Assembly: GCA_963706575.1 (NCBI GenBank)
Contig: CAVPNL010000006.1
Span: forward strand, 96,001-160,000
Direction of reading: 5' to 3'
Source: an uncultured delta proteobacterium
GTDB lineage: Bacteria > Desulfobacterota > Desulfobacteria > Desulfobacterales > JAHEIW01
DNA length: 64,000 bases
How positions within the stretch are numbered: the stretch's first letter is position 1; each line of letters opens with the position of its first letter. Below, piece by piece: positions 1 to 64,000 of this stretch. The notes beneath the pieces are model-generated. The model was not told the DNA's origin. It saw only the letters and a list, made by a program, of their open reading frames with translations, and did no database searches. Position numbers and translations under genes: made by a program.

Positions 1-355
1 TCAGGATGATTACAAGTATCAACCACTCCAGTGGATCCCTGGTTCTGCCTGAGAACTCCACGAGCCACTCCTTGCCAAAATAGGGGTATGCCCTGTAGTT
101 GAAGGTGTATACTATCCTCGAGGCAGCGAGTAAGAATCCTATTATATGGAGCCCCAATATCGATATCACCCGCAAAGCCATTCCCCGGACTATCCTGCTA
201 ATCACTACCGCCAGAAGAAATGTGCCGACCGCCTCGAGCAAGGGAAAAGGTCGTTGCACGATAGCGGTCATCAGAAAGGTCGCGCACGCATAGAGCCAGC
301 ACAGCTCCATCCCAACGTGGGCCAAAGATAACACAGCGCCTCGATCCTTGCTCAT
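1..355 (-). CDS. Membrane protein, third gene of the MoxR-DUF58 operon (DUF4129-like by context); runs off the window start
   Basis: Manual translation MSKDRGAVLSLAHVGMELCWLYACATFLM... is hydrophobic and open to position 1; its ATG overlaps the DUF58 stop (ATGA). Confidence 0.7.
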   Translation of the reverse strand, partial: MSKDRGAVLSLAHVGMELCWLYACATFLMTAIVQRPFPLLEAVGTFLLAVVISRIVRGMALRVISILGLHIIGFLLAASRIVYTFNYRAYPYFGKEWLVEFSGRTRDPLEWLILVIIL

Positions 356-1551
356 GGTTTGTGAGCCTCCTCTATGCGAATCTCATCCAGACAAACCATT
401 TTATCTTCAAACTGATGCCCATCTCCCTCCCCTGGGGCAAGCGAGGAGCACACCACGAATATCATTGGAATCCTTCTGTGCGAAAAGTATTGGGCAGTAG
501 CCGGTGTTCCTTCGTCCTGCTCGTATGAGAAGTGAACACCGCTCACGCCCCAGGGTAATTTCAGAGCTCGGGACATTGAATCTGCGAGACTCCCATTGGC
601 CCTCATCTTGAGTCTGGCGAGAATTTCCAGGATAGAGGAAAGCTTCTGCGGGCTTCTTCCCATTGGCAGGGTAGACGGACCTCCTTCCACCACGCCGTTG
701 GTCACGAGTCCCAGTGCATAGCCTCTCTTATAGGATTGAACGGCCAGAGACCCCACCACCTCAAGGGTGCGCTCAAAGCTCTCTGATGCGTTGGCTCTCT
801 CGAATTGGCTTACCTCAACCGCCAATAATACCTTTTTCTGTTGCGAGGGCTCAAACACCTTTTCCTGGAGCCGATTTTGGCGCGCGCTCGCCTTCCAGTG
901 AATGTGGCGGGCAGGCCGCCCGTGCTGGTAATCTCTGGTGCCGAGTATGTAGATGGGATCCTGTACCGAGCTTTTGCCCCCCGGTACACCGAAAAAATCA
1001 CGGCTCGGCAGCGAAAGGGGCTTCAGCGGCACGAGCCTGGGGTACACGATGACATCAATATCACCCTCTGTTCTCTTCTCCCTGGGAAAGAAGCCGAAGA
1101 GATCACCTACCTCCATATGGACCGAGCCCACGCGATATACCCCTCTGCGCCGGGCAACAAGCTCCCAGTTGAAGTCGGCCTGCTGATACCACAGTAACCA
1201 GCAATCGCTGGTGAAGTTAATTTCCCCGGAGGAGGGGTCTAGCGCACCCTCCACGTGCATGCTCATCTGGAGCCACAAAGGCAGAAACCTGGCGTTTTCC
1301 GCGCTCACATGCAGGGTAAGGGATTCGCCGGGGAAGAGCTTTTGTTTATCCACCCTCGCAGAGCACCGAATTCCGGAAAGACTTAGCCTGCTCCACAGAT
1401 TTGTCCCGATCGTGATCCCTAAAACGATGAGAGCCAAAATGGTGAGCTCCCGTTGGTAATATAGCAGCGAGATAAAGAGGCAAACTCCTACTATCAACTG
1501 CATCAAAGGGATAACAAATACAGAGGGAAGCCGATCTTCCATAGTTTCCAT
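352..1551 (-). CDS. DUF58 domain protein (MoxR-associated)
   Basis: N-terminal TM segments; RRRGVY..GDLFG, VYPRL and RDYQHG...IHWKASAR motifs; directly downstream of a MoxR ATPase. Confidence 0.85.
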   Translation of the reverse strand: METMEDRLPSVFVIPLMQLIVGVCLFISLLYYQRELTILALIVLGITIGTNLWSRLSLSGIRCSARVDKQKLFPGESLTLHVSAENARFLPLWLQMSMHVEGALDPSSGEINFTSDCWLLWYQQADFNWELVARRRGVYRVGSVHMEVGDLFGFFPREKRTEGDIDVIVYPRLVPLKPLSLPSRDFFGVPGGKSSVQDPIYILGTRDYQHGRPARHIHWKASARQNRLQEKVFEPSQQKKVLLAVEVSQFERANASESFERTLEVVGSLAVQSYKRGYALGLVTNGVVEGGPSTLPMGRSPQKLSSILEILARLKMRANGSLADSMSRALKLPWGVSGVHFSYEQDEGTPATAQYFSHRRIPMIFVVCSSLAPGEGDGHQFEDKMVCLDEIRIEEAHKP

Positions 1552-1561
1552 ATCAATTCTT

Positions 1562-2500
1562 CTATTCGGTAGGTGCGGGAACCGTTATCTGCTCTAAAAT
1601 CTCCTCAAGAAGTTGCTGCGGTGTTCCGCCACGTAAGCGCTCCTCGTCGGTCAGGATCAGTCGATGTGCGAGGACGGGCACGACCAGGTGTTTGATATCG
1701 TCCGGCAGCACAAAATCTCTCCCCCGAAGTGCCGCCAGCGCCTGACCGGTACGCATCAAACCGAGAGAACCCCGGGGGCTTGCCCCGAAACGCAAGGCCT
1801 TGCTTTTGCGGGTGGCCCTCACGATATCCACGATGTATTCCCGTACCGGAAGGGAGATTCGGATCTTTTTGCGGGTACCTTGCAGCTCGGTGATCTGCTC
1901 GGGGCGTGCCACTTCCTTGAGACTTTTTAAAGGGTCTTTGTCTCGAAAGCGTTCCAGCATTGAGATCTCCTCATCCTTCTCGGGGTACCCCAGGCGGAGT
2001 TTGAGCAGAAACCGATCAAGCTGTGCCTCTGGCAAGGGGAAGGTTCCTTCCAGCTCAATTGGATTCTGAGTGGCCATTACGAAGAAGGGACGAGGCAGGA
2101 GATGGGTCTGACCATCCACGGTTACCTGCCGTTCCTCCATGCTCTCGAGCAGGCTGGACTGGGTGCGGGGAATCGTACGGTTAATCTCATCGGCCAGCAA
2201 AATATTGGCGATTACCGGCCCCGATTGATACGTAAAGTGGCCGGTTTGCTGATTATAGACGTTAAAGCCGGTGATATCCGCGGGTAGCAGATCCGGGGTA
2301 AGTTGCACCCTCTTAAATGTTCCGCCAATCGTCCTCGCCAAGGACTTAGCCATTAAGGTCTTCCCCAGTCCAGGAACATCCTCAATGAGCGCATGGCCAT
2401 CTGCAATAAAGGCCACCAGCAAAAGTTCAATGGCGGGCCGTTTTCCCACGATCACCCGGGATATGTTCTCTATTATCCGCTCACATAAAGAAAAATCCAA
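1562..2500 (-). CDS. moxR: MoxR family AAA+ ATPase
   Basis: EDVPGLGKT Walker A, LADEINR Walker B, ATQNPIELEGTFPLPEAQLDRF, GASPRG; TTG start with GGAGG RBS. Confidence 0.93.
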   Translation of the reverse strand: MDFSLCERIIENISRVIVGKRPAIELLLVAFIADGHALIEDVPGLGKTLMAKSLARTIGGTFKRVQLTPDLLPADITGFNVYNQQTGHFTYQSGPVIANILLADEINRTIPRTQSSLLESMEERQVTVDGQTHLLPRPFFVMATQNPIELEGTFPLPEAQLDRFLLKLRLGYPEKDEEISMLERFRDKDPLKSLKEVARPEQITELQGTRKKIRISLPVREYIVDIVRATRKSKALRFGASPRGSLGLMRTGQALAALRGRDFVLPDDIKHLVVPVLAHRLILTDEERLRGGTPQQLLEEILEQITVPAPTE

Positions 2501-2516
2501 TTGAGCACCTCCGCAA

Positions 2517-2553
2517 TGAAAAACCCCATTTCTCGCATCAAGAAATGGGGTTT
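2517..2553 (-). terminator. Intrinsic terminator-like hairpin in the 5' leader of moxR
   Basis: AAACCCCATTTCT-7nt-AGAAATGGGGTTT perfect stem followed by a T run on the minus strand. Confidence 0.6.
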
Positions 2554-2907
2554 CCGGTTTTAAACCATGACCACCTCTGGGTTTCGGTTAGCGTATTTGT
2601 AAATATAGTTAATTTACTACCATGATTTTGTTTTTACAGTCAATAACACCGCTAATGATTTCGCTTTTTAAATCCATGTGAATTTATTGAAAAAAGAGAA
2701 ACGCTGCTTATGTTAAATCCGTGTTGGCTGAAAGGCTTTAGAAGTGACACGGAGGACTCCACCCAGTCTTTCAGTTGCGATTGATGCCAGATGGCATACT
2801 TAAAGCATGCTTTTAGAACCCTCCTCGGAGCAATTCAACCATCTTGAAAAATCGCCATGCGTGTTTACGGTAATTTGAACATCTCTGCATAAAGGGACTG
2901 ATATCCT

Positions 2908-3962
2908 GTGAACAATTCAAACACACCCAAAAGCTACGGTTCCAGCGGCTTTTTGATCGCAACTGCCTGTCTGCTTTTGTTGCTGTCGTTCGGCTATCGT
3001 GCCGGTTTTGGCCTGTTTGTAAAGCCGATCACCGAAACCAACGGCTGGGGGCGTGAAATCATTTCGATTGCGCTGGCCGTTCAAAACCTTTTCTGGGGCA
3101 TCATTGCGCTTTTTGCCGGGGGGTTGGCGGATCGTTTTGGTAATGTTAAAGTGGTGATTGCCGGAACATTTCTTTACGCCCTGGGCATGGTGCTGATGCC
3201 GGGCGTGGATAGTCCCTGGCGGCTGAACGCTTCCGCCGGGATATTGGTCGGTGCGGGGATTGCCGGTACCTCATTCGGTATCATACTGCCGGCCATGGCC
3301 AGGGCCGTCGGCCCGGAACGGCAGCAGTGGGCACTAGGGCTGGGGACTGCGGCCGGCTCCATCGGCCAGTTTGCGATCGTACCGGTCTCGCAATTTCTAA
3401 TCGATGCTTACGGCTGGGGACCGGCGCTCAACATATTAGCAGGCTCGGCGCTGATAATGGCCTTGCTGGCCATGCCGCTGGCGCCCTATTCAGGACGACC
3501 GCCGTCGGCGCAATCGCAAAAGGACCAGACGGTTCCGGAATCATATCAGGCAAGATGCCCATGCGATACCTGCTGGTGATCATCTATTCTGCGCGGGCAG
3601 TTGTGATCACCCTGTTTTTATGGGTCCCCTTCAGCCTTGTGTCGGTGCTGGTGTTTAGCGCCACGATGGGGTTTTTATGGCTGGCCACCGTGCCGCCGAC
3701 CTCGGGTCTGGTTGCCGTCATGTTCGGAACCCGCTACATGGCCATGCTTTACGGCATCGTATTTTTCGGCCATCAGGTAGGCAGTTTTATCGGCGTCTGG
3801 CTGGGCGGCTGGTTGTATGACCGCAGCGGAAGTTACGATCCGGTATGGTGGTTGGGGGCCGCCCTGGGTGTGATGGCAGCCATTTTGCACTGGCTCATGA
3901 GTGAGCGTCCCGTAAAGCGGCTTGCTGCTGAAAATCTTTCAATTTTCCATTCGCAAGGATGA
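2908..3962 (+). pseudogene. MFS transporter, split, with an apparent internal deletion near 3540
   Basis: N-half in ORF 2908-3579 (GGLADRFG motif A); C-terminal helices in another frame (ATVPPTSGLV, HQVGSFIGVWLGG); central helices appear absent. Confidence 0.7.
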
Positions 3963-3971
3963 TGAACCGAA

Positions 3972-4517
3972 ATGAATGATTTAAAAAGATACCTCACCTT
4001 CAGGGATCAGATTCAGACCATGGATCTCATTCAATGGCATGGCGATAGCTTGATCAGCAAAATTATCAGATGGAAGACGGGCGGCTCCGAGACTCACAGC
4101 GGGATTGCGTGCCGGCTGGCTGATGTTGACAGGGTAATGACACTGGAAGCGATCAGCAAGGGTGCCGTTCCGAACCCGTTAAGTAAAGTTTTGGGAAAGT
4201 ATAATGGTAAAGCCTACTGGCACCCTTTGAAAGAAGAATATCGACCCTATGTCGCCGAGGCGTTTAACTGGATGTATGACAGAATCGGTACCGGCTACGA
4301 TTATGAAAGCGTCACCAGCCACCTGTTCGGCAGAGTGTCTGCCGATGCGCGGGCATTATTTTGCAGCGAATATGTGTTTTTGGGCTGGAAGGTAAGATGT
4401 GCTGAAGAACTGGCAATCGAACTATTTGAGTGGTTGCTGGATATTAAAGAAGTTCCCCTGCCGTCTGAGTTACATAAGATTGGTATTTATGAAGAAGCGG
4501 GTAAAAGAATCCTCTAA
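3972..4517 (+). CDS. Permuted papain-like (YiiX/YebB-type NlpC/P60) amidase-like protein
   Basis: N-terminal THSGI histidine, GTGYDY and C-terminal LFCSEYV cysteine in permuted order. Confidence 0.6.
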   Translation: MNDLKRYLTFRDQIQTMDLIQWHGDSLISKIIRWKTGGSETHSGIACRLADVDRVMTLEAISKGAVPNPLSKVLGKYNGKAYWHPLKEEYRPYVAEAFNWMYDRIGTGYDYESVTSHLFGRVSADARALFCSEYVFLGWKVRCAEELAIELFEWLLDIKEVPLPSELHKIGIYEEAGKRIL

Positions 4518-4873
4518 GTCCTATATACGATGCGACCTAAAAAGTACAGGCTATCCCAGTCGCCCATTGCGGAACAACCGAGATAGCCTAACCATGACAC
4601 CAAACCAGTAAAGAGGGGCAAGCATCATGGGCAAAAGGAAGTTTAACATTTATGGTTGATAAAAAACAATAGATAAAATCTAATCCAAGAAAAAAAATGA
4701 CTTCCGGGCCAAGTGATAACCCGCTTTTGGGTTCAGTTAACTGCCGGATCCGACTGTCTCTCATTTCATTTTTCAGCGTATGGTATTGACTTGCCCGGTC
4801 GACCGGTGATATTTTAAGATTAAGCTCCAGAAGGAATTTTGCTGCAGGTAACCCAAACCACGTCATCCGGAAA

Positions 4874-5239
4874 ATGCCACCTGAAATAACCATAAAAAAT
4901 GATTATATTTTAATCGAACCCAAAGCCGGGATTGATTTCAGAGAGATACAACAGGGCGTTGCAAGGTTATTCTATGTGAAAGAGATTCCGGAACAAAATA
5001 GAATCTGGGTATTTCGTGAGGGCCCGCAAAATTTGTCCTTCGATGATTTGTCCAGGCTGAAAGACATCGTAAAACAAAACTACCCCAAAGATTCCAGGAT
5101 AAACAAAACGGCACTGGTCGTTGAATCCGAGGCGCAGTCGGACCTGGCAGAAGTCTTTACAAAAATCGCCGAAGATTTGCCCCAGACTTTTAAAGTCTTT
5201 TCCAATTTGGCGGATGCTGAGGAGTGGGTAAGGCAATAA
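4874..5239 (+). CDS. Hypothetical protein, SpoIIAA/STAS-like small alpha-beta fold
   Basis: KTALVV...FKVFSNLADAEEWV C-terminal pattern. Confidence 0.55.
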   Translation: MPPEITIKNDYILIEPKAGIDFREIQQGVARLFYVKEIPEQNRIWVFREGPQNLSFDDLSRLKDIVKQNYPKDSRINKTALVVESEAQSDLAEVFTKIAEDLPQTFKVFSNLADAEEWVRQ

Positions 5240-5310
5240 TACAGCGTTTTCTCCAATTCCAAAATCCAAATTCCAAAATCAAAATAACAGACGCGACGCG
5301 TTGTCGGCGC

Positions 5311-5880
5311 TTAAATCAATCCCGCATCTTCAAACAGTTTTTTAATTCCCTGTTTATGGGTGTATATCTCTTCACGGGTAAGCCCTTCCAGTTCGTGAGG
5401 AAAAACCAGCCACTCATCAGTCTCATGAATACAATAATCGGGTACAATGTCCGTTAAATTGTATTTTGGCTTAAACCAGGCAGTGGCAATGCGAATGTCT
5501 TTCGGCATATTGCGGCGCATTTTGGCCCTAAGGGCCTCGAGTATTGCCTTAATGCTGCTGCCGGTATCAAACACATCATCCACGATCAGGAGGCCGTCTT
5601 CCCAGTTCGCATGCCGGATGACATATTCCAGCCCGTGGACGCGCACCTTTTTGTCACGCTTTTTGATACCATAATAAGACGAGGTGCGGATGGCGATATG
5701 ATCGGTTTTAACTCCCAGATGGTCCAGTATTTCCTGAACCGCAATCCCGACCGGTGTGCCGCCGCGCCAAACGCCAATGATAAAACTGGGTTTGAAGCCG
5801 CTTTTGAATATACGCAGGCCGAGCTCAAAGGAATCAATCAGCAGTTCCTGGGCGGTAAGGTAACGTTTTTGCTCATCCAT
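5311..5880 (-). CDS. Purine phosphoribosyltransferase (type I PRT)
   Basis: GVWRGG and the PRPP-binding motif LIVDDVFDTGSS; WLVFPHE. Confidence 0.88.
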   Translation of the reverse strand: MDEQKRYLTAQELLIDSFELGLRIFKSGFKPSFIIGVWRGGTPVGIAVQEILDHLGVKTDHIAIRTSSYYGIKKRDKKVRVHGLEYVIRHANWEDGLLIVDDVFDTGSSIKAILEALRAKMRRNMPKDIRIATAWFKPKYNLTDIVPDYCIHETDEWLVFPHELEGLTREEIYTHKQGIKKLFEDAGLI

Positions 5881-6018
5881 AATCTGAAAAAGGGCTCCTT
5901 TTAAATGGAATCATAGTTTTGTTAGGGCATTATATTTTTTATTTAAACTTTTTTGTCAAATTAAAAATTCGAGCTATTTTTTTTCTTCCTTTTCCAGCAA
6001 AGAAGATGTTAGCGGATC

Positions 6019-6564
6019 TCAAGGACGATCGGAATACAGCACACCGTAATTGTTAAGCGATACTTTATCGTAAGGCAGGCTTTCTCTCGGATGCGCGGAC
6101 TTGCGCTCATCCGGGTAGCCGATGGCAACGATTGATACTACCTTGATATGCGCCGGCAGGTTCAGTATTTCAGCGATATACGCTTCAGCTGTTTGCGTGT
6201 CATCGTGCTTTCTTTCTCTGATCTGGATCCAGCAACTCCCGAGCGCGAGGGATGCGGCAGCCAGATGAATAAAAGTGGACGCAATCGATGCATCTTCAAT
6301 CCACACGTCACTTATCTGGGGATTTGCACATACTACGATTCCCAGAGCTGCATCTTTCAAAAAAGTCGCTCCATGCGGTTTTGCGCTGGAAAGCTTTTGC
6401 AGCAAAGCGGAATCGGTAACGACAACAAATTCCCACGAATTTTTCCCCCTCGATGTCGGTGCGCGCAGCAAAGCTTCCACCAACGAATCGATTTTTTCGG
6501 ACTCTACCGGTTTGTCCAGGTATTTTCGGATACTTCTGCGTCTTTGAGCTAATGATAGAAACAT
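6019..6564 (-). CDS. Nitroreductase family protein
   Basis: RRSIRKY, APTSRG..WEFVVV, LGSCWIQ, AIGYP; start moved to ATG 6564, which follows GGAGG. Confidence 0.88.
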   Translation of the reverse strand: MFLSLAQRRRSIRKYLDKPVESEKIDSLVEALLRAPTSRGKNSWEFVVVTDSALLQKLSSAKPHGATFLKDAALGIVVCANPQISDVWIEDASIASTFIHLAAASLALGSCWIQIRERKHDDTQTAEAYIAEILNLPAHIKVVSIVAIGYPDERKSAHPRESLPYDKVSLNNYGVLYSDRP

Positions 6565-6725
6565 TTCTAACCTCCTTGAATTCGGGCAAAATGAAAAAGC
6601 AAACAAAGAAATGGTCGCAACATTCGGGTGTATTGCCATGAACGTGGTTATTGTTTATTTTGGGCTATCTAATTTAAGAGGATGGGCTTCAAATGTCAAC
6701 AACCGCAACATAGTTAATGAGTAAC

Positions 6726-6919
6726 TAAAAGCCATCTCAAAAATGTCTTTTGGCCCAACCTCTTTGTTGGTGCCTCGCTTTAAATCCTCAACATACAACA
6801 GTATGCCTGCGGTTTATGACCCACAAGGCATATAAGATTAGACGGGGAATCCCGCAACGCGGGAAAGCTCGGCCCCGCCGCGATCTTGAACCAAAATCCT
6901 ATTTTTGAGATGGCTTCTA
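6726..6919. mobile_element. MITE-like non-autonomous element
   Basis: Terminal inverted repeats AAGCCATCTCAAAAAT / ATTTTTGAGATGGCTT with TA at both outer ends; internal CATAC-N4-GTATG hairpin. Confidence 0.65.
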
Positions 6920-7005
6920 TTGACAATGCTGGAGCTAAATTTGATCTTAAGTTGGGGGCGTGATAAAATTTTATACATATTGCAGCGAAGGGCGATCTGA
7001 GACGG

Positions 7006-7854
7006 ATGATGATTTTTCGAAATAAATTCACCTTGAAAAACTTTCTGTACTTTGGTCCCGTGCCGGCACTGATATTGTTCTACAGTATTTTATCGGCCAA
7101 CGAAGTGGCCGTCATCAAAGTTCAGTATCGCAAAGCAGCCGAGCTGGTGACGGTTGTGCAAACCATGCTTTCCCCCGGGGGAAGTGTGACCGTCAGCCAG
7201 CGGGTGAATTCACTGGTTATCGTTGATAACGCCGAGGCGATCCGTCGCGTGTACGCCTACCTTGAGCGCTTCGACAAACCGGTTGAGCAGGTCCGAATAC
7301 ATGTCCGATTTAATACCACCGGCTCAGACGAAGAAAGAACGGTTACGGCCCGGGGCCGATATTCAAAAGATAAGGTCAGTGTCGCCGTCGGCCGTAAAAA
7401 GAAAGACGGTGTGGATATTTCGGTTCAAGATAGCGGGCATCGGCGAAGAAGCACTTCCAGTGTGTTCGTGGTCGCCATGTCCGGGAGCCCGGCATTTATC
7501 CGCACCGGGAAAGAAATTCCATATCGGCACGGATCGGCATTTTTAAGGCGGCATGCCCCGGGCGGCGAAACGGTCACGTGGCAAAATGCCGAAAGCGGCT
7601 TTGAGGTCACACCGATCGTTGTCGGTGACAATGTCCACTTGAAGATAGTGCCCCGCGTGGCCTATGACGACCATAAAGACGGTGTTATTCGGTTTTTCGA
7701 GGCCCAGACGGAACTGACCACTCCTTTTGGGCAGTGGGTGGAGATCGGCGGAACCGCCGATCAGCAAAACGAGATTTTCAGAGAAATTCTTTCCCAGACA
7801 AAGGGCGGCAGGAACTCGGTCAACAGCTTTTCAATAATGGTGGAAAGGCCTTAA
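7006..7854 (+). CDS. Short secretin-like protein (NolW/N3-like domain plus a reduced secretin region)
   Basis: VQYRKAAEL..NSLVIVD..LERFDKPVEQV N-domain pattern; GKEIPY, GFEVTP, GQWVEIGG. Confidence 0.65.
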   Translation: MMIFRNKFTLKNFLYFGPVPALILFYSILSANEVAVIKVQYRKAAELVTVVQTMLSPGGSVTVSQRVNSLVIVDNAEAIRRVYAYLERFDKPVEQVRIHVRFNTTGSDEERTVTARGRYSKDKVSVAVGRKKKDGVDISVQDSGHRRRSTSSVFVVAMSGSPAFIRTGKEIPYRHGSAFLRRHAPGGETVTWQNAESGFEVTPIVVGDNVHLKIVPRVAYDDHKDGVIRFFEAQTELTTPFGQWVEIGGTADQQNEIFREILSQTKGGRNSVNSFSIMVERP

Positions 7855-8210
7855 AAAAAATTCGTGATTTTTGGCGTCCCTTTTACTTTCCGCACCTTAC
7901 GTCTTTATTATTTGTCGATGACTTGAGATTTTTGTGCCAACTTGATAGTAAATAGCAGGACGAAAGAAAATTAAAAGGGCAGCCCGGGGTTTGGACTACC
8001 CTGCTCAAAGTATTCGCGTTGAACGCGGGTTGGCGAAACTTCCCCAAATTGCCCTTCTAAAAAAAGGCCTAAATTGAGCGAGTGTCGAGGTTGCCGCAGA
8101 TGCGGTAAGATCGGCAATCCCTATATCCGCGGGCTGTAGGCGCTATATGCCGAAAAGGAGAGGCGCTGACGCCCGGCCCCATGGACGGCGGAGAGAAAGG
8201 AGGGGCTTTT

Positions 8211-8564
8211 ATGAAGTCACTCTTAATTATTATAGCCGGCATCATCATCCTGGCCTTGTCTGCGAATTCAATGGCAGAGTGCGGACCCATGACATCCGGT
8301 CACAATCTGTTATCCTGCATTGAAAGCAGCGATCCGGAACTCTATGGTTACGGTCTGGGTTTTATATCAGGTGTTACCTTTGCCTATCGGTCCATGTATG
8401 ATGGTGTTCTGAAGCCTGAAAAAATTTGTATCCCCAAAGGCGTTAAAATTAAGGAGGTAAAACTCGTCGTGCAGGATTACCTCTCAAACCATCCGCACAA
8501 GCTAGATGAGCCCCCATGGATTCTGGTCTCCGAAGCTGTCAAAGAGGCGTTTAGATGCTATTAA
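8211..8564 (+). CDS. Rap1a/Tai4-like immunity protein, exported
   Basis: Signal peptide; SGHNLLSC..GFISGV..ICIP..VVQDYLSNHP..L..A.KEAF.C; AAGGAGG RBS. Confidence 0.7.
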   Translation: MKSLLIIIAGIIILALSANSMAECGPMTSGHNLLSCIESSDPELYGYGLGFISGVTFAYRSMYDGVLKPEKICIPKGVKIKEVKLVVQDYLSNHPHKLDEPPWILVSEAVKEAFRCY

Positions 8565-8566
8565 TT

Positions 8567-8693
8567 CTAGTACTGTGTCCTACAAAAAAAGTTACAAAAT
8601 GATTGTCACTCCCGCCCAGGCGGGAATGACGGATGGACAGCACACCTCAGTACTTAAAAATATTTTGATAATATTTCTGGGGCACAACACTAG
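8567..8693. mobile_element. Small MITE-like element flanked by CTAG
   Basis: CTAG-TACTGTGTCCTACAAA ... TTTCTGGGGCACAACA-CTAG imperfect inverted ends; internal GTCACTCCCGCCCAGGCGGGAATGAC hairpin. Confidence 0.5.
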
Positions 8694-8709
8694 CAAAAGG
8701 ATGCAAACA

Positions 8710-9048
8710 ATGGCCAAAATTATTCCTCTCGATCAACCAGATCGGGAGCACTGGAAGCAGCAGAATGCGGAAGTTCTTGAGGAAGTTCAAGATCAGGCGC
8801 TGAAGGAGATGATCAAGATGGTCTTGAATTTACATGAACTTGAGCATACCGGTGAATGGCGGCAAGCGCATCGGCGACTTGACTTTTCTAAATCAACATT
8901 TATGGACTATCTTCAATTGTACGCACGATGGTCTTTGCCGGAATTTCGATTGTTAGAGGAAGCTGTATTTGAGAATTTCGGAGAGCTCAAAAGAAAGGGA
9001 TTGTACAGCGTATTAATCCGGCTTAGAAAAGAAATGGAAGGAAAGTAA
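8710..9048 (+). CDS. Hypothetical protein
   Basis: Open frame MAKIIPLD...; start chosen after AAAAGGA (the upstream extension runs through the MITE). Confidence 0.55.
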   Translation: MAKIIPLDQPDREHWKQQNAEVLEEVQDQALKEMIKMVLNLHELEHTGEWRQAHRRLDFSKSTFMDYLQLYARWSLPEFRLLEEAVFENFGELKRKGLYSVLIRLRKEMEGK

Positions 9049-9173
9049 TTTAATACTTAAATCTTGCCCCGAGTTGCGGGATGAAGCGTCTATCGTTATA
9101 ATACCAGGGGGCTCCTCATGAAAATTAATGGGAACTCGTGCAAAATTCAGGTAAGGAAAGAAAGGCGCAAACA

Positions 9174-9470
9174 ATGGCTGCTTTCTCGACTATCGGAATA
9201 ATTTTATTGGTATGTGCAGTGATTCTATTTGCCTATCAAGTCATGGCGGCATTCCTCGGTTTGGGCGCATCTGATGATTTTGTGTATGAAAATATCAGCC
9301 TTGAAGATATTCTCTCTGAAAGTTTTTTAGACTGGGCTGATGGTATTTCATCAACTAATCTTCAAGCTTTAGTCAATACCGTGATAACGATGCCAGTAGT
9401 TCTTTTGCTGCTGTGCGGAGCACTTTTATTTTTTTTAATTCACATGTTTAAGGGTCATAAACATAAATAG
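9174..9470 (+). CDS. Hypothetical membrane protein (2 TM)
   Basis: Two hydrophobic segments around an acidic loop. Confidence 0.6.
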   Translation: MAAFSTIGIILLVCAVILFAYQVMAAFLGLGASDDFVYENISLEDILSESFLDWADGISSTNLQALVNTVITMPVVLLLLCGALLFFLIHMFKGHKHK

Positions 9471-9623
9471 ACCTGCAACTCAACCCTGGAAGGCTTCATC
9501 CACCAGATCGGGATAAATGCCTAAACCCCACAGCATCTGGTCATTTAAACCATCCCGTTTATTCACAATTCAGGTTTGATTCTATTGCAGCCAGCGGACA
9601 TCACGGGGGATAGAGGGTGATCT

Positions 9624-9923
9624 ATGATGGAAAAACCCATTGATGAACCGACAAAGCGGGCATCTCATTTAGGGTTTAGACAGGGCTATGAGGTTGCCAA
9701 TAGGACTCAAATTGATGAAAGCCTCCGCAAAGATGAGTTTGTGGATATTGTTTTAGAGACGGTGATAGATTCCCTTAAAAGTACGGTTTTTGAAGCGATA
9801 TCGGCTGAGCTTGACTTAATGAATGAAAAATATCCCGCCTTTGACAGCTGGAAAGTTTTTGCTGATGCCGTAATTCAGGGTGCCGGTGAGAATTTTTTGG
9901 ATAGGACCGGCAATGCGGAATGA
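9624..9923 (+). CDS. Hypothetical protein
   Basis: ORF with GAGGGG RBS and protein-like composition. Confidence 0.55.
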   Translation: MMEKPIDEPTKRASHLGFRQGYEVANRTQIDESLRKDEFVDIVLETVIDSLKSTVFEAISAELDLMNEKYPAFDSWKVFADAVIQGAGENFLDRTGNAE

Positions 9924-10100
9924 AGAAAAAGCGGGTGCTGAAGAAGATTTTTCCAGACCATAAGGCGGGCAAGCATCACGGGATAAAAAATATTAACAGT
10001 AAAGCCTCTTTGTTTACCACGCTGCTGATACGATGTGAATTTCTTTACCATTCTTATTGACCACAGGCGGGGCCATCGATGCCGGAGCCATCTCAAAATG

Positions 10101-10530
10101 CTATTTTACTTTTATGGCCACCATCGTGACATCGTCGTGAGGTTCTTCAGATTGGACGAACTCATCCAGCCGCAAGTTGATGCGTTCTACGATTTTATCT
10201 GCAGGGAATTGTGCGCTTTCCTTCAGGGCTGATTCCAGACGGGATTGGTCAAACAGGTGATGGCGTGCATTCATGGCTTCGGTGATGCCGTCGGAGTAAA
10301 GCAGCAGCACATCCCCGCTTTTAACCGGTATGGATTTTTCCTCGAGGCATGAAGAAAACCCCATGTCACTGTCAATGCCGAGGCACACACCTTTGGTCTT
10401 CAGGGCCTCAATTGTTTTGGTTTGAGAGGAGTAAAAAAGTGGCCAATTGTGCCCGGCACGCGCAATGGTTAAGGAATTTTCCGCGGATTCGAAAAACGCG
10501 ATGACCGCCGTAATAAAATCCCCTTTTATA
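10101..10530 (-). pseudogene. 5'-truncated SpoIIE/RsbU (PP2C) phosphatase fragment
   Basis: The frame extends upstream of the listed ORF as KGDFITAVIAFF..ARAGHNWP and continues into LLYSDGITEA..DDVTMV; there is an in-frame stop just upstream and no N-terminal half. Confidence 0.7.
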
Positions 10531-10716
10531 TATTGTATCGTTGCTGCTTACGGCCCTTATGGGCTTTGCGGTCCATAAAAAAAGAAAGGCGCAAGTCCAC
10601 CCTGCGCCCCGCTGAAATCGTATTCCTAAAGAAGAAAAAACGGGTTCGTATCTTAACGGTCAAATTTGGAAGAAAGCAATAAAGTGGGTCAGTTTTGCTA
10701 ATTAAAAAAATAAATC

Positions 10717-11043
10717 TTATGATTTGCCTGCTAGGTTTTTAAATTTTTTCACAGATTCTTGAAAATCTAAATCCAGTTCATCTAAAACCTGGGGCGTGAG
10801 CTCACTCGCCATGTCAATTTTCATGTCGGTCCATTTGGCCATTAAGTCTTCTATTTTCGGCGCTAATTCAGCTTTTTGAGCATCACCGGCATTGACGTAT
10901 TCGTCCACCGTTTTGTGAAATTCCTGAATAAACTCAGTCATCTGCTGCTTCTCCTGCGAACCTCCGCATCCAATGAAGAAGACGAGTCCCGCAACCAGCG
11001 TAAGCGCTATCCCGTAATTTAGCTTGGTTTTGATTCTTAACAT
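10717..11043 (-). CDS. Hypothetical lipoprotein
   Basis: Lipobox FIGC, helical body, GGAGG RBS. Confidence 0.65.
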   Translation of the reverse strand: MLRIKTKLNYGIALTLVAGLVFFIGCGGSQEKQQMTEFIQEFHKTVDEYVNAGDAQKAELAPKIEDLMAKWTDMKIDMASELTPQVLDELDLDFQESVKKFKNLAGKS

Positions 11044-11251
11044 TTAGAACCTCCAACAAAGATTTGGTAGAAATAGGGCTTCTGAATCAGATTCATCAAG
11101 TAGAGAAGAATCGAACGATTAGAGCCGGCCCAAATCTATATATAATAAATTTTAAGAAATCAACTAAAATTTTAAACTTTTTTATTTTTTTAAAACAGCA
11201 AAGATATGAATATCTCATTGGAAATCAGGGATGGAATCGGACATTCTATTC

Positions 11252-11842
11252 TCAGGAGGTTTCTTTGAAACGACCTTTAATTCCGGTTTCTTTCCAGCTG
11301 CGATATGCGTTTATTTCCCCTTTAAGTGAATTCATGATGGTGGTTAAGACCGCCAGATCATCCAAATAACCGACAAGGGGGATAAAATCCGGGATCAGAT
11401 CTGCCGGCAGGATGAAATACAGCAATCCGCCGCCGATCATGGCCACATTCGCCGTGTGAAGTTTGTAGTCGCCTTTGACCGAGTCCTTGAAAAGGGCATA
11501 AAGCTCGCGCACATTTTCAAGGACTTTTTTTAAGGTCGGATAGGCCTTGTTGATTTTGTTGCGAATGGCGTCATCGTTTATAAATTCAGTAAAATTTTTA
11601 CCCCTGGTAAATCGAAGCATGCGATCGTAGTTTTTGCGCCGCTCGGCATCCCCCAGTATGTGATAGGCCTGATTCAAAACTTTGGTCTTTTCTTCGGCTT
11701 CCTCGGTACGGTCGGGATTTTTATCCGGATGCCATTCTTTGACCTTATTCAGATAGGCCTGCTTGATTTCTTGCGGTCCGGCTTTTGGTTCGATCCCCAG
11801 CAGCTCATAATAATTCACAAATTTTTCGGAGGAATTGTTCAT
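11252..11842 (-). CDS. DnaJ J-domain protein fused to DUF1232 (YkvA-like)
   Basis: NYYELLG..WHPDKNP..AYHILGD J-domain; LYFILPADLIPDFIPLVGYLDD. Confidence 0.85.
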   Translation of the reverse strand: MNNSSEKFVNYYELLGIEPKAGPQEIKQAYLNKVKEWHPDKNPDRTEEAEEKTKVLNQAYHILGDAERRKNYDRMLRFTRGKNFTEFINDDAIRNKINKAYPTLKKVLENVRELYALFKDSVKGDYKLHTANVAMIGGGLLYFILPADLIPDFIPLVGYLDDLAVLTTIMNSLKGEINAYRSWKETGIKGRFKETS

Positions 11843-12134
11843 TTTAGTTGTTGATACCGCTTTCCATTATAATGTTCCGCAATATCCCATTTTTTTTGCG
11901 GCACCGTCTTTAACCCGGAACAATATAGGAGAATATAATGCGGACGTCCATTATTTTATTGGCTTTAACCGAAAGAAATGAAGGGTCAGATGTGTACGGT
12001 TGCAAAAATTTTCAGAATACCGTACAAGCGATGCCTCGGACTTTTTGAGGGCTTTGACGTCTTGCGGTCAATTTTCTGGCCGTCTGATATTTACTTCTTC
12101 GCTAAAATGAATTTGCCGAGATCATCCTAATTCA

Positions 12135-13076
12135 ATGCGCAGCATTCGGGAATTAAAAAGCCAGGCGACGCGCTTGGCCATGTTGGGCCTTATTGTCGGA
12201 GCCGTGCTGATCAGTTTTTCCGGGGTATGGATCAAAGTGGCCCACGTCACGCCGAACGTCTCGGCATTTTACCGCGTTTTTATCGGGGGCATTGTTTTAC
12301 TCGCGGCGGCCCTGTACCGGCGGGAAATTAAATGGCCGGCGCTTCGGCACCTGCTGCTGAGTCTGTTAAGCGGCATCTTCTTTGCTCTGGACCTCTGGTT
12401 ATTCCATTACAGCGTAGAATACGTCGGCCCGGGTCTCGGCACCATCCTACCCAATTTTCAGGTGTTCATTCTGGCCGGCTTCGGTATTTTATTTCTAAAA
12501 GAACCCTTGCGGCTGGTATACTTGCTGTCACTTCCACTGGCATTTGTCGGCCTTTTTATGATTGTGGGGATCAACTGGTCCCATCTGGAAGCGTCCTATC
12601 GGATTGGCGTGTATTACGGGTTGGTAGCGGCGGTTTTTTATGCGACATTTTTATTGTCGCTTCGCAAGCTGCAGGCGGATCAGATGGGCGCGTCCTTTTT
12701 TTATGTGCTGATGCTGGTTTCGTTTAGCACTGCTGTTTTTTTAGCGGTTGAAGTGGTTCATAATAATGATTCTTTTCGAATACCTGACCTGCAGAGCTTG
12801 TTCAGCCTGGCGGCATTGGGTCTGCTCAGCCATGCGCTGGGCTGGATGCTGATTGCCAATGCGCTGCCCAAAATTCGCACCTCCTTTTCCGGCCTGATTC
12901 TGCTACTTCAGCCTGCGCTGGCATTCGTCTGGGATGTTTTGTTTTTTCAAAGAGCGACCTCTGTGGTGAACTGGTTAGGGGTGCTGATCGCCCTGGCAGC
13001 CATTTACCTGGGTATGGCCAGAAAATCGGAAAACGCAGACAACACCCCTGGCGCCGTCTTAATTCGCCGCGGATAA
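12135..13076 (+). CDS. DMT/EamA family transporter
   Basis: About 10 TM segments in two EamA repeats (AFYR, LKEP, LLQP). Confidence 0.85.
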   Translation: MRSIRELKSQATRLAMLGLIVGAVLISFSGVWIKVAHVTPNVSAFYRVFIGGIVLLAAALYRREIKWPALRHLLLSLLSGIFFALDLWLFHYSVEYVGPGLGTILPNFQVFILAGFGILFLKEPLRLVYLLSLPLAFVGLFMIVGINWSHLEASYRIGVYYGLVAAVFYATFLLSLRKLQADQMGASFFYVLMLVSFSTAVFLAVEVVHNNDSFRIPDLQSLFSLAALGLLSHALGWMLIANALPKIRTSFSGLILLLQPALAFVWDVLFFQRATSVVNWLGVLIALAAIYLGMARKSENADNTPGAVLIRRG

Positions 13077-13198
13077 CCGCAGATGATTCAATGTCTCTCG
13101 TCTAGCAGAAAGTAAGGGGCGGGCTGTATCCAGCCCGCCCCAGGCGGTTGCAACCTCCTTGCTGATCCAAGAAGATTTGCCGGTTTGCAGTCAGGCGA

Positions 13199-13684
13199 TC
13201 AGTTCGTCTTGTTTACCCCGACCGAGACCGAGAAACCACTGTCCGTTACAGTGGCGGAAGCTTGAAACTCGTCTTGGGGTGCTGCATAACTTTCGGCACT
13301 GCTGTAATAGTTGTTGATTTCCTTTACCACCGAATGACTGGGCCGCCACTTGAAGGGTCTCGGATGGCCATGGCGGTAGACCGGTCGATGGCGCCAGGGT
13401 CGGGATTTAGGCCAGAAGCGGGGCGGTACGCGATACTGATGCCGCTTTTGGAATTTGGGATTAAAGCGATGCACCGGACGATAGTGGTGAGGGTTGCGCT
13501 TGGGTTGATAAGCCTGGCCGCTGTGGCGGTTAAATTTTTGAACTGCAGGCTTGTCCCATTTCTGGAATTGGCCACCACGGTCACCGCGATCGCCGCCTCT
13601 TTCGCGCTGGGCCCACGAATTAGCGGTTACTGCCAGAACAAAACCCATTAATACCACACTGATGATAATGATCTTTTTTTTCAT
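13199..13684 (-). CDS. Exported Arg/His/Pro-rich hypothetical protein
   Basis: Signal peptide ending SWA, GGAGG RBS, low-complexity basic core. Confidence 0.6.
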   Translation of the reverse strand: MKKKIIIISVVLMGFVLAVTANSWAQRERGGDRGDRGGQFQKWDKPAVQKFNRHSGQAYQPKRNPHHYRPVHRFNPKFQKRHQYRVPPRFWPKSRPWRHRPVYRHGHPRPFKWRPSHSVVKEINNYYSSAESYAAPQDEFQASATVTDSGFSVSVGVNKTN

Positions 13685-14353
13685 GGTTTTCCTCCTTCTT
13701 TTAAAGTTTGAAACGCCCGTTTTAGGTCAGATTAGCCCTACAATGATCAGGCGTGTTTGACATAGATGACGCAACGGATTTCCGAATAGTTTACAATGGG
13801 GGGTAGATTTGAATTGTCCGTTTTGTTAAATGCGGTGGATTTGTAGTTGTTTTAGACACATGACTAAACTGACGGATTCGTAAATAAAAAGGTTTGCAAC
13901 TGATTTATCTTCAGAAGTTTGATCCACACAGATAGTCGATTCAAGCTATCTTCTGTTTTTAAATTAGGAGTTGACCCAAATCGCTACAATGTAGTATTGG
14001 ATTTTTATCGTTCACCATTTTCTCATCGCCAACTGTCCGAAAACTACTTTTCTTCTATGGAATTGAGCCGGGGTTGACATCGACATGCACCTTGCCTCTG
14101 AAATAATAATCACATCTCATTTTTGCCAGCTTAAAACCTAAAAGAGGAGCTTGCCCCTCTTTTAGGTTTTTTTATTACATCTGAAGGGCCTAAAATATAG
14201 ATATACCGACATTAATCTTACAAGAGACGATGAACCATCTATGCTTACCAGACGTCCCGGTATGCGCTTGTCTATCACAACAGCAGCCGACATATTTTAA
14301 TGATAAATGATAAATGTTGAGGTATCACTTAACTAAGAAAGGAGGCGTTTTTT

Positions 14354-14812
14354 ATGATTTCTCTAATGGTGAACGGCAAAAACTATAAAGTCGATGTTCC
14401 CAAGGATATCCCATTGTTGTGGGCTCTAAGGGATTATCTTAATCTCACGGGCACAAAGTTCAGTTGCGGGATCGGTGAATGTGGTTCATGCACGGTTTTG
14501 ATTAACGGTGAGGCGCAACGGTCCTGCACGATCAGCGCTGAAGACGCGCAGGGGGCAGACATTACGACCATTGAAGGGTTGCCCGAGAATCATCCCGTCA
14601 AAAGGGCCTGGATCCAGGAGCAGGTCGTCCAATGCGGTTACTGCCAGCCCGGCGTTATGATGCAGGTTGCCGGTCTGCTCTCAGAAAACAAAAAGCCGGA
14701 TGCGAATCAAATTATGGATTCAATGGACGACGTCATCTGCCGCTGCGGAACCTATCATCGCATGAAACGGGGCATAAAGACGGCGGTAGAGATCGCCAGA
14801 AAGGAGGGTTAA
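14354..14812 (+). CDS. (2Fe-2S) small subunit, isoquinoline/aldehyde oxidoreductase (IorA-like)
   Basis: GTKFSCGIGECGSC, QCGYCQPG, CRCGTY. Confidence 0.9.
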   Translation: MISLMVNGKNYKVDVPKDIPLLWALRDYLNLTGTKFSCGIGECGSCTVLINGEAQRSCTISAEDAQGADITTIEGLPENHPVKRAWIQEQVVQCGYCQPGVMMQVAGLLSENKKPDANQIMDSMDDVICRCGTYHRMKRGIKTAVEIARKEG

Positions 14813-14814
14813 AA

Positions 14815-17016
14815 ATGAAGAATACATCCATGACACGCCGTTCATTTTTAAAAGGCTCCCTGGCCGCAACCGGTTTGACCATTGCGGTTTCGGCAACGCC
14901 TTTGGGATACAGACTGCTCAATGCCTCGCAAAAAGATTCGATTTCAGGCTTAAATCCCAACGCCTGGTTTGCCATAACGCCCGACAATAAGATTACGATT
15001 ACACTGGGAGCATCCGAAATGGGTCAGGGAACCCATACCGCTCTGGCAATGATCGTGGCCGATGAACTCGAGGCCGACTGGAACCAGGTTGAGGTGCGCC
15101 AGGGCGGGGCCAGAAAGGAGTACACAAACCCTATTCTGCATATGCAGCTTGCCGTGGCCAGTGCCACCGTACGGGGGTTTTACGATATTCTGCGAAAAGC
15201 GGGTGCCGGCGGTCGCGCGATGCTTGTTGAGGCGGCCGCGCTGCAATGGAAAGTGCCGCCGAAGGAGTGCCAGGCGCTTAACAGCACAGTCAAACATAAG
15301 AAGAGCGGGCGCAGCCTCACCTATGGGCAGCTCTGCCTGAAGGCCGCCGAATTGCAGGTTCCACAGGACCCGCCCCTTAAGAAGGAAAGCGACTTTCGCT
15401 ACATAGGAAGGGATCTGGCCCGCGTGGACATACCGGATAAAGCCAACGGCAAAGCCGTTTTTGGTCTTGATTTTGCGGTTGATGATATGCACTATGCTGT
15501 TCTGGCACGTCCGCCGGCTTATGGGGCCAAATCCATTTCTTTTGATCAGAAGGCGGCTGAAGCCGTTAAAGGCGTGCTTAAAGTGGCGCCTACCCCGCAT
15601 GGAATCGCCGTGTGCGCAGCCTCGCTGGATGCCGCCTGGAAGGGCCGCGAGGCTCTGAAGGTGAAATGGGACCCGGGGACTCATCCGGGGTTAAACAATG
15701 CCTCCATTGAGAAGAGTTTGCTGGCAGACCTCGACAAACCGGGTTCTGAAGCCGCTAAAAAGGGCGACGCAAAGAAAGCCTTAAGCGAGGCCAGTAAAAA
15801 GGTAAAGGCCACCTATTTTGTGCCCTTTGTCGCGCATGCCACGATGGAGCCGATGAACTGCACGGCGCATGTGCAAAAGGATCGCTGCGACGTATGGGTT
15901 CCCACTCAGGGGCAGACGGTTGCCCAAATCGTGGCTTCCAAGGTATCGGGGCTGCCGCCGGAGAAGGTCGATATCCATACCACCTATCTGGGCGGCGGAT
16001 TCGGCCGCCGCGCCACGCCGGATTTTATTGTGGATGCGGTTATCGCTTCCAAGGTCCTCGGCGGCAAGCCCGTAAAGGTCGTTTGGACCCGTGAAGAGGA
16101 CATGCAAAACGATCAGTACCGTGCCGCCATGTCCCATCGAATTGAAGCCGGCCTTGACAGCCAGGGCCAGCTGATCGGGTGGTCGCACAAAGCCGTTAGC
16201 GGCTCCATTATGAAAGACATCGCTCCCGACGGGATCAAAAACGGGGTCGATATCATGAGCCTGTGGGGTCTGGTCGATTTTCCGGGCTCACCGGACAATA
16301 ACAGGATAATGTACGAGATACCGAATCTTTACGTGGAGTTTTTGCTTTCAGACCTGCCGATCCCCGTTTCCCCCTGGCGTTCGGTGCAGAACGGTCCCAA
16401 TGCTTTTGTGGTCGAGTCTTTTATGGACGAATTGGCTCACGCGGCCGGGAAAGACCCCCTGGAGTTCCGCCTAAAGCTTTTGAAAAATGAGATGCGCCCC
16501 CGGCGGGTGCTGGAAACCGTGGCTGAAAAGGCCGGCTGGGGCAAACCGCTTCCCGCAGGGCATGGGCGCGGTATCGCCCAGCATACCTGTTTTGGAACCT
16601 CTGCCGCCCAGGTTGCAGAGGTGTCTGTAAATGAAAAGGATGGAACCTTCAGGGTTCATCGGATTGTGATTGCCATCGACTGCGGCCTTGCGGTCGCCCC
16701 CTTTAATATCAAAACCCAGATCGAGGGAGCCGTCACCATGGCCTTGAGCACCGTGCTCAGAGAGGAAGTAAAATTTTCCAACGGCGGGGTGTCATCGGCT
16801 AATTTCGATGATTACAACCCAATTCGATTGTCGGAGGTCCCCGACATTGAAGTGCATATTGTCAAAAGCAACGAAGCAATAGGCGGAATCGGCGAACCGG
16901 GGGTGCCGCCCACGGCTCCGGCGGTGGCCAATGCCGTCTTCAACGCAACGGGTGCGCGGATAAGGCGTATTCCGTTAACCCCTGAAAGAGTTCTGGCCGC
17001 CATCAAAAAAGGGTAA
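14815..17016 (+). CDS. Molybdopterin large subunit, xanthine dehydrogenase family (IorB-like), Tat signal
   Basis: TRRSFLK Tat motif, SEMGQG, HATMEPMN, LGGGFGRR, GGIGEP; ATG 14815 follows GGAGG. Confidence 0.9.
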   Translation: MKNTSMTRRSFLKGSLAATGLTIAVSATPLGYRLLNASQKDSISGLNPNAWFAITPDNKITITLGASEMGQGTHTALAMIVADELEADWNQVEVRQGGARKEYTNPILHMQLAVASATVRGFYDILRKAGAGGRAMLVEAAALQWKVPPKECQALNSTVKHKKSGRSLTYGQLCLKAAELQVPQDPPLKKESDFRYIGRDLARVDIPDKANGKAVFGLDFAVDDMHYAVLARPPAYGAKSISFDQKAAEAVKGVLKVAPTPHGIAVCAASLDAAWKGREALKVKWDPGTHPGLNNASIEKSLLADLDKPGSEAAKKGDAKKALSEASKKVKATYFVPFVAHATMEPMNCTAHVQKDRCDVWVPTQGQTVAQIVASKVSGLPPEKVDIHTTYLGGGFGRRATPDFIVDAVIASKVLGGKPVKVVWTREEDMQNDQYRAAMSHRIEAGLDSQGQLIGWSHKAVSGSIMKDIAPDGIKNGVDIMSLWGLVDFPGSPDNNRIMYEIPNLYVEFLLSDLPIPVSPWRSVQNGPNAFVVESFMDELAHAAGKDPLEFRLKLLKNEMRPRRVLETVAEKAGWGKPLPAGHGRGIAQHTCFGTSAAQVAEVSVNEKDGTFRVHRIVIAIDCGLAVAPFNIKTQIEGAVTMALSTVLREEVKFSNGGVSSANFDDYNPIRLSEVPDIEVHIVKSNEAIGGIGEPGVPPTAPAVANAVFNATGARIRRIPLTPERVLAAIKKG

Positions 17017-17310
17017 CCGTGCCTCACTGTCTGTCCAACAACTGTTATTGGACAGCCGCTTCGCGCTTTTCAGGAGGTGATCGACTGCAAAAGGGTCAGC
17101 TTTCAGGCTGTATGGCAAATAAAAATGCGCCGGAGGATTTCAGCCGGAGCGATAAGTTTGGCTGAAGAGATTACAGGAAGGTTTCGATTATAAAAAAGAA
17201 ATGACGCTGGTGCCGTTGTACCCCCAGGGTACAGTGCACCGGCGTCTTTTTTTCCAGCCACTTAAACGTCCATGAATAATAGTTGACAGAAGAAGTGTTA
17301 TGTGATTTAT

Positions 17311-17328
17311 AAAACGACCGGTTGGTAT
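17311..17328. promoter_or_regulatory. Putative TetR operator (second copy at about 17993-18009)
   Basis: AAACGACCGGTTGGTA here and AAACCGACCGGTTTGTA downstream of the gene. Confidence 0.5.
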
Positions 17329-17352
17329 TTTATTTGACAGGGGCGTTTTATA

Positions 17353-17946
17353 ATGAGCAAGGGCATCCAGACACGTCAAAATATCATCGCAAAAGCGCTG
17401 AAGCTTTTTTGTGTCAAGGGCTTTTACAACACTTCGATCAATGATATCCTGGAAGTTACCGGTTTGACCAAAGGCGGGCTGTACGGCCATTTTGCCAGTA
17501 AAGAAGATCTCTGGTATGCGGTTTACGATGAGGCCCTGGGCATTTGGCGCAAAGTTGTATTTCAGGGTATTCAGTCCAGCGCCGACCCCCTGGAACGTAT
17601 TCAAACCCTGATTGAAAATGATATTAACAACAAACTCGGAAACAACATATTCGAGGGCGGCTGCTTTTTCCACAGTATGCTGGTGGAGCTGTCGGGACAA
17701 TCCGTGCCCATGAGCAGCCACCTGATGCAGGGTTTTAATCAGCTGGCCGGGCTGCTGTGCGCCTGGCTGGAACAGGCAGAGCAACAGGGGCTGCTCAAAG
17801 AAAATCTAAATTTTAAAGAGATCGCCAACTATATCATCATTTCTTTAAACGGCGCGGCCGCCTTATACGCGCCCGGCCGCGACCGGGCCATTCTGGATCA
17901 GACCGTTTCCCAGCTTCACTTTTATATCCAGCAGCTAAAAAAATAA
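17353..17946 (+). CDS. TetR/AcrR family regulator
   Basis: GFYNTSINDI..GLTKGGLYGHFASKEDL HTH; GGC motif. Confidence 0.9.
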   Translation: MSKGIQTRQNIIAKALKLFCVKGFYNTSINDILEVTGLTKGGLYGHFASKEDLWYAVYDEALGIWRKVVFQGIQSSADPLERIQTLIENDINNKLGNNIFEGGCFFHSMLVELSGQSVPMSSHLMQGFNQLAGLLCAWLEQAEQQGLLKENLNFKEIANYIIISLNGAAALYAPGRDRAILDQTVSQLHFYIQQLKK

Positions 17947-18155
17947 AATAGTTTGGATTGATACATCATTGGTAATTTATTGGAAAATAAATAAACCGAC
18001 CGGTTTGTATATATTTAAATTTAAAAAATTTTTTGGCTTTAGATCCGATGATTAAAGTCATTGCCCTACTCCGATACACCATTCGAATATCAGCGGTTAT
18101 GGCATAAACATTAAAGTATTTCGGGAATTATGACGATATTAGGATTAGAGACCAA

Positions 18156-18260
18156 AAGAAGCGGTCTCAAAATTAAATTCTGTGCTGAAATTCCTTCTGA
18201 GAAATCCCGCTTTCAAGCGGCACCCCTGGATCTGATCTGAATTTTTGAGGCAGCTTTCTA
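18156..18260. repeat. Degenerate MITE-like element related to the one at 6726
   Basis: AGAAGCGGTCTCAAAATT ... AATTTTTGAGGCAGCTTTCT imperfect inverted ends. Confidence 0.4.
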
Positions 18261-18295
18261 ATCGGTCAAACAAATTCGATTCGAGGAGCCGCCAC

Positions 18296-18628
18296 ATGAA
18301 AAAAATTCTCGTTATTATCGCAATCATTTTGATACCCGCCGCCGCTTTTGCCAATTTTTCAATCCAGCTTGACAATAACACCGGAAAAAAAATGTTATAC
18401 ATGCTTTACTGGGTTGATCATACTTACGATTGGCCGTATCCGTTTCATCTGGCCGGCGGTGAACTGAAGGCCTCGGAAACCATTGATCTTAAATCGAGCT
18501 ATCAAAACGGAAAGTACTTTGTGGTCTGGAGCGATAAAGACGATTGGCAAAACAAAGTGATGATGAATGTTAACAGCGATGTCAAATTGGTCGTTGTGAC
18601 ACCGATTAAAAGCAGCATGACAAAATAA
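18296..18628 (+). CDS. Exported hypothetical protein
   Basis: GAGGAG RBS, signal peptide ending AFA. Confidence 0.65.
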   Translation: MKKILVIIAIILIPAAAFANFSIQLDNNTGKKMLYMLYWVDHTYDWPYPFHLAGGELKASETIDLKSSYQNGKYFVVWSDKDDWQNKVMMNVNSDVKLVVVTPIKSSMTK

Positions 18629-18691
18629 AAATGCGTTGCGGCTTCTGAATTCTCCGGCCGTTTCGTGCTCACGGAAATACCCGACAAGGAA

Positions 18692-18733
18692 TAAAAAAGG
18701 GATATCAGAATTATTCTGATTTCCCTTTTTTAT
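18692..18733. terminator. Bidirectional terminator
   Basis: AAAAAAAGGGATATCAGAA..TTCTGATTTCCCTTTTTT between convergent genes. Confidence 0.65.
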
Positions 18734-18745
18734 TAAATTGAAAAT

Positions 18746-20863
18746 TCAGTTGCGCTCAACCTCAACCAGGCAGGTATTGCAGGGAAAGGCGCCGCCGGGG
18801 GACATCACGTCTTTGGTGAGAACATTCACACAGCCGCCGTCATCCACACCATCCGCATCCGGCTGAAACCAGATGCCAGCATCCAGGCTGGCAACCCCTT
18901 CCATGATCCGACCGGTGACTTTAGCGGTGGTGCGCAGGCGGCCGCGATCATTGTAAACCATGACCCGGTCTCTGTCTGAAATACCTCTAGCAGCGGCATC
19001 GGCCGGGTTTAACCAGATGCGGTCATCGGCTTTTTGTTTCAAATGCGGAATATTATCGAATTGGGAATTGACCCGGGTTTTGGCATGAGGGCTTACCAGT
19101 TGCAGGGGAAATTTTGCATAAAGCTTATCATTTGGGCTTTCCCAGGGCTCGATGTACTGGGGGATCGTCGGGAGGTGCGGGTGGTTCATTTGCGCAATTT
19201 TGTGGCTGTATATTTCAATTTTGCCCGATGGTGTCTTAAACGGATGCCCTTGAGGGTCTTCGATCTGGCGTTTAAATGCCACCCAGGGTTCCTTGAGCTC
19301 AATGCGATGAACACCTTCTTGCCTGAATTGCTTCTGGTCGGGAAAATCCGGCGTCGCCTCCAGAAACTCTTTTAACCACTGCTCCGCGGACCGGTCGTTA
19401 TAGCCTTCAAGGCCCAGACGGCGCGCCAGGTCCGTAAAAATAGCCAGGTCTGAGCGGGTCTCAGGCAGGGGATCGATCACCTTGTTCATATAAATACAGT
19501 AAGGCCCGCCCAGCCAGGGCTGGCCGATATCTTCCTGTTCAAGATAGTGGGTCACCGGCAGGACGATGTCCGCATATCGCGCGGTGGGCGTTAAAAACAG
19601 GTCATGTACGACCATAAAGTCCAATGCCTTGAGCGCTTCAATGCCTTTGTTGACATTCAAAAACTGGTTTAACATATTGCAGCCCACCATATAAAGCAGT
19701 CGGATATCAGCCGGATAACCGCCGGCCGTGCCCTTTAGCAGGGTGTCGTAAATTTCAGTGACATGGATCTCCGGGTTTTCTAATTCCGGCACGGGCAAAG
19801 ATGCAGCCAAAGCCCCAAGCGCCATACGATCGGTGCCCCCGGCCACATGGCCGCCGGTGACGCCGATGTTGGCAGTCATGGCAGCCAGCGTAATGGCGGC
19901 GCGGTGAAACTGCTCGCCGAAGGCACTGCGGCCCGGCGCCCATCCGGTGCAAAGTGCCGCCGGCTTCACACTGGCGTATTCCCGCGCAAGCCGGATGATA
20001 TCTTCAGCCGGCATGCCGCTTATCTGCGAGGCCCACTCCGGGGTTTTGGGAATTCCGTCGGTTTTACCCGTGACGTAGGCTCTAAAATCATCAAATCCGA
20101 AGGTGTGGGCTGCCATGAAGTTTTGATCGTAAAGGCTTTCTGCAATCATGACATAGGCCATGGCGATCATCACAGCGGTGTCTGTGCCCGGTTTTACGGC
20201 AATCCATTGTTCAGCCAGGCTGTCAGCGGATTGGGTGCGGCGGGGATCGACGGCAATAATTCTGGCACCGTTTTTCTTTGCTTGCGAAAGATAGGCAGCA
20301 GTGTAAGGTCGGAAACGGGAAACCAGCGGATCCCAGCCCCACAAAATGATTAATTTAGCGTGCAGCAAATTGTCGCGGCTGTTGCCGGTAAACTGGGTTC
20401 CAAGGGTGGTATCGCAGGCGAATCGGGCGCCCTCCAGCGAGGTGCTGCCCCAGACAGTGGTGCATCCACCAAACAGGTTAAAAAAGCGACGCGTGGTTTT
20501 TAAGGTATTATTCAGAGCCGCTTCGTTGCCAAAATAATCCATCAGCAAGGTTGCGTGGGGCCCGAAGGTTTCTTTGACCTGTTTTAATTTTTGAGCCACC
20601 GTGTCCAGGGCTTCGTCCCAGGAGATGGGTTTAAACGCACCGCTGCCGCGTTCGCCGATCCGTTTTAAAGGCTGAGTAAGACGGTCGGATGCATAAACCA
20701 CATGTTTCTGGGAAAGTCCACGGATGCATGCTTTCAAGCCCGGTCCGCGCTGATTGTCGGTGCGGATGCGAGTGATCTTGCCGTCGCAAACATGCACCTT
20801 GAGCAGACAGCGCGCTCCGCAATCATAGGAGCAGGTGGTGGTGATGATCCTTTCACTTGTCAT
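18746..20863 (-). CDS. DMSO reductase family molybdopterin oxidoreductase (DmsA-like, no Tat signal)
   Basis: CSYDCGARC...ACIRG Fe-S motif, [25 protein letters not shown]. Confidence 0.88.
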
Positions 20864-20910
20864 TCTTAGAGCTCTTTGTATGCTTAATGGTTTTATAAAA
20901 GTTTGATTTT

Positions 20911-20976
20911 ACCACAGAGAACACAGAGAATGTTTTTTATAATTTTTTGCTCTGTGATCTCTGTGCGCTCTGTGGT
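20911..20976. repeat. Inverted short-period repeat
   Basis: ACCACAGAGAACACAGAG ... CTCTGTGATCTCTGTGCGCTCTGTGGT. Confidence 0.7.
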
Positions 20977-21272
20977 GAATAAATAGTCATTTTATATACA
21001 CAATCTCAACCGTTCATACCACCCGAAACTTGCGCGCTTCATCATTCGCTTTAATTTTCAGGAGGATTTCGCCAGGGTTTTATATTAGTCCGTGATGCTT
21101 ACCGAACAGGTCAATAGAAATGAGCGCAAGGTTATTGTCGCCAGTTTGTTTCCCAAAAGCATGACCGCGTTGTAAGGTCCCACCGCTTTTTACGACTAAT
21201 GAATCGAAAATCTGACTTTTTGATAATTAGTGCTTATGTTTTAAGCAGTTTTCCTTAGAACCCTTATATAAG

Positions 21273-22439
21273 GTGGAGCTAAAAATGATAAAAAAAATCC
21301 TTATTATTGGCGCAATATTTCTGATAGGCATCGTCCTATTTGGCTTTCAAAAGTCAAACGATAAACAACTTAAGCAGGAAGAGAAGAGTGCCCTCATGAA
21401 GACAGAACCTAAAAATTATAAGACCGCAACATTTGCCGGCGGCTGTTTCTGGTGTGTTGAATCGGATTTTGAAAAAGTTGATGGCGTGATCGAAGCCGTA
21501 TCCGGCTATGCCGGTGGTGATGAGCCGAACCCGACTTACAAGCAAGTTTCGGCCGGCGGAACCGGTCATACCGAAGCGGTCCAGGTGCGCTATGACCCGG
21601 ATAAAATCACTTATAAAGAGCTGCTGGATGTTTTATGGCGTCATATGGATCCCACCGATGCCGACGGGCAATTCGGCGATCGCGGCTCCCAGTATCGACC
21701 CGCCATTTTTTACCATGACGAAGAACAAAAGCGCATTGCGCAAGCGTCGAAAGCGGAGCTGGAAAAATCCGGCCGTTTCACCAAACCGATTGCCACCGAA
21801 ATTGTTCCACTGACAAAATTTTATACGGCCGAGGATTATCACCAGGATTATTACAGCAAGAATCCCTTGCGCTATAAAATGTACCGTTACGGCTCCGGCC
21901 GTGATCAGTTTCTGAACCGCACGTGGAGCGCTGAGGCCAAGCCCTCCGCTCAGTCGATGAAATCCGCGGATAATGCCAAATATTCAAAGCCGGACGATGC
22001 GGTGCTCAAAACAAAATTGTCGGCCATGCAATACAAGGTCACCCAGCAAGACGGCACCGAGCCGCCATTCAATAACGAATATAATGATAACAAAAAAGAA
22101 GGCATCTATGTGGACATCGTTTCCGGAGAACCGCTGTTTGCCTCGGTAGACAAGTTTGATTCCGGCACCGGTTGGCCAAGTTTCACCAGACCCCTGGTGC
22201 CCGAAAATATCGTCGAGCATCAAGACAATAAATTTTTTGTGGTGCGAACCGAGGTGCGCAGCAGGCACGCTGATTCTCATCTGGGACATGTTTTTCCGGA
22301 CGGGCCGGCGCCCACCGGTTTGCGGTACTGCATTAATTCCGCCGCCCTGAAATTTATTGCCAGAGAAGACCTGCAAAAAGAAGGGTATGATGAATATTTG
22401 AAATTGTTTGAGTCTGAATCCGCTCAAACGGCCAATTAA
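21273..22439 (+). CDS. msrAB: Bifunctional peptide methionine sulfoxide reductase MsrA/MsrB with an N-terminal export/anchor segment
   Basis: [35 protein letters not shown]. Confidence 0.95.
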
Positions 22440-22477
22440 TCGTTCTATAAAGCATAAAGCGTAAATGCATAAATGCA

Positions 22478-22511
22478 AAAAGGGAATCCGCTAAAACGGA
22501 TTCCCTTTTCT
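22478..22511. terminator. Bidirectional terminator
   Basis: AAAAGGGAATCCG-CTAAAA-CGGATTCCCTTTT. Confidence 0.65.
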
Positions 22512-22544
22512 GCTTAAAACGAATGTCGCCTGATGAGGTGCCTG

Positions 22545-22955
22545 TCAGGGCTGACGTCCGCCGTCTTTAAAGACTTCGTCCAGTTCCACCTGGAAGCCGG
22601 TGACCAGCGCGTTGGTCTGATTGGCCATGCCCACCACTGCCATCAGCTCGGCCAGCATTTCATCCGTCAACCCTTTTTTTCTGGCGGCCGCCGTATGGCT
22701 GTTGATGCAGTATTCGCAGCCGTTGGTCACGCTGATCGCCACATATAACATCTCCTTGACCAGCGGATCGAGTGCTCCGGGGGCGGTCACCTCTTTAACC
22801 CCTTGCCAGGTGCGCCGCAAAAGCCCGGGTTGCACCGCTATGGCCTTCCAGAAGTTGTTGACCCAGTCAATTTGCCGTGTGGCCATTATGTCATCATAAA
22901 CCGCGCGTACTTCCGGGCTGGCCGCTTCATATTCGATTAGCTTAACCGTTGCCAT
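22545..22955 (-). CDS. Carboxymuconolactone decarboxylase/AhpD-like protein
   Basis: KEMLYVAISVTNGCEYCINSH. Confidence 0.88.
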   Translation of the reverse strand: MATVKLIEYEAASPEVRAVYDDIMATRQIDWVNNFWKAIAVQPGLLRRTWQGVKEVTAPGALDPLVKEMLYVAISVTNGCEYCINSHTAAARKKGLTDEMLAELMAVVGMANQTNALVTGFQVELDEVFKDGGRQP

Positions 22956-23031
22956 TTGTATTCTCCTTTCGTCCGATTCTATTACAACAGGTGGTGTTCT
23001 ATTTTGGGTTTAGGTTTCGATGGGACGGATG

Positions 23032-23709
23032 TCACCTTAGAAGATGATGAAACGGTGTTTGAGTCCTTATTTTTTTTGTAGAACCGGCTGGCTTTGGCGC
23101 GATTGCCGCAATCGGCATGTCACACCAGCGCCGGCTGCGGTTACGGCTGATGTCCAGAAACAACCAGCCGCAGATCGGGTCGGCGCATTTTTTTACCCGC
23201 CTGACTTCTTCTGAGATTAGCAGGTCGGCTGCAGAACGGACAACCGGGTTCAATATCCAGTCCAATTTCGTTTTATTGCCCGTCATTTCCCAGTGAAAAC
23301 CGTCTTGCGTTTTGACGATTTGGGATTGCATCGTGGTTTCGCCAAGGTATTCATTAAAAACCGCCAAATCTTCCCGGGTGTGGTAATGACCTTCCAGGCT
23401 AATCGTAAAGATGCGATAGATGGCTTCCCTTAGGTCAATGGCACGTTTGTGTGCACTTTTGGTTTCGGCAGGATGCCCGTCAGCTCTGCGCAATAAGGCT
23501 CTGGCCTCCTGGTCGCTGATCGTACCTACGTGCCGGCTCCACGCCACCAGGTCGTGATAGGTATTCAAATATTCACCAAGATCTGCGCAGCCATAACAGT
23601 GTACCGTGTTCACAAAATCAAGGCACAAAGCTCCCCCTGATAATTTTATACTGCCCGCATCCCTTTTTTTGCTCACTTGATTTCTCCGTAAATATTTTAT
23701 AACCGGCAA
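23032..23709 (-). CDS. ABATE/CGNR zinc-finger regulator; 1-nt deletion near 23116 scrambles the C-terminus
   Basis: LCLDFVNT; C..C.WLFLDISRNRSRRWCDM; restoring one base gives ..DCGNRAKASRF. Confidence 0.85.
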   Translation of the reverse strand: MPVIKYLRRNQVSKKRDAGSIKLSGGALCLDFVNTVHCYGCADLGEYLNTYHDLVAWSRHVGTISDQEARALLRRADGHPAETKSAHKRAIDLREAIYRIFTISLEGHYHTREDLAVFNEYLGETTMQSQIVKTQDGFHWEMTGNKTKLDWILNPVVRSAADLLISEEVRRVKKCADPICGWLFLDISRNRSRRWCDMPIAAIAPKPAGSTKKIRTQTPFHHLLR

Positions 23710-23775
23710 AAATTATTTGACAGGTTATAAAAAACAGGTTATGTGTATAACCATCAAAAATGTAATAGATGGTTA
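23698..23775. promoter_or_regulatory. Two TAACC-N18-GGTTA palindromes in a divergent promoter region
   Basis: TTATAACCggcaaaaattatttgacaGGTTATAA and TAACCATCaaaaatgtaataGATGGTTA. Confidence 0.55.
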
Positions 23776-23880
23776 GGGATTTGTCAAGCATTTTAATAGC
23801 GAATAATTTGATTTAGATAGCCATAATAATTCACTAAAGATGTGAACCACACTATTCATCCAACTAAAAAGGAGGCCAAG

Positions 23881-24804
23881 ATGAGCGGTCCGCAGTTAAG
23901 CAGGGCTTTGTATGAAAGCATTGGCAAACAAGGCTTTCAAGGAAAAATCATCTCCATTGAGCATGTTGGGGAACTTGAAACAGAAATCATGACCCGTTAC
24001 CAAAAAGGATTGCTGGATCCGGACCTGTATGATGCCTATCTGGCATCTTTTGATTTCGCCTGTCACCAGAAGTTAAAAAATGCCCGATCGCTGATCATTG
24101 TAACTGTCCCGCAGCCCCAGATACGGGTTACTTTTATACAGAAGGATAAGACTTACCCTGTCTTTATTCCGCCAACCTATTATAATGCCATCGATAATGA
24201 TGTGGCAGATTTTCTGAAAGCGGATCTGAAACCGCAGGGATACCAGCTGAAAAAAGTCAGGTTGCCCGAAAAACTGCTGGCCGTGCGTAGCGGACTGGCG
24301 CAGTACGGGAAAAATAACATTACGTATGTAAAGGGGATGGGAAGCTTTCAGCGGCCGGTGGTGTTTATTTCCGATTATCCCTGTGCGGAAGACAGCTGGA
24401 GCGAAGCAACAATCCTGGAGCATTGCGAAAACTGCAGTGCCTGCCTGAAGGCGTGCCCAACCAATGCCATCGTATCGGATCGTTTCCAGCTGTATGCTGA
24501 ACGCTGTCTGACCTTCCACAATGAAAGCTCTAAAGCGTTTCCGCAATGGTTGCCTCCCTCCTGGCACAACTGCCTGGTGGGCTGCATGATCTGCCAGAAA
24601 GTGTGTCCGGCCAATAAAGCGGTCGTTAAATGGATTGAGGCCGGTGCGGCGTTCGACGGTGAAGAAACTGACCTTATTCTAAACGGCGATTCCGAGCAGC
24701 GCCTGCCGCGGGAAACCGTTGCAAAGCTTAAAAAGCTGGACATGATAAGGTATTATGATGTTCTGGGTAGAAATCTGAGGATGTTAATTGAGAAGTCAAC
24801 CTAG
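23881..24804 (+). CDS. QueG-like (epoxyqueuosine reductase family) 4Fe-4S double-cluster protein
   Basis: SGLAQYGKNN, CENCSACLKACP, RCLT, GCMICQKVCP; AAGGAGG RBS. Confidence 0.75.
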   Translation: MSGPQLSRALYESIGKQGFQGKIISIEHVGELETEIMTRYQKGLLDPDLYDAYLASFDFACHQKLKNARSLIIVTVPQPQIRVTFIQKDKTYPVFIPPTYYNAIDNDVADFLKADLKPQGYQLKKVRLPEKLLAVRSGLAQYGKNNITYVKGMGSFQRPVVFISDYPCAEDSWSEATILEHCENCSACLKACPTNAIVSDRFQLYAERCLTFHNESSKAFPQWLPPSWHNCLVGCMICQKVCPANKAVVKWIEAGAAFDGEETDLILNGDSEQRLPRETVAKLKKLDMIRYYDVLGRNLRMLIEKST

Positions 24805-24934
24805 CATGTCAAACTAGGGCGGGTGTTTGTCGGCACCTGAAAGCCGGCTATTCAGGTTTGACAGGGTAGATCGAGTTTGATAGTTTAAAGTTCAAATTAG
24901 TCTGATCTTCAAACGTCTGAACTGAGGAGGAAGT

Positions 24935-25339
24935 ATGACCAAAAGAAGACTTCAACTGGTCGCATTGTTTTGCTGTTTTTTAATCGGTCTGAGTGCCTGT
25001 TCGCGCAAATGGGCGGTTATCGGAGCCGCCGCCGCGGCGGTGGGTACCGGTGCGTATTTTTACGTAAAAGGGGATCTTAAAAGAAACTATGAAGCCCCGA
25101 TGGACAAGACATGGGATGCAACGGTTAAGGCTTTAGCAGCGCTTCAAATTAACGTTGAATCCAAACAAAATGATGCCTTAACCGGCGTTATTAATGGTAA
25201 ATTGGCCGATGGGAAAAGTTATACCGTGAACGTGAAACGGCTGGGCGAAAATTTGACCGAGGTCAGTATTCGCATCGGCACGTTCGGTGATCGGGAGAGA
25301 GCTGAAGCGATCCATGACAAAATTCTTTCAAATCTATAG
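24935..25339 (+). CDS. Lipoprotein, DUF3568-like
   Basis: Lipobox LSAC, AAAAVGTGAY, T.VSIRIGTFGD. Confidence 0.7.
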   Translation: MTKRRLQLVALFCCFLIGLSACSRKWAVIGAAAAAVGTGAYFYVKGDLKRNYEAPMDKTWDATVKALAALQINVESKQNDALTGVINGKLADGKSYTVNVKRLGENLTEVSIRIGTFGDRERAEAIHDKILSNL

Positions 25340-25456
25340 ACACGCCATTCGAAAACTTCTGAAACCGGATGCGGTTTTTTAGTAAGAATAAAGCGGAGCC
25401 ATTGGCGCCGCTTTATTTGTTTTATCCTTTTTAAATTTCCAAAGGGGTGTGACGCT

Positions 25457-27382
25457 ATGAAAACAAAAGGCATCCAACACGGGCTTGTTTTTGTAATAAA
25501 AACGGCCCTAATTTTTTGCGCGGCCGGGTTGACGATTGCCGGTTGTGCCTCAGCCCCGCAAATCTATCCTCCGGAGCAGGTGCCATCTTACATACGCGAA
25601 TTAAAAACGATCAGACTTTATGCCTATGTCGAAAAAAAAGATACCAAAATAGAATTAGCTGCGGGCGAGTATGTTTCCGTAATGGTTAAGGGTGAGATAC
25701 GCCTCTGGAGAGGAGGGCCTTTAAAGGATGCATCGTCATGGATCATTGCAAAATATATCAACGGTGGCAGACACAGGCTCTTCTACAACGCTACCGGCGG
25801 CACCTTTGAATCTCTGATCTCGGGCCGTTTATCTCTGGGAATCATCGATAGCTACCACCAAGATAACAGCGGTCATTTCGATATCCTTATTGTTGTCTGG
25901 AAAACAAAAGATTACGTCAAAATCAGCGGTTTTCTGGAAGAATTGCAAAAAAGAGATCCTGATAATCGGGGTATTGCCGATGCCTTGTCACAGGCCAGGG
26001 ACATCAGGGATTACGATATCGCCAAGGCAAAAGCATCGGAAGAAATTTCTGCCACAAAGCAGGAAATCAAAAAATTAGAGGATTCCAAACAGAATCTGTC
26101 CACCGCTGCCGGCTCAGAAAATGAGACCCAGTCGCAAAAGCTGGAAAACCGTCTGGCCGAGCTAACGGCCAAGCTCAGACAATTGGATGAAATGACACTC
26201 CAGCTTCAGCAAGAACGCGAGAAATCAGCCCAGTTGAGCCAGGAGCTGGAAGAACAAGGCCAGCGCGAAAAAGAATTAATGAGCAAGATTGGAGAAGGGG
26301 CCAAGGTGCCCCCGTTTGTGATTGTGACTTCTCCCGACGATGGCCTCAAGCTGGAGGTTGATTCGGTGCGAATTGCCGGAGCGGTGGAAGACGACCGCGG
26401 GCTTTTACAGCTCGAGATCCTGGTCAATGGCCGGTCTATAACGGCAGATGATGCTCGCGGTATCAAACCGGTTACCCGAGATGCCCCCCGCCGCTTAAAT
26501 TTCGATCGAACGGTACCGCTTACCCGGGGCGTAAACCGCATCCAGGTCAAGGTGACCGACACTGACGGGCTTGTGACCCAGAGAACCGTCAGCGTGCATT
26601 ACACGCCCAGCCGGCGCAACGTCTGGGCCGTCGTTGTCGGTATCAACGACTACCCCCTGCTTCCAAAGCTCAAATACGCGGTCAACGATGCCAAAGCGTT
26701 CCAACGCCTTTTGGTGGAAAAGAACCTTGTTCCTGCCGAAAACATAACTGTTTTGCTCAACGAACAGGCCACATTGCGGAAGCTGAGAAGTGCCCTGGGA
26801 ACCGGCCTGAAGGGGGCCGCCGACTCAGACGATATGGTCATTATTTTCTATGCCGGTCACGGGGCCACGGAGCGGGATGCGATGAGCATGGATGGCGACG
26901 GGCTTGAAAAATACATTCTGACTTACGATACCGACCCGTCGGATCTGTTTTCGACGGCCCTGCCCATGAGAGATCTGGCGCTGATTTTTCACCGCATTCG
27001 CTCCGAGCGACTGATTTTCATCGCGGACGCATGTTACAGCGGGGCCAGCGGCGGCCGCACCGTGAGTGTGACCGGTTTGCGGGCCAATATTGCCGATACT
27101 TTTTTAGATCGGATTGCGGCCGGCCGGGGAAAAGTGATCATTACGGCCAGCGCTGCCAACGAGGTCAGTGTGGAGCGGGACGAACTTCAACACGGGGTGT
27201 TCACCTATTACCTGTTGGAGGGATTGAAGGGACCCGCGGACACGGACGGTGACGGGCTGGTTACGGTGGATGAGGCCTACCGCTATGTTTCCGCCAGGGT
27301 TCCTCAGGCCACTCACCAGGAACAGCACCCGGTCAAGAAAGGAACCGTCGAAGGCAGTCTGATTTTGAGCATCATCCGGTAA
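25457..27382 (+). CDS. Caspase-family (peptidase C14) lipoprotein with coiled coil and Ig-like domain
   Basis: Lipobox IAGC; AVVVGINDY, FYAGHG and DACYSG dyad; HGVFTYYL; DTDGDGLVTVDE. Confidence 0.85.
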   Translation: MKTKGIQHGLVFVIKTALIFCAAGLTIAGCASAPQIYPPEQVPSYIRELKTIRLYAYVEKKDTKIELAAGEYVSVMVKGEIRLWRGGPLKDASSWIIAKYINGGRHRLFYNATGGTFESLISGRLSLGIIDSYHQDNSGHFDILIVVWKTKDYVKISGFLEELQKRDPDNRGIADALSQARDIRDYDIAKAKASEEISATKQEIKKLEDSKQNLSTAAGSENETQSQKLENRLAELTAKLRQLDEMTLQLQQEREKSAQLSQELEEQGQREKELMSKIGEGAKVPPFVIVTSPDDGLKLEVDSVRIAGAVEDDRGLLQLEILVNGRSITADDARGIKPVTRDAPRRLNFDRTVPLTRGVNRIQVKVTDTDGLVTQRTVSVHYTPSRRNVWAVVVGINDYPLLPKLKYAVNDAKAFQRLLVEKNLVPAENITVLLNEQATLRKLRSALGTGLKGAADSDDMVIIFYAGHGATERDAMSMDGDGLEKYILTYDTDPSDLFSTALPMRDLALIFHRIRSERLIFIADACYSGASGGRTVSVTGLRANIADTFLDRIAAGRGKVIITASAANEVSVERDELQHGVFTYYLLEGLKGPADTDGDGLVTVDEAYRYVSARVPQATHQEQHPVKKGTVEGSLILSIIR

Positions 27383-27398
27383 CCGCTTGACAGCTTTT

Positions 27399-28307
27399 TT
27401 AATAACCAAACTTTCTTAACGCCCGGGTATCCTTGCGCCAGTTTTTCTGGACCCGCACAAAAAGCTTCAAATAAACTTTGGTGTCGAGCATGTGCTCAAT
27501 TTTTTTGCGCGATTCGGTGCCGATACGTTTGAGCTTGCTGCCTTCTTTGCCGATGATGATGCCTTTCTGGGAATCCCGCTCAATGTGAATGGTGGCCTCA
27601 ATTTTAACCAACTCGCCGTTTTTTTCTTCTTTAAATGAATCCACCGTTACGGCCGTAGCGTACGGTATCTCTTCACCGGTGAGCCGGAATACCGTTTCAC
27701 GAATCATTTCAGCGGCAATAAAACGTTCGGGTAAATCGGTGAGCGCATCTTCCGGAAAATACGGTGGACCGGTGGGCAAAAAATTTTCCATGGCCTCGAT
27801 CAATGCGTCGGTCTGGGTGCCTTCGCTGGCCGATATCGGAACGATGATATCAAAGCCGTATCCGGTCGACCACTTTTTGATCAGCCTCAGCAAATCTGTT
27901 TTTTCGATCAGATCGATTTTGTTGAGCGCCAGAATAACCGGGCGTTCCCGATTCTGAAGCCGTTTTACCAGGAAATATTCAGAAGTTGGATCCGGATTGG
28001 CCGCGTCCAGCACGAAAAGAATCATATCCGCATCCCCGATAGCAGAAAGGGCTGTATCCACGATCCGTAGATTGAGGGTGTCTTTGGCCTTAAATATTCC
28101 CGGCGTATCAATGAAAACGATCTGGACATCGGGCCGGTGCACAACACCCAGAATGCGATTGCGGGTGGTCTGGGGCTTTTTGGAGGTGATGGAAATTTTT
28201 TCACCCAGCATGCGGTTGAGCAGCGTTGATTTGCCCGCATTGGGTGCGCCCACAATGGCCACATAGCCCGATTTGAAGTTTTCGTATTTGTCGGTGGTGT
28301 CTGCCAT
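27399..28307 (-). CDS. era: GTPase Era
   Basis: GAPNAGKS, QTTR, DTPG, NKID, KH domain with IIIGKEG. Confidence 0.97.
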   Translation of the reverse strand: MADTTDKYENFKSGYVAIVGAPNAGKSTLLNRMLGEKISITSKKPQTTRNRILGVVHRPDVQIVFIDTPGIFKAKDTLNLRIVDTALSAIGDADMILFVLDAANPDPTSEYFLVKRLQNRERPVILALNKIDLIEKTDLLRLIKKWSTGYGFDIIVPISASEGTQTDALIEAMENFLPTGPPYFPEDALTDLPERFIAAEMIRETVFRLTGEEIPYATAVTVDSFKEEKNGELVKIEATIHIERDSQKGIIIGKEGSKLKRIGTESRKKIEHMLDTKVYLKLFVRVQKNWRKDTRALRKFGY

Positions 28308-28584
28308 AAAATTTTAGACAGGATTTACCCGCCTTCGTTAAAACTCCGACAGGACAAGTCGGCGGGTCAAGCAGGATTATATAAATATGTTAGCATTTCG
28401 CAATTTTAGGCAATTTAGCTCATTTTAGTCATTTTAGGCACTTCTAACTTTCGAGCACCTTTGGAACTTTTTTCTCTGTCTTCGAAGATGAGCTGCTAAT
28501 TTTGAGATGCTTGTAGTATCCTTACCAGATAAGATAAGGATTTCACAAGCGGTTACAACGGCAAGAAGTCTTTGAACGGGAAAT

Positions 28585-29190
28585 TTAAGGCAAAGCCTTG
28601 TTATCTTTAATTTCGATTAAAGATGAGATCGCATTCCAGAGCGCATCTCTGCCGCGGCGGGTTTTGGCCGAGAATAGAATAAAATCATCTTGATCCTTTT
28701 CCAGGGCCTGGGCGATCAGATGATGCTGTTTGGTCTGTTTGTTTCTGGACAGTTTATCTGTTTTGGTTAGCACCGAAATGCCGGCGATGGAATGATGGCC
28801 GAGCCAGCCGAGCAGATTTAATTCCTCCTGGCGCGGAATGCGTCGGATATCCATGATGACCACAACCCCCCTTAAGTTTTCCCGTCCCGAAAGGTAGGTT
28901 TCAATCATCGGGCCCCATTTCTTGCGGACAGACACCGGTACTTTTGCATACCCATACCCGGGCAGATCAACGAAACTCACCTGCCGGTTAATATCAAAAA
29001 AATTAATGAGCTGGGTACGGCCGGGAGATGAGCTGGTTTTTACCAGGTGCTTGCGGTTGACAAGGGTATTGATCAGACTGGATTTGCCCACGTTTGATCT
29101 TCCGGCAAAAGCAATCTCCGGCAGGAGCGCCGGTGGATACTGGGCAGGCTTTGTGGCGCTGGTGACAAATTCGGCGGATTTAATGATCAT
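28585..29190 (-). CDS. engB: Ribosome biogenesis GTPase YihA/EngB
   Basis: GRSNVGKSS, DLPGYGYA, TKTDK. Confidence 0.96.
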   Translation of the reverse strand: MIIKSAEFVTSATKPAQYPPALLPEIAFAGRSNVGKSSLINTLVNRKHLVKTSSSPGRTQLINFFDINRQVSFVDLPGYGYAKVPVSVRKKWGPMIETYLSGRENLRGVVVIMDIRRIPRQEELNLLGWLGHHSIAGISVLTKTDKLSRNKQTKQHHLIAQALEKDQDDFILFSAKTRRGRDALWNAISSLIEIKDNKALP

Positions 29191-29196
29191 GCTAGT

Positions 29197-29287
29197 GGGT
29201 ATTGGGTATCAGGTATTGGGTATTAGGTACTGGGCATTAGGTATTGGTTAATCAAGTGTTCGAGCGCCATGCGCCATGCCCTATGCA
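29197..29287. repeat. Heptamer tandem repeats (GGTATTR and GCGCCAT types)
   Basis: gggtattgggtatcaggtattgggtattagg... and gcgccatgcgccatgccctatgc. Confidence 0.7.
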
Positions 29288-29329
29288 GAATTTGATATTG
29301 CAAAAGGTTCGATTACACGATTTTGTCCA

Positions 29330-30487
29330 TTAGGTACGTTCTGTAAGGTACGTTTCCAGCCGATCCATGCCTTCTTCAATATTTTCCAGGGAATTGGCGT
29401 AGGAAAACCGCAGATAGCCTTCGCCGTTTTGGCCAAAATCAATTCCGGGAGCGACGCCGACGTGGGCTTTTTCCAGAATGTCGAAGGCCAGTTTGTAGGA
29501 GTCTCCCGAGACATGCTTGGCGTTGGCAAAGACGTAAAAGGCGCCGGTGGGCTCCACGGTAATGCCGAATCCCAGTTCCTTTAGACGGCGGATCATAACC
29601 AGCCGGCGCTCGTTATAAATTTTTTGCATGCGGGCCACATCATCGCCGGCGTCTTTGAGGGCCGCAATGCCGGCCTGTTGAACCATGGCGTTGGCCGAAA
29701 TAAAAAAGTTTTGCTGCAGCTTTTGCATGGGGCGAATGTATGCTTTGGGTGCGATCACATAACCGAGACGAAGCCCTGTCATGGCAAACTGCTTGGAAAA
29801 ACCGTTGAGTACAAATGCGTGATCGGAAAACTCCAGAATCGAGTGCGCTTTGCCCTCATAGACCAGGCCGTGATAGATTTCATCGGAAACGATAAAAGGG
29901 CACTGCTCACATGTCGTTAGCTCGGCGATTTGCTGCATGCGGTCGGCCGACAGCAGGTTTCCGGTCGGATTGGAAGGCGAATTGATAAATACGGCCCGGG
30001 TTTGCGGCGTGATTTTTTCCCGGATGACTTCAGGCCGGTATTGGAAACCGTCTTCTTCATAGACCGGGATCGTTATCAGTTTGCCATCCACAAACCGGAT
30101 GAAATTTGGATAACAGGCATAATGCGGGTCCGAGATAATGACTTCATCCTGTTTTTCAAGCAGCGCCGCGAAAACCAGAAATATAGCCGGCGAGGAACCC
30201 GAGGTCACGACCACCTGGTCCGGATCAACCGATACCCGATAATGTTTTTGGTAATATTCACAGATCGCTTCCCGCAATTCGTACAGGCCCAGACTGTGGG
30301 TGTAATGGGTAAATCCGTCTTCAAGGGCCTTGCAGGCGGCTTCTTTGACGCAGGCGGGTGCATCAAAATCAGGCTCACCGACCTCCAGATGGATGATGCG
30401 GGCGCCTTCACGCTCCAGCTCCTGGGCCCTCTCCAGCACATCCATCACGATAAAGGATGTCATTTCTTCTGTGCGTTTTGAAGCCAT
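29330..30487 (-). CDS. PLP-dependent aminotransferase class I/II (aspartate aminotransferase-like)
   Basis: GEPDF, NSPSNPTG, SDEIY, GFSKQFAMTGLRLG. Confidence 0.92.
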   Translation of the reverse strand: MASKRTEEMTSFIVMDVLERAQELEREGARIIHLEVGEPDFDAPACVKEAACKALEDGFTHYTHSLGLYELREAICEYYQKHYRVSVDPDQVVVTSGSSPAIFLVFAALLEKQDEVIISDPHYACYPNFIRFVDGKLITIPVYEEDGFQYRPEVIREKITPQTRAVFINSPSNPTGNLLSADRMQQIAELTTCEQCPFIVSDEIYHGLVYEGKAHSILEFSDHAFVLNGFSKQFAMTGLRLGYVIAPKAYIRPMQKLQQNFFISANAMVQQAGIAALKDAGDDVARMQKIYNERRLVMIRRLKELGFGITVEPTGAFYVFANAKHVSGDSYKLAFDILEKAHVGVAPGIDFGQNGEGYLRFSYANSLENIEEGMDRLETYLTERT

Positions 30488-30529
30488 GGGTTATCCTTAT
30501 TAAATAGTATGGAACCGCAGAATACTAAA

Positions 30530-30611
30530 TGGCATAGGGCATAGCGCTAAAGACTGGGGCCTTCATGCTTTTTTGTTTAAACGCTTTGCTCTATGCGCCA
30601 TGCGCTATGCT
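30530..30611. repeat. Inverted heptamer repeat
   Basis: ggcatagggcatagcgc ... gctctatgcgccatgcgctatgc. Confidence 0.65.
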
Positions 30612-30665
30612 ATTTATATCGCCCGGAATCCAGCCTAACCCACCAGCGCCGTGCATGAATATAAA

Positions 30666-31541
30666 TTAAATGACCTTATTTAGCGGATACTCGATGATCC
30701 CTTCCGCTCCGTGCTTCAGAAGTTCGGGAATTAGATCGCGCACCTCCTCGGAACTGACCACAATCTCTACGGAAAACCATTTGGTGTTATAAAGCGATGC
30801 CACGGTGGGTGCATTCAGGCTCGGAAGCATGCCGATCACATCATCCATCTTTTCTTCGGGCACATTCATTTTGATGCCGACCATTTTTTCACCATGAAGG
30901 GCCCCTTTTAGCAAAAGTGCAATCTGCTCTATTTTTTGCCGCTTGGCTTCATTCTTCCAGGCTTCGTGGTTGGCAATCAGCTGGGTGTTGGTCTGCATGA
31001 GCTCATGGATCACCCGCAGGCCATGGGCTTTAATAGTGGCTTCGGTTTCGGTCACTTCCACCACCGCATCCGCCAGGCCGGAAACCGCCTTGGCTTCTGT
31101 TGCGCCCCAGGAAAATTCAACGCTGACATTTATTTTGCGATCTTTAAAATAGCGCCGGGTAAAATTCGTCATTTCAGTGGCGATTTTTTTCCCTTTGCAA
31201 TCTTCAATCTTTTTAATCTTTGAATCATACGGCACCGCCAGCACCCAGCGCGCCGGCCGGGAACTTACTTTAGAATAAATCAGATCGCTGACCATATGGA
31301 TGTCCGACTCATTTTCGGCGATCCAGTCCTTGCCGGTCAGTCCGGCATCCAGGGTGCCGTTTTCGACATAATTGGACATCTCCTGGGCGCGACAGATGTG
31401 GCACTCGATGGTATCATCATTGATTTCGGGGAAATAGCTTCTGCCATTAATGTTAATATCCCATCCTGAGCGATGGAACAGCGCAATCGTGGCATTTTGC
31501 AAGCTGCCTTTGGGAATTCCCAGTTTGAGTGGATTTTTCAT
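30666..31541 (-). CDS. hisG: ATP phosphoribosyltransferase (long form)
   Basis: [23 protein letters not shown]-terminal regulatory domain. Confidence 0.95.
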
Positions 31542-31915
31542 TTGCCGTATATCTCCTTGGGATCAAATACGGGCTCTCCGATTATCTTTACGGACCCGTC
31601 TTTTATTTTTTTGTGGAAGCAGCTGCGGTGCCCGGTATGACAGGTTGCACCGCCAAGCTGTTCAATTTTTAACAGCACCGTGTCATCGTCGCAATCGATG
31701 CGGATTTCTTTTACAATTTGCTGATGGCCGGAAGTCTGGCCTTTGACCCACAGCTCCTGGCGGGTGCGACTCCAATAGGTCGCTTTTCCGGTATTCAGCG
31801 TGGCCTCCCAGGCCTGCTGATTCATAAACCCCAGCATCAGAACCTCACCGGTCTTATAATCCTGCGCGATCGCCGGAATAAGGCCGTTCATTTTATCAAA
31901 GTTTGGTGTCATCAT
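31538..31915 (-). CDS. hisI: Phosphoribosyl-AMP cyclohydrolase
   Basis: [29 protein letters not shown]. Confidence 0.95.
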
Positions 31916-32125
31916 TTTTATAAAATCACATGTTGAAATTGTTCTCTAAACGGGTTAAATTAAAAGTTTATGGTACGGAAAATTTTTAGGTAAAAATTTT
32001 ATCTTTTGAAATTGTAAACTTTCATAGCTAACCGCAACACGGTTGAATGTCAATTAAATTATTTAATTTCTAACCCTGACCAAGCCGGGGCTAAACGGCT
32101 ATAATACCACGAAGATCACAAAGTA

Positions 32126-34555
32126 ATGCCGAACCGAAAAACCAAATCCAAGATTTTAAAACAACGCAAAAGACCTAAAAAGCGGCGGTTTTTCCAAAAA
32201 ATGTTGCTATGGTTGTTTGTGCTTGGTTTTTTTGTTGCGATCCTGGGGGCACTGGCCGGTGTCGGCGTATATTTCTACATCAGCAAGGATCTACCCCATA
32301 TTAACTCTTTAACCGAATATCATCCTTCCATCATCACCAACGTCTACTCGGATGACGGCCGCAAGATTGCCGAGTTCTTTAATGAACGGCGGATTATAAA
32401 ACCTCTGGATGAAATGCCCGCGGCGTTGATTAATGCCTTTATTGCCGCAGAAGATTCTCGCTTTTACAAACATCAGGGCATTGATTTTTACAGTATTGTC
32501 CGGGCCTTTTTCAAAAACCTGGAGGCCGGTACCATCGTTCAAGGCGGCAGTACCATCACCCAACAGGTGACCAAATCCTTTTTGTTGTCGCCTGAAAGAA
32601 GCTACACTCGCAAATTAAAGGAAGCCATTCTGGCCTATCGGATCGACAAAGCATTTAACAAAGACGAGATTCTTTATCTGTATTTGAACCAGATTTACCT
32701 GGGGCATGGCGCTTACGGTGTGGAGGCGGCTGCTGAAAATTATTTTGGTAAAACAGTAAAGGATCTAAATATGGCCGAATGCGCCATCCTGGCGGGATTA
32801 CCCCAGGCGCCCAGCAAATATTCGCCGTTTAAATATCCGGAACGGGCCAAACAGCGGCAAATCTATACGTTAAACCGTATGGTGGATGAAGGCTTTATTT
32901 CCAACATCCAGGCCACCGAAGCCATTAATACCGTTGTGGAGATTAAGCCGCGCCGCAACTGGTATATTGAAGAAATTCCTTACTACACCGAACAGGTCCG
33001 CCGCTATGTCGAGGAAAAATACGGCCGCGATGTCCTATACACTCAGGGTCTCGAGATCTATACAGCCGCCAGTATCGAGATGCAAAAAATCGCCCGGGAA
33101 GAGGTTGAAAAAGGCCTGTATGATCTGGATAAGCGCCAGGGTTTCCGGGGACCGCTAAAAAATTTGGCCCCGGAAGAAATTGAGACATTTTCCCGCACGA
33201 TTCAATCCGAGCTGGGCGACAATTCACTTCAAGCCGGCCAGACCATTAAAGGTGTTGTCGTAAAAGTGGACGATAAAAACAAAACAGTCACGGTTCGAAT
33301 CGGAAATTTTCTGGGACAGATCGCGCTTGAGGATATGGAGTGGGCCCGCAAAGTGGACCTGGAGGTCGCTTACTATGAAACCAAAGTAAAACGTCCCGGT
33401 GAAGCGTTGGCTGCCGGAGATGTGATTCTGGTTAAAGTTAAAGAAAAAAAGAAGGATTCGGATTTATGGCAGCTGGCTTTGGAACAGGAGCCGGTGGCCC
33501 AGGCAGCGCTGCTGTGTTTAGAGGCTGAAACCGGATTCATCAAGGCCATGGTCGGCGGCCGCGATTTTCGCGACAGCCAGTTTCATCGGGCTTTGCAATC
33601 CAGGCGCCAGCCGGGTTCGGCCTTTAAACCCATCATTTATGCGGCGGCATTAGACAAGCAGTTTGATGATGAACCCGATAGATTTTATAACCCCGCCTCG
33701 GTGATTATTGATTCACCGATCGTGTTTGAAGACGAAGAGCGGGATTTTACCTGGAAGCCGAAGAACTATAAAGAGCGATTTTTCGGCCCCACCCTGATGC
33801 GCGACGCCCTGGCCAAATCACGCAATGTGGTGACGATCAAGATATTGCAGGATATCGGCATTGATTATGCCATCGAATACGCCCGTAAACTGGGAATAAC
33901 CTCTGATATGGCCAAAGATCTCTCTATCGCCCTGGGGTCCTCGGGTGTATCGTTGCTGGAGTTGACCAAAGCCTATTCGGTGTTCGCCAATCAGGGGTAT
34001 CTGGTTGAACCGGTATTTATCACAAAAATTGTCGACCGCGAAGGCAATGTGCTTGAAGAGGCGGCGCCGGAGCGCATCAAAGTCATCGAAAAGACGACCG
34101 CCTACCTGATGACGCACATGCTGGAAGGTGTGGTCAAGTACGGGACCGGCTGGCGCGCTAAGGCCTTAAACCGTCCGGTGGCGGGCAAGACCGGCACCAC
34201 CAATAATTTATTTGATGCCTGGTTTATGGGCTATACCCCCCAGTATATCACCGGGACCTGGGTGGGTTTTGATGACGAGGCCCCGCTGGGAAAATCCGAA
34301 ACAGGCTCCCGGGCTGCCAGCCCAATCTGGCTGGGTTTTATGAAGCGAGTTCTGGAAGATAAGCCCCCCAAAATTTTCGAGGTGCCGGAAGGCATTGTCT
34401 TTACCAAAATCGATGCTGAGACCGGGCTTTTGCCGATTCCCGAATCCAAAGAAACCGTTTTTGTTTCCTTTAAGGAAGGCACCGAGCCGACCGAATACAC
34501 GAAAAGACCGGGCGATATTGCCGATACGGGGGAGTTTTTCAAAAAAGATTTATAA
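32126..34555 (+). CDS. mrcA: Penicillin-binding protein 1A
   Basis: AEDSRFYKH, GGSTITQQ, RQPGSAFKP, SRN, GKTGT. Confidence 0.95.
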   Translation: MPNRKTKSKILKQRKRPKKRRFFQKMLLWLFVLGFFVAILGALAGVGVYFYISKDLPHINSLTEYHPSIITNVYSDDGRKIAEFFNERRIIKPLDEMPAALINAFIAAEDSRFYKHQGIDFYSIVRAFFKNLEAGTIVQGGSTITQQVTKSFLLSPERSYTRKLKEAILAYRIDKAFNKDEILYLYLNQIYLGHGAYGVEAAAENYFGKTVKDLNMAECAILAGLPQAPSKYSPFKYPERAKQRQIYTLNRMVDEGFISNIQATEAINTVVEIKPRRNWYIEEIPYYTEQVRRYVEEKYGRDVLYTQGLEIYTAASIEMQKIAREEVEKGLYDLDKRQGFRGPLKNLAPEEIETFSRTIQSELGDNSLQAGQTIKGVVVKVDDKNKTVTVRIGNFLGQIALEDMEWARKVDLEVAYYETKVKRPGEALAAGDVILVKVKEKKKDSDLWQLALEQEPVAQAALLCLEAETGFIKAMVGGRDFRDSQFHRALQSRRQPGSAFKPIIYAAALDKQFDDEPDRFYNPASVIIDSPIVFEDEERDFTWKPKNYKERFFGPTLMRDALAKSRNVVTIKILQDIGIDYAIEYARKLGITSDMAKDLSIALGSSGVSLLELTKAYSVFANQGYLVEPVFITKIVDREGNVLEEAAPERIKVIEKTTAYLMTHMLEGVVKYGTGWRAKALNRPVAGKTGTTNNLFDAWFMGYTPQYITGTWVGFDDEAPLGKSETGSRAASPIWLGFMKRVLEDKPPKIFEVPEGIVFTKIDAETGLLPIPESKETVFVSFKEGTEPTEYTKRPGDIADTGEFFKKDL

Positions 34556-34560
34556 ATAAA

Positions 34561-34650
34561 TTAGGTATTGGGTATTAGGTATTGGCTTGGGTACTGGGTA
34601 TTTGCTGTCAAGTCCTAAAACCAATACCCAGTACGGAATACCCAATACCA
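34561..34650. repeat. Inverted heptamer repeat
   Basis: ttaggtattgggtattagg...ccaatacccagtac..aatacccaatacc between convergent genes. Confidence 0.7.
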
Positions 34651-34669
34651 GCCGAACTTTTACGAGACC

Positions 34670-35866
34670 TCATTGAGGGGCTGGATACACATACTTTTTA
34701 GTGGCCAGATGTTTGGGCCATACAATTTCGGCTTTACCATTGAGCCATTGCACCAGGAAAGTCGGCAATTTATTTTGCTGGCTTTTTTTATTGTAGGAAA
34801 TAAATTTAACCGGTCCCAATACGGTCATCAGGTTGGTTTTGGCCAGCGCATCGCGAATATTTTTAGGTCCTGATACCTTGGTGCGTTTTAGCGCGTCGGC
34901 GATCACGGTGATGCCGGCATAGGCCTCAGCCCCGTAATGTTCGGGTGGGGTCTTGTATCTGGCAATAAACTTTTCATTGAAAGTAGCGGCTCCGGGGTGA
35001 GGCACCGCGGGCGTCCAGATTGCGCTGCAGACAATATGATCGGAAGCCTTCCCGGCGTGCGCTGCAAATTCAGGCTGGACAAAGCCATTTCCCCCGCCGA
35101 CAAACAGTTTCGGATTCAGCTTCAGGTCCCTGGATTGGCGCACCAGCAATGCGGCGCCTTTGGCATTGTCAACAGCCGCGTATATTAGATCGGGATTCTT
35201 AGCCTTCACGCGGGTCAACAATGGCCTGAAATCGGCAGCGCCGGTCTCAAAACCTTCCCTGATAACCGGCTTTAAGCCCAGTTCGTCAGCTTTTTTGAAA
35301 AATCTGCGGGCGTCGGCAGCATGTTTAAGCGAATTTGCATGCACGATGGCAACGGTTCGAATGTCGCTGGCAACGCTGGTAACAGTTGAAACAAAAGAGG
35401 CCACTGCATCCAGTCGCTCACTCACCGGCGGATTCAGCCTGAAGATGTATTCCCAGCTTTGCTCGGTGATTTTGTCCGCCGCAGCACTGTTGACCAGAAA
35501 TGGGATTTTTTTTGTTTGGGCGATGGAAATGGCTGCCCAGGTTACCGTACTCGAAAAGCCGCCGCCGATCACAAGGACCTTGTCCCGGTTGATTAACTTT
35601 TGAATGGCGCTGCGTCCTACATCCGGATTGCTCTGTGTATCTGCCTCGATAAACTCAATTTTTTTACCGTTTATTCCGCCGCCGGCATTGACTTCTGCGG
35701 CTGCCATCAAAACCGCTTTTTGCTGAATGTGCCCGAAGGTCGCCTGGCGGCCTGTAAGCGGCAGCATGACCCCGATCTTTAATGCGCTGGCAGCCATTGC
35801 GCTGGAAAGCATGATTCCGCTGATCAATGTAAAAAAACTGAAAGCAATAACCGCTTTTTTCGTCAA
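34670..35866 (-). CDS. LivJ-type ABC substrate-binding protein
   Basis: Signal peptide, KIGVMLPLTG, GGINGKKI, YIFRL. Confidence 0.88.
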   Translation of the reverse strand: MTKKAVIAFSFFTLISGIMLSSAMAASALKIGVMLPLTGRQATFGHIQQKAVLMAAAEVNAGGGINGKKIEFIEADTQSNPDVGRSAIQKLINRDKVLVIGGGFSSTVTWAAISIAQTKKIPFLVNSAAADKITEQSWEYIFRLNPPVSERLDAVASFVSTVTSVASDIRTVAIVHANSLKHAADARRFFKKADELGLKPVIREGFETGAADFRPLLTRVKAKNPDLIYAAVDNAKGAALLVRQSRDLKLNPKLFVGGGNGFVQPEFAAHAGKASDHIVCSAIWTPAVPHPGAATFNEKFIARYKTPPEHYGAEAYAGITVIADALKRTKVSGPKNIRDALAKTNLMTVLGPVKFISYNKKSQQNKLPTFLVQWLNGKAEIVWPKHLATKKYVYPAPQ

Positions 35867-35932
35867 GTTTATCTCCCCGTCAAATTGTTTTTCACCAAAA
35901 AGGCAGAAATAATTTTATACCCGCGGGTTGCA

Positions 35933-36571
35933 TCAGGGTTCAATCAACTGATTTTGCATGGCAAAACGAGATAACTCCGCGTTGTTGCGCAACCCGAGCT
36001 TTTTGAGCAGGCGTGCACGATAGGTATCTACGGTTTTGATACTGATGTGATAGGCGTGGGATATTTCACGGTTGGTCTGCCCCATAGCCAGGCGTCGTAA
36101 AACCTGCAATTCCCGCATGGATAAAGAATCCAGTAAAGACTGCCCGTCGGAGCCCCTGGCAATTCTCAGCGCCAGGGCTTCAGCGGCTTCATCCGTGAGA
36201 TAACGTTGGCCGGCGTGGACTTTACGGATGGCGTTGACCAGCTGCTCCGGTGCCGATTGTTTGGTGAGGTAGCCCATGGCACCGGCCTGAATCGCGCGAA
36301 CCACGTATTGCCCCTCTTCGTGCATCGTGAGGACCAAAATCGGCAATTCTGGGTGGCGGGTCTGCAGTTGGCTGATGACTTCCAAGCCATCCAGGCCGGG
36401 CATGGATATATCGATGACGGCCACATCCGGATCTGTTTTTTTGACCTGCTGAATGGCCTCGCGACCGTCATCGGCTTCAGCAACCACCTGCATATCACCA
36501 CTTTCCTCGACAATGCGGCGCAGTCCGGCACGCACGATGCTGTGGTCGTCTGCAAGGAGTACCTTGATCAA
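35933..36571 (-). CDS. NarL/LuxR family response regulator
   Basis: LADDH, DISMP, GYLTK, LSMRE..GQTNREI..ISIKTV; TTG start (the upstream extension runs through a repeat). Confidence 0.92.
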   Translation of the reverse strand: MIKVLLADDHSIVRAGLRRIVEESGDMQVVAEADDGREAIQQVKKTDPDVAVIDISMPGLDGLEVISQLQTRHPELPILVLTMHEEGQYVVRAIQAGAMGYLTKQSAPEQLVNAIRKVHAGQRYLTDEAAEALALRIARGSDGQSLLDSLSMRELQVLRRLAMGQTNREISHAYHISIKTVDTYRARLLKKLGLRNNAELSRFAMQNQLIEP

Positions 36572-36604
36572 AATGGAGCCTCTTTTTGATTTTATTGAAT
36601 ATGC

Positions 36605-36672
36605 CTCACGCAAAGACGCAAAGGCGCCAAGTAAAAAACCTATTTTTATTTTCTCTTTGCGCCTTTGCGAGA
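36605..36672. repeat. Inverted short-period repeat
   Basis: CACGCAAAGACGCAAAGGCGCCAAG ... CTTTGCGCCTTTGCGAG. Confidence 0.7.
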
Positions 36673-36689
36673 GGTTATCAAATCTTCCG

Positions 36690-39161
36690 CTAACCAGTAG
36701 AACCCAGCTGCCCATCTATCGGCACTTTGAAATACACCCGGGTTCCCTTTTTCGGTTCGGAATGGACTTCTAAAGCACCGCCGACAAGGGTGGCGCGTTC
36801 GCGCATACCGGCCACTCCCAGACCTTCGGATTCAGACAGATGTTGCGATTCAAATCCCTGACCATCATCGACGACAGCAAGGGTCAAAAGGCCATCGCGG
36901 GTTTTTAATACCACCTCGACACGATTGGCGGATGCGTGGCGCGCGACATTCGTCAGCGCTTCCTGGGCGATCCGATAGGCTGCGGTGGAAATGCCGTCGC
37001 TGAGGCTCGAAACATCATTGTGTTCAAACACACAGGCAATTTCGGTGCGTCTTTCAAAATCAGCCGTATACCACTCCAGCGCATCCACCAGTCCCAGGTC
37101 GTCGAAAACGCCCGGGTCGCAGGCGAAATGCCATGCCGCGCACATCCTCGATGTTCTTATCGATCAGCCGACACATTGTCAAGGCGCGTTGCGAGGCTTT
37201 AGGATCCGCTTGCTTTAAGCGCTCATACATCCAGACCGAATCCATGCGCAATGCGGTCAGAACCTGCCCCAGTTCATCGTGCAGCTCCCGGGCAATGGCC
37301 GAGCGCTCTTTTTCCTGATTGGCCATGATGCTGCCGGAAAGACGGCGCAGTTGCGTCTGGGCTTTTTTGACCGCCGTTATATCGTTTAAGATCCCGCATA
37401 CACCGCTGATCGCACCGGATTCATCATAAATCGGAAATTTAACCGCCAGGTAGGTATGCATTTCATTGGACTGTTGAATCTGTTCTTCGACCTGCAAAGA
37501 TCGGGATTCTGCTAAAACCTGCGAGTCGCTTGCGCGAAATTGGTCAGCGATCTGTTTTGGCAAAATGTCATAATCTGTTTTGCCGCGAATGTCCGTGTTG
37601 CGGACATTGAACAGCTCTTCATAACGCGTATTGACTAGCGTATAGCGCCCCGCTTTGTCCTTGATGTAAACCACCGCCGGTGTATAGGTTAATATATTGG
37701 TGATTTCCTCGGTTTGTTTGCGAACCAGGCGCTCAAGATCCTTGGAGTACAGGCTGAGCTCTTCCTTGGCTTGTTTTAAAGCCTCTTCGGCCCGTTTACG
37801 CTGGGTGACATCAATCGAGACGGCCAGGGATCTTTTTATTTTACCGGTAGCATCCCGATCGGCAATGGCCGAAAGCAGGACGTCGATTTTTTCTCCACTC
37901 TTTTTGACAAACTGATAGGGAATGTCCTGACAGAATACCGTTCTTAAAAAATTGAGGGAATGCGGTTTTCTCTGCATATTGGCGCGACTGCGGGGTGAAA
38001 AAATCCGTTAGCGGGCGTCCGATGACTTCGTCCCTTGAATATCCCATCACCTCCATCCAATAATCACTGACGCTGACCAGCCGGCCCTTCGGGTCGATGG
38101 AATGCAACATCGCCGGCGTATGGTGATACAAAGATCGGTAACGCCCCTCGCTTTCGCGGAGCGCTTGTTCAGCTGATCGTCTTTGCCGGATTTCATGACT
38201 GGCCTGGCGGTATAAAAAGAAAACCGCTATGCCGATCAGCACACATAGAGCCAGTACAATGGGACCGGTGGTTTTAATCAGCGGCTCGATCACGGTTTTG
38301 GTAATGGCATCCAGCTCGCGTAAATGCACCACGTTCCACTCCGGATAGTTTGATCCCAGTTCCGCGACATGGATCTGGTACTCATTGCCGGCACGGTCCA
38401 CGATATAGTCTCCCTTCGATTCCAAACCGGTCCATCTCCAGGGCCCGGTACCGAATTGACGGGATCTTTCAATTAACGGGATATTATCCTCATTGTATGG
38501 CCACAACAGATGATAGAGCCATTCTTTGCGGTTGGAAATAAAAACAACCCCGTGGGGGTCATTGACCATCAAAATTTCATCTAATTCCGTCCCCAACTGG
38601 CTTTCGATCAACTCAATCGACGCTTTGATAACGACAATGCCGACCGGGGAGGATCTATTTTCCGCAAACACCGGATGGCCGTAATAGGCGCCGCGTTTGC
38701 CGGATGCGGTACCCAGGGCCAGATAGGTGCTTGGGTTTTCCTGAAATGGCATCTTTAAAATAGGGTCGGAACGCAAAATTTTGGCCCACAAAACTATCGG
38801 GTGCATTGCGGTTGGTCGAGGCAATGGTTTTGCCGCTGGGGTCCATCAGATAACACACATCCGCAGCCAGCGTTTTCTTGAAATGATCCAGGGTGGCATT
38901 GGCTTCTGCCAGGTTTTGCCATCGGGCTGGTTCAGGGCCAAGCTGGAGCGGTTTCATGCCGGCCAGGGTTTTTACGGGTTTGACGTTTTCAGCAAGGAAG
39001 ATGGTTAAATTTTTTTTAATGGTTCTCAGGCGCAGATCCGCCTGTCGTTCGGCTTCTTTCAGGGCGGATTCTTTCAAAGAGGAATAATACAGATACCCGC
39101 CTGCGGAGGCTGATAAAAAAGCCAGCAAAGACAAAACGATTAAAATAATACGAAGCTTCAT
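36690..39161 (-). CDS. Sensor histidine kinase (Cache sensor, two PAS, HisKA_3, HATPase), split by three +1 frameshifts
   Basis: Four consecutive ORFs join at about 38737, 37936 and 37113; motifs FRPYF, ARELHDELGQ, QEALTNVARH, DDGQG, GLGVAGMRER. Confidence 0.85.
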
Positions 39162-39470
39162 GGTTCTTTTTTTCCGATTCGGCAGCTTTATGGAATGTAC
39201 CGATAAGGCTCTGCCCTAGTTCACTTAGCTCTCAATTGGAAAAATGGAAAATTGGAATGTTGGGTTTGTTAAGCATCCCATTGAAAAATATTATGACGCG
39301 GATGTTTTATCTTTTTTACCATTATTCCATTATTTCATGCAGGCGATATAAAACCCTCGTCTTTAAAAGCTACATGCATTCAATATGTTATAGAAATCCT
39401 GAAACGTTTGTTATTTTTACACCAACCCGGGCACGATGGCAAATAATTTCAAAAGACAGGAACGAATACT

Positions 39471-39489
39471 TGTAAGAAATAATCTGACA
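39471..39489. promoter_or_regulatory. Putative NarL/LuxR-type binding palindrome upstream of a TTGACA box
   Basis: TGTAAGAAATAATCTGACA, followed by a partial copy and TTGACA at 39511. Confidence 0.45.
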
Positions 39490-39772
39490 AGAAAATCAGA
39501 AATCGTCTAATTGACAGTTTTAGCGCTTATTTGTAGGTATGAATACCTTAATTATTGCAAATAGCCTTTTCTCTGCTGAAAGGCATCGATATCCACCACA
39601 CCCATGTGCTTGAATTGCAGCGGCTGGTCTCAGCTCGTTCAAACGGCTATTTTGCTTTTTAGATAACGTTGGCTGCTGTTTAAGGAAACTGGCCATCCTT
39701 ACCCGGCCAACTTAATAAATGTTTTTCCACTGATCTATTATTTGCCTTTTTGGTCGTGATGGGAGGTGGATC

Positions 39773-40960
39773 ATGAAGCCGACATTCAAATTTTTATTTT
39801 ATCTTGTCATCCTTTCCGCAATTGCAGCAAATTTAGCCGCCCCGGCAACCACTTCTGCGTCTGAGCCCCTGGTTATCGGCGTCCCGCATTCAGAGGCGTA
39901 TACCTACGCCAACATGATGAAAAATTCATTTGAAATGGCTCTGGAGGCCATCAACAAGCAAGGCGGAATCAAGGGCCGGCTTCTAAAGCTGGTGTATGCC
40001 AACGACCAGGGCAAACCAAAGCCCGGAGAAAAAGCGATCGTAGAGCTGGTCGAAAAAAACGGAGCCGTTATGCTGGTGGGCGGCTATCAAAGCAGCAACA
40101 CCGTATTCATGGCCAGAATGGCCGATAAGCTCGACCGGCCTTTTCTGGTGTGCACGGCTGCCGATGACCGCATCACGCAAAGAAAGTGGAAAAATGTCTA
40201 TCGACTGAACCCGCCGGCCCAGGGTTACACCAATGGACTGGAAGATTTTTTTCTGAATAAAATCAAGCCCAAATCCATGGCCATCGTATATGAAAACAGC
40301 CCTTACGGCACCAGTGGCGCCATGCGGATGATGTGGTTTTGCCGGGGAAATGACATTGAGCTACGCGCCATCGAGCCTTACCACAAGGAAAGGCTCAGCC
40401 CGGACTATTTTAAACGCATTGTTGCGCGCTTGAAAGACAATCCGCCCGATGTGATTTACATGGTCTCCTACCTCAAGGATGGGGCCTTGCTGGTCAAAAA
40501 TATTCGAGATGCAAAGATCAAGTCATTGCTGTGTGGTGGTGCCGGCGGCTTTACGAGCCAAAAATTTATCACCGCTGCCGGGACCAGCGCCAATTATCTG
40601 TTGACCGCAACCCTGTGGACCCCGCAATTACAGTATCCGGGGACAAAAGAATATTACGATCAATATGCGAAAAAATACGGCAGTTCGCCGGACTATCACG
40701 GCGCCGAAGCCTATTCGGCCTTACTGGTGGCGGCGGATGTCTTGAAGCGGGCCGATTCGTATAGCCCCGCAAGTATTCGGGCAGCCCTGGACCAAACCGA
40801 TTTGATGACGCCCTTCGGCCCGGTGAAGTTTACCTCATATGAGAACTTTGAAAGACAAAATAATTTGCCGACTCAGGTTTTACAAATCATTAACGGCAAA
40901 TTCGAGTGTGTCTGGCCGCAAGAACTTGCAACGACCAATTTTGCTTCACCCCCTGAATGA
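39773..40960 (+). CDS. LivJ-type ABC substrate-binding protein (paralog of 34670-35866)
   Basis: Signal peptide; shares GAEAY, T.LMT..GPVKF.SY, QN.LPT and VWP with the upstream paralog. Confidence 0.88.
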   Translation: MKPTFKFLFYLVILSAIAANLAAPATTSASEPLVIGVPHSEAYTYANMMKNSFEMALEAINKQGGIKGRLLKLVYANDQGKPKPGEKAIVELVEKNGAVMLVGGYQSSNTVFMARMADKLDRPFLVCTAADDRITQRKWKNVYRLNPPAQGYTNGLEDFFLNKIKPKSMAIVYENSPYGTSGAMRMMWFCRGNDIELRAIEPYHKERLSPDYFKRIVARLKDNPPDVIYMVSYLKDGALLVKNIRDAKIKSLLCGGAGGFTSQKFITAAGTSANYLLTATLWTPQLQYPGTKEYYDQYAKKYGSSPDYHGAEAYSALLVAADVLKRADSYSPASIRAALDQTDLMTPFGPVKFTSYENFERQNNLPTQVLQIINGKFECVWPQELATTNFASPPE

Positions 40961-41163
40961 AATGTCAGTGATTAGGCGGTTCCACTGCGGTTAAACATCG
41001 CAGCAGCCTATTGTAAAGTATTAAAATTGGAAGGAGGTGGTCTTCAAAGAAAAGCGTGACGGTACAAAAGACAACAAAAACTGAAATGGCATATCATGCG
41101 CCCAAATGGTTTGGTGGTATGATGCCAAAACCTTAACTAACTATAATTTTTAGGAGAGATATC

Positions 41164-42129
41164 ATGAGAAACAAATTTTTTACCATTCTGATCGGAATCT
41201 GTGTCTTGGCTTTGGCATTTTCCGGAAGTGCGTTTGCCAAAGAAAGAGTTATATTCGGCGGTGGACCGGCCGGTGGAACCTTCCAGGTGGTTGCCAACGG
41301 CATCCAGGTGTATAAACCGGTTAAAGCCAGTCCGGATTTTTCCGTTAAGGCCCAAACATCTGCAGGTTCGGTTGAAAATTTAAGGAAAACCAACGCTGGC
41401 AGACAACAGATGAGCGTGGTCTATTCCGGCCATGTCTGGCTGGGCCGCAACGGTCAGATGAAAAATGATCCCAAAAAATACGAAAATGTTTTGGCCATTT
41501 CCTGGCTGTACGGCGCTCCGGGTCAGCTGGTGGTTCGTAAGGGCTCGGGCATCAAAAGCGTCAAAGACCTGGTCGGCAAAAAGGTCGGTGTCGGCAATGC
41601 CGGCTCCGGTGCCTTTGCCAATTGCGAACTGTTCTTTTCCCACATGGGTGTCTGGGATAAGATCGAGCGCAATGCCATGGGCTACAACGATGCCGCCGCT
41701 GCTTTCGGCAACAAGCAACTGGATGCCTTCTGGTTGTTCACCGCCTTTCCGAGCGGTGCGGTCATTATGGCGGCCCAGACCAATGATATTGAACTGGTCG
41801 ACCTCGATGCGGATGCCGAAGCCTCGGGATTCTACAAAAAGTATCCGTATTTCGGCAAGCTGGCGGTTCCGGCCGGCACCTACAGAGGTGTGGATACGGA
41901 GGTAGGCTCCTTCCAGGACAGTGCCCTGTGGGTGGCCAATTCCAAGGTTTCCGCGGACACCGTTTACAAGCTGCTTGCCACGATTTACACCGATGAGGGT
42001 CTCAAGCACATGGTCGGTCAGAAAAAGACCTTTAAAAATATGAGCTTGAAAACCGGTGCCACCAACATCGTCACCCCGTTTCATCCGGGGGCGGAAAAAT
42101 TCTGGAAAGAAAAAGGCATGCTGAAATAA
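41164..42129 (+). CDS. TAXI-family TRAP solute-binding protein
   Basis: GGPAGGTF, SAGSVEN, GNAGSG, PFHPGAEKF. Confidence 0.9.
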   Translation: MRNKFFTILIGICVLALAFSGSAFAKERVIFGGGPAGGTFQVVANGIQVYKPVKASPDFSVKAQTSAGSVENLRKTNAGRQQMSVVYSGHVWLGRNGQMKNDPKKYENVLAISWLYGAPGQLVVRKGSGIKSVKDLVGKKVGVGNAGSGAFANCELFFSHMGVWDKIERNAMGYNDAAAAFGNKQLDAFWLFTAFPSGAVIMAAQTNDIELVDLDADAEASGFYKKYPYFGKLAVPAGTYRGVDTEVGSFQDSALWVANSKVSADTVYKLLATIYTDEGLKHMVGQKKTFKNMSLKTGATNIVTPFHPGAEKFWKEKGMLK

Positions 42130-42308
42130 AATCGCTGCACGATTTTATATTCGGGCGGTTTCACCGCTTGAAATTAAGATGCAAGATATGGGCATTGCAA
42201 AGCGCGCTTGCCTGATAAAGCCCAGCCCATATCTTGCCTCTCCTATTTTGCAGATAAGAAATTAAAAAATTATTTAAAATTGAAAATTTTAAATAGGGGG
42301 GTAAAAAA

Positions 42309-44043
42309 GTGTACGACAAATTAAACAAATTCGAAAAAATAGTATTTGATGTGTTGGCTGTCATTCTGGTCCTTTTTTACTCCTATTCCGCTGTTTTACA
42401 ACCTGCCTCCACCCAGTATCACCGCGGGATATACGTGATCATCACCTACGTTCTGGTCTTTCTGCTGTATAAATCCAAAAGCCGCTGGCTGCGGGCAGTC
42501 GACTATCTGCTGATTTTTCTTTCCATCTTCAGCATCGGCTACTGGATCCTGAACTTCGAAGCCATCAACTACCGCACCGGTGCCGAGACGCAGTTCGATA
42601 TGTTCGTGGCGATGATCGGGGTTCTGATCGGAATCGAGCTTGCCCGACGGGTGGTGGGCTTTGTTTTTGTGATCATCGGGACGCTGATGTTGGTTTACGC
42701 GGTCTATGGTTACCTGGCCCCTGATCTTTTTGCCCATGCGGGCGACACCTTCCCGGCGGTGTGCACCAGCATCTTTTACAAAAGCGACGGCGTCTTCGGC
42801 ATTATGGCCAATGTCCTGGCCACCTATGTGATCTTATTTGTTCTTTTCGGGGCTTTTCTGGAAAAGTCCGGGGCCCAGCGCTTTTTTATTGATTTTCCCC
42901 TGGCGGCCGTCGGTCACAGAATCGGCGGGCCGGCCAAAGTTTCGGTCATCGCCAGCGGTCTGTTCGGCTCCATATCCGGAAGCGCCATCGCCAACACGGT
43001 TTCCACCGGCGCCTTCACCATTCCCATGATGAAAAAAGCCGGGTTCAGACCCCATATCGCCGGCGGCATCGAGCCGGCAGCCTCCATTTCCGGCATGTTC
43101 ATGCCCCCCATCATGGGAGCGGGCGGCTTTATCATGGCCGAGCTCACCGGGGTTCCGTATTCCAAAATTATGCTGGTGGCCATATTCCCGGCGATTATGT
43201 ATGTCTTCAGCGTGTTTATCATGGTGCACTACGAAGCCAAGAAGTATAATATCAAGGGCGAAAAAAGCGAGCACAGCGCCATGCAAATTATGAAAACCGA
43301 GTGGTACTACATCATGCCGCTGGTTATCATCACCATTCTGATGCTTTACGGCTTCTCCCCGGGTTATTCCGCTATTCTGGGCATCGTCACCTGCCTGATC
43401 GTCAGCTGGTTTAAAAAAGATACCCGCATCACGCCCAAAAGATTTGTGGAAGCCTCCCGGGCGGGCGCTGAAAACAGCCTCAAGATCGGCGCCACCGTGG
43501 GGGTCATCGGCATTATCATCGGGGTGCTGACTTACAGTGGACTGGTGCTCACCTTTGCCGATATTGTGATCGAACTGGCCGGTGGTTCCCTGGTTTTAAC
43601 GATTTTGTTTATTGCCCTGGCTTCCCTGGTACTGGGCATGGGGGTCCCGGTCACCGCCGCCTATCTGATTACCGCGGTTGTGGCCGTGCCGGCCTTAATC
43701 CACCTGGGGGTCAATGAAATCGCGGCCCATATGATCGTTTACTGGCTGTCGCAGGATTCCAATATCACACCGCCGGTGTGTATTGCGGCCTTTGCAGGCG
43801 CCACGATTGCCAAGGCCAACATGTGGAGAACGGCCTTTGCCTCTTTTAAATTTGCCAAATTTCTGTACCTGGGACCGTTTTTATTCGGTTATGTCCCGGG
43901 CTTTTCCTTAAACGGCAGCGCCTGGGATATTATTAAAGCATTTGTGCTTATCATATTGGGTACCTATGCGTATTCCTGATATTTTGAGCGGTATCTGGTT
44001 GAAGCCCTTAATAGGCATGTTGAAAAAAACACCGGCAAGCTGA
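42309..44043 (+). CDS. TRAP fused permease (DctM-type); +1 insertion near 43978 gives a premature stop
   Basis: GGPAK, GSISGSAIAN, MPPIMGAGGF, LGMGVP, ITPPVC; removing one base continues as ILSGIWLKP...S* to 44043. Confidence 0.85.
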
Positions 44044-44091
44044 TTTTCGTTTTTTTAAATTTCTTTATTTCATTTATGAAGAGGCAGAAAA

Positions 44092-44622
44092 ATGAAACTA
44101 CCCAAAGTTGATGTCAAAAAAATACTGTATGCCACCGATCTTTCTGAAAATGCACGCTTTGCGTTTGCTTACGCGGTGAGCCTGGCCGATCTTTATGGTG
44201 CAAAAATTGCCCTGCTACATGTACTACCCGAAATCTCGGAACTGATGGACCACCACGTTATCGGATATATTGACTCAGACCGATGGGAGGAAATAAAGGC
44301 AGAGCATTTTAAAGAAGCCAAAGAAGCCCTTATCGGGAAAAGAAAAAACCACCTGGCCATTAAAGATGTGCTGCATCAATTCAGTCAGAAAGTAAAGGAA
44401 GGACAGGAAGGTGAGGGCTTTATCACGGATGATATTATTGTCGAAAGAGGAAATCCGGTTGAACAGATTTTAAAGCAAGCTGAAGAACGCAGCTGCGACC
44501 TCATCGTTATGGGCACCCACGGGCATGGAACCCTGGCAGACGTCATGCTGGGCAGCACCGCCCGGCGGGTGATCCGAAGATCAAAGATACCGGTTTTGGT
44601 GGTCAGACTGCCAGAAGAATAA
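44092..44622 (+). CDS. Universal stress protein (UspA family)
   Basis: KILYATDLS, GNPVEQI, DLIVMGTHG, LGSTARRV..PVLVV. Confidence 0.92.
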   Translation: MKLPKVDVKKILYATDLSENARFAFAYAVSLADLYGAKIALLHVLPEISELMDHHVIGYIDSDRWEEIKAEHFKEAKEALIGKRKNHLAIKDVLHQFSQKVKEGQEGEGFITDDIIVERGNPVEQILKQAEERSCDLIVMGTHGHGTLADVMLGSTARRVIRRSKIPVLVVRLPEE

Positions 44623-44976
44623 AACCGGCTTTTAGGGCATCATCATGGATAATTGCCCGAAGCTGTGTTGTGAACGGCGCGGCTGAACAATACCGCCTTG
44701 AGCTCACTGTCGAAAGGAATCGAGTAGCAGGCCGATTCAAAATGTTCACATACGCTCTTGTATAATCCGCTTTTGAATCGGTCTGCTTCTTGCCTTCGAG
44801 CGGTTTGTGATTGGAGCCGAAATCCCGCCCGCGGCATTCCGCCTATACGAAATAATTTAGCGGCATATTCAGAAATAGTCCAATTGGCAGCTTTTTTTGT
44901 TTACTAAATACGAGTATTCGACAAATCGTTTCATAACGGTTTTGATTTTTTGAAATAACTGCTGTGATCATTCAAC

Positions 44977-45006
44977 TTGACAATTTTCGACGGCTATCGA
45001 TATAAA
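44977..45006 (+). promoter_or_regulatory. Putative sigma70 promoter for the left arm of the polyP island
   Basis: TTGACA-N18-TATAAA. Confidence 0.45.
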
Positions 45007-45288
45007 AGATTGTTCGATTCGTAAACACGTTTCCTCCCGAGGCGCTTATGGCCAATCAAAATCAGACCAAAAGCCTTATCCAGCGTTTAACAGCGGAGGA
45101 ATATGTCCGGCGACTTATTCTGCTCCCATTTCAGCCCATCATCTCCCACATCGACGATATTTTTAAAACCAGATGCCGAAAAAGTTTTCATCAATTTTGT
45201 GATTCGAACCGGGACGGTCGCCGATCGGCGCTTGCGGTCGTGAAAGACGGTCGGGTTGATCGGATTACCGATACAAAAGGAGAATATT

Positions 45289-45864
45289 ATGAAAAAGGAT
45301 GATCTTACGCAGGTGAAACACATCGGTGCTTTACGAATGAAAATGCTCAACGATGCGGGGATTAAAACCATCAAACAGCTTTCTGAAATACCGTTGGAAA
45401 AGTTGATCCAGGTAGAAACCATCGGTGAACATTATGCAAAGCTGATCAAGACTGCTGTGGCGGAATCTTATGGGGAAAAACCGGTGAAATCAGCCCCAAA
45501 GGCCGTTTCCGTCAGAAAAAGGAAAACGGCGGCGGCCGATACGGTCTTAAACAACAGGATTGCGGTGCTCAAAAAACGCTTAAAACAAGCCAATGAAAAA
45601 TTAAAGCCCCTGGACAAAAAGAAGTACCTGGAATTGTATGTCGATTTTAAGAAAAGATCCAAAAGGCTTAAGGCCCATCTTGGCCGGCTAAATGAAAACC
45701 CGGGAGATCTTTCCCAAAAGGCTACAAAAAATATCATCAAAAATGCCGATGCCTTGAGTGCCACCTTGAAAAATGTGGGCAAAAAACTCAAGAAGAAAAA
45801 ATATCGACAGGTATCTCAGGAAATTCAGTCGTTTTCTAAAATGCTCAAGAAGACTCGCCCCTAA
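45289..45864 (+). CDS. Lys-rich protein with N-terminal helix-hairpin-helix motifs
   Basis: DLTQVKHIG..LNDAGIKT..L..VETIG; basic helical C-terminus; AAGGAG RBS. Confidence 0.7.
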   Translation: MKKDDLTQVKHIGALRMKMLNDAGIKTIKQLSEIPLEKLIQVETIGEHYAKLIKTAVAESYGEKPVKSAPKAVSVRKRKTAAADTVLNNRIAVLKKRLKQANEKLKPLDKKKYLELYVDFKKRSKRLKAHLGRLNENPGDLSQKATKNIIKNADALSATLKNVGKKLKKKKYRQVSQEIQSFSKMLKKTRP

Positions 45865-46587
45865 ATGACAAAAATACTATTGCTGGGGGATATCCATGCA
45901 AATTATCCGGCTTTAGAAGCGATTATAAAGTATATTCAGCCGGATCGGTTTGATTGGATCGTTAACACCGGTGATTTTACCGTTTACAGTACTTTTCCCA
46001 ACGAAACGATTCAATGGTTTCGTGAGCGCAAAAGAACCATCTGCATATTGGGCAATACGGATCGAAAAATTTTAAGAATACTCAACGGCAAGAAACTAAA
46101 AAAACCAAAAAAAAATGAAAAGCGGGTGATGTACTTTTGGACGTCTGAACATCTACATCCTGAAAATATCACCTACCTGAAATCTTTACCCGAGCAAACG
46201 GATTTTACGGCAGGCGGTTTCCGCATCGGGATATTTCATGGGACCCTGGAAGATCCGGATGAAGAGTTGTGTCCTTCGGCCTCCGAAAGTCGTTTTCGTA
46301 AACTCGCAAAGCACTCGCGCTATCAGGTTCAGATCATGGGCCATTCCCATGTGCCCTATTATCGGATTGTCGATGGGATTCATTTCGTCAATCCCGGCAG
46401 TGTGGGGCGCATGTTTGACGGTGATCCTCGGACCTCTTTTGCGATCCTTAAGGTTGCTTCCGGGAAAATAGCCGTGGAACATTTTCGGATTCCCTATGCG
46501 GTGGAAGCGGTGATCGCGGATCTGAAAAATCAAAAACTGCCGGACATCTATGCAAAAATGTTCAGGGTTGGAAAGAAATTAAATTGA
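45865..46587 (+). CDS. Metallophosphoesterase (calcineurin-like, YfcE-type)
   Basis: GDIHAN, GD, GNTD, FHG, GHSH, NPGSVG. Confidence 0.9.
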   Translation: MTKILLLGDIHANYPALEAIIKYIQPDRFDWIVNTGDFTVYSTFPNETIQWFRERKRTICILGNTDRKILRILNGKKLKKPKKNEKRVMYFWTSEHLHPENITYLKSLPEQTDFTAGGFRIGIFHGTLEDPDEELCPSASESRFRKLAKHSRYQVQIMGHSHVPYYRIVDGIHFVNPGSVGRMFDGDPRTSFAILKVASGKIAVEHFRIPYAVEAVIADLKNQKLPDIYAKMFRVGKKLN

Positions 46588-46648
46588 TCCCGGCCAAACT
46601 CGACGCTTTTCAAGAAAAGGTTCTCCACGAGAAAGATGCCGTATTGTT

Positions 46649-47630
46649 ATGAAAACGATAGAAGCAAAAGAAAATAGACAAAAAGATTCGAAAGAAAAGG
46701 TACCGGGTTCGACGGCACAGATCAGAGATGCTTTGAAGAAAGCCGAATCGGAAGTCACACGTGTCGCTCCGGAAAAACGATTACGCAAGATCGTAAAGGT
46801 TCTCAAGAAAAAGGATAAAAATGAAATTATCCAGGCGGTTTTGGAGAAATTTTATAATGCCGAGGAGTTAAAACCTTACCAGGCGGAGCTTATCAAAATG
46901 CAGCACCATCTGGAACGGACCGGAAAAAAAATGGTGATCCTTTTCGATGGCCGGGATGCCTCCGGCAAGGGTGGGACCATCCGCCGAGTAACGCGCTATA
47001 TGAATGAAAAACGATATCATGTGGTGGCACTGGGCAAACCCAATGAAAACCAGAAGACAGAACTACATATCAAACGTTATATCGAACATTTTCCTTATGC
47101 CGGAGAAATTGTTTTGTTTGACAGAAGTTGGTACAATCGAGCCCTGGTTGAGCCGGTGATGGGATTTTGCACACAGAAGCAATATAACCGCTTTATGAAA
47201 AAAGTGAATACCTACGAGCAAAATTTCCTCGAAGATGACGGCAGGACCATCCTGCTCAAACTCTATTTTTCGGTAAGCAAAGAAGAACAGGCACGGCGCT
47301 TTGATAGAAGAAAGAACGATCCCTTAAGGCAATGGAAACTTTCGGAAGTGGATTTGCAGGCCCAGGACTTGTGGGACGAATTTACCAAAAAAAAATTCAT
47401 GCTGTTAAAAAAGACGCATACCAAAAAATCGCCATGGTACGTCATCCGATCCGACGATAAGCATCTGGCCCGACGGGAAACCATGAAAGTCATCCTTAAT
47501 AGGGTGCCTTATAGAGGAAGAAGCCGCAAATTGGATTTTACCCTGGATCCCAATATTGTTATCCCGGGCGATCGGGAATTAAAGATAATGAAAAAACAGA
47601 CTGAAAAAATATGGCAAGTCCCTGGTGTGA
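46649..47630 (+). CDS. ppk2: Polyphosphate kinase 2 (copy 1); probable +1 in the A-run near 47605
   Basis: DGRDASGKGG, FDRSWYNR, WKLSEVD, SDDKHLAR; removing one A ends the protein as EKYGKSLV* at 47630 (the track reads to 47698). Confidence 0.9.
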
Positions 47631-47716
47631 TTGCTGAGATTTTTTGGTCCGGGAAAAATATTCCAGATTTCATAGATTGTGTTTTCTTCGTTAATTGATA
47701 AACCGGAGGGGGAAAA

Positions 47717-48722
47717 ATGGCGAAAAAAAAACCGCAGAATAAAAAAAGTAAGAAGAAATCCAAGGCCTTAGCAGTGAAAGAAATTGAACCAATTGCGGTC
47801 AAAGATGAAAAAGCAGAAAAAAAAGAAAAGAAGTCACCGAAAAAAGGCAAAAAACTGAAGCGAAAGTTATCCGAACACACCAGTCTTAAAAAATTTAGAT
47901 AAGAAAAAAACAAAAAAACGCCAGGCCGTTTGGGTAAAAAAATTCACCCTCGCATACGAACAGGAGTTGCATAAGCTGCAAATAGAGCTTTTGAAATGGC
48001 AAAAACATGTCATTGCCAACGAACAGCGTGTATTGATGTTATTTGAAGGCAGGGATGCCGCCGGCAAGGGCGGGACGATAAAAAGGATTATTGAACATTT
48101 GAACCCAAGGGGTGCCCGGGTTGTGGCGCTTCTAAGACCCAGCGACAGGGAACGGACGCAGTGGTATTTTCAAAGATATATTCAACACCTCCCGTCTGGA
48201 GGGGAGATCGTACTCTTTGACCGTAGCTGGTACAATCGTGCCATGGTTGAACCGACGATGGGTTTCTGCACCGATGAGGAGAATAAACGCTTCTTAAAAG
48301 ACACACCGATGCTTGAGTCCATGCTGGTCAAGAACGGAATTATTTTGTTTAAGTTCTTTTTCTCTGTTTCAAAAGAGGAACAGCTGCGCCGGTTTGATTC
48401 CAGAGAGACGGATCCTTTGAAACAATATAAAATCTCCCCGGTTGATCGAGAGGCTCAAGAAAGGTGGGATGATTATACGGTAAGAAAATTCCAGATGCTC
48501 AATGAAACGAACCGAACCATTTCTCCATGGATAATTATCCGTTCCGACAACAAGAAAAAGGCCAGACTCAACTGCATCAAACATATTCTGTCCCGAGTCG
48601 AGTATAAAGGTAAAATTCCCGTGGAGGAAATCGAGATCGATCCTGAGGTCGTGGTATCGGGCATTGATGAAATCAGATTTATGGAAGATCATTTAATGAC
48701 GGGCGTGGAATTACCGGGATAA
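47717..48722 (+). CDS. ppk2: Polyphosphate kinase 2 (copy 2) with a Lys-rich N-tail; +1 in the A-run near 47890
   Basis: GGAGG RBS at 47717; rejoined frame LKNLDKKKTKKRQAVWVKK..YEQELHKLQ; EGRDAAGKGG, FDRSWYNR. Confidence 0.88.
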
Positions 48723-48794
48723 TTCAGGTTCATCAGCACGGTTTGGATATGCCATTCAAAATTATTGACCGTGATAAGAAATAAGGAGGACGAT

Positions 48795-49088
48795 ATGCCG
48801 ATTCAAGTTATCATTAAACGCAAATGGCAGATTGATAAGCCCGAGGCACTGCTCCCGCTTCTAACTGAACTGCGTTCTCTCGCAAAAAAACAACCCGGCT
48901 ATGTTTCCGGCGAGACATTAAGAAGCCTTGATGATCCCGAAGATTACATGGTCGTAAGTAAGTGGAAGACAGTTGACGATTGGAACAAATGGTTGCAGAG
49001 TAAAAAAAGAAGGGACCTTCAGGGCCGGGTGGACTCTCTGATCGGAGAAAAAACCTTTTACGAAATTTTTGAACCCGTGAGCCACTGA
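48795..49088 (+). CDS. Antibiotic biosynthesis monooxygenase (ABM) family protein
   Basis: QPGYVSGETL..YMVVSKW..W..W..S; AAGGAGG RBS. Confidence 0.8.
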   Translation: MPIQVIIKRKWQIDKPEALLPLLTELRSLAKKQPGYVSGETLRSLDDPEDYMVVSKWKTVDDWNKWLQSKKRRDLQGRVDSLIGEKTFYEIFEPVSH

Positions 49089-49182
49089 CGGACGGTTGTC
49101 GGCATAGCACCGGCTGGGGCAAAAAGGCAATCTGAAGAATGGACGGGCGTATTATGCGGGTTAAGGAACTCTTGGATAAAAA

Positions 49183-49218
49183 AGGGCAGTCTGACGTAAG
49201 GGTCCAGATTGCCCTTGA
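49183..49218. terminator. Hairpin between convergent genes
   Basis: AAGGGCAGTCTG..CAGATTGCCCTT. Confidence 0.5.
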
Positions 49219-49243
49219 ATTTCATGCTTTTTTGAAATAACCG

Positions 49244-49507
49244 CTATTTCTTTTTTTTCGTCTTTTTTCCTTTTTTCTCCGTTTTCTTTTGTTTTTTCTT
49301 TGCTTTTACTTTCTTCTCTTTCTTTTTTTTCGTCTTTTTTCCTTTTTTCTCCGTTTTCTTTTGTTTTTTCTTTGCTTTTGCTTTCTTCTCTTTCTTTTGC
49401 TTCTTTTTCGCTTTCTTTGCCTTCTTCTTTTCCTTTGCTATCTTTACTTCGGCCTCCTCAGTTTTCTTTTCTTCCTCTTTCTTTTCTGGCTCCTTTTTTT
49501 CTGCCAT
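49244..49507 (-). CDS. Extremely Lys-rich small protein (50 of 87 residues K) with a 24-aa internal duplication
   Basis: GGGAGGAGGGG RBS before ATG; 72-nt tandem duplication encoding KEKKxKAKKKQKKTEKKGKKTKKK. Confidence 0.7.
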   Translation of the reverse strand: MAEKKEPEKKEEEKKTEEAEVKIAKEKKKAKKAKKKQKKEKKAKAKKKQKKTEKKGKKTKKKKEKKVKAKKKQKKTEKKGKKTKKKK

Positions 49508-49702
49508 AGTCCCCTCCTCCCTTTTTAATGTATTTTCATTCAGACCGACCGTTTATTGATGTTTGATCCGCCGCCGGAACGATTTATGGATATCGCTCGC
49601 GCAGCGCAGACGCTTGCGCCGCGCGTTGCTCCGACATTTTGATGATTTGATTTTAATGGGAAGCATTTTGTCATTTGACAATTTCCAACTTAAAATGGTC
49701 AA

Positions 49703-50200
49703 TCATGATTTATGCTTTTTAGGGAATTCGAAGAATTTCAATTTGCCGCAGTTCGCGTTCATATTTGCCCATGATGCAATATCTAAATTCACGCAAAATA
49801 CGCCGCAGGTTGGAATATTGCTGATCGGCTGATCAGCGATGTAATTGGCCAATCCATTTATAGCCGGGTTATGGCCGACGACCATGGCCTCATTCACGGT
49901 ATCGTCAATTTGTTTAACAACATGAATTAAGGCATTTTCACTGAATTCATAAATGGCTTCGCTGTATCGAATATTTTCAAGCGGATAATTGATCGCTGCG
50001 GTAATCATTCGGGCGGTCATGGCCGCTCTGTTTGCCGGGCTGGATATGACGAGGTCCGGTGTTACCTTTAATTTTTTAAGAAGGTTGCCCATAAAAGGAG
50101 CGTTTTTACGCCCGCGTTTGTTCAGGGGTCTTTCAAAATCGTCCAGCTTGGGATATTTCCAGCTTGATTTGGCATGTCGAACGATATAAAGGGTTTTCAT
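49703..50200 (-). CDS. sixA: SixA-type phosphohistidine phosphatase
   Basis: RHAKSSW..DFERPLNKRG, SSPANRA..T, VGHNP. Confidence 0.9.
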   Translation of the reverse strand: MKTLYIVRHAKSSWKYPKLDDFERPLNKRGRKNAPFMGNLLKKLKVTPDLVISSPANRAAMTARMITAAINYPLENIRYSEAIYEFSENALIHVVKQIDDTVNEAMVVGHNPAINGLANYIADQPISNIPTCGVFCVNLDIASWANMNANCGKLKFFEFPKKHKS

Positions 50201-50267
50201 TCTTTTCCACCGGTGGGAGATGAACGAAAAGACACAATTTAGGGTTAATCGCTGCGCAACTAGGTTA

Positions 50268-50432
50268 CTACTTTAAGGCCGTCGGTTTATGCAACCATTT
50301 TTTTTTGTCCGCTACTCTGCCGCACTTAGTGCATACGAATTGAGGATTGCGGACGATATCACTGTATTTACCCAGTTTTTTTATGATATCTTCCGACTTC
50401 CATTTGCAGAGCGCTTTTGCTTTCTTTGCCAT
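50268..50432 (-). CDS. Small 54-aa basic CxxC protein, not in the ORF track
   Basis: AAGGAG RBS; MAKKAKALCKWKSEDIIKKLGKYSDIVRNPQFVCTKCGRVADKKKWLHKPTALK*. Confidence 0.75.
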   Translation of the reverse strand: MAKKAKALCKWKSEDIIKKLGKYSDIVRNPQFVCTKCGRVADKKKWLHKPTALK

Positions 50433-50720
50433 TTTGTTACTCCTTATGGATCTAATAAATTCGCTAGCGCCTCAACTGATATTGAATCGTTTTTCATTCT
50501 TGATTAATCTAATATCCAAATACAGGTTTGTAAACGACAAATTGCGCCATCTCTTTTCTTCTGTCAGCTCAAAATTTTGGGCGAATGCCCGAAACTCTTA
50601 GCGCGGAATTATCTCCTGCATACGGTCTCTTCTTTTCGACAAGCGATTGTCATCCCTGTCAAACACGATCACGAACCCAGTCATAAGGCAAAGCCTGGAG
50701 CATCAGCATAGCGTGTGTTT

Positions 50721-51464
50721 TTAGGGTACCAGATCTTTTTCCCATTTTTCCACACTCGGGGGCGTCTCGTCCTGCAGCAGAGCCACAAATGCCAGCAGTG
50801 CTTTACGTGCATCTCCGATAGGGTAATAAAAAGCATCCCAGTGCTCGCTATCTTCGCCATCATGAGTGGGAATAACATAGTCGAATTTCCAAGCCTCCCG
50901 CAGCTCGATGATGGCGCTGGCAACCCGCTGCTCGATGTTTTCCAAATCTTTTAGCGACGGATTGATTTTCTGCCTTTTGGTGCGGCGCAGCAGCTTTCTT
51001 CGCATGATATCCGGCAGCAGTTTTCCAAGATCAGTCCGCTGTTGCGGACCTTTAAAGAATACAATCTCTTCGCGGCAAAGGGGCGCGAGAAAAATTTTAA
51101 GCGTCGGAATATCCTTTAGTTCCTTCAATTCACTGAGCTTGGCGGGTATGAAGGGGTTGCCCTCAAAAAAGGCGTCTTTGTTCTGCTCAAGGATCGCTTC
51201 AATACCGGCGATCTCGATAGCCTGTAAATCCCCCCGAACATTCGCCGACGTAAAGCCAGGCTTTTGCGCAAGTTCCTCGATTTGCGCACGCGACCGGAAA
51301 TAGTAGTCCACACCTTCCTGCTCTCCGGGTCGCGGATCACGGCTGTTGTAAAGGACGATCTGCTGCAGTCTTTCCGCCAGTTCTGGATAAAATCTGCGCA
51401 GGGCGTTATAAAGTGGACCCTTGCCGACACACGAGGGCCCCGATAACATAACGAATCGGCTCAT
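50721..51464 (-). CDS. Guanylate-kinase-like P-loop kinase (divergent)
   Basis: LSGPSCVGKG, SRDPRPGEQEGVDYYF, IFLAP; AAAGGAG RBS. Confidence 0.7.
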   Translation of the reverse strand: MSRFVMLSGPSCVGKGPLYNALRRFYPELAERLQQIVLYNSRDPRPGEQEGVDYYFRSRAQIEELAQKPGFTSANVRGDLQAIEIAGIEAILEQNKDAFFEGNPFIPAKLSELKELKDIPTLKIFLAPLCREEIVFFKGPQQRTDLGKLLPDIMRRKLLRRTKRQKINPSLKDLENIEQRVASAIIELREAWKFDYVIPTHDGEDSEHWDAFYYPIGDARKALLAFVALLQDETPPSVEKWEKDLVP

Positions 51465-51576
51465 ATGTAACTCCTTTCTCGGCTTATCTTGCTTGACTTA
51501 TGCGTCGCGTAGAGGATATTTCGCCTCACTTGTGCTTAAACCTTGATCTCGTTTCTGTTCTCACGGTCAGATAACT

Positions 51577-51752
51577 GGTTTCAGGTGTCAGACATAAATG
51601 GGTTTCAGGTTTCGGGTTTCAGGTGTCAGGGCACTGCGCGTCGCATCGAAACCTGAAATCTCTCTGGAATTGATTCAAGCCCATAGGCCTCAAGGCCAAT
51701 GGAAGGCCCTCCGGGCCAATTGCTGACACCTGAACACAGACACCTGAAACCC
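51577..51752. repeat. Inverted heptamer repeat
   Basis: tttcaggtgtcag (two or more copies) ... ctgacacctgaacacagacacctgaaaccc. Confidence 0.7.
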
Positions 51753-51754
51753 TA

Positions 51755-52507
51755 TCATCGTTGATAAAGTATGGTTTTTTGAACCTTGTCCCACAGGTTT
51801 TGATAGGACTTTGCAGCCAGTGAATTTGGTGAGTAGACGGCAACCGGTGACCGATAGATTCCCATTTTTTCAATCTGCGCTAAATAAGGAACAAAGCTTT
51901 GTAAGACGCCCCTAAAATCCTTTGACACGCTAAGCATCAGTTCCCGGTGCATTTTTTTGTGCAGATCCACCATTGAAAAAAAAGGGTAAATCTTAGCGAC
52001 ATCATATCTTTTCTTTTTGCAGAACGCTAGCAATTGGTTATACGTTCGCACAGAAAGCGTGGTGGGGATCATTGGTACAAGGGTGTAGTCAGCAGCGTTC
52101 AATATGTTTTCAGCCAGAATGCCGATGGTAACCGGACAGTCCAGAATTATTAAGCGATATTCACCCGCAAATGGATAAAGCATTTTTTTCAGCCGCTTTT
52201 TTGAATTGCCAAATTTATTATAGAGAACATCTAGCTTGCGAAGCGAGAAATCCGCCGGAAGAATATCCAGGTTTTCAAAATCGGTGCTTTTAACGCTTTT
52301 ATAGACACCTTTGGTCCCCTTGACGAATCCTTTGGGTCCGGACTTGAGTTTGGGCTTTACCCGGAAGTAGTATGAGGTCGAACCCTGGGGATCTAAATCG
52401 CAAATTAAGGTTTTGGCCCCTGTCTGAGCGGCCTGATAAGATAAGTTTACTGCAGCGGCGGTTTTGCCCACTCCGCCTTTATTGCTGTAAAGCGCCAGCG
52501 TTGTCAT
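51755..52507 (-). CDS. ParA/Soj family ATPase (orphan, no parB)
   Basis: KGGVGKT deviant Walker A, DLDPQG, ILDCP. Confidence 0.9.
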   Translation of the reverse strand: MTTLALYSNKGGVGKTAAAVNLSYQAAQTGAKTLICDLDPQGSTSYYFRVKPKLKSGPKGFVKGTKGVYKSVKSTDFENLDILPADFSLRKLDVLYNKFGNSKKRLKKMLYPFAGEYRLIILDCPVTIGILAENILNAADYTLVPMIPTTLSVRTYNQLLAFCKKKRYDVAKIYPFFSMVDLHKKMHRELMLSVSKDFRGVLQSFVPYLAQIEKMGIYRSPVAVYSPNSLAAKSYQNLWDKVQKTILYQR

Positions 52508-54063
52508 GAATTATTCTCTCGGACGTTTGAGGCGAAAAGTTCTTGGAACAGCGCCTGATTTGCGGGCGCTGCAAAGTCCGTGAAGGTTCTGGCAAACGCA
52601 TCTTTAACGGACTGTTTTTCGTGCTCCAATGTTTCAACCAGACCGCCGATTGCCACCAGCGTTTTTTTTAAGTGCTGCTGGCTGGCAGGTAATTCCGCGG
52701 TAATACTTAGGAGATATTCTTGCTGAACACAGAGATCGTTGAAGTCCCCTAGATTGTCCTGTAAGTTCTTTAGCTGTTTAATCAAGGCATTAATTTTCTT
52801 GCGAGGAAAAAGACTGGCGAAAAACTCCATCAAATATCGCAATTTTTTGCACTCAATTCTGAGGACATGCAACATCTTATCTTCGGTGTTTGCCAGAATC
52901 TTGTTGCCCGTTTTAACAACCCCCCTGTACTTCTTATAAATTCTCTGGCGTGCCAGATCAATTACGGGAAGCTCCGCATTTGATGCTGTAACCGAAACGG
53001 GCGGCGGCCTATTTAAAAATGCTTCCCAATCCTTCATAATCGTTGCATATTTTTTGGATTTCAGGCCGCGCATGACGTGCTGAAACGCTTTTGCTCGTTT
53101 TTTGCGCAAATGCCGAAACAACGGATCGATGTCATCCCGCAAGACAGCGGGAAGCATCGCTTTATATGCATCTTGGTTGAGCAGATAGACGTCCAAGTCT
53201 CTTAAAGCGTTGGAGCGTTTACCCACATATGCAAAATCTTTCTTAAATCGATCCGTTGTCCTGGTTGAAAACACATTTTTAATTTGAGCCAAGGCCGAGC
53301 GGGTCCTGCGAATCGCCACTCTGAAATCATGTAAAACCTCCGTATCCAGATCCTTTTCAAAGATGGCTTCGTTTATCCGCATGACATTCAACAAAAAGCG
53401 CAAAACAACTTTGGCGGCCTGATCCGAGCGCATTGCCGGGTCGAGTTGGATATTAACTTTGGCAGAATAACTGCCCGGTTTTTTGTCGACGACCGCCAAG
53501 GCCTTAAAATATATATCGTCTGCTTTACCCAAGGTAAACCCGGCGGCTTCGATTCGCGTGGCTAGATTGCGCGCATATTTGGGATATCCTTTGAAGGGTT
53601 TCAGCCATAAATGATTGGCCAACGCCGTTGTGTTTCTTTTACGCAGCGGGCGAATTTCTTCAAAAACCAATCGTGCTACTGTTTTTTCATCCGGGTTTAA
53701 AATGCGATATGGCGTTGATCGGGATTGGAGCTCAACGAGGTGCAAAAGGGCGCGCATCTTTATAATGGGTGCCAATTGTTCCTTTAATTCACCGGCGGGA
53801 AAATCCCAAATGAATACCGGTATCTTGCTGAATTCTACGCTATGCAAAATTTCGCATTTTGCTAGTTTCCGTAAAAACAGCTTGTTTCCGGATGAATACA
53901 AAATGAGTGATTTATTAAATAAGCGCCAGTCGAACGTATCGCAAATCGTAACCCTCTCGGCACCAGCAGGCTCTTTTTTGATGCTGTATTGTCCGGCCAA
54001 TTGGCGAATGAATTGCTTTTCATCATGGCCGCCCGGTAAGTTGAACTTCAGATTGTTAATCAT
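52504..54063 (-). CDS. CHAD domain polyphosphate-binding protein with a CYTH-like N-terminal region
   Basis: DTFDWRL; LHDFRVAIRRTRS, RDLDV, LHVLRIECKKLRY, LQDNLGDFND; stop overlaps the ParA ATG. Confidence 0.88.
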   Translation of the reverse strand: MINNLKFNLPGGHDEKQFIRQLAGQYSIKKEPAGAERVTICDTFDWRLFNKSLILYSSGNKLFLRKLAKCEILHSVEFSKIPVFIWDFPAGELKEQLAPIIKMRALLHLVELQSRSTPYRILNPDEKTVARLVFEEIRPLRKRNTTALANHLWLKPFKGYPKYARNLATRIEAAGFTLGKADDIYFKALAVVDKKPGSYSAKVNIQLDPAMRSDQAAKVVLRFLLNVMRINEAIFEKDLDTEVLHDFRVAIRRTRSALAQIKNVFSTRTTDRFKKDFAYVGKRSNALRDLDVYLLNQDAYKAMLPAVLRDDIDPLFRHLRKKRAKAFQHVMRGLKSKKYATIMKDWEAFLNRPPPVSVTASNAELPVIDLARQRIYKKYRGVVKTGNKILANTEDKMLHVLRIECKKLRYLMEFFASLFPRKKINALIKQLKNLQDNLGDFNDLCVQQEYLLSITAELPASQQHLKKTLVAIGGLVETLEHEKQSVKDAFARTFTDFAAPANQALFQELFASNVRENNS

Positions 54064-54188
54064 GATTTGATTCTTCAGATAGATATTTTTGGGACACATC
54101 CAGAAGACAAATCCTGGAAATGACGAATGATGACCGCTGAACCTGCTTGTTTCTCTGATATCCGGCTTTACTTTCGCTGAAGCCGCTT

Positions 54189-56435
54189 TTAGACCTTGGC
54201 TTTATTCTTTGATTGCTTACCGATGAGCTCGATAAACATTTCTTGTGCAGCGCATCTTTTTTTACCTTTGCGTAGGCGTCGTCTTACGTATTTACCGTCA
54301 GGCCGCATATCCCAGGCCGAGCAGTTGTCGTTTTCGTAAACTTGCACGGTCTGCTCCAACTCCAGTTTCAGTGTGGGGTCGGTAACGGGCATGATCGTTT
54401 CCATGCGGCGGTCAAGGTTACGCCGCATCCAGTCGGCTGAACCGATGAAGAATTCCGGGTCACCGCCGTTTTCAAACCGATAGATGCGTGAGTGCTCTAA
54501 AAAACGACCGAGGGTGCTGTAAACCCGTATCGTTTCGGATAGCCCGGGGACCCCCGCGCGCAGGCAGCACAGACCGCGAACATTCAGGCTTATGGGCACG
54601 CCTGCTTGACTGGCAAGGTAAAGTTCGCGAATCATACGTGCGTCCTGGAGCTGATTCATTTTGGCCCAAATACCTGAAAGACGGCCTGCCTGGCTGTGCT
54701 GCATTTCGCGATGGATCAAGTCGGTGAAGCTCTCGCGCAAATTGTAAGGAGCGACCATTAGCTTGCCGTAGCCGGGAGAAGGCGTGGCGCCTGTCAGTTC
54801 GTTGAACAAAGCCGCAACATTCGCTCCTAGTTCCGGTTCACAGCTCAGAATGCCCATGTCTTCATAAATTCGAGCAGTAATGGTGTGGTAGTTTCCGGTC
54901 CCCAAGTGAACATAGCGGCGGATGCCGTCTTTTTCTTCGCGGACGACGAGAGCCAACTTTACGTGGGTCTTCAGTCGCTCTACACCGTAGGCAACGTGAG
55001 CGCCCTCGCGCTCCAGTCGTCTGCCCCAGGCGATGTTCGGTGCCTCATCAAAGCGCGCTGTAATCTCCACCAGCACCGCTACCTGCTTGCCCTGCCGCGC
55101 CGCTTCCATCAGCGCCAGAATAATCGGCGAATCACTGCTGGTGCGATAGATGGTCAGCTTGATGGCCAGCACCTGTGGGTCAACCGCCGCACTTTGCAAA
55201 AAATGCAGTATGGAACTGTCGAAGCTGTGGTAAGGATGGTGCAATAAAATATCACCTTTGCGAATTTCGGCGAATATGTCTTCAGAATCGCTAAAATCTA
55301 AGCGTCGCAGACGGGGATGGGTTACCGGCTGATGGGGTGGATCGCGCAGTTCCGGGTAACCCTCCACCTGGAACTTCATCAAATCCGCCAGACTCATCAG
55401 ACCCTTGACAGGTTCGAGATCACTTGGATCAGCCTTGAGTTGCTCGCAGATCCAGCGTTGCAGCTTTTTGGGCATGTTAGCGCTAACCTGAAGGCGTGTT
55501 ACACCGGCAAATTTTCGGGCGGTCAGTTCTTCTGTTACCATGCCGATGAGCCGACCCGGAATAAGATCGGCATTAGGATCTTCCAAAATTGTCCGTTCCC
55601 ACGGGTCATCCTTGGCGACGCGGGTTACGCGGAAAAAATAATACTTAAGGCCGGCTGCCTTGGGGAATAGCAGTCTGAGGTTGGACGCGATCACCTGCTC
55701 CAACGGAACAAACCCTTTGCTGCCGGGCAGAGGGACCCAGCGCGGGCGGTTTGCCGGAACCTTGATGCGCACGAAGCGATTGCGTTTCTTTTTGGTTTCC
55801 TTAACCTCCACCGCAAGGTTGAGCCCCAGGTTGCTGATAAAAGGAAAGGGGTGTGAAACGTCCACGGCAAGCGGTGTCAGGATGGGCTCCACCGATTCAA
55901 GGAAATAGCGCTTCATTTGTTTCTGATGTTGGTTACTCAACTCCGTATATTCTACAATGGGGATTCCGGCCGCTTTCAAAGCGGGTCGAAGCTTATGGGT
56001 CACCAAACGAGAAACGAGGTAAGCCTGTCTATGTAATTCTTCTCGGCAGGCTTGCAGTTCCTCCTCTGGACTTAGCCCGTCGGGGGACAGTTTCTTTTTC
56101 TTTTTGCGTTTCCTTTTCTCTATCTTGCGTTTGAGCCCACCCATACGCTTCATCGCAAACTCGTCGTACAACATACCCATGATGCCAGCGAACTTGACAC
56201 GTTCAAGCAAGGGTAAATGCTTATCTTCTGCAAGTGCGAGCACCCGGCGGGCAAAGCTGAGCCAGCTTAACTCACGGTTGATGAGGGTACTTGGTGAATC
56301 AACATCGATTTTTTTCGGTTTTTCCGCGGTTCTTGATGCCGGTTCTATGGGCATATCTTTTGCAGTAGAAATGCCGGTTAACTGGCCTCCCCTGGCAATT
56401 AACGGTTTTTTGGGCTGATGCTCCTGAGGACTCAT
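54189..56435 (-). CDS. ppk1: Polyphosphate kinase 1
   Basis: NRELSWL, PLLERVKF, HPFPFISN, LHHPYHSF, ARFDEAPNI, GTGNY, GRFLEHSR, SADWMRRN. Confidence 0.96.
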   Translation of the reverse strand: MSPQEHQPKKPLIARGGQLTGISTAKDMPIEPASRTAEKPKKIDVDSPSTLINRELSWLSFARRVLALAEDKHLPLLERVKFAGIMGMLYDEFAMKRMGGLKRKIEKRKRKKKKKLSPDGLSPEEELQACREELHRQAYLVSRLVTHKLRPALKAAGIPIVEYTELSNQHQKQMKRYFLESVEPILTPLAVDVSHPFPFISNLGLNLAVEVKETKKKRNRFVRIKVPANRPRWVPLPGSKGFVPLEQVIASNLRLLFPKAAGLKYYFFRVTRVAKDDPWERTILEDPNADLIPGRLIGMVTEELTARKFAGVTRLQVSANMPKKLQRWICEQLKADPSDLEPVKGLMSLADLMKFQVEGYPELRDPPHQPVTHPRLRRLDFSDSEDIFAEIRKGDILLHHPYHSFDSSILHFLQSAAVDPQVLAIKLTIYRTSSDSPIILALMEAARQGKQVAVLVEITARFDEAPNIAWGRRLEREGAHVAYGVERLKTHVKLALVVREEKDGIRRYVHLGTGNYHTITARIYEDMGILSCEPELGANVAALFNELTGATPSPGYGKLMVAPYNLRESFTDLIHREMQHSQAGRLSGIWAKMNQLQDARMIRELYLASQAGVPISLNVRGLCCLRAGVPGLSETIRVYSTLGRFLEHSRIYRFENGGDPEFFIGSADWMRRNLDRRMETIMPVTDPTLKLELEQTVQVYENDNCSAWDMRPDGKYVRRRLRKGKKRCAAQEMFIELIGKQSKNKAKV

Positions 56436-56929
56436 GATTTCTTTTTTCTCCGATCACCACAATTGATGGAGCGCTAATTTCATGAATTGACGAAGCGGGA
56501 AATATCGAATTGGCAAGAACGCGCGTTTGATAAACTTGCGAGACGTATTGTGGATCGACTTCAGGATTGTCGCAGGTTGTGAAATCAAATTTTTTCCCGA
56601 ATCAATGCTTTATAGATGACAGTCGGATTGAATGTCAACCCAAATTAATAAAGAATGCTGGTAACCCATTAATTTTTAATCGATTTTTTGCATGCTTGTT
56701 TTTGCGTTAAGCCATATAACTGAAAATTTATAAAAATGCAGCCAGGCGTTTACTCAAAATGGGAAGCCATGCAGCATTTGACTTTCTCATGAACCTGCTT
56801 CACAATATCATTAATGCAAATTTATGATTTCGTTTCGCTGGTTGGTTTTTGGCGCCTTTAACCAAATGCCGCAAGTGCGGACAGCCGTTTATTTTAAGCC
56901 TTAAAATTTCATTTAGAGCACTTTTTATC

Positions 56930-57943
56930 ATGGAATCACAATTAAAATTTGCCGCCATTGATATCGGCTCAAATGCCGTCAGACTTTTATTGTCCGGTGT
57001 ATTTGAAGAAGCGCATTCAGCGAGTTTCAGAAAAATGTCGTTGATCCGTATGCCCATTCGCCTGGGTGATGATGCCTTTACTCAAAAATGCATTTCTGAC
57101 AGCAAAGTCTCACAACTTGTCAAGAGCATGATCGGGTTCAAACACCTGATCGAAGCCTTCCAGCCGCTGGATTATATGGCCTGTGCCACATCGGCCATGC
57201 GTGAGGCGGAAAACGGGCCGGAGATATGCAATCGAATTCTCCAAGAATCTGACATAAAAATTAATATTATTGATGGCAAAACAGAGGCGCAATTTATTTT
57301 TGAGAACAAAAGTGCAGATATGTTCGGTGGAAACGATGCCTACCTGTATGTGGACATCGGCGGGGGTAGCACGGAAATTACCCTGTTTTCACAAGGCCGA
57401 ATCATTACATGTGGTTCATTTAACATCGGAACCATACGATTACTGGAGGGCCTGGTATCAAAGGCGTATTGGAAGAAAATGAGACTGTGGCTGAAAAACT
57501 GCTCCGCTCCCTTCACTTCATTGGCGGCGATTGGAAGCGGCGGTAATATTAATAAGATATTTCGTCTGGCAAACTGTAAAAACGGTAAACCGCTTTCGGA
57601 TAACAAGATGATGAAAGTCCGCCGGTTTTTAAAGCATTTTACCGTTGAGCAACGCATCAGGGAATTAGCTTTACGGCCGGACCGAGCCGACGTCATCATT
57701 CCGGCATTGGATATTTATCTTAAGATTATGAAATGGGCCGGTATCCGTAAAATCTACGTTCCTCAAGTCGGCTTAGCCGATGGTATCGTTCGCACATTAT
57801 ATGATAGATATAAAGTTTTATCCATTTTCCTGAAAGATTTCTTTGGCCACACGAAGGCTGTCCATTGCCGCCGGAACACCACAATAAATGGCGGCCTGGA
57901 GGAGAACCTCCATGATATCGTTCTTGCTACAGCCATTGTTTAA
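56930..57943 (+). CDS. ppx: Exopolyphosphatase Ppx/GppA (short form); 3' end reads through into the opposite-strand gene
   Basis: AIDIGSNAVRL, ATSAMREA, DIGGGSTE, DRADVIIPA, GLADG. Confidence 0.9.
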   Translation: MESQLKFAAIDIGSNAVRLLLSGVFEEAHSASFRKMSLIRMPIRLGDDAFTQKCISDSKVSQLVKSMIGFKHLIEAFQPLDYMACATSAMREAENGPEICNRILQESDIKINIIDGKTEAQFIFENKSADMFGGNDAYLYVDIGGGSTEITLFSQGRIITCGSFNIGTIRLLEGLVSKAYWKKMRLWLKNCSAPFTSLAAIGSGGNINKIFRLANCKNGKPLSDNKMMKVRRFLKHFTVEQRIRELALRPDRADVIIPALDIYLKIMKWAGIRKIYVPQVGLADGIVRTLYDRYKVLSIFLKDFFGHTKAVHCRRNTTINGGLEENLHDIVLATAIV

Positions 57944-58192
57944 AGCGCCTTTTATGTGAAGCTTTACCTCGTGAGGTCGATTAAGGGCGGTGAGCATGGC
58001 TAAGTTAAGCAAGCTCCTGGTTTTTCGGTCCAGTCCTGGTCGGGCCCAGACATTACCCCAGCAGTATTCCGTAACGAGCTCCTGTAAAGGGCGACTGAAA
58101 TCGTCTGCCTGTGACATGGAAGCATCCACGTGCTCAGCACCCAGCACCTCCCGGCGAATTTGGAGTCCTTTTTCGAAAAGTTCATTCGTCAT
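57818..58192 (-). CDS. 4-carboxymuconolactone decarboxylase-like protein
   Basis: GLQIRREVLG, EYCWGNVWARPGLDRKTRS, YCGVPA. Confidence 0.88.
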   Translation of the reverse strand: MTNELFEKGLQIRREVLGAEHVDASMSQADDFSRPLQELVTEYCWGNVWARPGLDRKTRSLLNLAMLTALNRPHEVKLHIKGALNNGCSKNDIMEVLLQAAIYCGVPAAMDSLRVAKEIFQENG

Positions 58193-58724
58193 CGTTATTT
58201 CCCTTCTCTGTTGACATACTTTTTTCTTCAAGCGCTTTCATCAAATTCAAAGCGTTATATTTCATCCGGTCCTATTCTTTATCTTTTCCGCTATTTTTTT
58301 ATTTCATATCAGTTAGTTATTTGTTCCGTCAAGCCTTAAATCTCGTTGCAAAGTTACTACTTTTCTCAATAAATCCAGACCTGAAATCACTCCGGGATAA
58401 TGGTGACCTTCGATTTTAATCTACCCAAGGAAATCACCTTTAAAATCAATAAGATTGACTTCAGAATTTATTATGTGGTATCAAAATTTGAAAAATTACT
58501 TACACATTATCTATTCTCGATCTTAGCGGAACTTTTTATCCTGCAATGTCCAATAATCCGCTGAGCCTCTTCTATAATCGGTAAATACTGCCGCCTTGCG
58601 GGATACTTTTTTCTGCTAATTAAATTATTTCCTAATAAAATGGTAAGGGAGGTGATGCTTGTCGATGTAGATAGTTCGAGATGCTAAGATCTTAAATCAG
58701 GAATAAAGCAAAAAGGAGATAAAA

Positions 58725-59801
58725 ATGAAAAAGCTTAAATTGCTATTGGTTTTAGGATTGGCTGTGGTGTTACTATCGGTATTTGTTTTACCTGGCCCTG
58801 CATCAGCAAAATACGTGTGGAGATGGGGAACCTCTGATCCAGCTGCCTATGGTTATCGGGTATCCGCTTTCATGTCAGATTTCCTGCGAAGGGGGATGCC
58901 GGATTACGACGTTACCGTTTACCCATTCGTTTCAACCACCGCCAGCGTCAAGAACTTTCTGGTGGGTGAGCTGGAAAGCACGTATATCGCCGAGCCGGGA
59001 TTCGGAAAATTGTACTCGTTTCAAAAACCATTTGAGGGTTTTGAACCCAACGTAAAGCAAATGCCGGTGCAGTCTTTATGGAGCTACACCATGGAAACGC
59101 ATATATTGACTTTACCGGAGAATAAAGACAAATATCGGTCCTGGCAGGATTTGGACGGCAAGAAAATCTATATGACCAAGGCGGGCTATATGAACCACAT
59201 CAACATTTTCAGAGCCATGAAGGACATCTGTGGTCTGAACATTACGCACGTCGAAGTCGATGCATCAAAAGCTGCGGATGCTCTCAGGGCCGGTACGATA
59301 GACGCCGTGGCAAGTTACACAACGGCTCTGGTATCACTGGCGACCTGGGCCAAGGCGATGGATGTTGCCACCCCCTTGCAGGGAGTGAACCCAACCCCGG
59401 AACAAATCAAGAAGCTTACGGCGGCAGGTTTTGCCCCCGTGAAGATCAACATGAAAAAAGCGTATACCAGAGACCTGGGAGTGAAGGAACTCTATGGCAT
59501 ACCTTTTTTCTTTGGCTACCACCACGGGACCCTTTTCTCGGAAGAGGGCGTTTATAAAGCTCTCAAAGTGTTTGAAGCCGCAGGACCTGAGCTAATTAAG
59601 CTGGACCCCGGTTTCGGACCACTGGCCGCAGACTTTGCCGGGTTCCAAGTCCAGGGGATAAACAGCATTCCCGAGGTTCCGGTACATCCGGGTCTGGCGC
59701 ATTATCTGAAGGAAAAGGGCCTGTGGGACCCGGCCTGGAAAATAGCGACTGAGGGGACGATCAAGGCAGCGATAGAGTCGATGAAAGCGAAAGCGAAGTG
59801 A
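58725..59801 (+). CDS. TAXI-family TRAP solute-binding protein (divergent)
   Basis: Signal peptide, DLDGKK, DALRAGTID, PVHPGLAHYLKEKG; next to a fused permease. Confidence 0.8.
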   Translation: MKKLKLLLVLGLAVVLLSVFVLPGPASAKYVWRWGTSDPAAYGYRVSAFMSDFLRRGMPDYDVTVYPFVSTTASVKNFLVGELESTYIAEPGFGKLYSFQKPFEGFEPNVKQMPVQSLWSYTMETHILTLPENKDKYRSWQDLDGKKIYMTKAGYMNHINIFRAMKDICGLNITHVEVDASKAADALRAGTIDAVASYTTALVSLATWAKAMDVATPLQGVNPTPEQIKKLTAAGFAPVKINMKKAYTRDLGVKELYGIPFFFGYHHGTLFSEEGVYKALKVFEAAGPELIKLDPGFGPLAADFAGFQVQGINSIPEVPVHPGLAHYLKEKGLWDPAWKIATEGTIKAAIESMKAKAK

Positions 59802-59918
59802 TCTTTTTGGGGAAAAGTAAGAGCTAGTTGAGGTTGATAATAGTGGGCTCACCCCTGTAAAACGCCAACAAGGGGTGAGTTCACTACTTCTTGAGTCATA
59901 CCGTTAGGGGGTGAAAAG

Positions 59919-61895
59919 ATGGAAAAAAATCCGCTGCCGGATGCAGCGAATTCACTGGCTAAAATGCGTAAATTCTTGATTCCCTCCTATCTTATAGCAA
60001 CCATCATATATTTAGCTTTTTCGTTACATTATTTCACAACCGGCTTGGGAGGAACCATGCTCCTGGCCGTAACCCTCGTCCCCATCGCATACGTGCTGTG
60101 GGTAATGAATTCCTTTGTCGAAGGCGTGCTGCCGTATCCACGTCTAGGACTTAAACTTAATATTGCCATAGCCGGCGCCTACATCGCTATGTGCATCTTT
60201 TCCCTAATATACATGCGAGTGGAGTATGACGCCCTCATTTATGACAGAGCGGGTTTCTATAATATCCATGACAAAATCGTAGGCCTGATGATGCTCGGTC
60301 TTGTGATCGAATATACCAGACGCGAGCATCGTACCCTCTTTTATCTGATCCTGTTTCTGATGTTTTATTCCGTTTACGGGTGGATGTTCCCCGGTATATT
60401 GGGTCATCCCGGAGTCTCCTGGACAAGAGTCATAACATCCTCTTCCGTTGAGATATCATTGGGTCTATTTGGAACTTATTCGCAAACCGGGGTGGGCGTT
60501 ATCGCCGCATTTTTCATGTTTTTGGGCATTGCACAGGGATTCGGTGTTCAGGAAGCGATTGTCAAAACGTTCACCGGGTTATTTGCCAGACGTACAAACC
60601 TCATTCCACAGACGGCGGTGGTGACTTCAATGGCCATCGCTACCTGTAGTGGATCGGGAGCAGCCAATGCCGCCATAACCGGGCAGTACACGATACCGTT
60701 GATGAAAAAAGCAGGGTTTCCCTCTCTTTACGCCGGTGCGGTGGAAGCCTCAGCTTCGCTGGGCGGCTTGCTCATGCCGCCGGTCATGGCAATAGCCGGT
60801 TTCCTCATGGCCGACTTTCTGGGCGTGACTTATTTCGAGGTTATCGCTCGAGGATATGCGCCGGCACTCATTTTCTTTGCGATCATATCCCTGTCGGTTT
60901 ACCTCTTTACAGTGCGCTTCCTGCGGGGGAAGGAAAGCCGCCCGGATTCGGCGCTGCTTTCCTTTGTCGAAAGATTCTCCAAAATAGAGGTGATCAACAC
61001 GGTGGTTTTCTTTGCCTTCATCGGCGTTTTGATCTATTTAATGGGTGGGCTTTGGTTTGAAGCATCAAGAGCTGCTCTATACATCGCGGCCGGTCTCTTG
61101 ATCACCGCTTCCGTAATCCACACGTATCTCCATCCCGGGACGACCTTGGATAAGTTCAAGGAATGGGTCAGGTGTTTGCGCCAAGCCTTGGAGGCATTTG
61201 CTGCAGTCACCGCTCCGCTCATTCTCTTGCTCGCCATGCTCGGGGTGATGATCAATCTGTTCGTGGTCAGTGGATGGATGATCAAGCTAATGGGGCTACT
61301 GGCGACGGTCGGAGAATTCCATGTTGTAGCCCTTATCGGGGTGGGGTTCGTAATCGGGGTCTTTTTGGGGCTGGGAATACCGCCGTCGGCCTGTTACATC
61401 ATCTCAGCCGTGATCGTCATCCCGCCGATGATACGAATCGGGATCAACCCGTGGATCGCTCATTTCTTCTTGTTTTTCATAGCGATAATATCCGAATATT
61501 CGCCACCAACATCACTTGTCGCTGCGGTTGCTTCCCGTATTTCAGGTGCCTCCTTCATGAAGACGATGATGGTAACGCTGCAAATATCGCTTCCATTTTT
61601 CTTTCTGACATTCGCGATTTTCAATTGGGATACGTTGTTGCTGGAGCCTGGCTGGGCACAACTGGCTGCTCTGGTTGCGCTAATTATTGGATGCTCGACA
61701 GCAGCTGCCGCCATCCACGGTAGGCTTTTTGAATCTAAACGGTATGACCTTCCCGCAAGGTTTTTAGTCCTCTTGGTGGCGCTATTTGTCTTGTACTATC
61801 CTAGAGGTACCCTTTCGGTAGTGGCACTGATACCCGCCGCGGCCATGATCGTTCTTGTGATCTTGCGGAGCCAAAAAATAGCGGCACCTTCTTAA
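59919..61895 (+). CDS. TRAP fused 4TM/12TM permease
   Basis: SGSGAANA, TIPLMKKAGF, EASASLGG..MPPVM, GLGIPP, SPP. Confidence 0.88.
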   Translation: MEKNPLPDAANSLAKMRKFLIPSYLIATIIYLAFSLHYFTTGLGGTMLLAVTLVPIAYVLWVMNSFVEGVLPYPRLGLKLNIAIAGAYIAMCIFSLIYMRVEYDALIYDRAGFYNIHDKIVGLMMLGLVIEYTRREHRTLFYLILFLMFYSVYGWMFPGILGHPGVSWTRVITSSSVEISLGLFGTYSQTGVGVIAAFFMFLGIAQGFGVQEAIVKTFTGLFARRTNLIPQTAVVTSMAIATCSGSGAANAAITGQYTIPLMKKAGFPSLYAGAVEASASLGGLLMPPVMAIAGFLMADFLGVTYFEVIARGYAPALIFFAIISLSVYLFTVRFLRGKESRPDSALLSFVERFSKIEVINTVVFFAFIGVLIYLMGGLWFEASRAALYIAAGLLITASVIHTYLHPGTTLDKFKEWVRCLRQALEAFAAVTAPLILLLAMLGVMINLFVVSGWMIKLMGLLATVGEFHVVALIGVGFVIGVFLGLGIPPSACYIISAVIVIPPMIRIGINPWIAHFFLFFIAIISEYSPPTSLVAAVASRISGASFMKTMMVTLQISLPFFFLTFAIFNWDTLLLEPGWAQLAALVALIIGCSTAAAAIHGRLFESKRYDLPARFLVLLVALFVLYYPRGTLSVVALIPAAAMIVLVILRSQKIAAPS

Positions 61896-61996
61896 GATTG
61901 CGATACCCGCTCCACCGGCCTCCACCCGCACGGCGTTCATCCCGGTTCAAGGGATATTTGCCATTGTTGCACCCGTTCTGTCGCAATTTGATGGGC

Positions 61997-62623
61997 TCAA
62001 AGGCTTACGCGACGCTCATTGCTGTCCGGATACGGATACTCCATATGCCGGGCCGTAGTCCGAGCGATATGTTCGCCGAGGTATCGGGCAACCACCTTGA
62101 GGGCCATATCGATGCCCGCTGAGATGCCTGCCGATGTCACCACGCGGCCGTCTTCGACGACATGTTTTTGGAATTCCACCGTCACCTCCGGAAAGGCATC
62201 ACGCATCCAGTTCAAAGATCGCCAGTGAGTGGTCGCGTGCCGTCCGTTCAACAGCCCGGCGAATCCCAGCAGCATCGATCCGGTACAAACAGAAGTCAGT
62301 GTTTCGACTTCCGCCGCGCGAGCGCGCAGCCATTCCAGCATGATCGGGTTTTTCAATTCCCTGCGTGTGCCCCAGCCCCCGGGTACAACAAGGATATGCA
62401 GGGGAGGACAGTTCTCAAAAGTGTAATGTGGCATGACTTGCATGTTGCCGGTCGTCGTGACCGGCTCAGGATACTCGGCCACCAACCATACTTCAAAGGG
62501 TGAAGGTTCTTCTCTGCGCATCTCTTCGTTAAGACGGGCGGCGGAAAAAACCTCGAACGGACCACAAAAGTCGAGCACTTCGATGTCTTCAAAAAGAACG
62601 ATCCCAACACGTTTCCTCTCCAA
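61997..62623 (-). CDS. DJ-1/PfpI family protein
   Basis: LDFCGPFEVF, VPGGWG, SVCTGS, ATTHW, TSAGISAGID. Confidence 0.9.
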   Translation of the reverse strand: MERKRVGIVLFEDIEVLDFCGPFEVFSAARLNEEMRREEPSPFEVWLVAEYPEPVTTTGNMQVMPHYTFENCPPLHILVVPGGWGTRRELKNPIMLEWLRARAAEVETLTSVCTGSMLLGFAGLLNGRHATTHWRSLNWMRDAFPEVTVEFQKHVVEDGRVVTSAGISAGIDMALKVVARYLGEHIARTTARHMEYPYPDSNERRVSL

Positions 62624-62810
62624 CTGTTTCCCCCTTTCTTTAAGATCGATAAATTGGCGACCTGCACAGCCATTTCGGTCAAATTCGCGTTATGCAGAAG
62701 TATTTCTCTATCTATTAACATCTATGGGTCTCATTTGAAATTAAGAAAGTGACATCGGACAAGAAATATTTGTTTCTGAAATTTATTGCAGAATATCATC
62801 GGCATTGTTA

Positions 62811-62954
62811 AGAAATGGTTTCAAAACCCCATCTAAGGCCCAATGGCTGCGTTGCAGGCCTCCGATAAATGCTCACATACCCACGTATGCTGCGCTTTCT
62901 CGATCGGCCTACGCCTTTCCCTTGAACCTGATCTGAGGTTTTGAAACCATTTCT
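62811..62954. mobile_element. MITE-like element sharing its internal core with the 6726 element
   Basis: Perfect 18-bp inverted ends AGAAATGGTTTCAAAACC / GGTTTTGAAACCATTTCT; internal CATAC-N4-GTATG hairpin. Confidence 0.65.
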
Positions 62955-63034
62955 AATAATGCAGAGATTCAAGTATCATGCAAGCAAGTGTGAACTTGTG
63001 AATGTTGCCAAACGATGCACACAGGAGGACTGCG

Positions 63035-63922
63035 ATGAGCGAAGCAAACTTCCACGGGGTTTTTCCCTACCTTGTTTCACCCGTTCATGAGACCGGTGAG
63101 GTGAACGCGGAGGTTCTTGCACGCCTGTGCGACGACCTTATCGAGGCTGGCGTTCACGGATTGACACCCCTGGGCTCAACCGGCGAGTTTGCCTATCTCA
63201 CCCGGCCGCAACGGCGGCGCGTCGTTGAAGTGGTCATCGCCGCGGCCAAAGGCCGAGTTCCCGTTGTTGCAGGGGTGGCTTCGACCACGATCGCTGAGGC
63301 CGTTTCCCAGGCACGGGAGTTCGAGAATCTGGGCTGCAGCGGTATCCTCGCAATTCTCGAGGCCTACTTCCCCATCCCCGATGAGGGTGTATTCGCCTAT
63401 TTCAAGGCAATCGCCGAGACGGTCTCGATTCCCGTTGTGCTCTATACCAACCCGAACTTTCAGCGATCGGACCTGAGCCTCTCCGTCATAGACCGGCTGA
63501 GCCGAATTCCCAATATTGACTACATCAAGGACGCGTCCTTCAACACCGGCCGTTTGCTGTCGATTATCAACCGGGTGGAAGGGCGGCTGCAGGTATTTGC
63601 GGCCTCGTCGCATATTCCAACATGTGTAATGCTGATCGGCGGTATCGGCTGGATGGCCGGCCCTGCTTGCGTCGCGCCGAGACAAAGCGTCGAACTCTAC
63701 GAGATTTGCCGGCGCGGCGACTGGGTTACGGCGATGGAACGTCAGCACCCGTTGTGGAATCTGAACCAGGCGTTCGCCAAGTACAATCTCGCCGCGTGCA
63801 TCAAAGGCGGCCTCCAGCTCCAGGGTTATCCCGTCGGCGAGCCCTTGCCGCCGCAGGCACCGCTACCGCCTGAGGGCGTCGAAGACGTAAGGCGTGCGCT
63901 CGCAGCAATCGGGGCTCTATAG
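63035..63922 (+). CDS. Dihydrodipicolinate synthase/N-acetylneuraminate lyase family protein
   Basis: GSTGE, LYTNP, IKDAS; AGGAGG RBS. Confidence 0.88.
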
Positions 63923-64000
63923 ACGGCTTTTGACAGTTGTTTTTAATACCCGAAATATATGGTGCGGATGATGGATAAGACCAAAGAAATATCGCAAACA

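Follow-up and report, generated by a model that had tools for sequence, protein, structure and literature searches.

Genes of the polyphosphate island

Thirteen genes lie at positions 45289..57943 of the window, which is the whole 64-kb stretch of DNA that was analysed. The contiguous block described in an earlier note on this DNA is real: 13/13 ORFs are confirmed with the positions, order and strands given there. The genes form a conserved polyphosphate (polyP) island of Desulfobacterales, for which a chance neighbourhood is ruled out. They are arranged in at least three transcription units, not in a single operon.

The first gene (45289..45864, + strand) encodes a 191-residue protein with a net charge of +31, which consists of an HhH-like N-terminal module, a disordered linker and a Lys-rich four-helix C-terminal domain. 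It belongs to an uncharacterised family that is linked to polyP islands. The HHH_5 match scores 19.2 bits, below the Pfam cut-off of 27, and both HhH motifs lack their first glycine. In the Atlas clusters of this protein HHH_5 is found in 16-75% of members, the best PDB match (E 0.001) is to archaeal eL32, in its HhH-like N-terminal part, and the predicted model shows a small helical domain. The C-terminal bundle was considered as a half-CHAD domain, an identity that gained no support, with a profile probability of about 1%, compared with 52% for a control of two CHAD halves.

The next gene (45865..46587, +) encodes a YfcE-like metallophosphoesterase (Metallophos_2/YfcE match) with a basic insertion. 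The usual motif of metallophosphoesterases is GNH(D/E), and this protein carries GNTD at that position.

Two ppk2 genes follow on the + strand. Copy A (46649..47630) is of the single-domain type, and copy B (47717..48722) has a Lys-rich N-terminal arm of about 80 residues that includes a PASK motif. The TIGR03707 scores of the two PPK2 proteins are 354.7 bits, above the cut-off of 301.8, and 295, slightly below it. Each gene contains one extra base, at about 47600 in copy A, where the assembled ORF runs on to 47698, and at 47888-47893 in copy B, which is split in the assembly near 47890. These bases are absent from a 96%-identical metagenome locus and from the contigs of three of four runs, the fourth having no coverage of the sites, and both frameshifts are therefore most likely assembly errors. 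Programmed frameshifting was rejected on the same grounds. The ABM-domain protein encoded downstream (48795..49088, +) has many paralogues in the genome, yet the island copy sits after ppk2 in relatives.

The genes that come next are on the - strand. An 87-residue Glu/Lys microprotein (49244..49507) is 57.5% lysine. A SixA-like histidine phosphatase (49703..50200; His_Phos_1/SixA-like) scores under the sixA equivalog cut-off. A basic microprotein of 54 residues (50268..50432), 26% of which are lysine, has a conserved Cys near the N-terminus, a CxxC motif and a His; it matches no family in Pfam, NCBIfam or PHROG. Both microprotein genes are preceded by a purine-rich ribosome-binding site. Between the CxxC and gmk-like genes lies a remnant (50535..50621), the first 28-29 codons, of a 200-residue gene, the intact counterpart of which is found upstream of a CYTH gene in relatives and matches no Pfam family.

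The Gmk-like protein (50721..51464) is a divergent protein of the guanylate-kinase fold with a basic lid. Its P-loop ends GKGP and not GK[S/T], its Guanylate_kin match is confined to residues 2-103, and it scores 60.8 bits against a cut-off of 160 for canonical guanylate kinase (full-length PF00625/TIGR03263). This 92%-complete genome has no other PF00625 match. A role as a substitute for the housekeeping enzyme is rejected for relatives, since all three that carry the gmk-like gene keep a canonical Gmk beside this second paralogue.

A ParA/MinD-family ATPase of a distinct subfamily (51755..52507; AAA_31/ParA) comes next, and its start codon overlaps the stop codon of the CHAD gene (ATGA). The CHAD protein, or phosin (52504..54063), has 519 residues, with a likely start at 54063 and a longest ORF from 54099. 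It is followed by a full-length ppk1 (54189..56435), in which a short Lys/Arg run is inserted in the N-terminal domain. A short Ppx/GppA exopolyphosphatase (56930..57943, +; start about 56930) is oriented divergently from ppk1. Its likeness to relatives stops at 57818, and the 3' end beyond this point differs. Synthesis, use and degradation of polyP are the established roles of the PPK1, PPK2 and Ppx families. By these roles PPK1 would make the polymer, the two PPK2 proteins would spend it in phosphorylating nucleotides and Ppx would degrade it.

Searches of the 64-kb window for tRNA and Rfam families gave zero matches, and scans for promoters and terminators gave no more than chance would (23 vs 21.0; 14 vs 17.5). 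Contigs from RNA runs span 30, 29 and 17 of the 30 island bins; such contigs cannot demonstrate transcription and do not count as evidence here.

Lysine-rich proteins

No other gene block of the genome is as rich in lysine as the island, which takes ranks 1 and 2 among 3810 nine-ORF windows. It is also AT-richer than its flanks, which in itself raises lysine content. Lys-rich stretches have been described as binding polyP in E. coli proteins, and a PASK motif is defined as 20 residues of which at least 75% are D/E/S/K, with a Lys (PMC12345225). PASK-bearing ORFs number 10 of 6131 in the genome and two of these 10 are in the island. The 87-mer, which has 43 PASK windows, contains both the strongest PASK motif and the densest Lys stretch of the genome; the PPK2-B arm has six windows. 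The earlier note named polycationic proteins here, and the lysine ranking and the motifs bear out a strongly polycationic island.

The CHAD protein and the adjacent ATPase

The CHAD domain (PF05235) matches at 189 bits against a cut-off of 25.6. The closest solved structure is CtCHAD (E 4e-96 over the CHAD domain), in which residues H253, R256, R260, R296, R418 and Y419 are reported to contact polyP (PMC6537752). These correspond to H245, R248, R252, R288, R409 and Y410, which are invariant in 49/49 sequences. The earlier note held that CHAD binds polyP, and the island protein keeps every residue mapped in the solved relative, so that its polyP-binding residues are intact. It begins with a CYTH-like N-terminal domain of about 200 residues. 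This domain was assigned from Atlas features (0.94; 28/30 matches are CYTH); the Pfam CYTH family is not matched in any of 49 members, and a profile comparison with neighbouring CYTH genes gave no match.

ParA/MinD proteins are recognised by a Walker A motif of the deviant form KGGxxK[S/T], with a signature lysine (PMC9178275). In 49 ParA sequences K10, G11, G12, G14, K15, T16, D37, D39 and D123 are all invariant, comprising the deviant Walker A, signature lysine and Walker A'/B aspartates; Lys10, Lys15, Asp37, Asp39 and Asp123 are invariant also in 30 ParA sequences. To judge by sequence, the ATPase motifs are intact. We considered whether this protein is the Soj of a chromosomal ParABS system and rejected the identity. 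It shares 26% identity with the genome's own Soj (contig C8), its subfamily has its own long branch in the tree, apart from Soj, and no parB lies beside it, the flanking genes being those for CHAD and the Gmk-like protein. McdA structures ranked far below Soj as matches to it, and family searches found no McdB homologue or carboxysome locus among the 13 genes or their flanks.

The DNA-binding residues of Soj include R189 and R218 (PMC3778016). The R218 position is Gln in the island ParA, and Glu or Asp in 30/30 copies from the Bacteroidota phylum; our literature search found no paper on an R218E substitution in Soj. The R215 position is Tyr. The R189 position is Arg in 33/49 sequences and His in the island ParA; the residue that follows it, Lys184, is invariant in the 49, as are Arg49 and Arg219. 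Net charge is positive in 49/49 sequences, and reaches +21 in the island ParA compared with 0 in the genome's Soj. The invariant basic residues and the positive charge argue for a conserved surface that is predicted to bind polyanions. A conserved C-terminal membrane helix of the MinD type was not seen by eye in the 49 sequences, in which the conserved part stops at W239 and is followed by tails of differing length and sequence.

CHAD lies beside ParA in 74/80 parA-anchored loci and, across several phyla, in 72/74 of those with at least 400 nt upstream, most of the loci counted being from related metagenome genomes that are not independent. The 4-nt overlap recurs in 31/72 pairs, across phyla. 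With adjacency in 72 of the 74 informative loci and this recurring overlap, the parA-CHAD association is tight. In samples that were not chosen by neighbourhood, ParA is CHAD-adjacent in 6/6 copies at 45% identity or more (120 class genomes) and in 28/30 loci from the Bacteroidota phylum. The sole ParA neighbour that different phyla share is CHAD.

In the Pseudomonadota sample the ParA subfamily adjoins CHAD at only 7/63 places. In 4/30 loci read there it adjoins a two-domain ppk2, and most of the remaining subfamily loci have no polyP gene nearby. The Chloroflexota sample is uninformative, as ParA occurs in only 1/201 genomes, the centre genome. At three loci (G041, G537 and L146) a different island gene, not parA, comes immediately after CHAD, and no ParA of the island subfamily was found in G041 or G537.

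Distribution of the accessory genes

Accessory genes were counted in 26 Desulfobacterota loci with at least 8 kb downstream. SixA is present in 24, ppk2 in 23, the CxxC gene in 22, the phosphoesterase in 21, the HhH gene in 19, ABM in 15 and the gmk-like gene in seven. They remain in the island across inversions and reorderings that give several gene orders. In unanchored genome samples 6/6 HhH matches adjoin CHAD or ppk2. In relatives the island has further genes, for CYTH proteins and for a Na/Pi cotransporter.

The Lys-rich, HhH, CxxC and gmk-like genes occur in 0/21 non-Desulfobacterota parA loci, and the lineage-specific layer as a whole (HhH, phosphoesterase, ABM, 87-mer, CxxC and Gmk-like) was not found outside the Desulfobacterota loci. 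Distant Gmk-like homologues are polyP-linked in 4/37 cases, and three of the four distant CxxC loci read are unlinked to polyP genes. The island is modular, with the CHAD-ParA pair as its portable core and the polycationic genes as an addition made in Desulfobacterota; each layer can stand alone.

The earlier note asked whether the accessory genes co-occur with polyP genes elsewhere, and named a lack of such linkage as the first of its refuting conditions. Such linkage is found, both in the Desulfobacterota loci and in the unanchored samples, so that the reading survives this test. Its larger claim of a full granule kit stands in part. The accessories, the CHAD-ParA coupling and the polycationic block hold; a single obligatory kit does not, given the 0/21 count, the islands that have no ParA and the lost R218 equivalent. 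The sparse CHAD adjacency of ParA in the Pseudomonadota sample further weakens the idea of a complete McdAB-like kit.

Possible functions of the island

Functional claims for the island rest on guilt by association. The reading that we tentatively prefer, at a little under an even chance, is that the CHAD-coupled ATPase organises polyP granules through a non-canonical surface, together with a probable polycationic coat. The CHAD protein would probably coat the granule and recruit the ParA encoded directly behind it. The recruited ParA would cycle on ATP, controlling granule position and number. The matrix that it probably grips would be either DNA or the polymer, and the grip would be through basic residues that lie outside the canonical Soj surface. 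The PPK2-B arm and the 87-mer, CxxC and HhH proteins probably bind the polymer electrostatically, as targeting tags or as a coat.

The ParA could instead be a non-spatial ATP switch: bound to CHAD or PPK2, it would gate the turnover of polyP by energy charge, while position is set otherwise. This is possible, if doubtful. The loss of the R218 equivalent and the lack of a conserved membrane helix fit a switch, as do the Pseudomonadota loci in which parA directly follows a two-domain ppk2 and not CHAD, and the CYTH-like domain of the CHAD protein could be what is regulated. The basic residues and positive charge conserved in ParA speak against it, and characterised ParA/MinD ATPases are described as mainly cargo positioners (PMC11407121). 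A full McdAB-like kit would place ParA on the nucleoid through its canonical surface, with CHAD as the adaptor, the HhH protein as a DNA tether and the Lys-rich proteins as nucleators, all jointly required. All of these parts occur together here and in close relatives, the HhH protein has a modelled two-ended build that resembles a tether, and a basic, DNA-binding spacer of granules has a precedent in AlgP (PMC9239181). We nevertheless regard this kit as very unlikely, as the accessories were found in 0/21 loci outside Desulfobacterota, ParA is missing from some islands, its R218 position is not basic and the HhH match does not reach the Pfam cut-off, with both motifs lacking the first glycine. 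The AlgP-like Lys/Ala-repeat proteins of this genome also sit on other contigs, unlinked to the island.

It is also conceivable, though unlikely, that the island is a co-regulated cluster for phosphate storage. CHAD and the enzymes would then act on polyP, and neither ParA nor the small basic proteins would organise anything, being general binders of polyP or the products of neighbours that are inherited together. Clusters of ppk, ppx, sixA and CHAD are described as common (PMC6537752, PMC10892726, 10.1101/2024.08.28.610084), and phosin deletion is reported often to alter granules little (PMC13556221). The cotransporter and CYTH genes added in relatives and the weak linkage of distant Gmk-like and CxxC homologues point the same way. 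The overlapped CHAD-parA junction that recurs across phyla argues against it, as does the retention of accessory genes through rearrangement. If the metabolic reading alone holds, this is an ordinary polyP cluster, though an unusually complete one.

Polyphosphate is a store of phosphate and energy, and we know of no energy-driven machine for placing or sizing its granules. The molecular basis of granule organisation is stated to be unclear (PMC13556221), and whether positioning costs ATP is stated to be not known (PMC13052382). The two-gene CHAD-ParA unit opens this ATP-cost question to direct testing, as its CHAD has a relative that binds polyP, is solved, and comes from a green sulfur bacterium that can be cultured. 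The island also provides new candidate granule proteins (HhH/four-helix, 87-mer, CxxC, Gmk-like and the PPK2 arm) and suggests that polyP is cycled among sediment Desulfobacterales. A bolder proposal, which we consider doubtful, is that CHAD and ParA are the missing ATP-driven positioner of polyP granules. The ParA would represent a branch without the canonical DNA grip, perhaps with polyP as its matrix, and in sediment Desulfobacterales it would act within a full granule-organelle island, where enzymes are Lys-tagged and the Gmk-like protein is a new PPK3-style polyP-using kinase.

Comparison with known systems

The order ppk-parA-CHAD has already been published for Acidithiobacillus, with no function given in the text available to us (PMC10892726, PMC6416229). 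The likeness lies in gene order and annotation, the same three genes being clustered and conserved there as ppk1-parA-(CYTH-)CHAD, and the parA carries the annotation of a partition gene, with no polyP role assigned to it in those passages. The island described here adds two ppk2 genes, ppx, sixA and six accessory genes. The six cavity residues of the Chlorobium tepidum phosin CtCHAD (PDB 3E0S, 6QV7, 6QVA; PMC6537752) are all conserved in the island CHAD; the solved part of CtCHAD lacks the N-terminal domain of the island protein, and the portion of that paper available to us mentions no link to ParA.

As in McdA/McdB, an orphan ParA-type ATPase with intact motifs is encoded beside a cargo-binding protein. 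The candidate partner here is a CYTH-like/CHAD protein of 519 residues, in contrast to McdB, which is small and has a basic N-terminus; the putative cargo is an inorganic condensate, and one canonical DNA-binding residue is gone from the island ParA. In Synechococcus elongatus polyP spacing is reported to be independent of the only ParA-family ATPase of that species, and McdAB is reported not to position polyP there (PMC13556221).

The nucleoid tethers AlgP of Pseudomonas aeruginosa and PhaF/PhaM are likewise basic proteins, of low complexity or with two ends, that are associated with storage granules (PMC9239181, PMC13052382). Tethers of the histone-H1-like AlgP/PhaF type have a Lys/Pro/Ala repeat tail (KPAA) on a folded N-terminal domain. 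The 87-mer differs from AlgP and PhaF in being Glu/Lys-rich, with one Pro, no KPAA repeats and no folded domain, and the HhH protein is folded and helical, with no likeness to AlgP or PhaF/PhaM detected. No ATPase is known to be required by AlgP. The archaeal PPK3, encoded in a ppx-sixA-CHAD operon, resembles the Gmk-like protein in being an NMP-kinase-fold paralogue within a polyP cluster, with the housekeeping kinase encoded elsewhere; PPK3 derives from thymidylate kinase, whereas the island protein derives from guanylate kinase (10.1101/2024.08.28.610084).

The polyphosphate island and its genome

The polyphosphate (polyP) island at 45289–57943 is real, conserved and modular. Its 13 open reading frames (ORFs) lie where the earlier note had placed them, and most of the names proposed there are backed by Pfam or NCBIfam; the HhH match falls under the cut-off, the Gmk match covers the first 100 residues only, and the Glu/Lys microprotein of 87 residues (87-mer) and the 54-residue basic CxxC microprotein belong to no family. 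The assembly holding the window is 5.67 Mb and 92% complete, and the nearest named ParA relatives are from Desulfobacterales metagenome genomes (84–94% identity). No second close copy of ppk1, ppx, CHAD, sixA or the two ppk2 genes is found in this genome, therefore the whole polyP enzyme set sits in the island.

Each ppk2 gene carries one extra base that neither a 96%-identical locus nor the contigs of three of four runs contain. The second product, PPK2-B, is 334 residues long in the 96%-identical relative, and its Lys-rich N-terminal arm is also present in other relatives. In relatives ppx ends about 10 codons past 57818; a carboxymuconolactone-decarboxylase-family ORF (57818–58231, minus strand) overlaps the longer 3' end of ppx in the window. 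In place of the GNH(D/E) motif of phosphomonoesterases, the phosphoesterase (45865–46587) has a near-invariant GNTD, a hint that its substrates may be diesters or anhydrides. Short interspersed repeats at 51570–51760, 49570–49650 and 44720–44800 (about 20, 19 and 7 genome copies, respectively) are REP- or MITE-like, and the run contigs cover the first at very high depth, with numerous joints there.

When a crude ORF set was ranked in windows of nine ORFs, the island took ranks 1 and 2 of 3810 for lysine content and was the second region of the genome by net charge. The PASK motif (20 residues, at least 75% D/E/S/K with a Lys) occurs in 10 among 6131 ORFs, two of which are the 87-mer and PPK2-B, in its arm. 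Soj and a second phosphoesterase, paralogues encoded elsewhere in the genome, are neutral in charge, unlike the island copies. The G+C content of the island is 0.43 versus about 0.49 in the flanks, and this low value confounds the lysine and charge enrichment.

Coupling of ParA to CHAD

Within the island, the ParA linked to CHAD lends itself best to testing. In the window the parA start codon overlaps the CHAD stop. A genome scan confirmed 143 relatives; among the best 80 of these, CHAD adjoins parA in 74 loci, and in 72 of the 74 loci with at least 400 nt upstream, including one (L076) where CHAD lies downstream. An identical 4-nt overlap is shared by 31 of the 72 pairs. By record title the loci belong to Desulfobacterota, Poribacteria, Chloroflexota, Calditrichota, Deferribacterota and Pseudomonadota. 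In one family of relatives a 53-residue ribbon-helix-helix gene, divergent from ppx, lies directly upstream of CHAD-parA (L084:8957–9118, L085:8693–8854); it may encode a regulator or a partner of the ParG type.

Follow-up genome samples were picked independently of gene neighbourhood. The class sample gave eight ParA matches at E 1e-40 or better among 120 genomes; all six copies at 45% identity or more adjoin CHAD, and two at 35–37% identity have no CHAD match. In the Bacteroidota-phylum sample ParA is present in 48 of 201 genomes, probably mostly green sulfur bacteria, one related group; CHAD immediately precedes parA at 28 of the best 30 loci examined. ParA is found in 61 of 251 Pseudomonadota genomes; of 63 ParA places there, only 7 are next to a CHAD among the matches listed (a further 22, all weak, lie outside the list), and parA follows a two-domain ppk2 in 4 of 30 loci examined. 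Eighteen further regions (7–14 kb) without adjacent CHAD or ppk2 held no polyP gene except one weak phosphoesterase match. The Chloroflexota sample has ParA in its centre genome only (1/201). In a ParA tree of 75 rows, from which 25 close Desulfobacterales rows were omitted, 16 unlinked copies form a supported sister clade, and the window copy falls in a supported clade of 53 rows that includes unlinked members too. Given this mixed linkage, coupling to CHAD is strong yet does not hold everywhere. A sister clade (L181–L184, L190–L201) comes from one Pseudomonadota group, whose genomes mostly have short CHADs elsewhere; it is found next to putative rnfH- and truA-like genes.

Islands without ParA also exist, in genomes 96% (G041) and 100% (G537) complete and at locus L146, with another island gene directly after CHAD. 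No ParA of this subfamily was found in G041 or G537. In G477 CHAD is cut at a contig end, so this genome has no bearing on ParA absence.

The nearest solved structure to the island CHAD is that of C. tepidum CHAD, in which six cavity residues bind polyP (PMC6537752). These six are invariant in 49 of 49 sequences. Pfam matches nothing in the N-terminal 200 residues, which look CYTH-like by language-model features.

Accessory genes

The earlier note proposed to check whether the accessory genes accompany polyP genes; they do in the Desulfobacterota loci and were not found in the parA loci of other phyla. In 26 Desulfobacterota loci with at least 8 kb downstream of parA we counted CHAD 26 times, sixA 24, ppk2 23, CxxC 22, phosphoesterase 21, stand-alone CYTH 20, HhH 19, ABM 15, ppk1 14, Gmk-like 7 and ppx 4. 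Gene order and orientation vary among the loci. HhH, phosphoesterase, CxxC, ABM, Gmk-like and ppk2 were each absent from 21 loci, some short, assigned by title to other phyla.

The HhH protein belongs to a small family, with 31 representatives at E 1e-30 or better. Its gene occurs in 3/120 class and 3/250 phylum genomes; every copy neighbours CHAD or ppk2, and one of the contigs is also locus L039. In the predicted model (pLDDT 77) a disordered linker joins a small helical N-terminal domain to four long helices. A Lys-rich microprotein (at least 50% Lys within 45 residues) is present in 19 of 80 loci. The CxxC family is broader, with two extra copies in the genome of the window; at one of four distant loci examined the gene is flanked by ppk1 and sixA-ppx, and the other three lack a polyP gene nearby.

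Further genes lie inside the island of relatives: a stand-alone CYTH gene (41/80 loci, e.g. L008:11640–12844), a conserved 200-residue gene without a Pfam family (15/80, e.g. L001:1795–2397), a DUF498 gene (13/80, L004:4433–4798) and a Na/Pi cotransporter with PhoU domains (12/80, L031:9374–11176). The genome of the window keeps a mere remnant of the 200-residue gene, and neither the DUF498 gene nor the cotransporter was found in it.

Of 43 metagenome loci with a homologue of the Gmk-like gene (50721–51464, minus strand) at 73% identity or more, 40 have it inside the island, against 4 of 37 for more distant homologues. The protein is 77–90% conserved over 36 homologues, with a GKGP P-loop, a basic lid and altered residues at positions that correspond, in the alignment, to the GMP-binding region of solved Gmks. 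The analogy of archaeal PPK3 suggests that it may draw on polyP, or that its substrate may not be GMP.

The type of ParA and its possible role

The ATPase motifs of ParA are invariant in the aligned sequences, and no MinD-type tail is conserved. Identity with chromosomal Soj was rejected, as Soj sits on another contig (C8) at 26% identity. An acidic residue at Soj 218 reportedly abolishes DNA binding. In an alignment with the genome's own Soj, 33 of 49 sequences have Arg at the R189 position, the window copy has His, and the residue after it is an invariant Lys. At the R218 position the window copy has Gln, and all 30 of the Bacteroidota-phylum copies have Glu or Asp; neither Arg nor Lys ranks in the top five residues there in the first two sequence sets. 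R49, K184 and R219 are further conserved basic residues, and net charge runs from +3 to +24 in 49 sequences, with a lower range, 0 to +11, for the Bacteroidota-phylum copies. The two Soj positions are described as non-specific DNA-binding residues in PMC3778016. Because of this residue pattern, R218 position included, a canonical nucleoid ratchet is doubtful; another basic surface may serve in its place.

ParA coupled to CHAD likely acts on granules. That it would control them spatially through such a non-canonical surface is a tentative reading, a little short of an even chance, and that it is a metabolic switch is unlikely. The complete McdAB-like kit for nucleating, coating and nucleoid-positioning granules, which the earlier note proposed, is an overreach and very improbable, given the non-basic R218 position, the accessory genes in none of 21 loci outside Desulfobacterota and the islands without ParA.

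Comparison with known systems

A ppk-parA-CHAD order has been reported in Acidithiobacillus, where the accessible text gives ParA no role (PMC10892726, PMC6416229). No paper proposing or testing a ParA-CHAD granule system was found in a search with subscription journals mostly outside it; ParA may appear in the locus figure of PMC6537752. The comparison also drew on PMC13052382, PMC9239181, PMC12345225, PMC11407121, PMC12139897, PMC9178275, PMC11894788 and 10.1101/2024.08.28.610084. S. elongatus does not need McdA to space its polyP (PMC13556221), and the reviews consulted name no known polyP spacer other than AlgP. Histone-H1-like Lys/Ala-repeat proteins, unlinked to the island, are encoded on other contigs of this genome (C4 near 102295, C2 near 169803, C9 near 195182), and their make-up is closer to AlgP than that of the 87-mer. 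The island system is a member of neither McdAB nor AlgP/PhaF; it could at most be inferred to work like a ParA/MinD cargo system.
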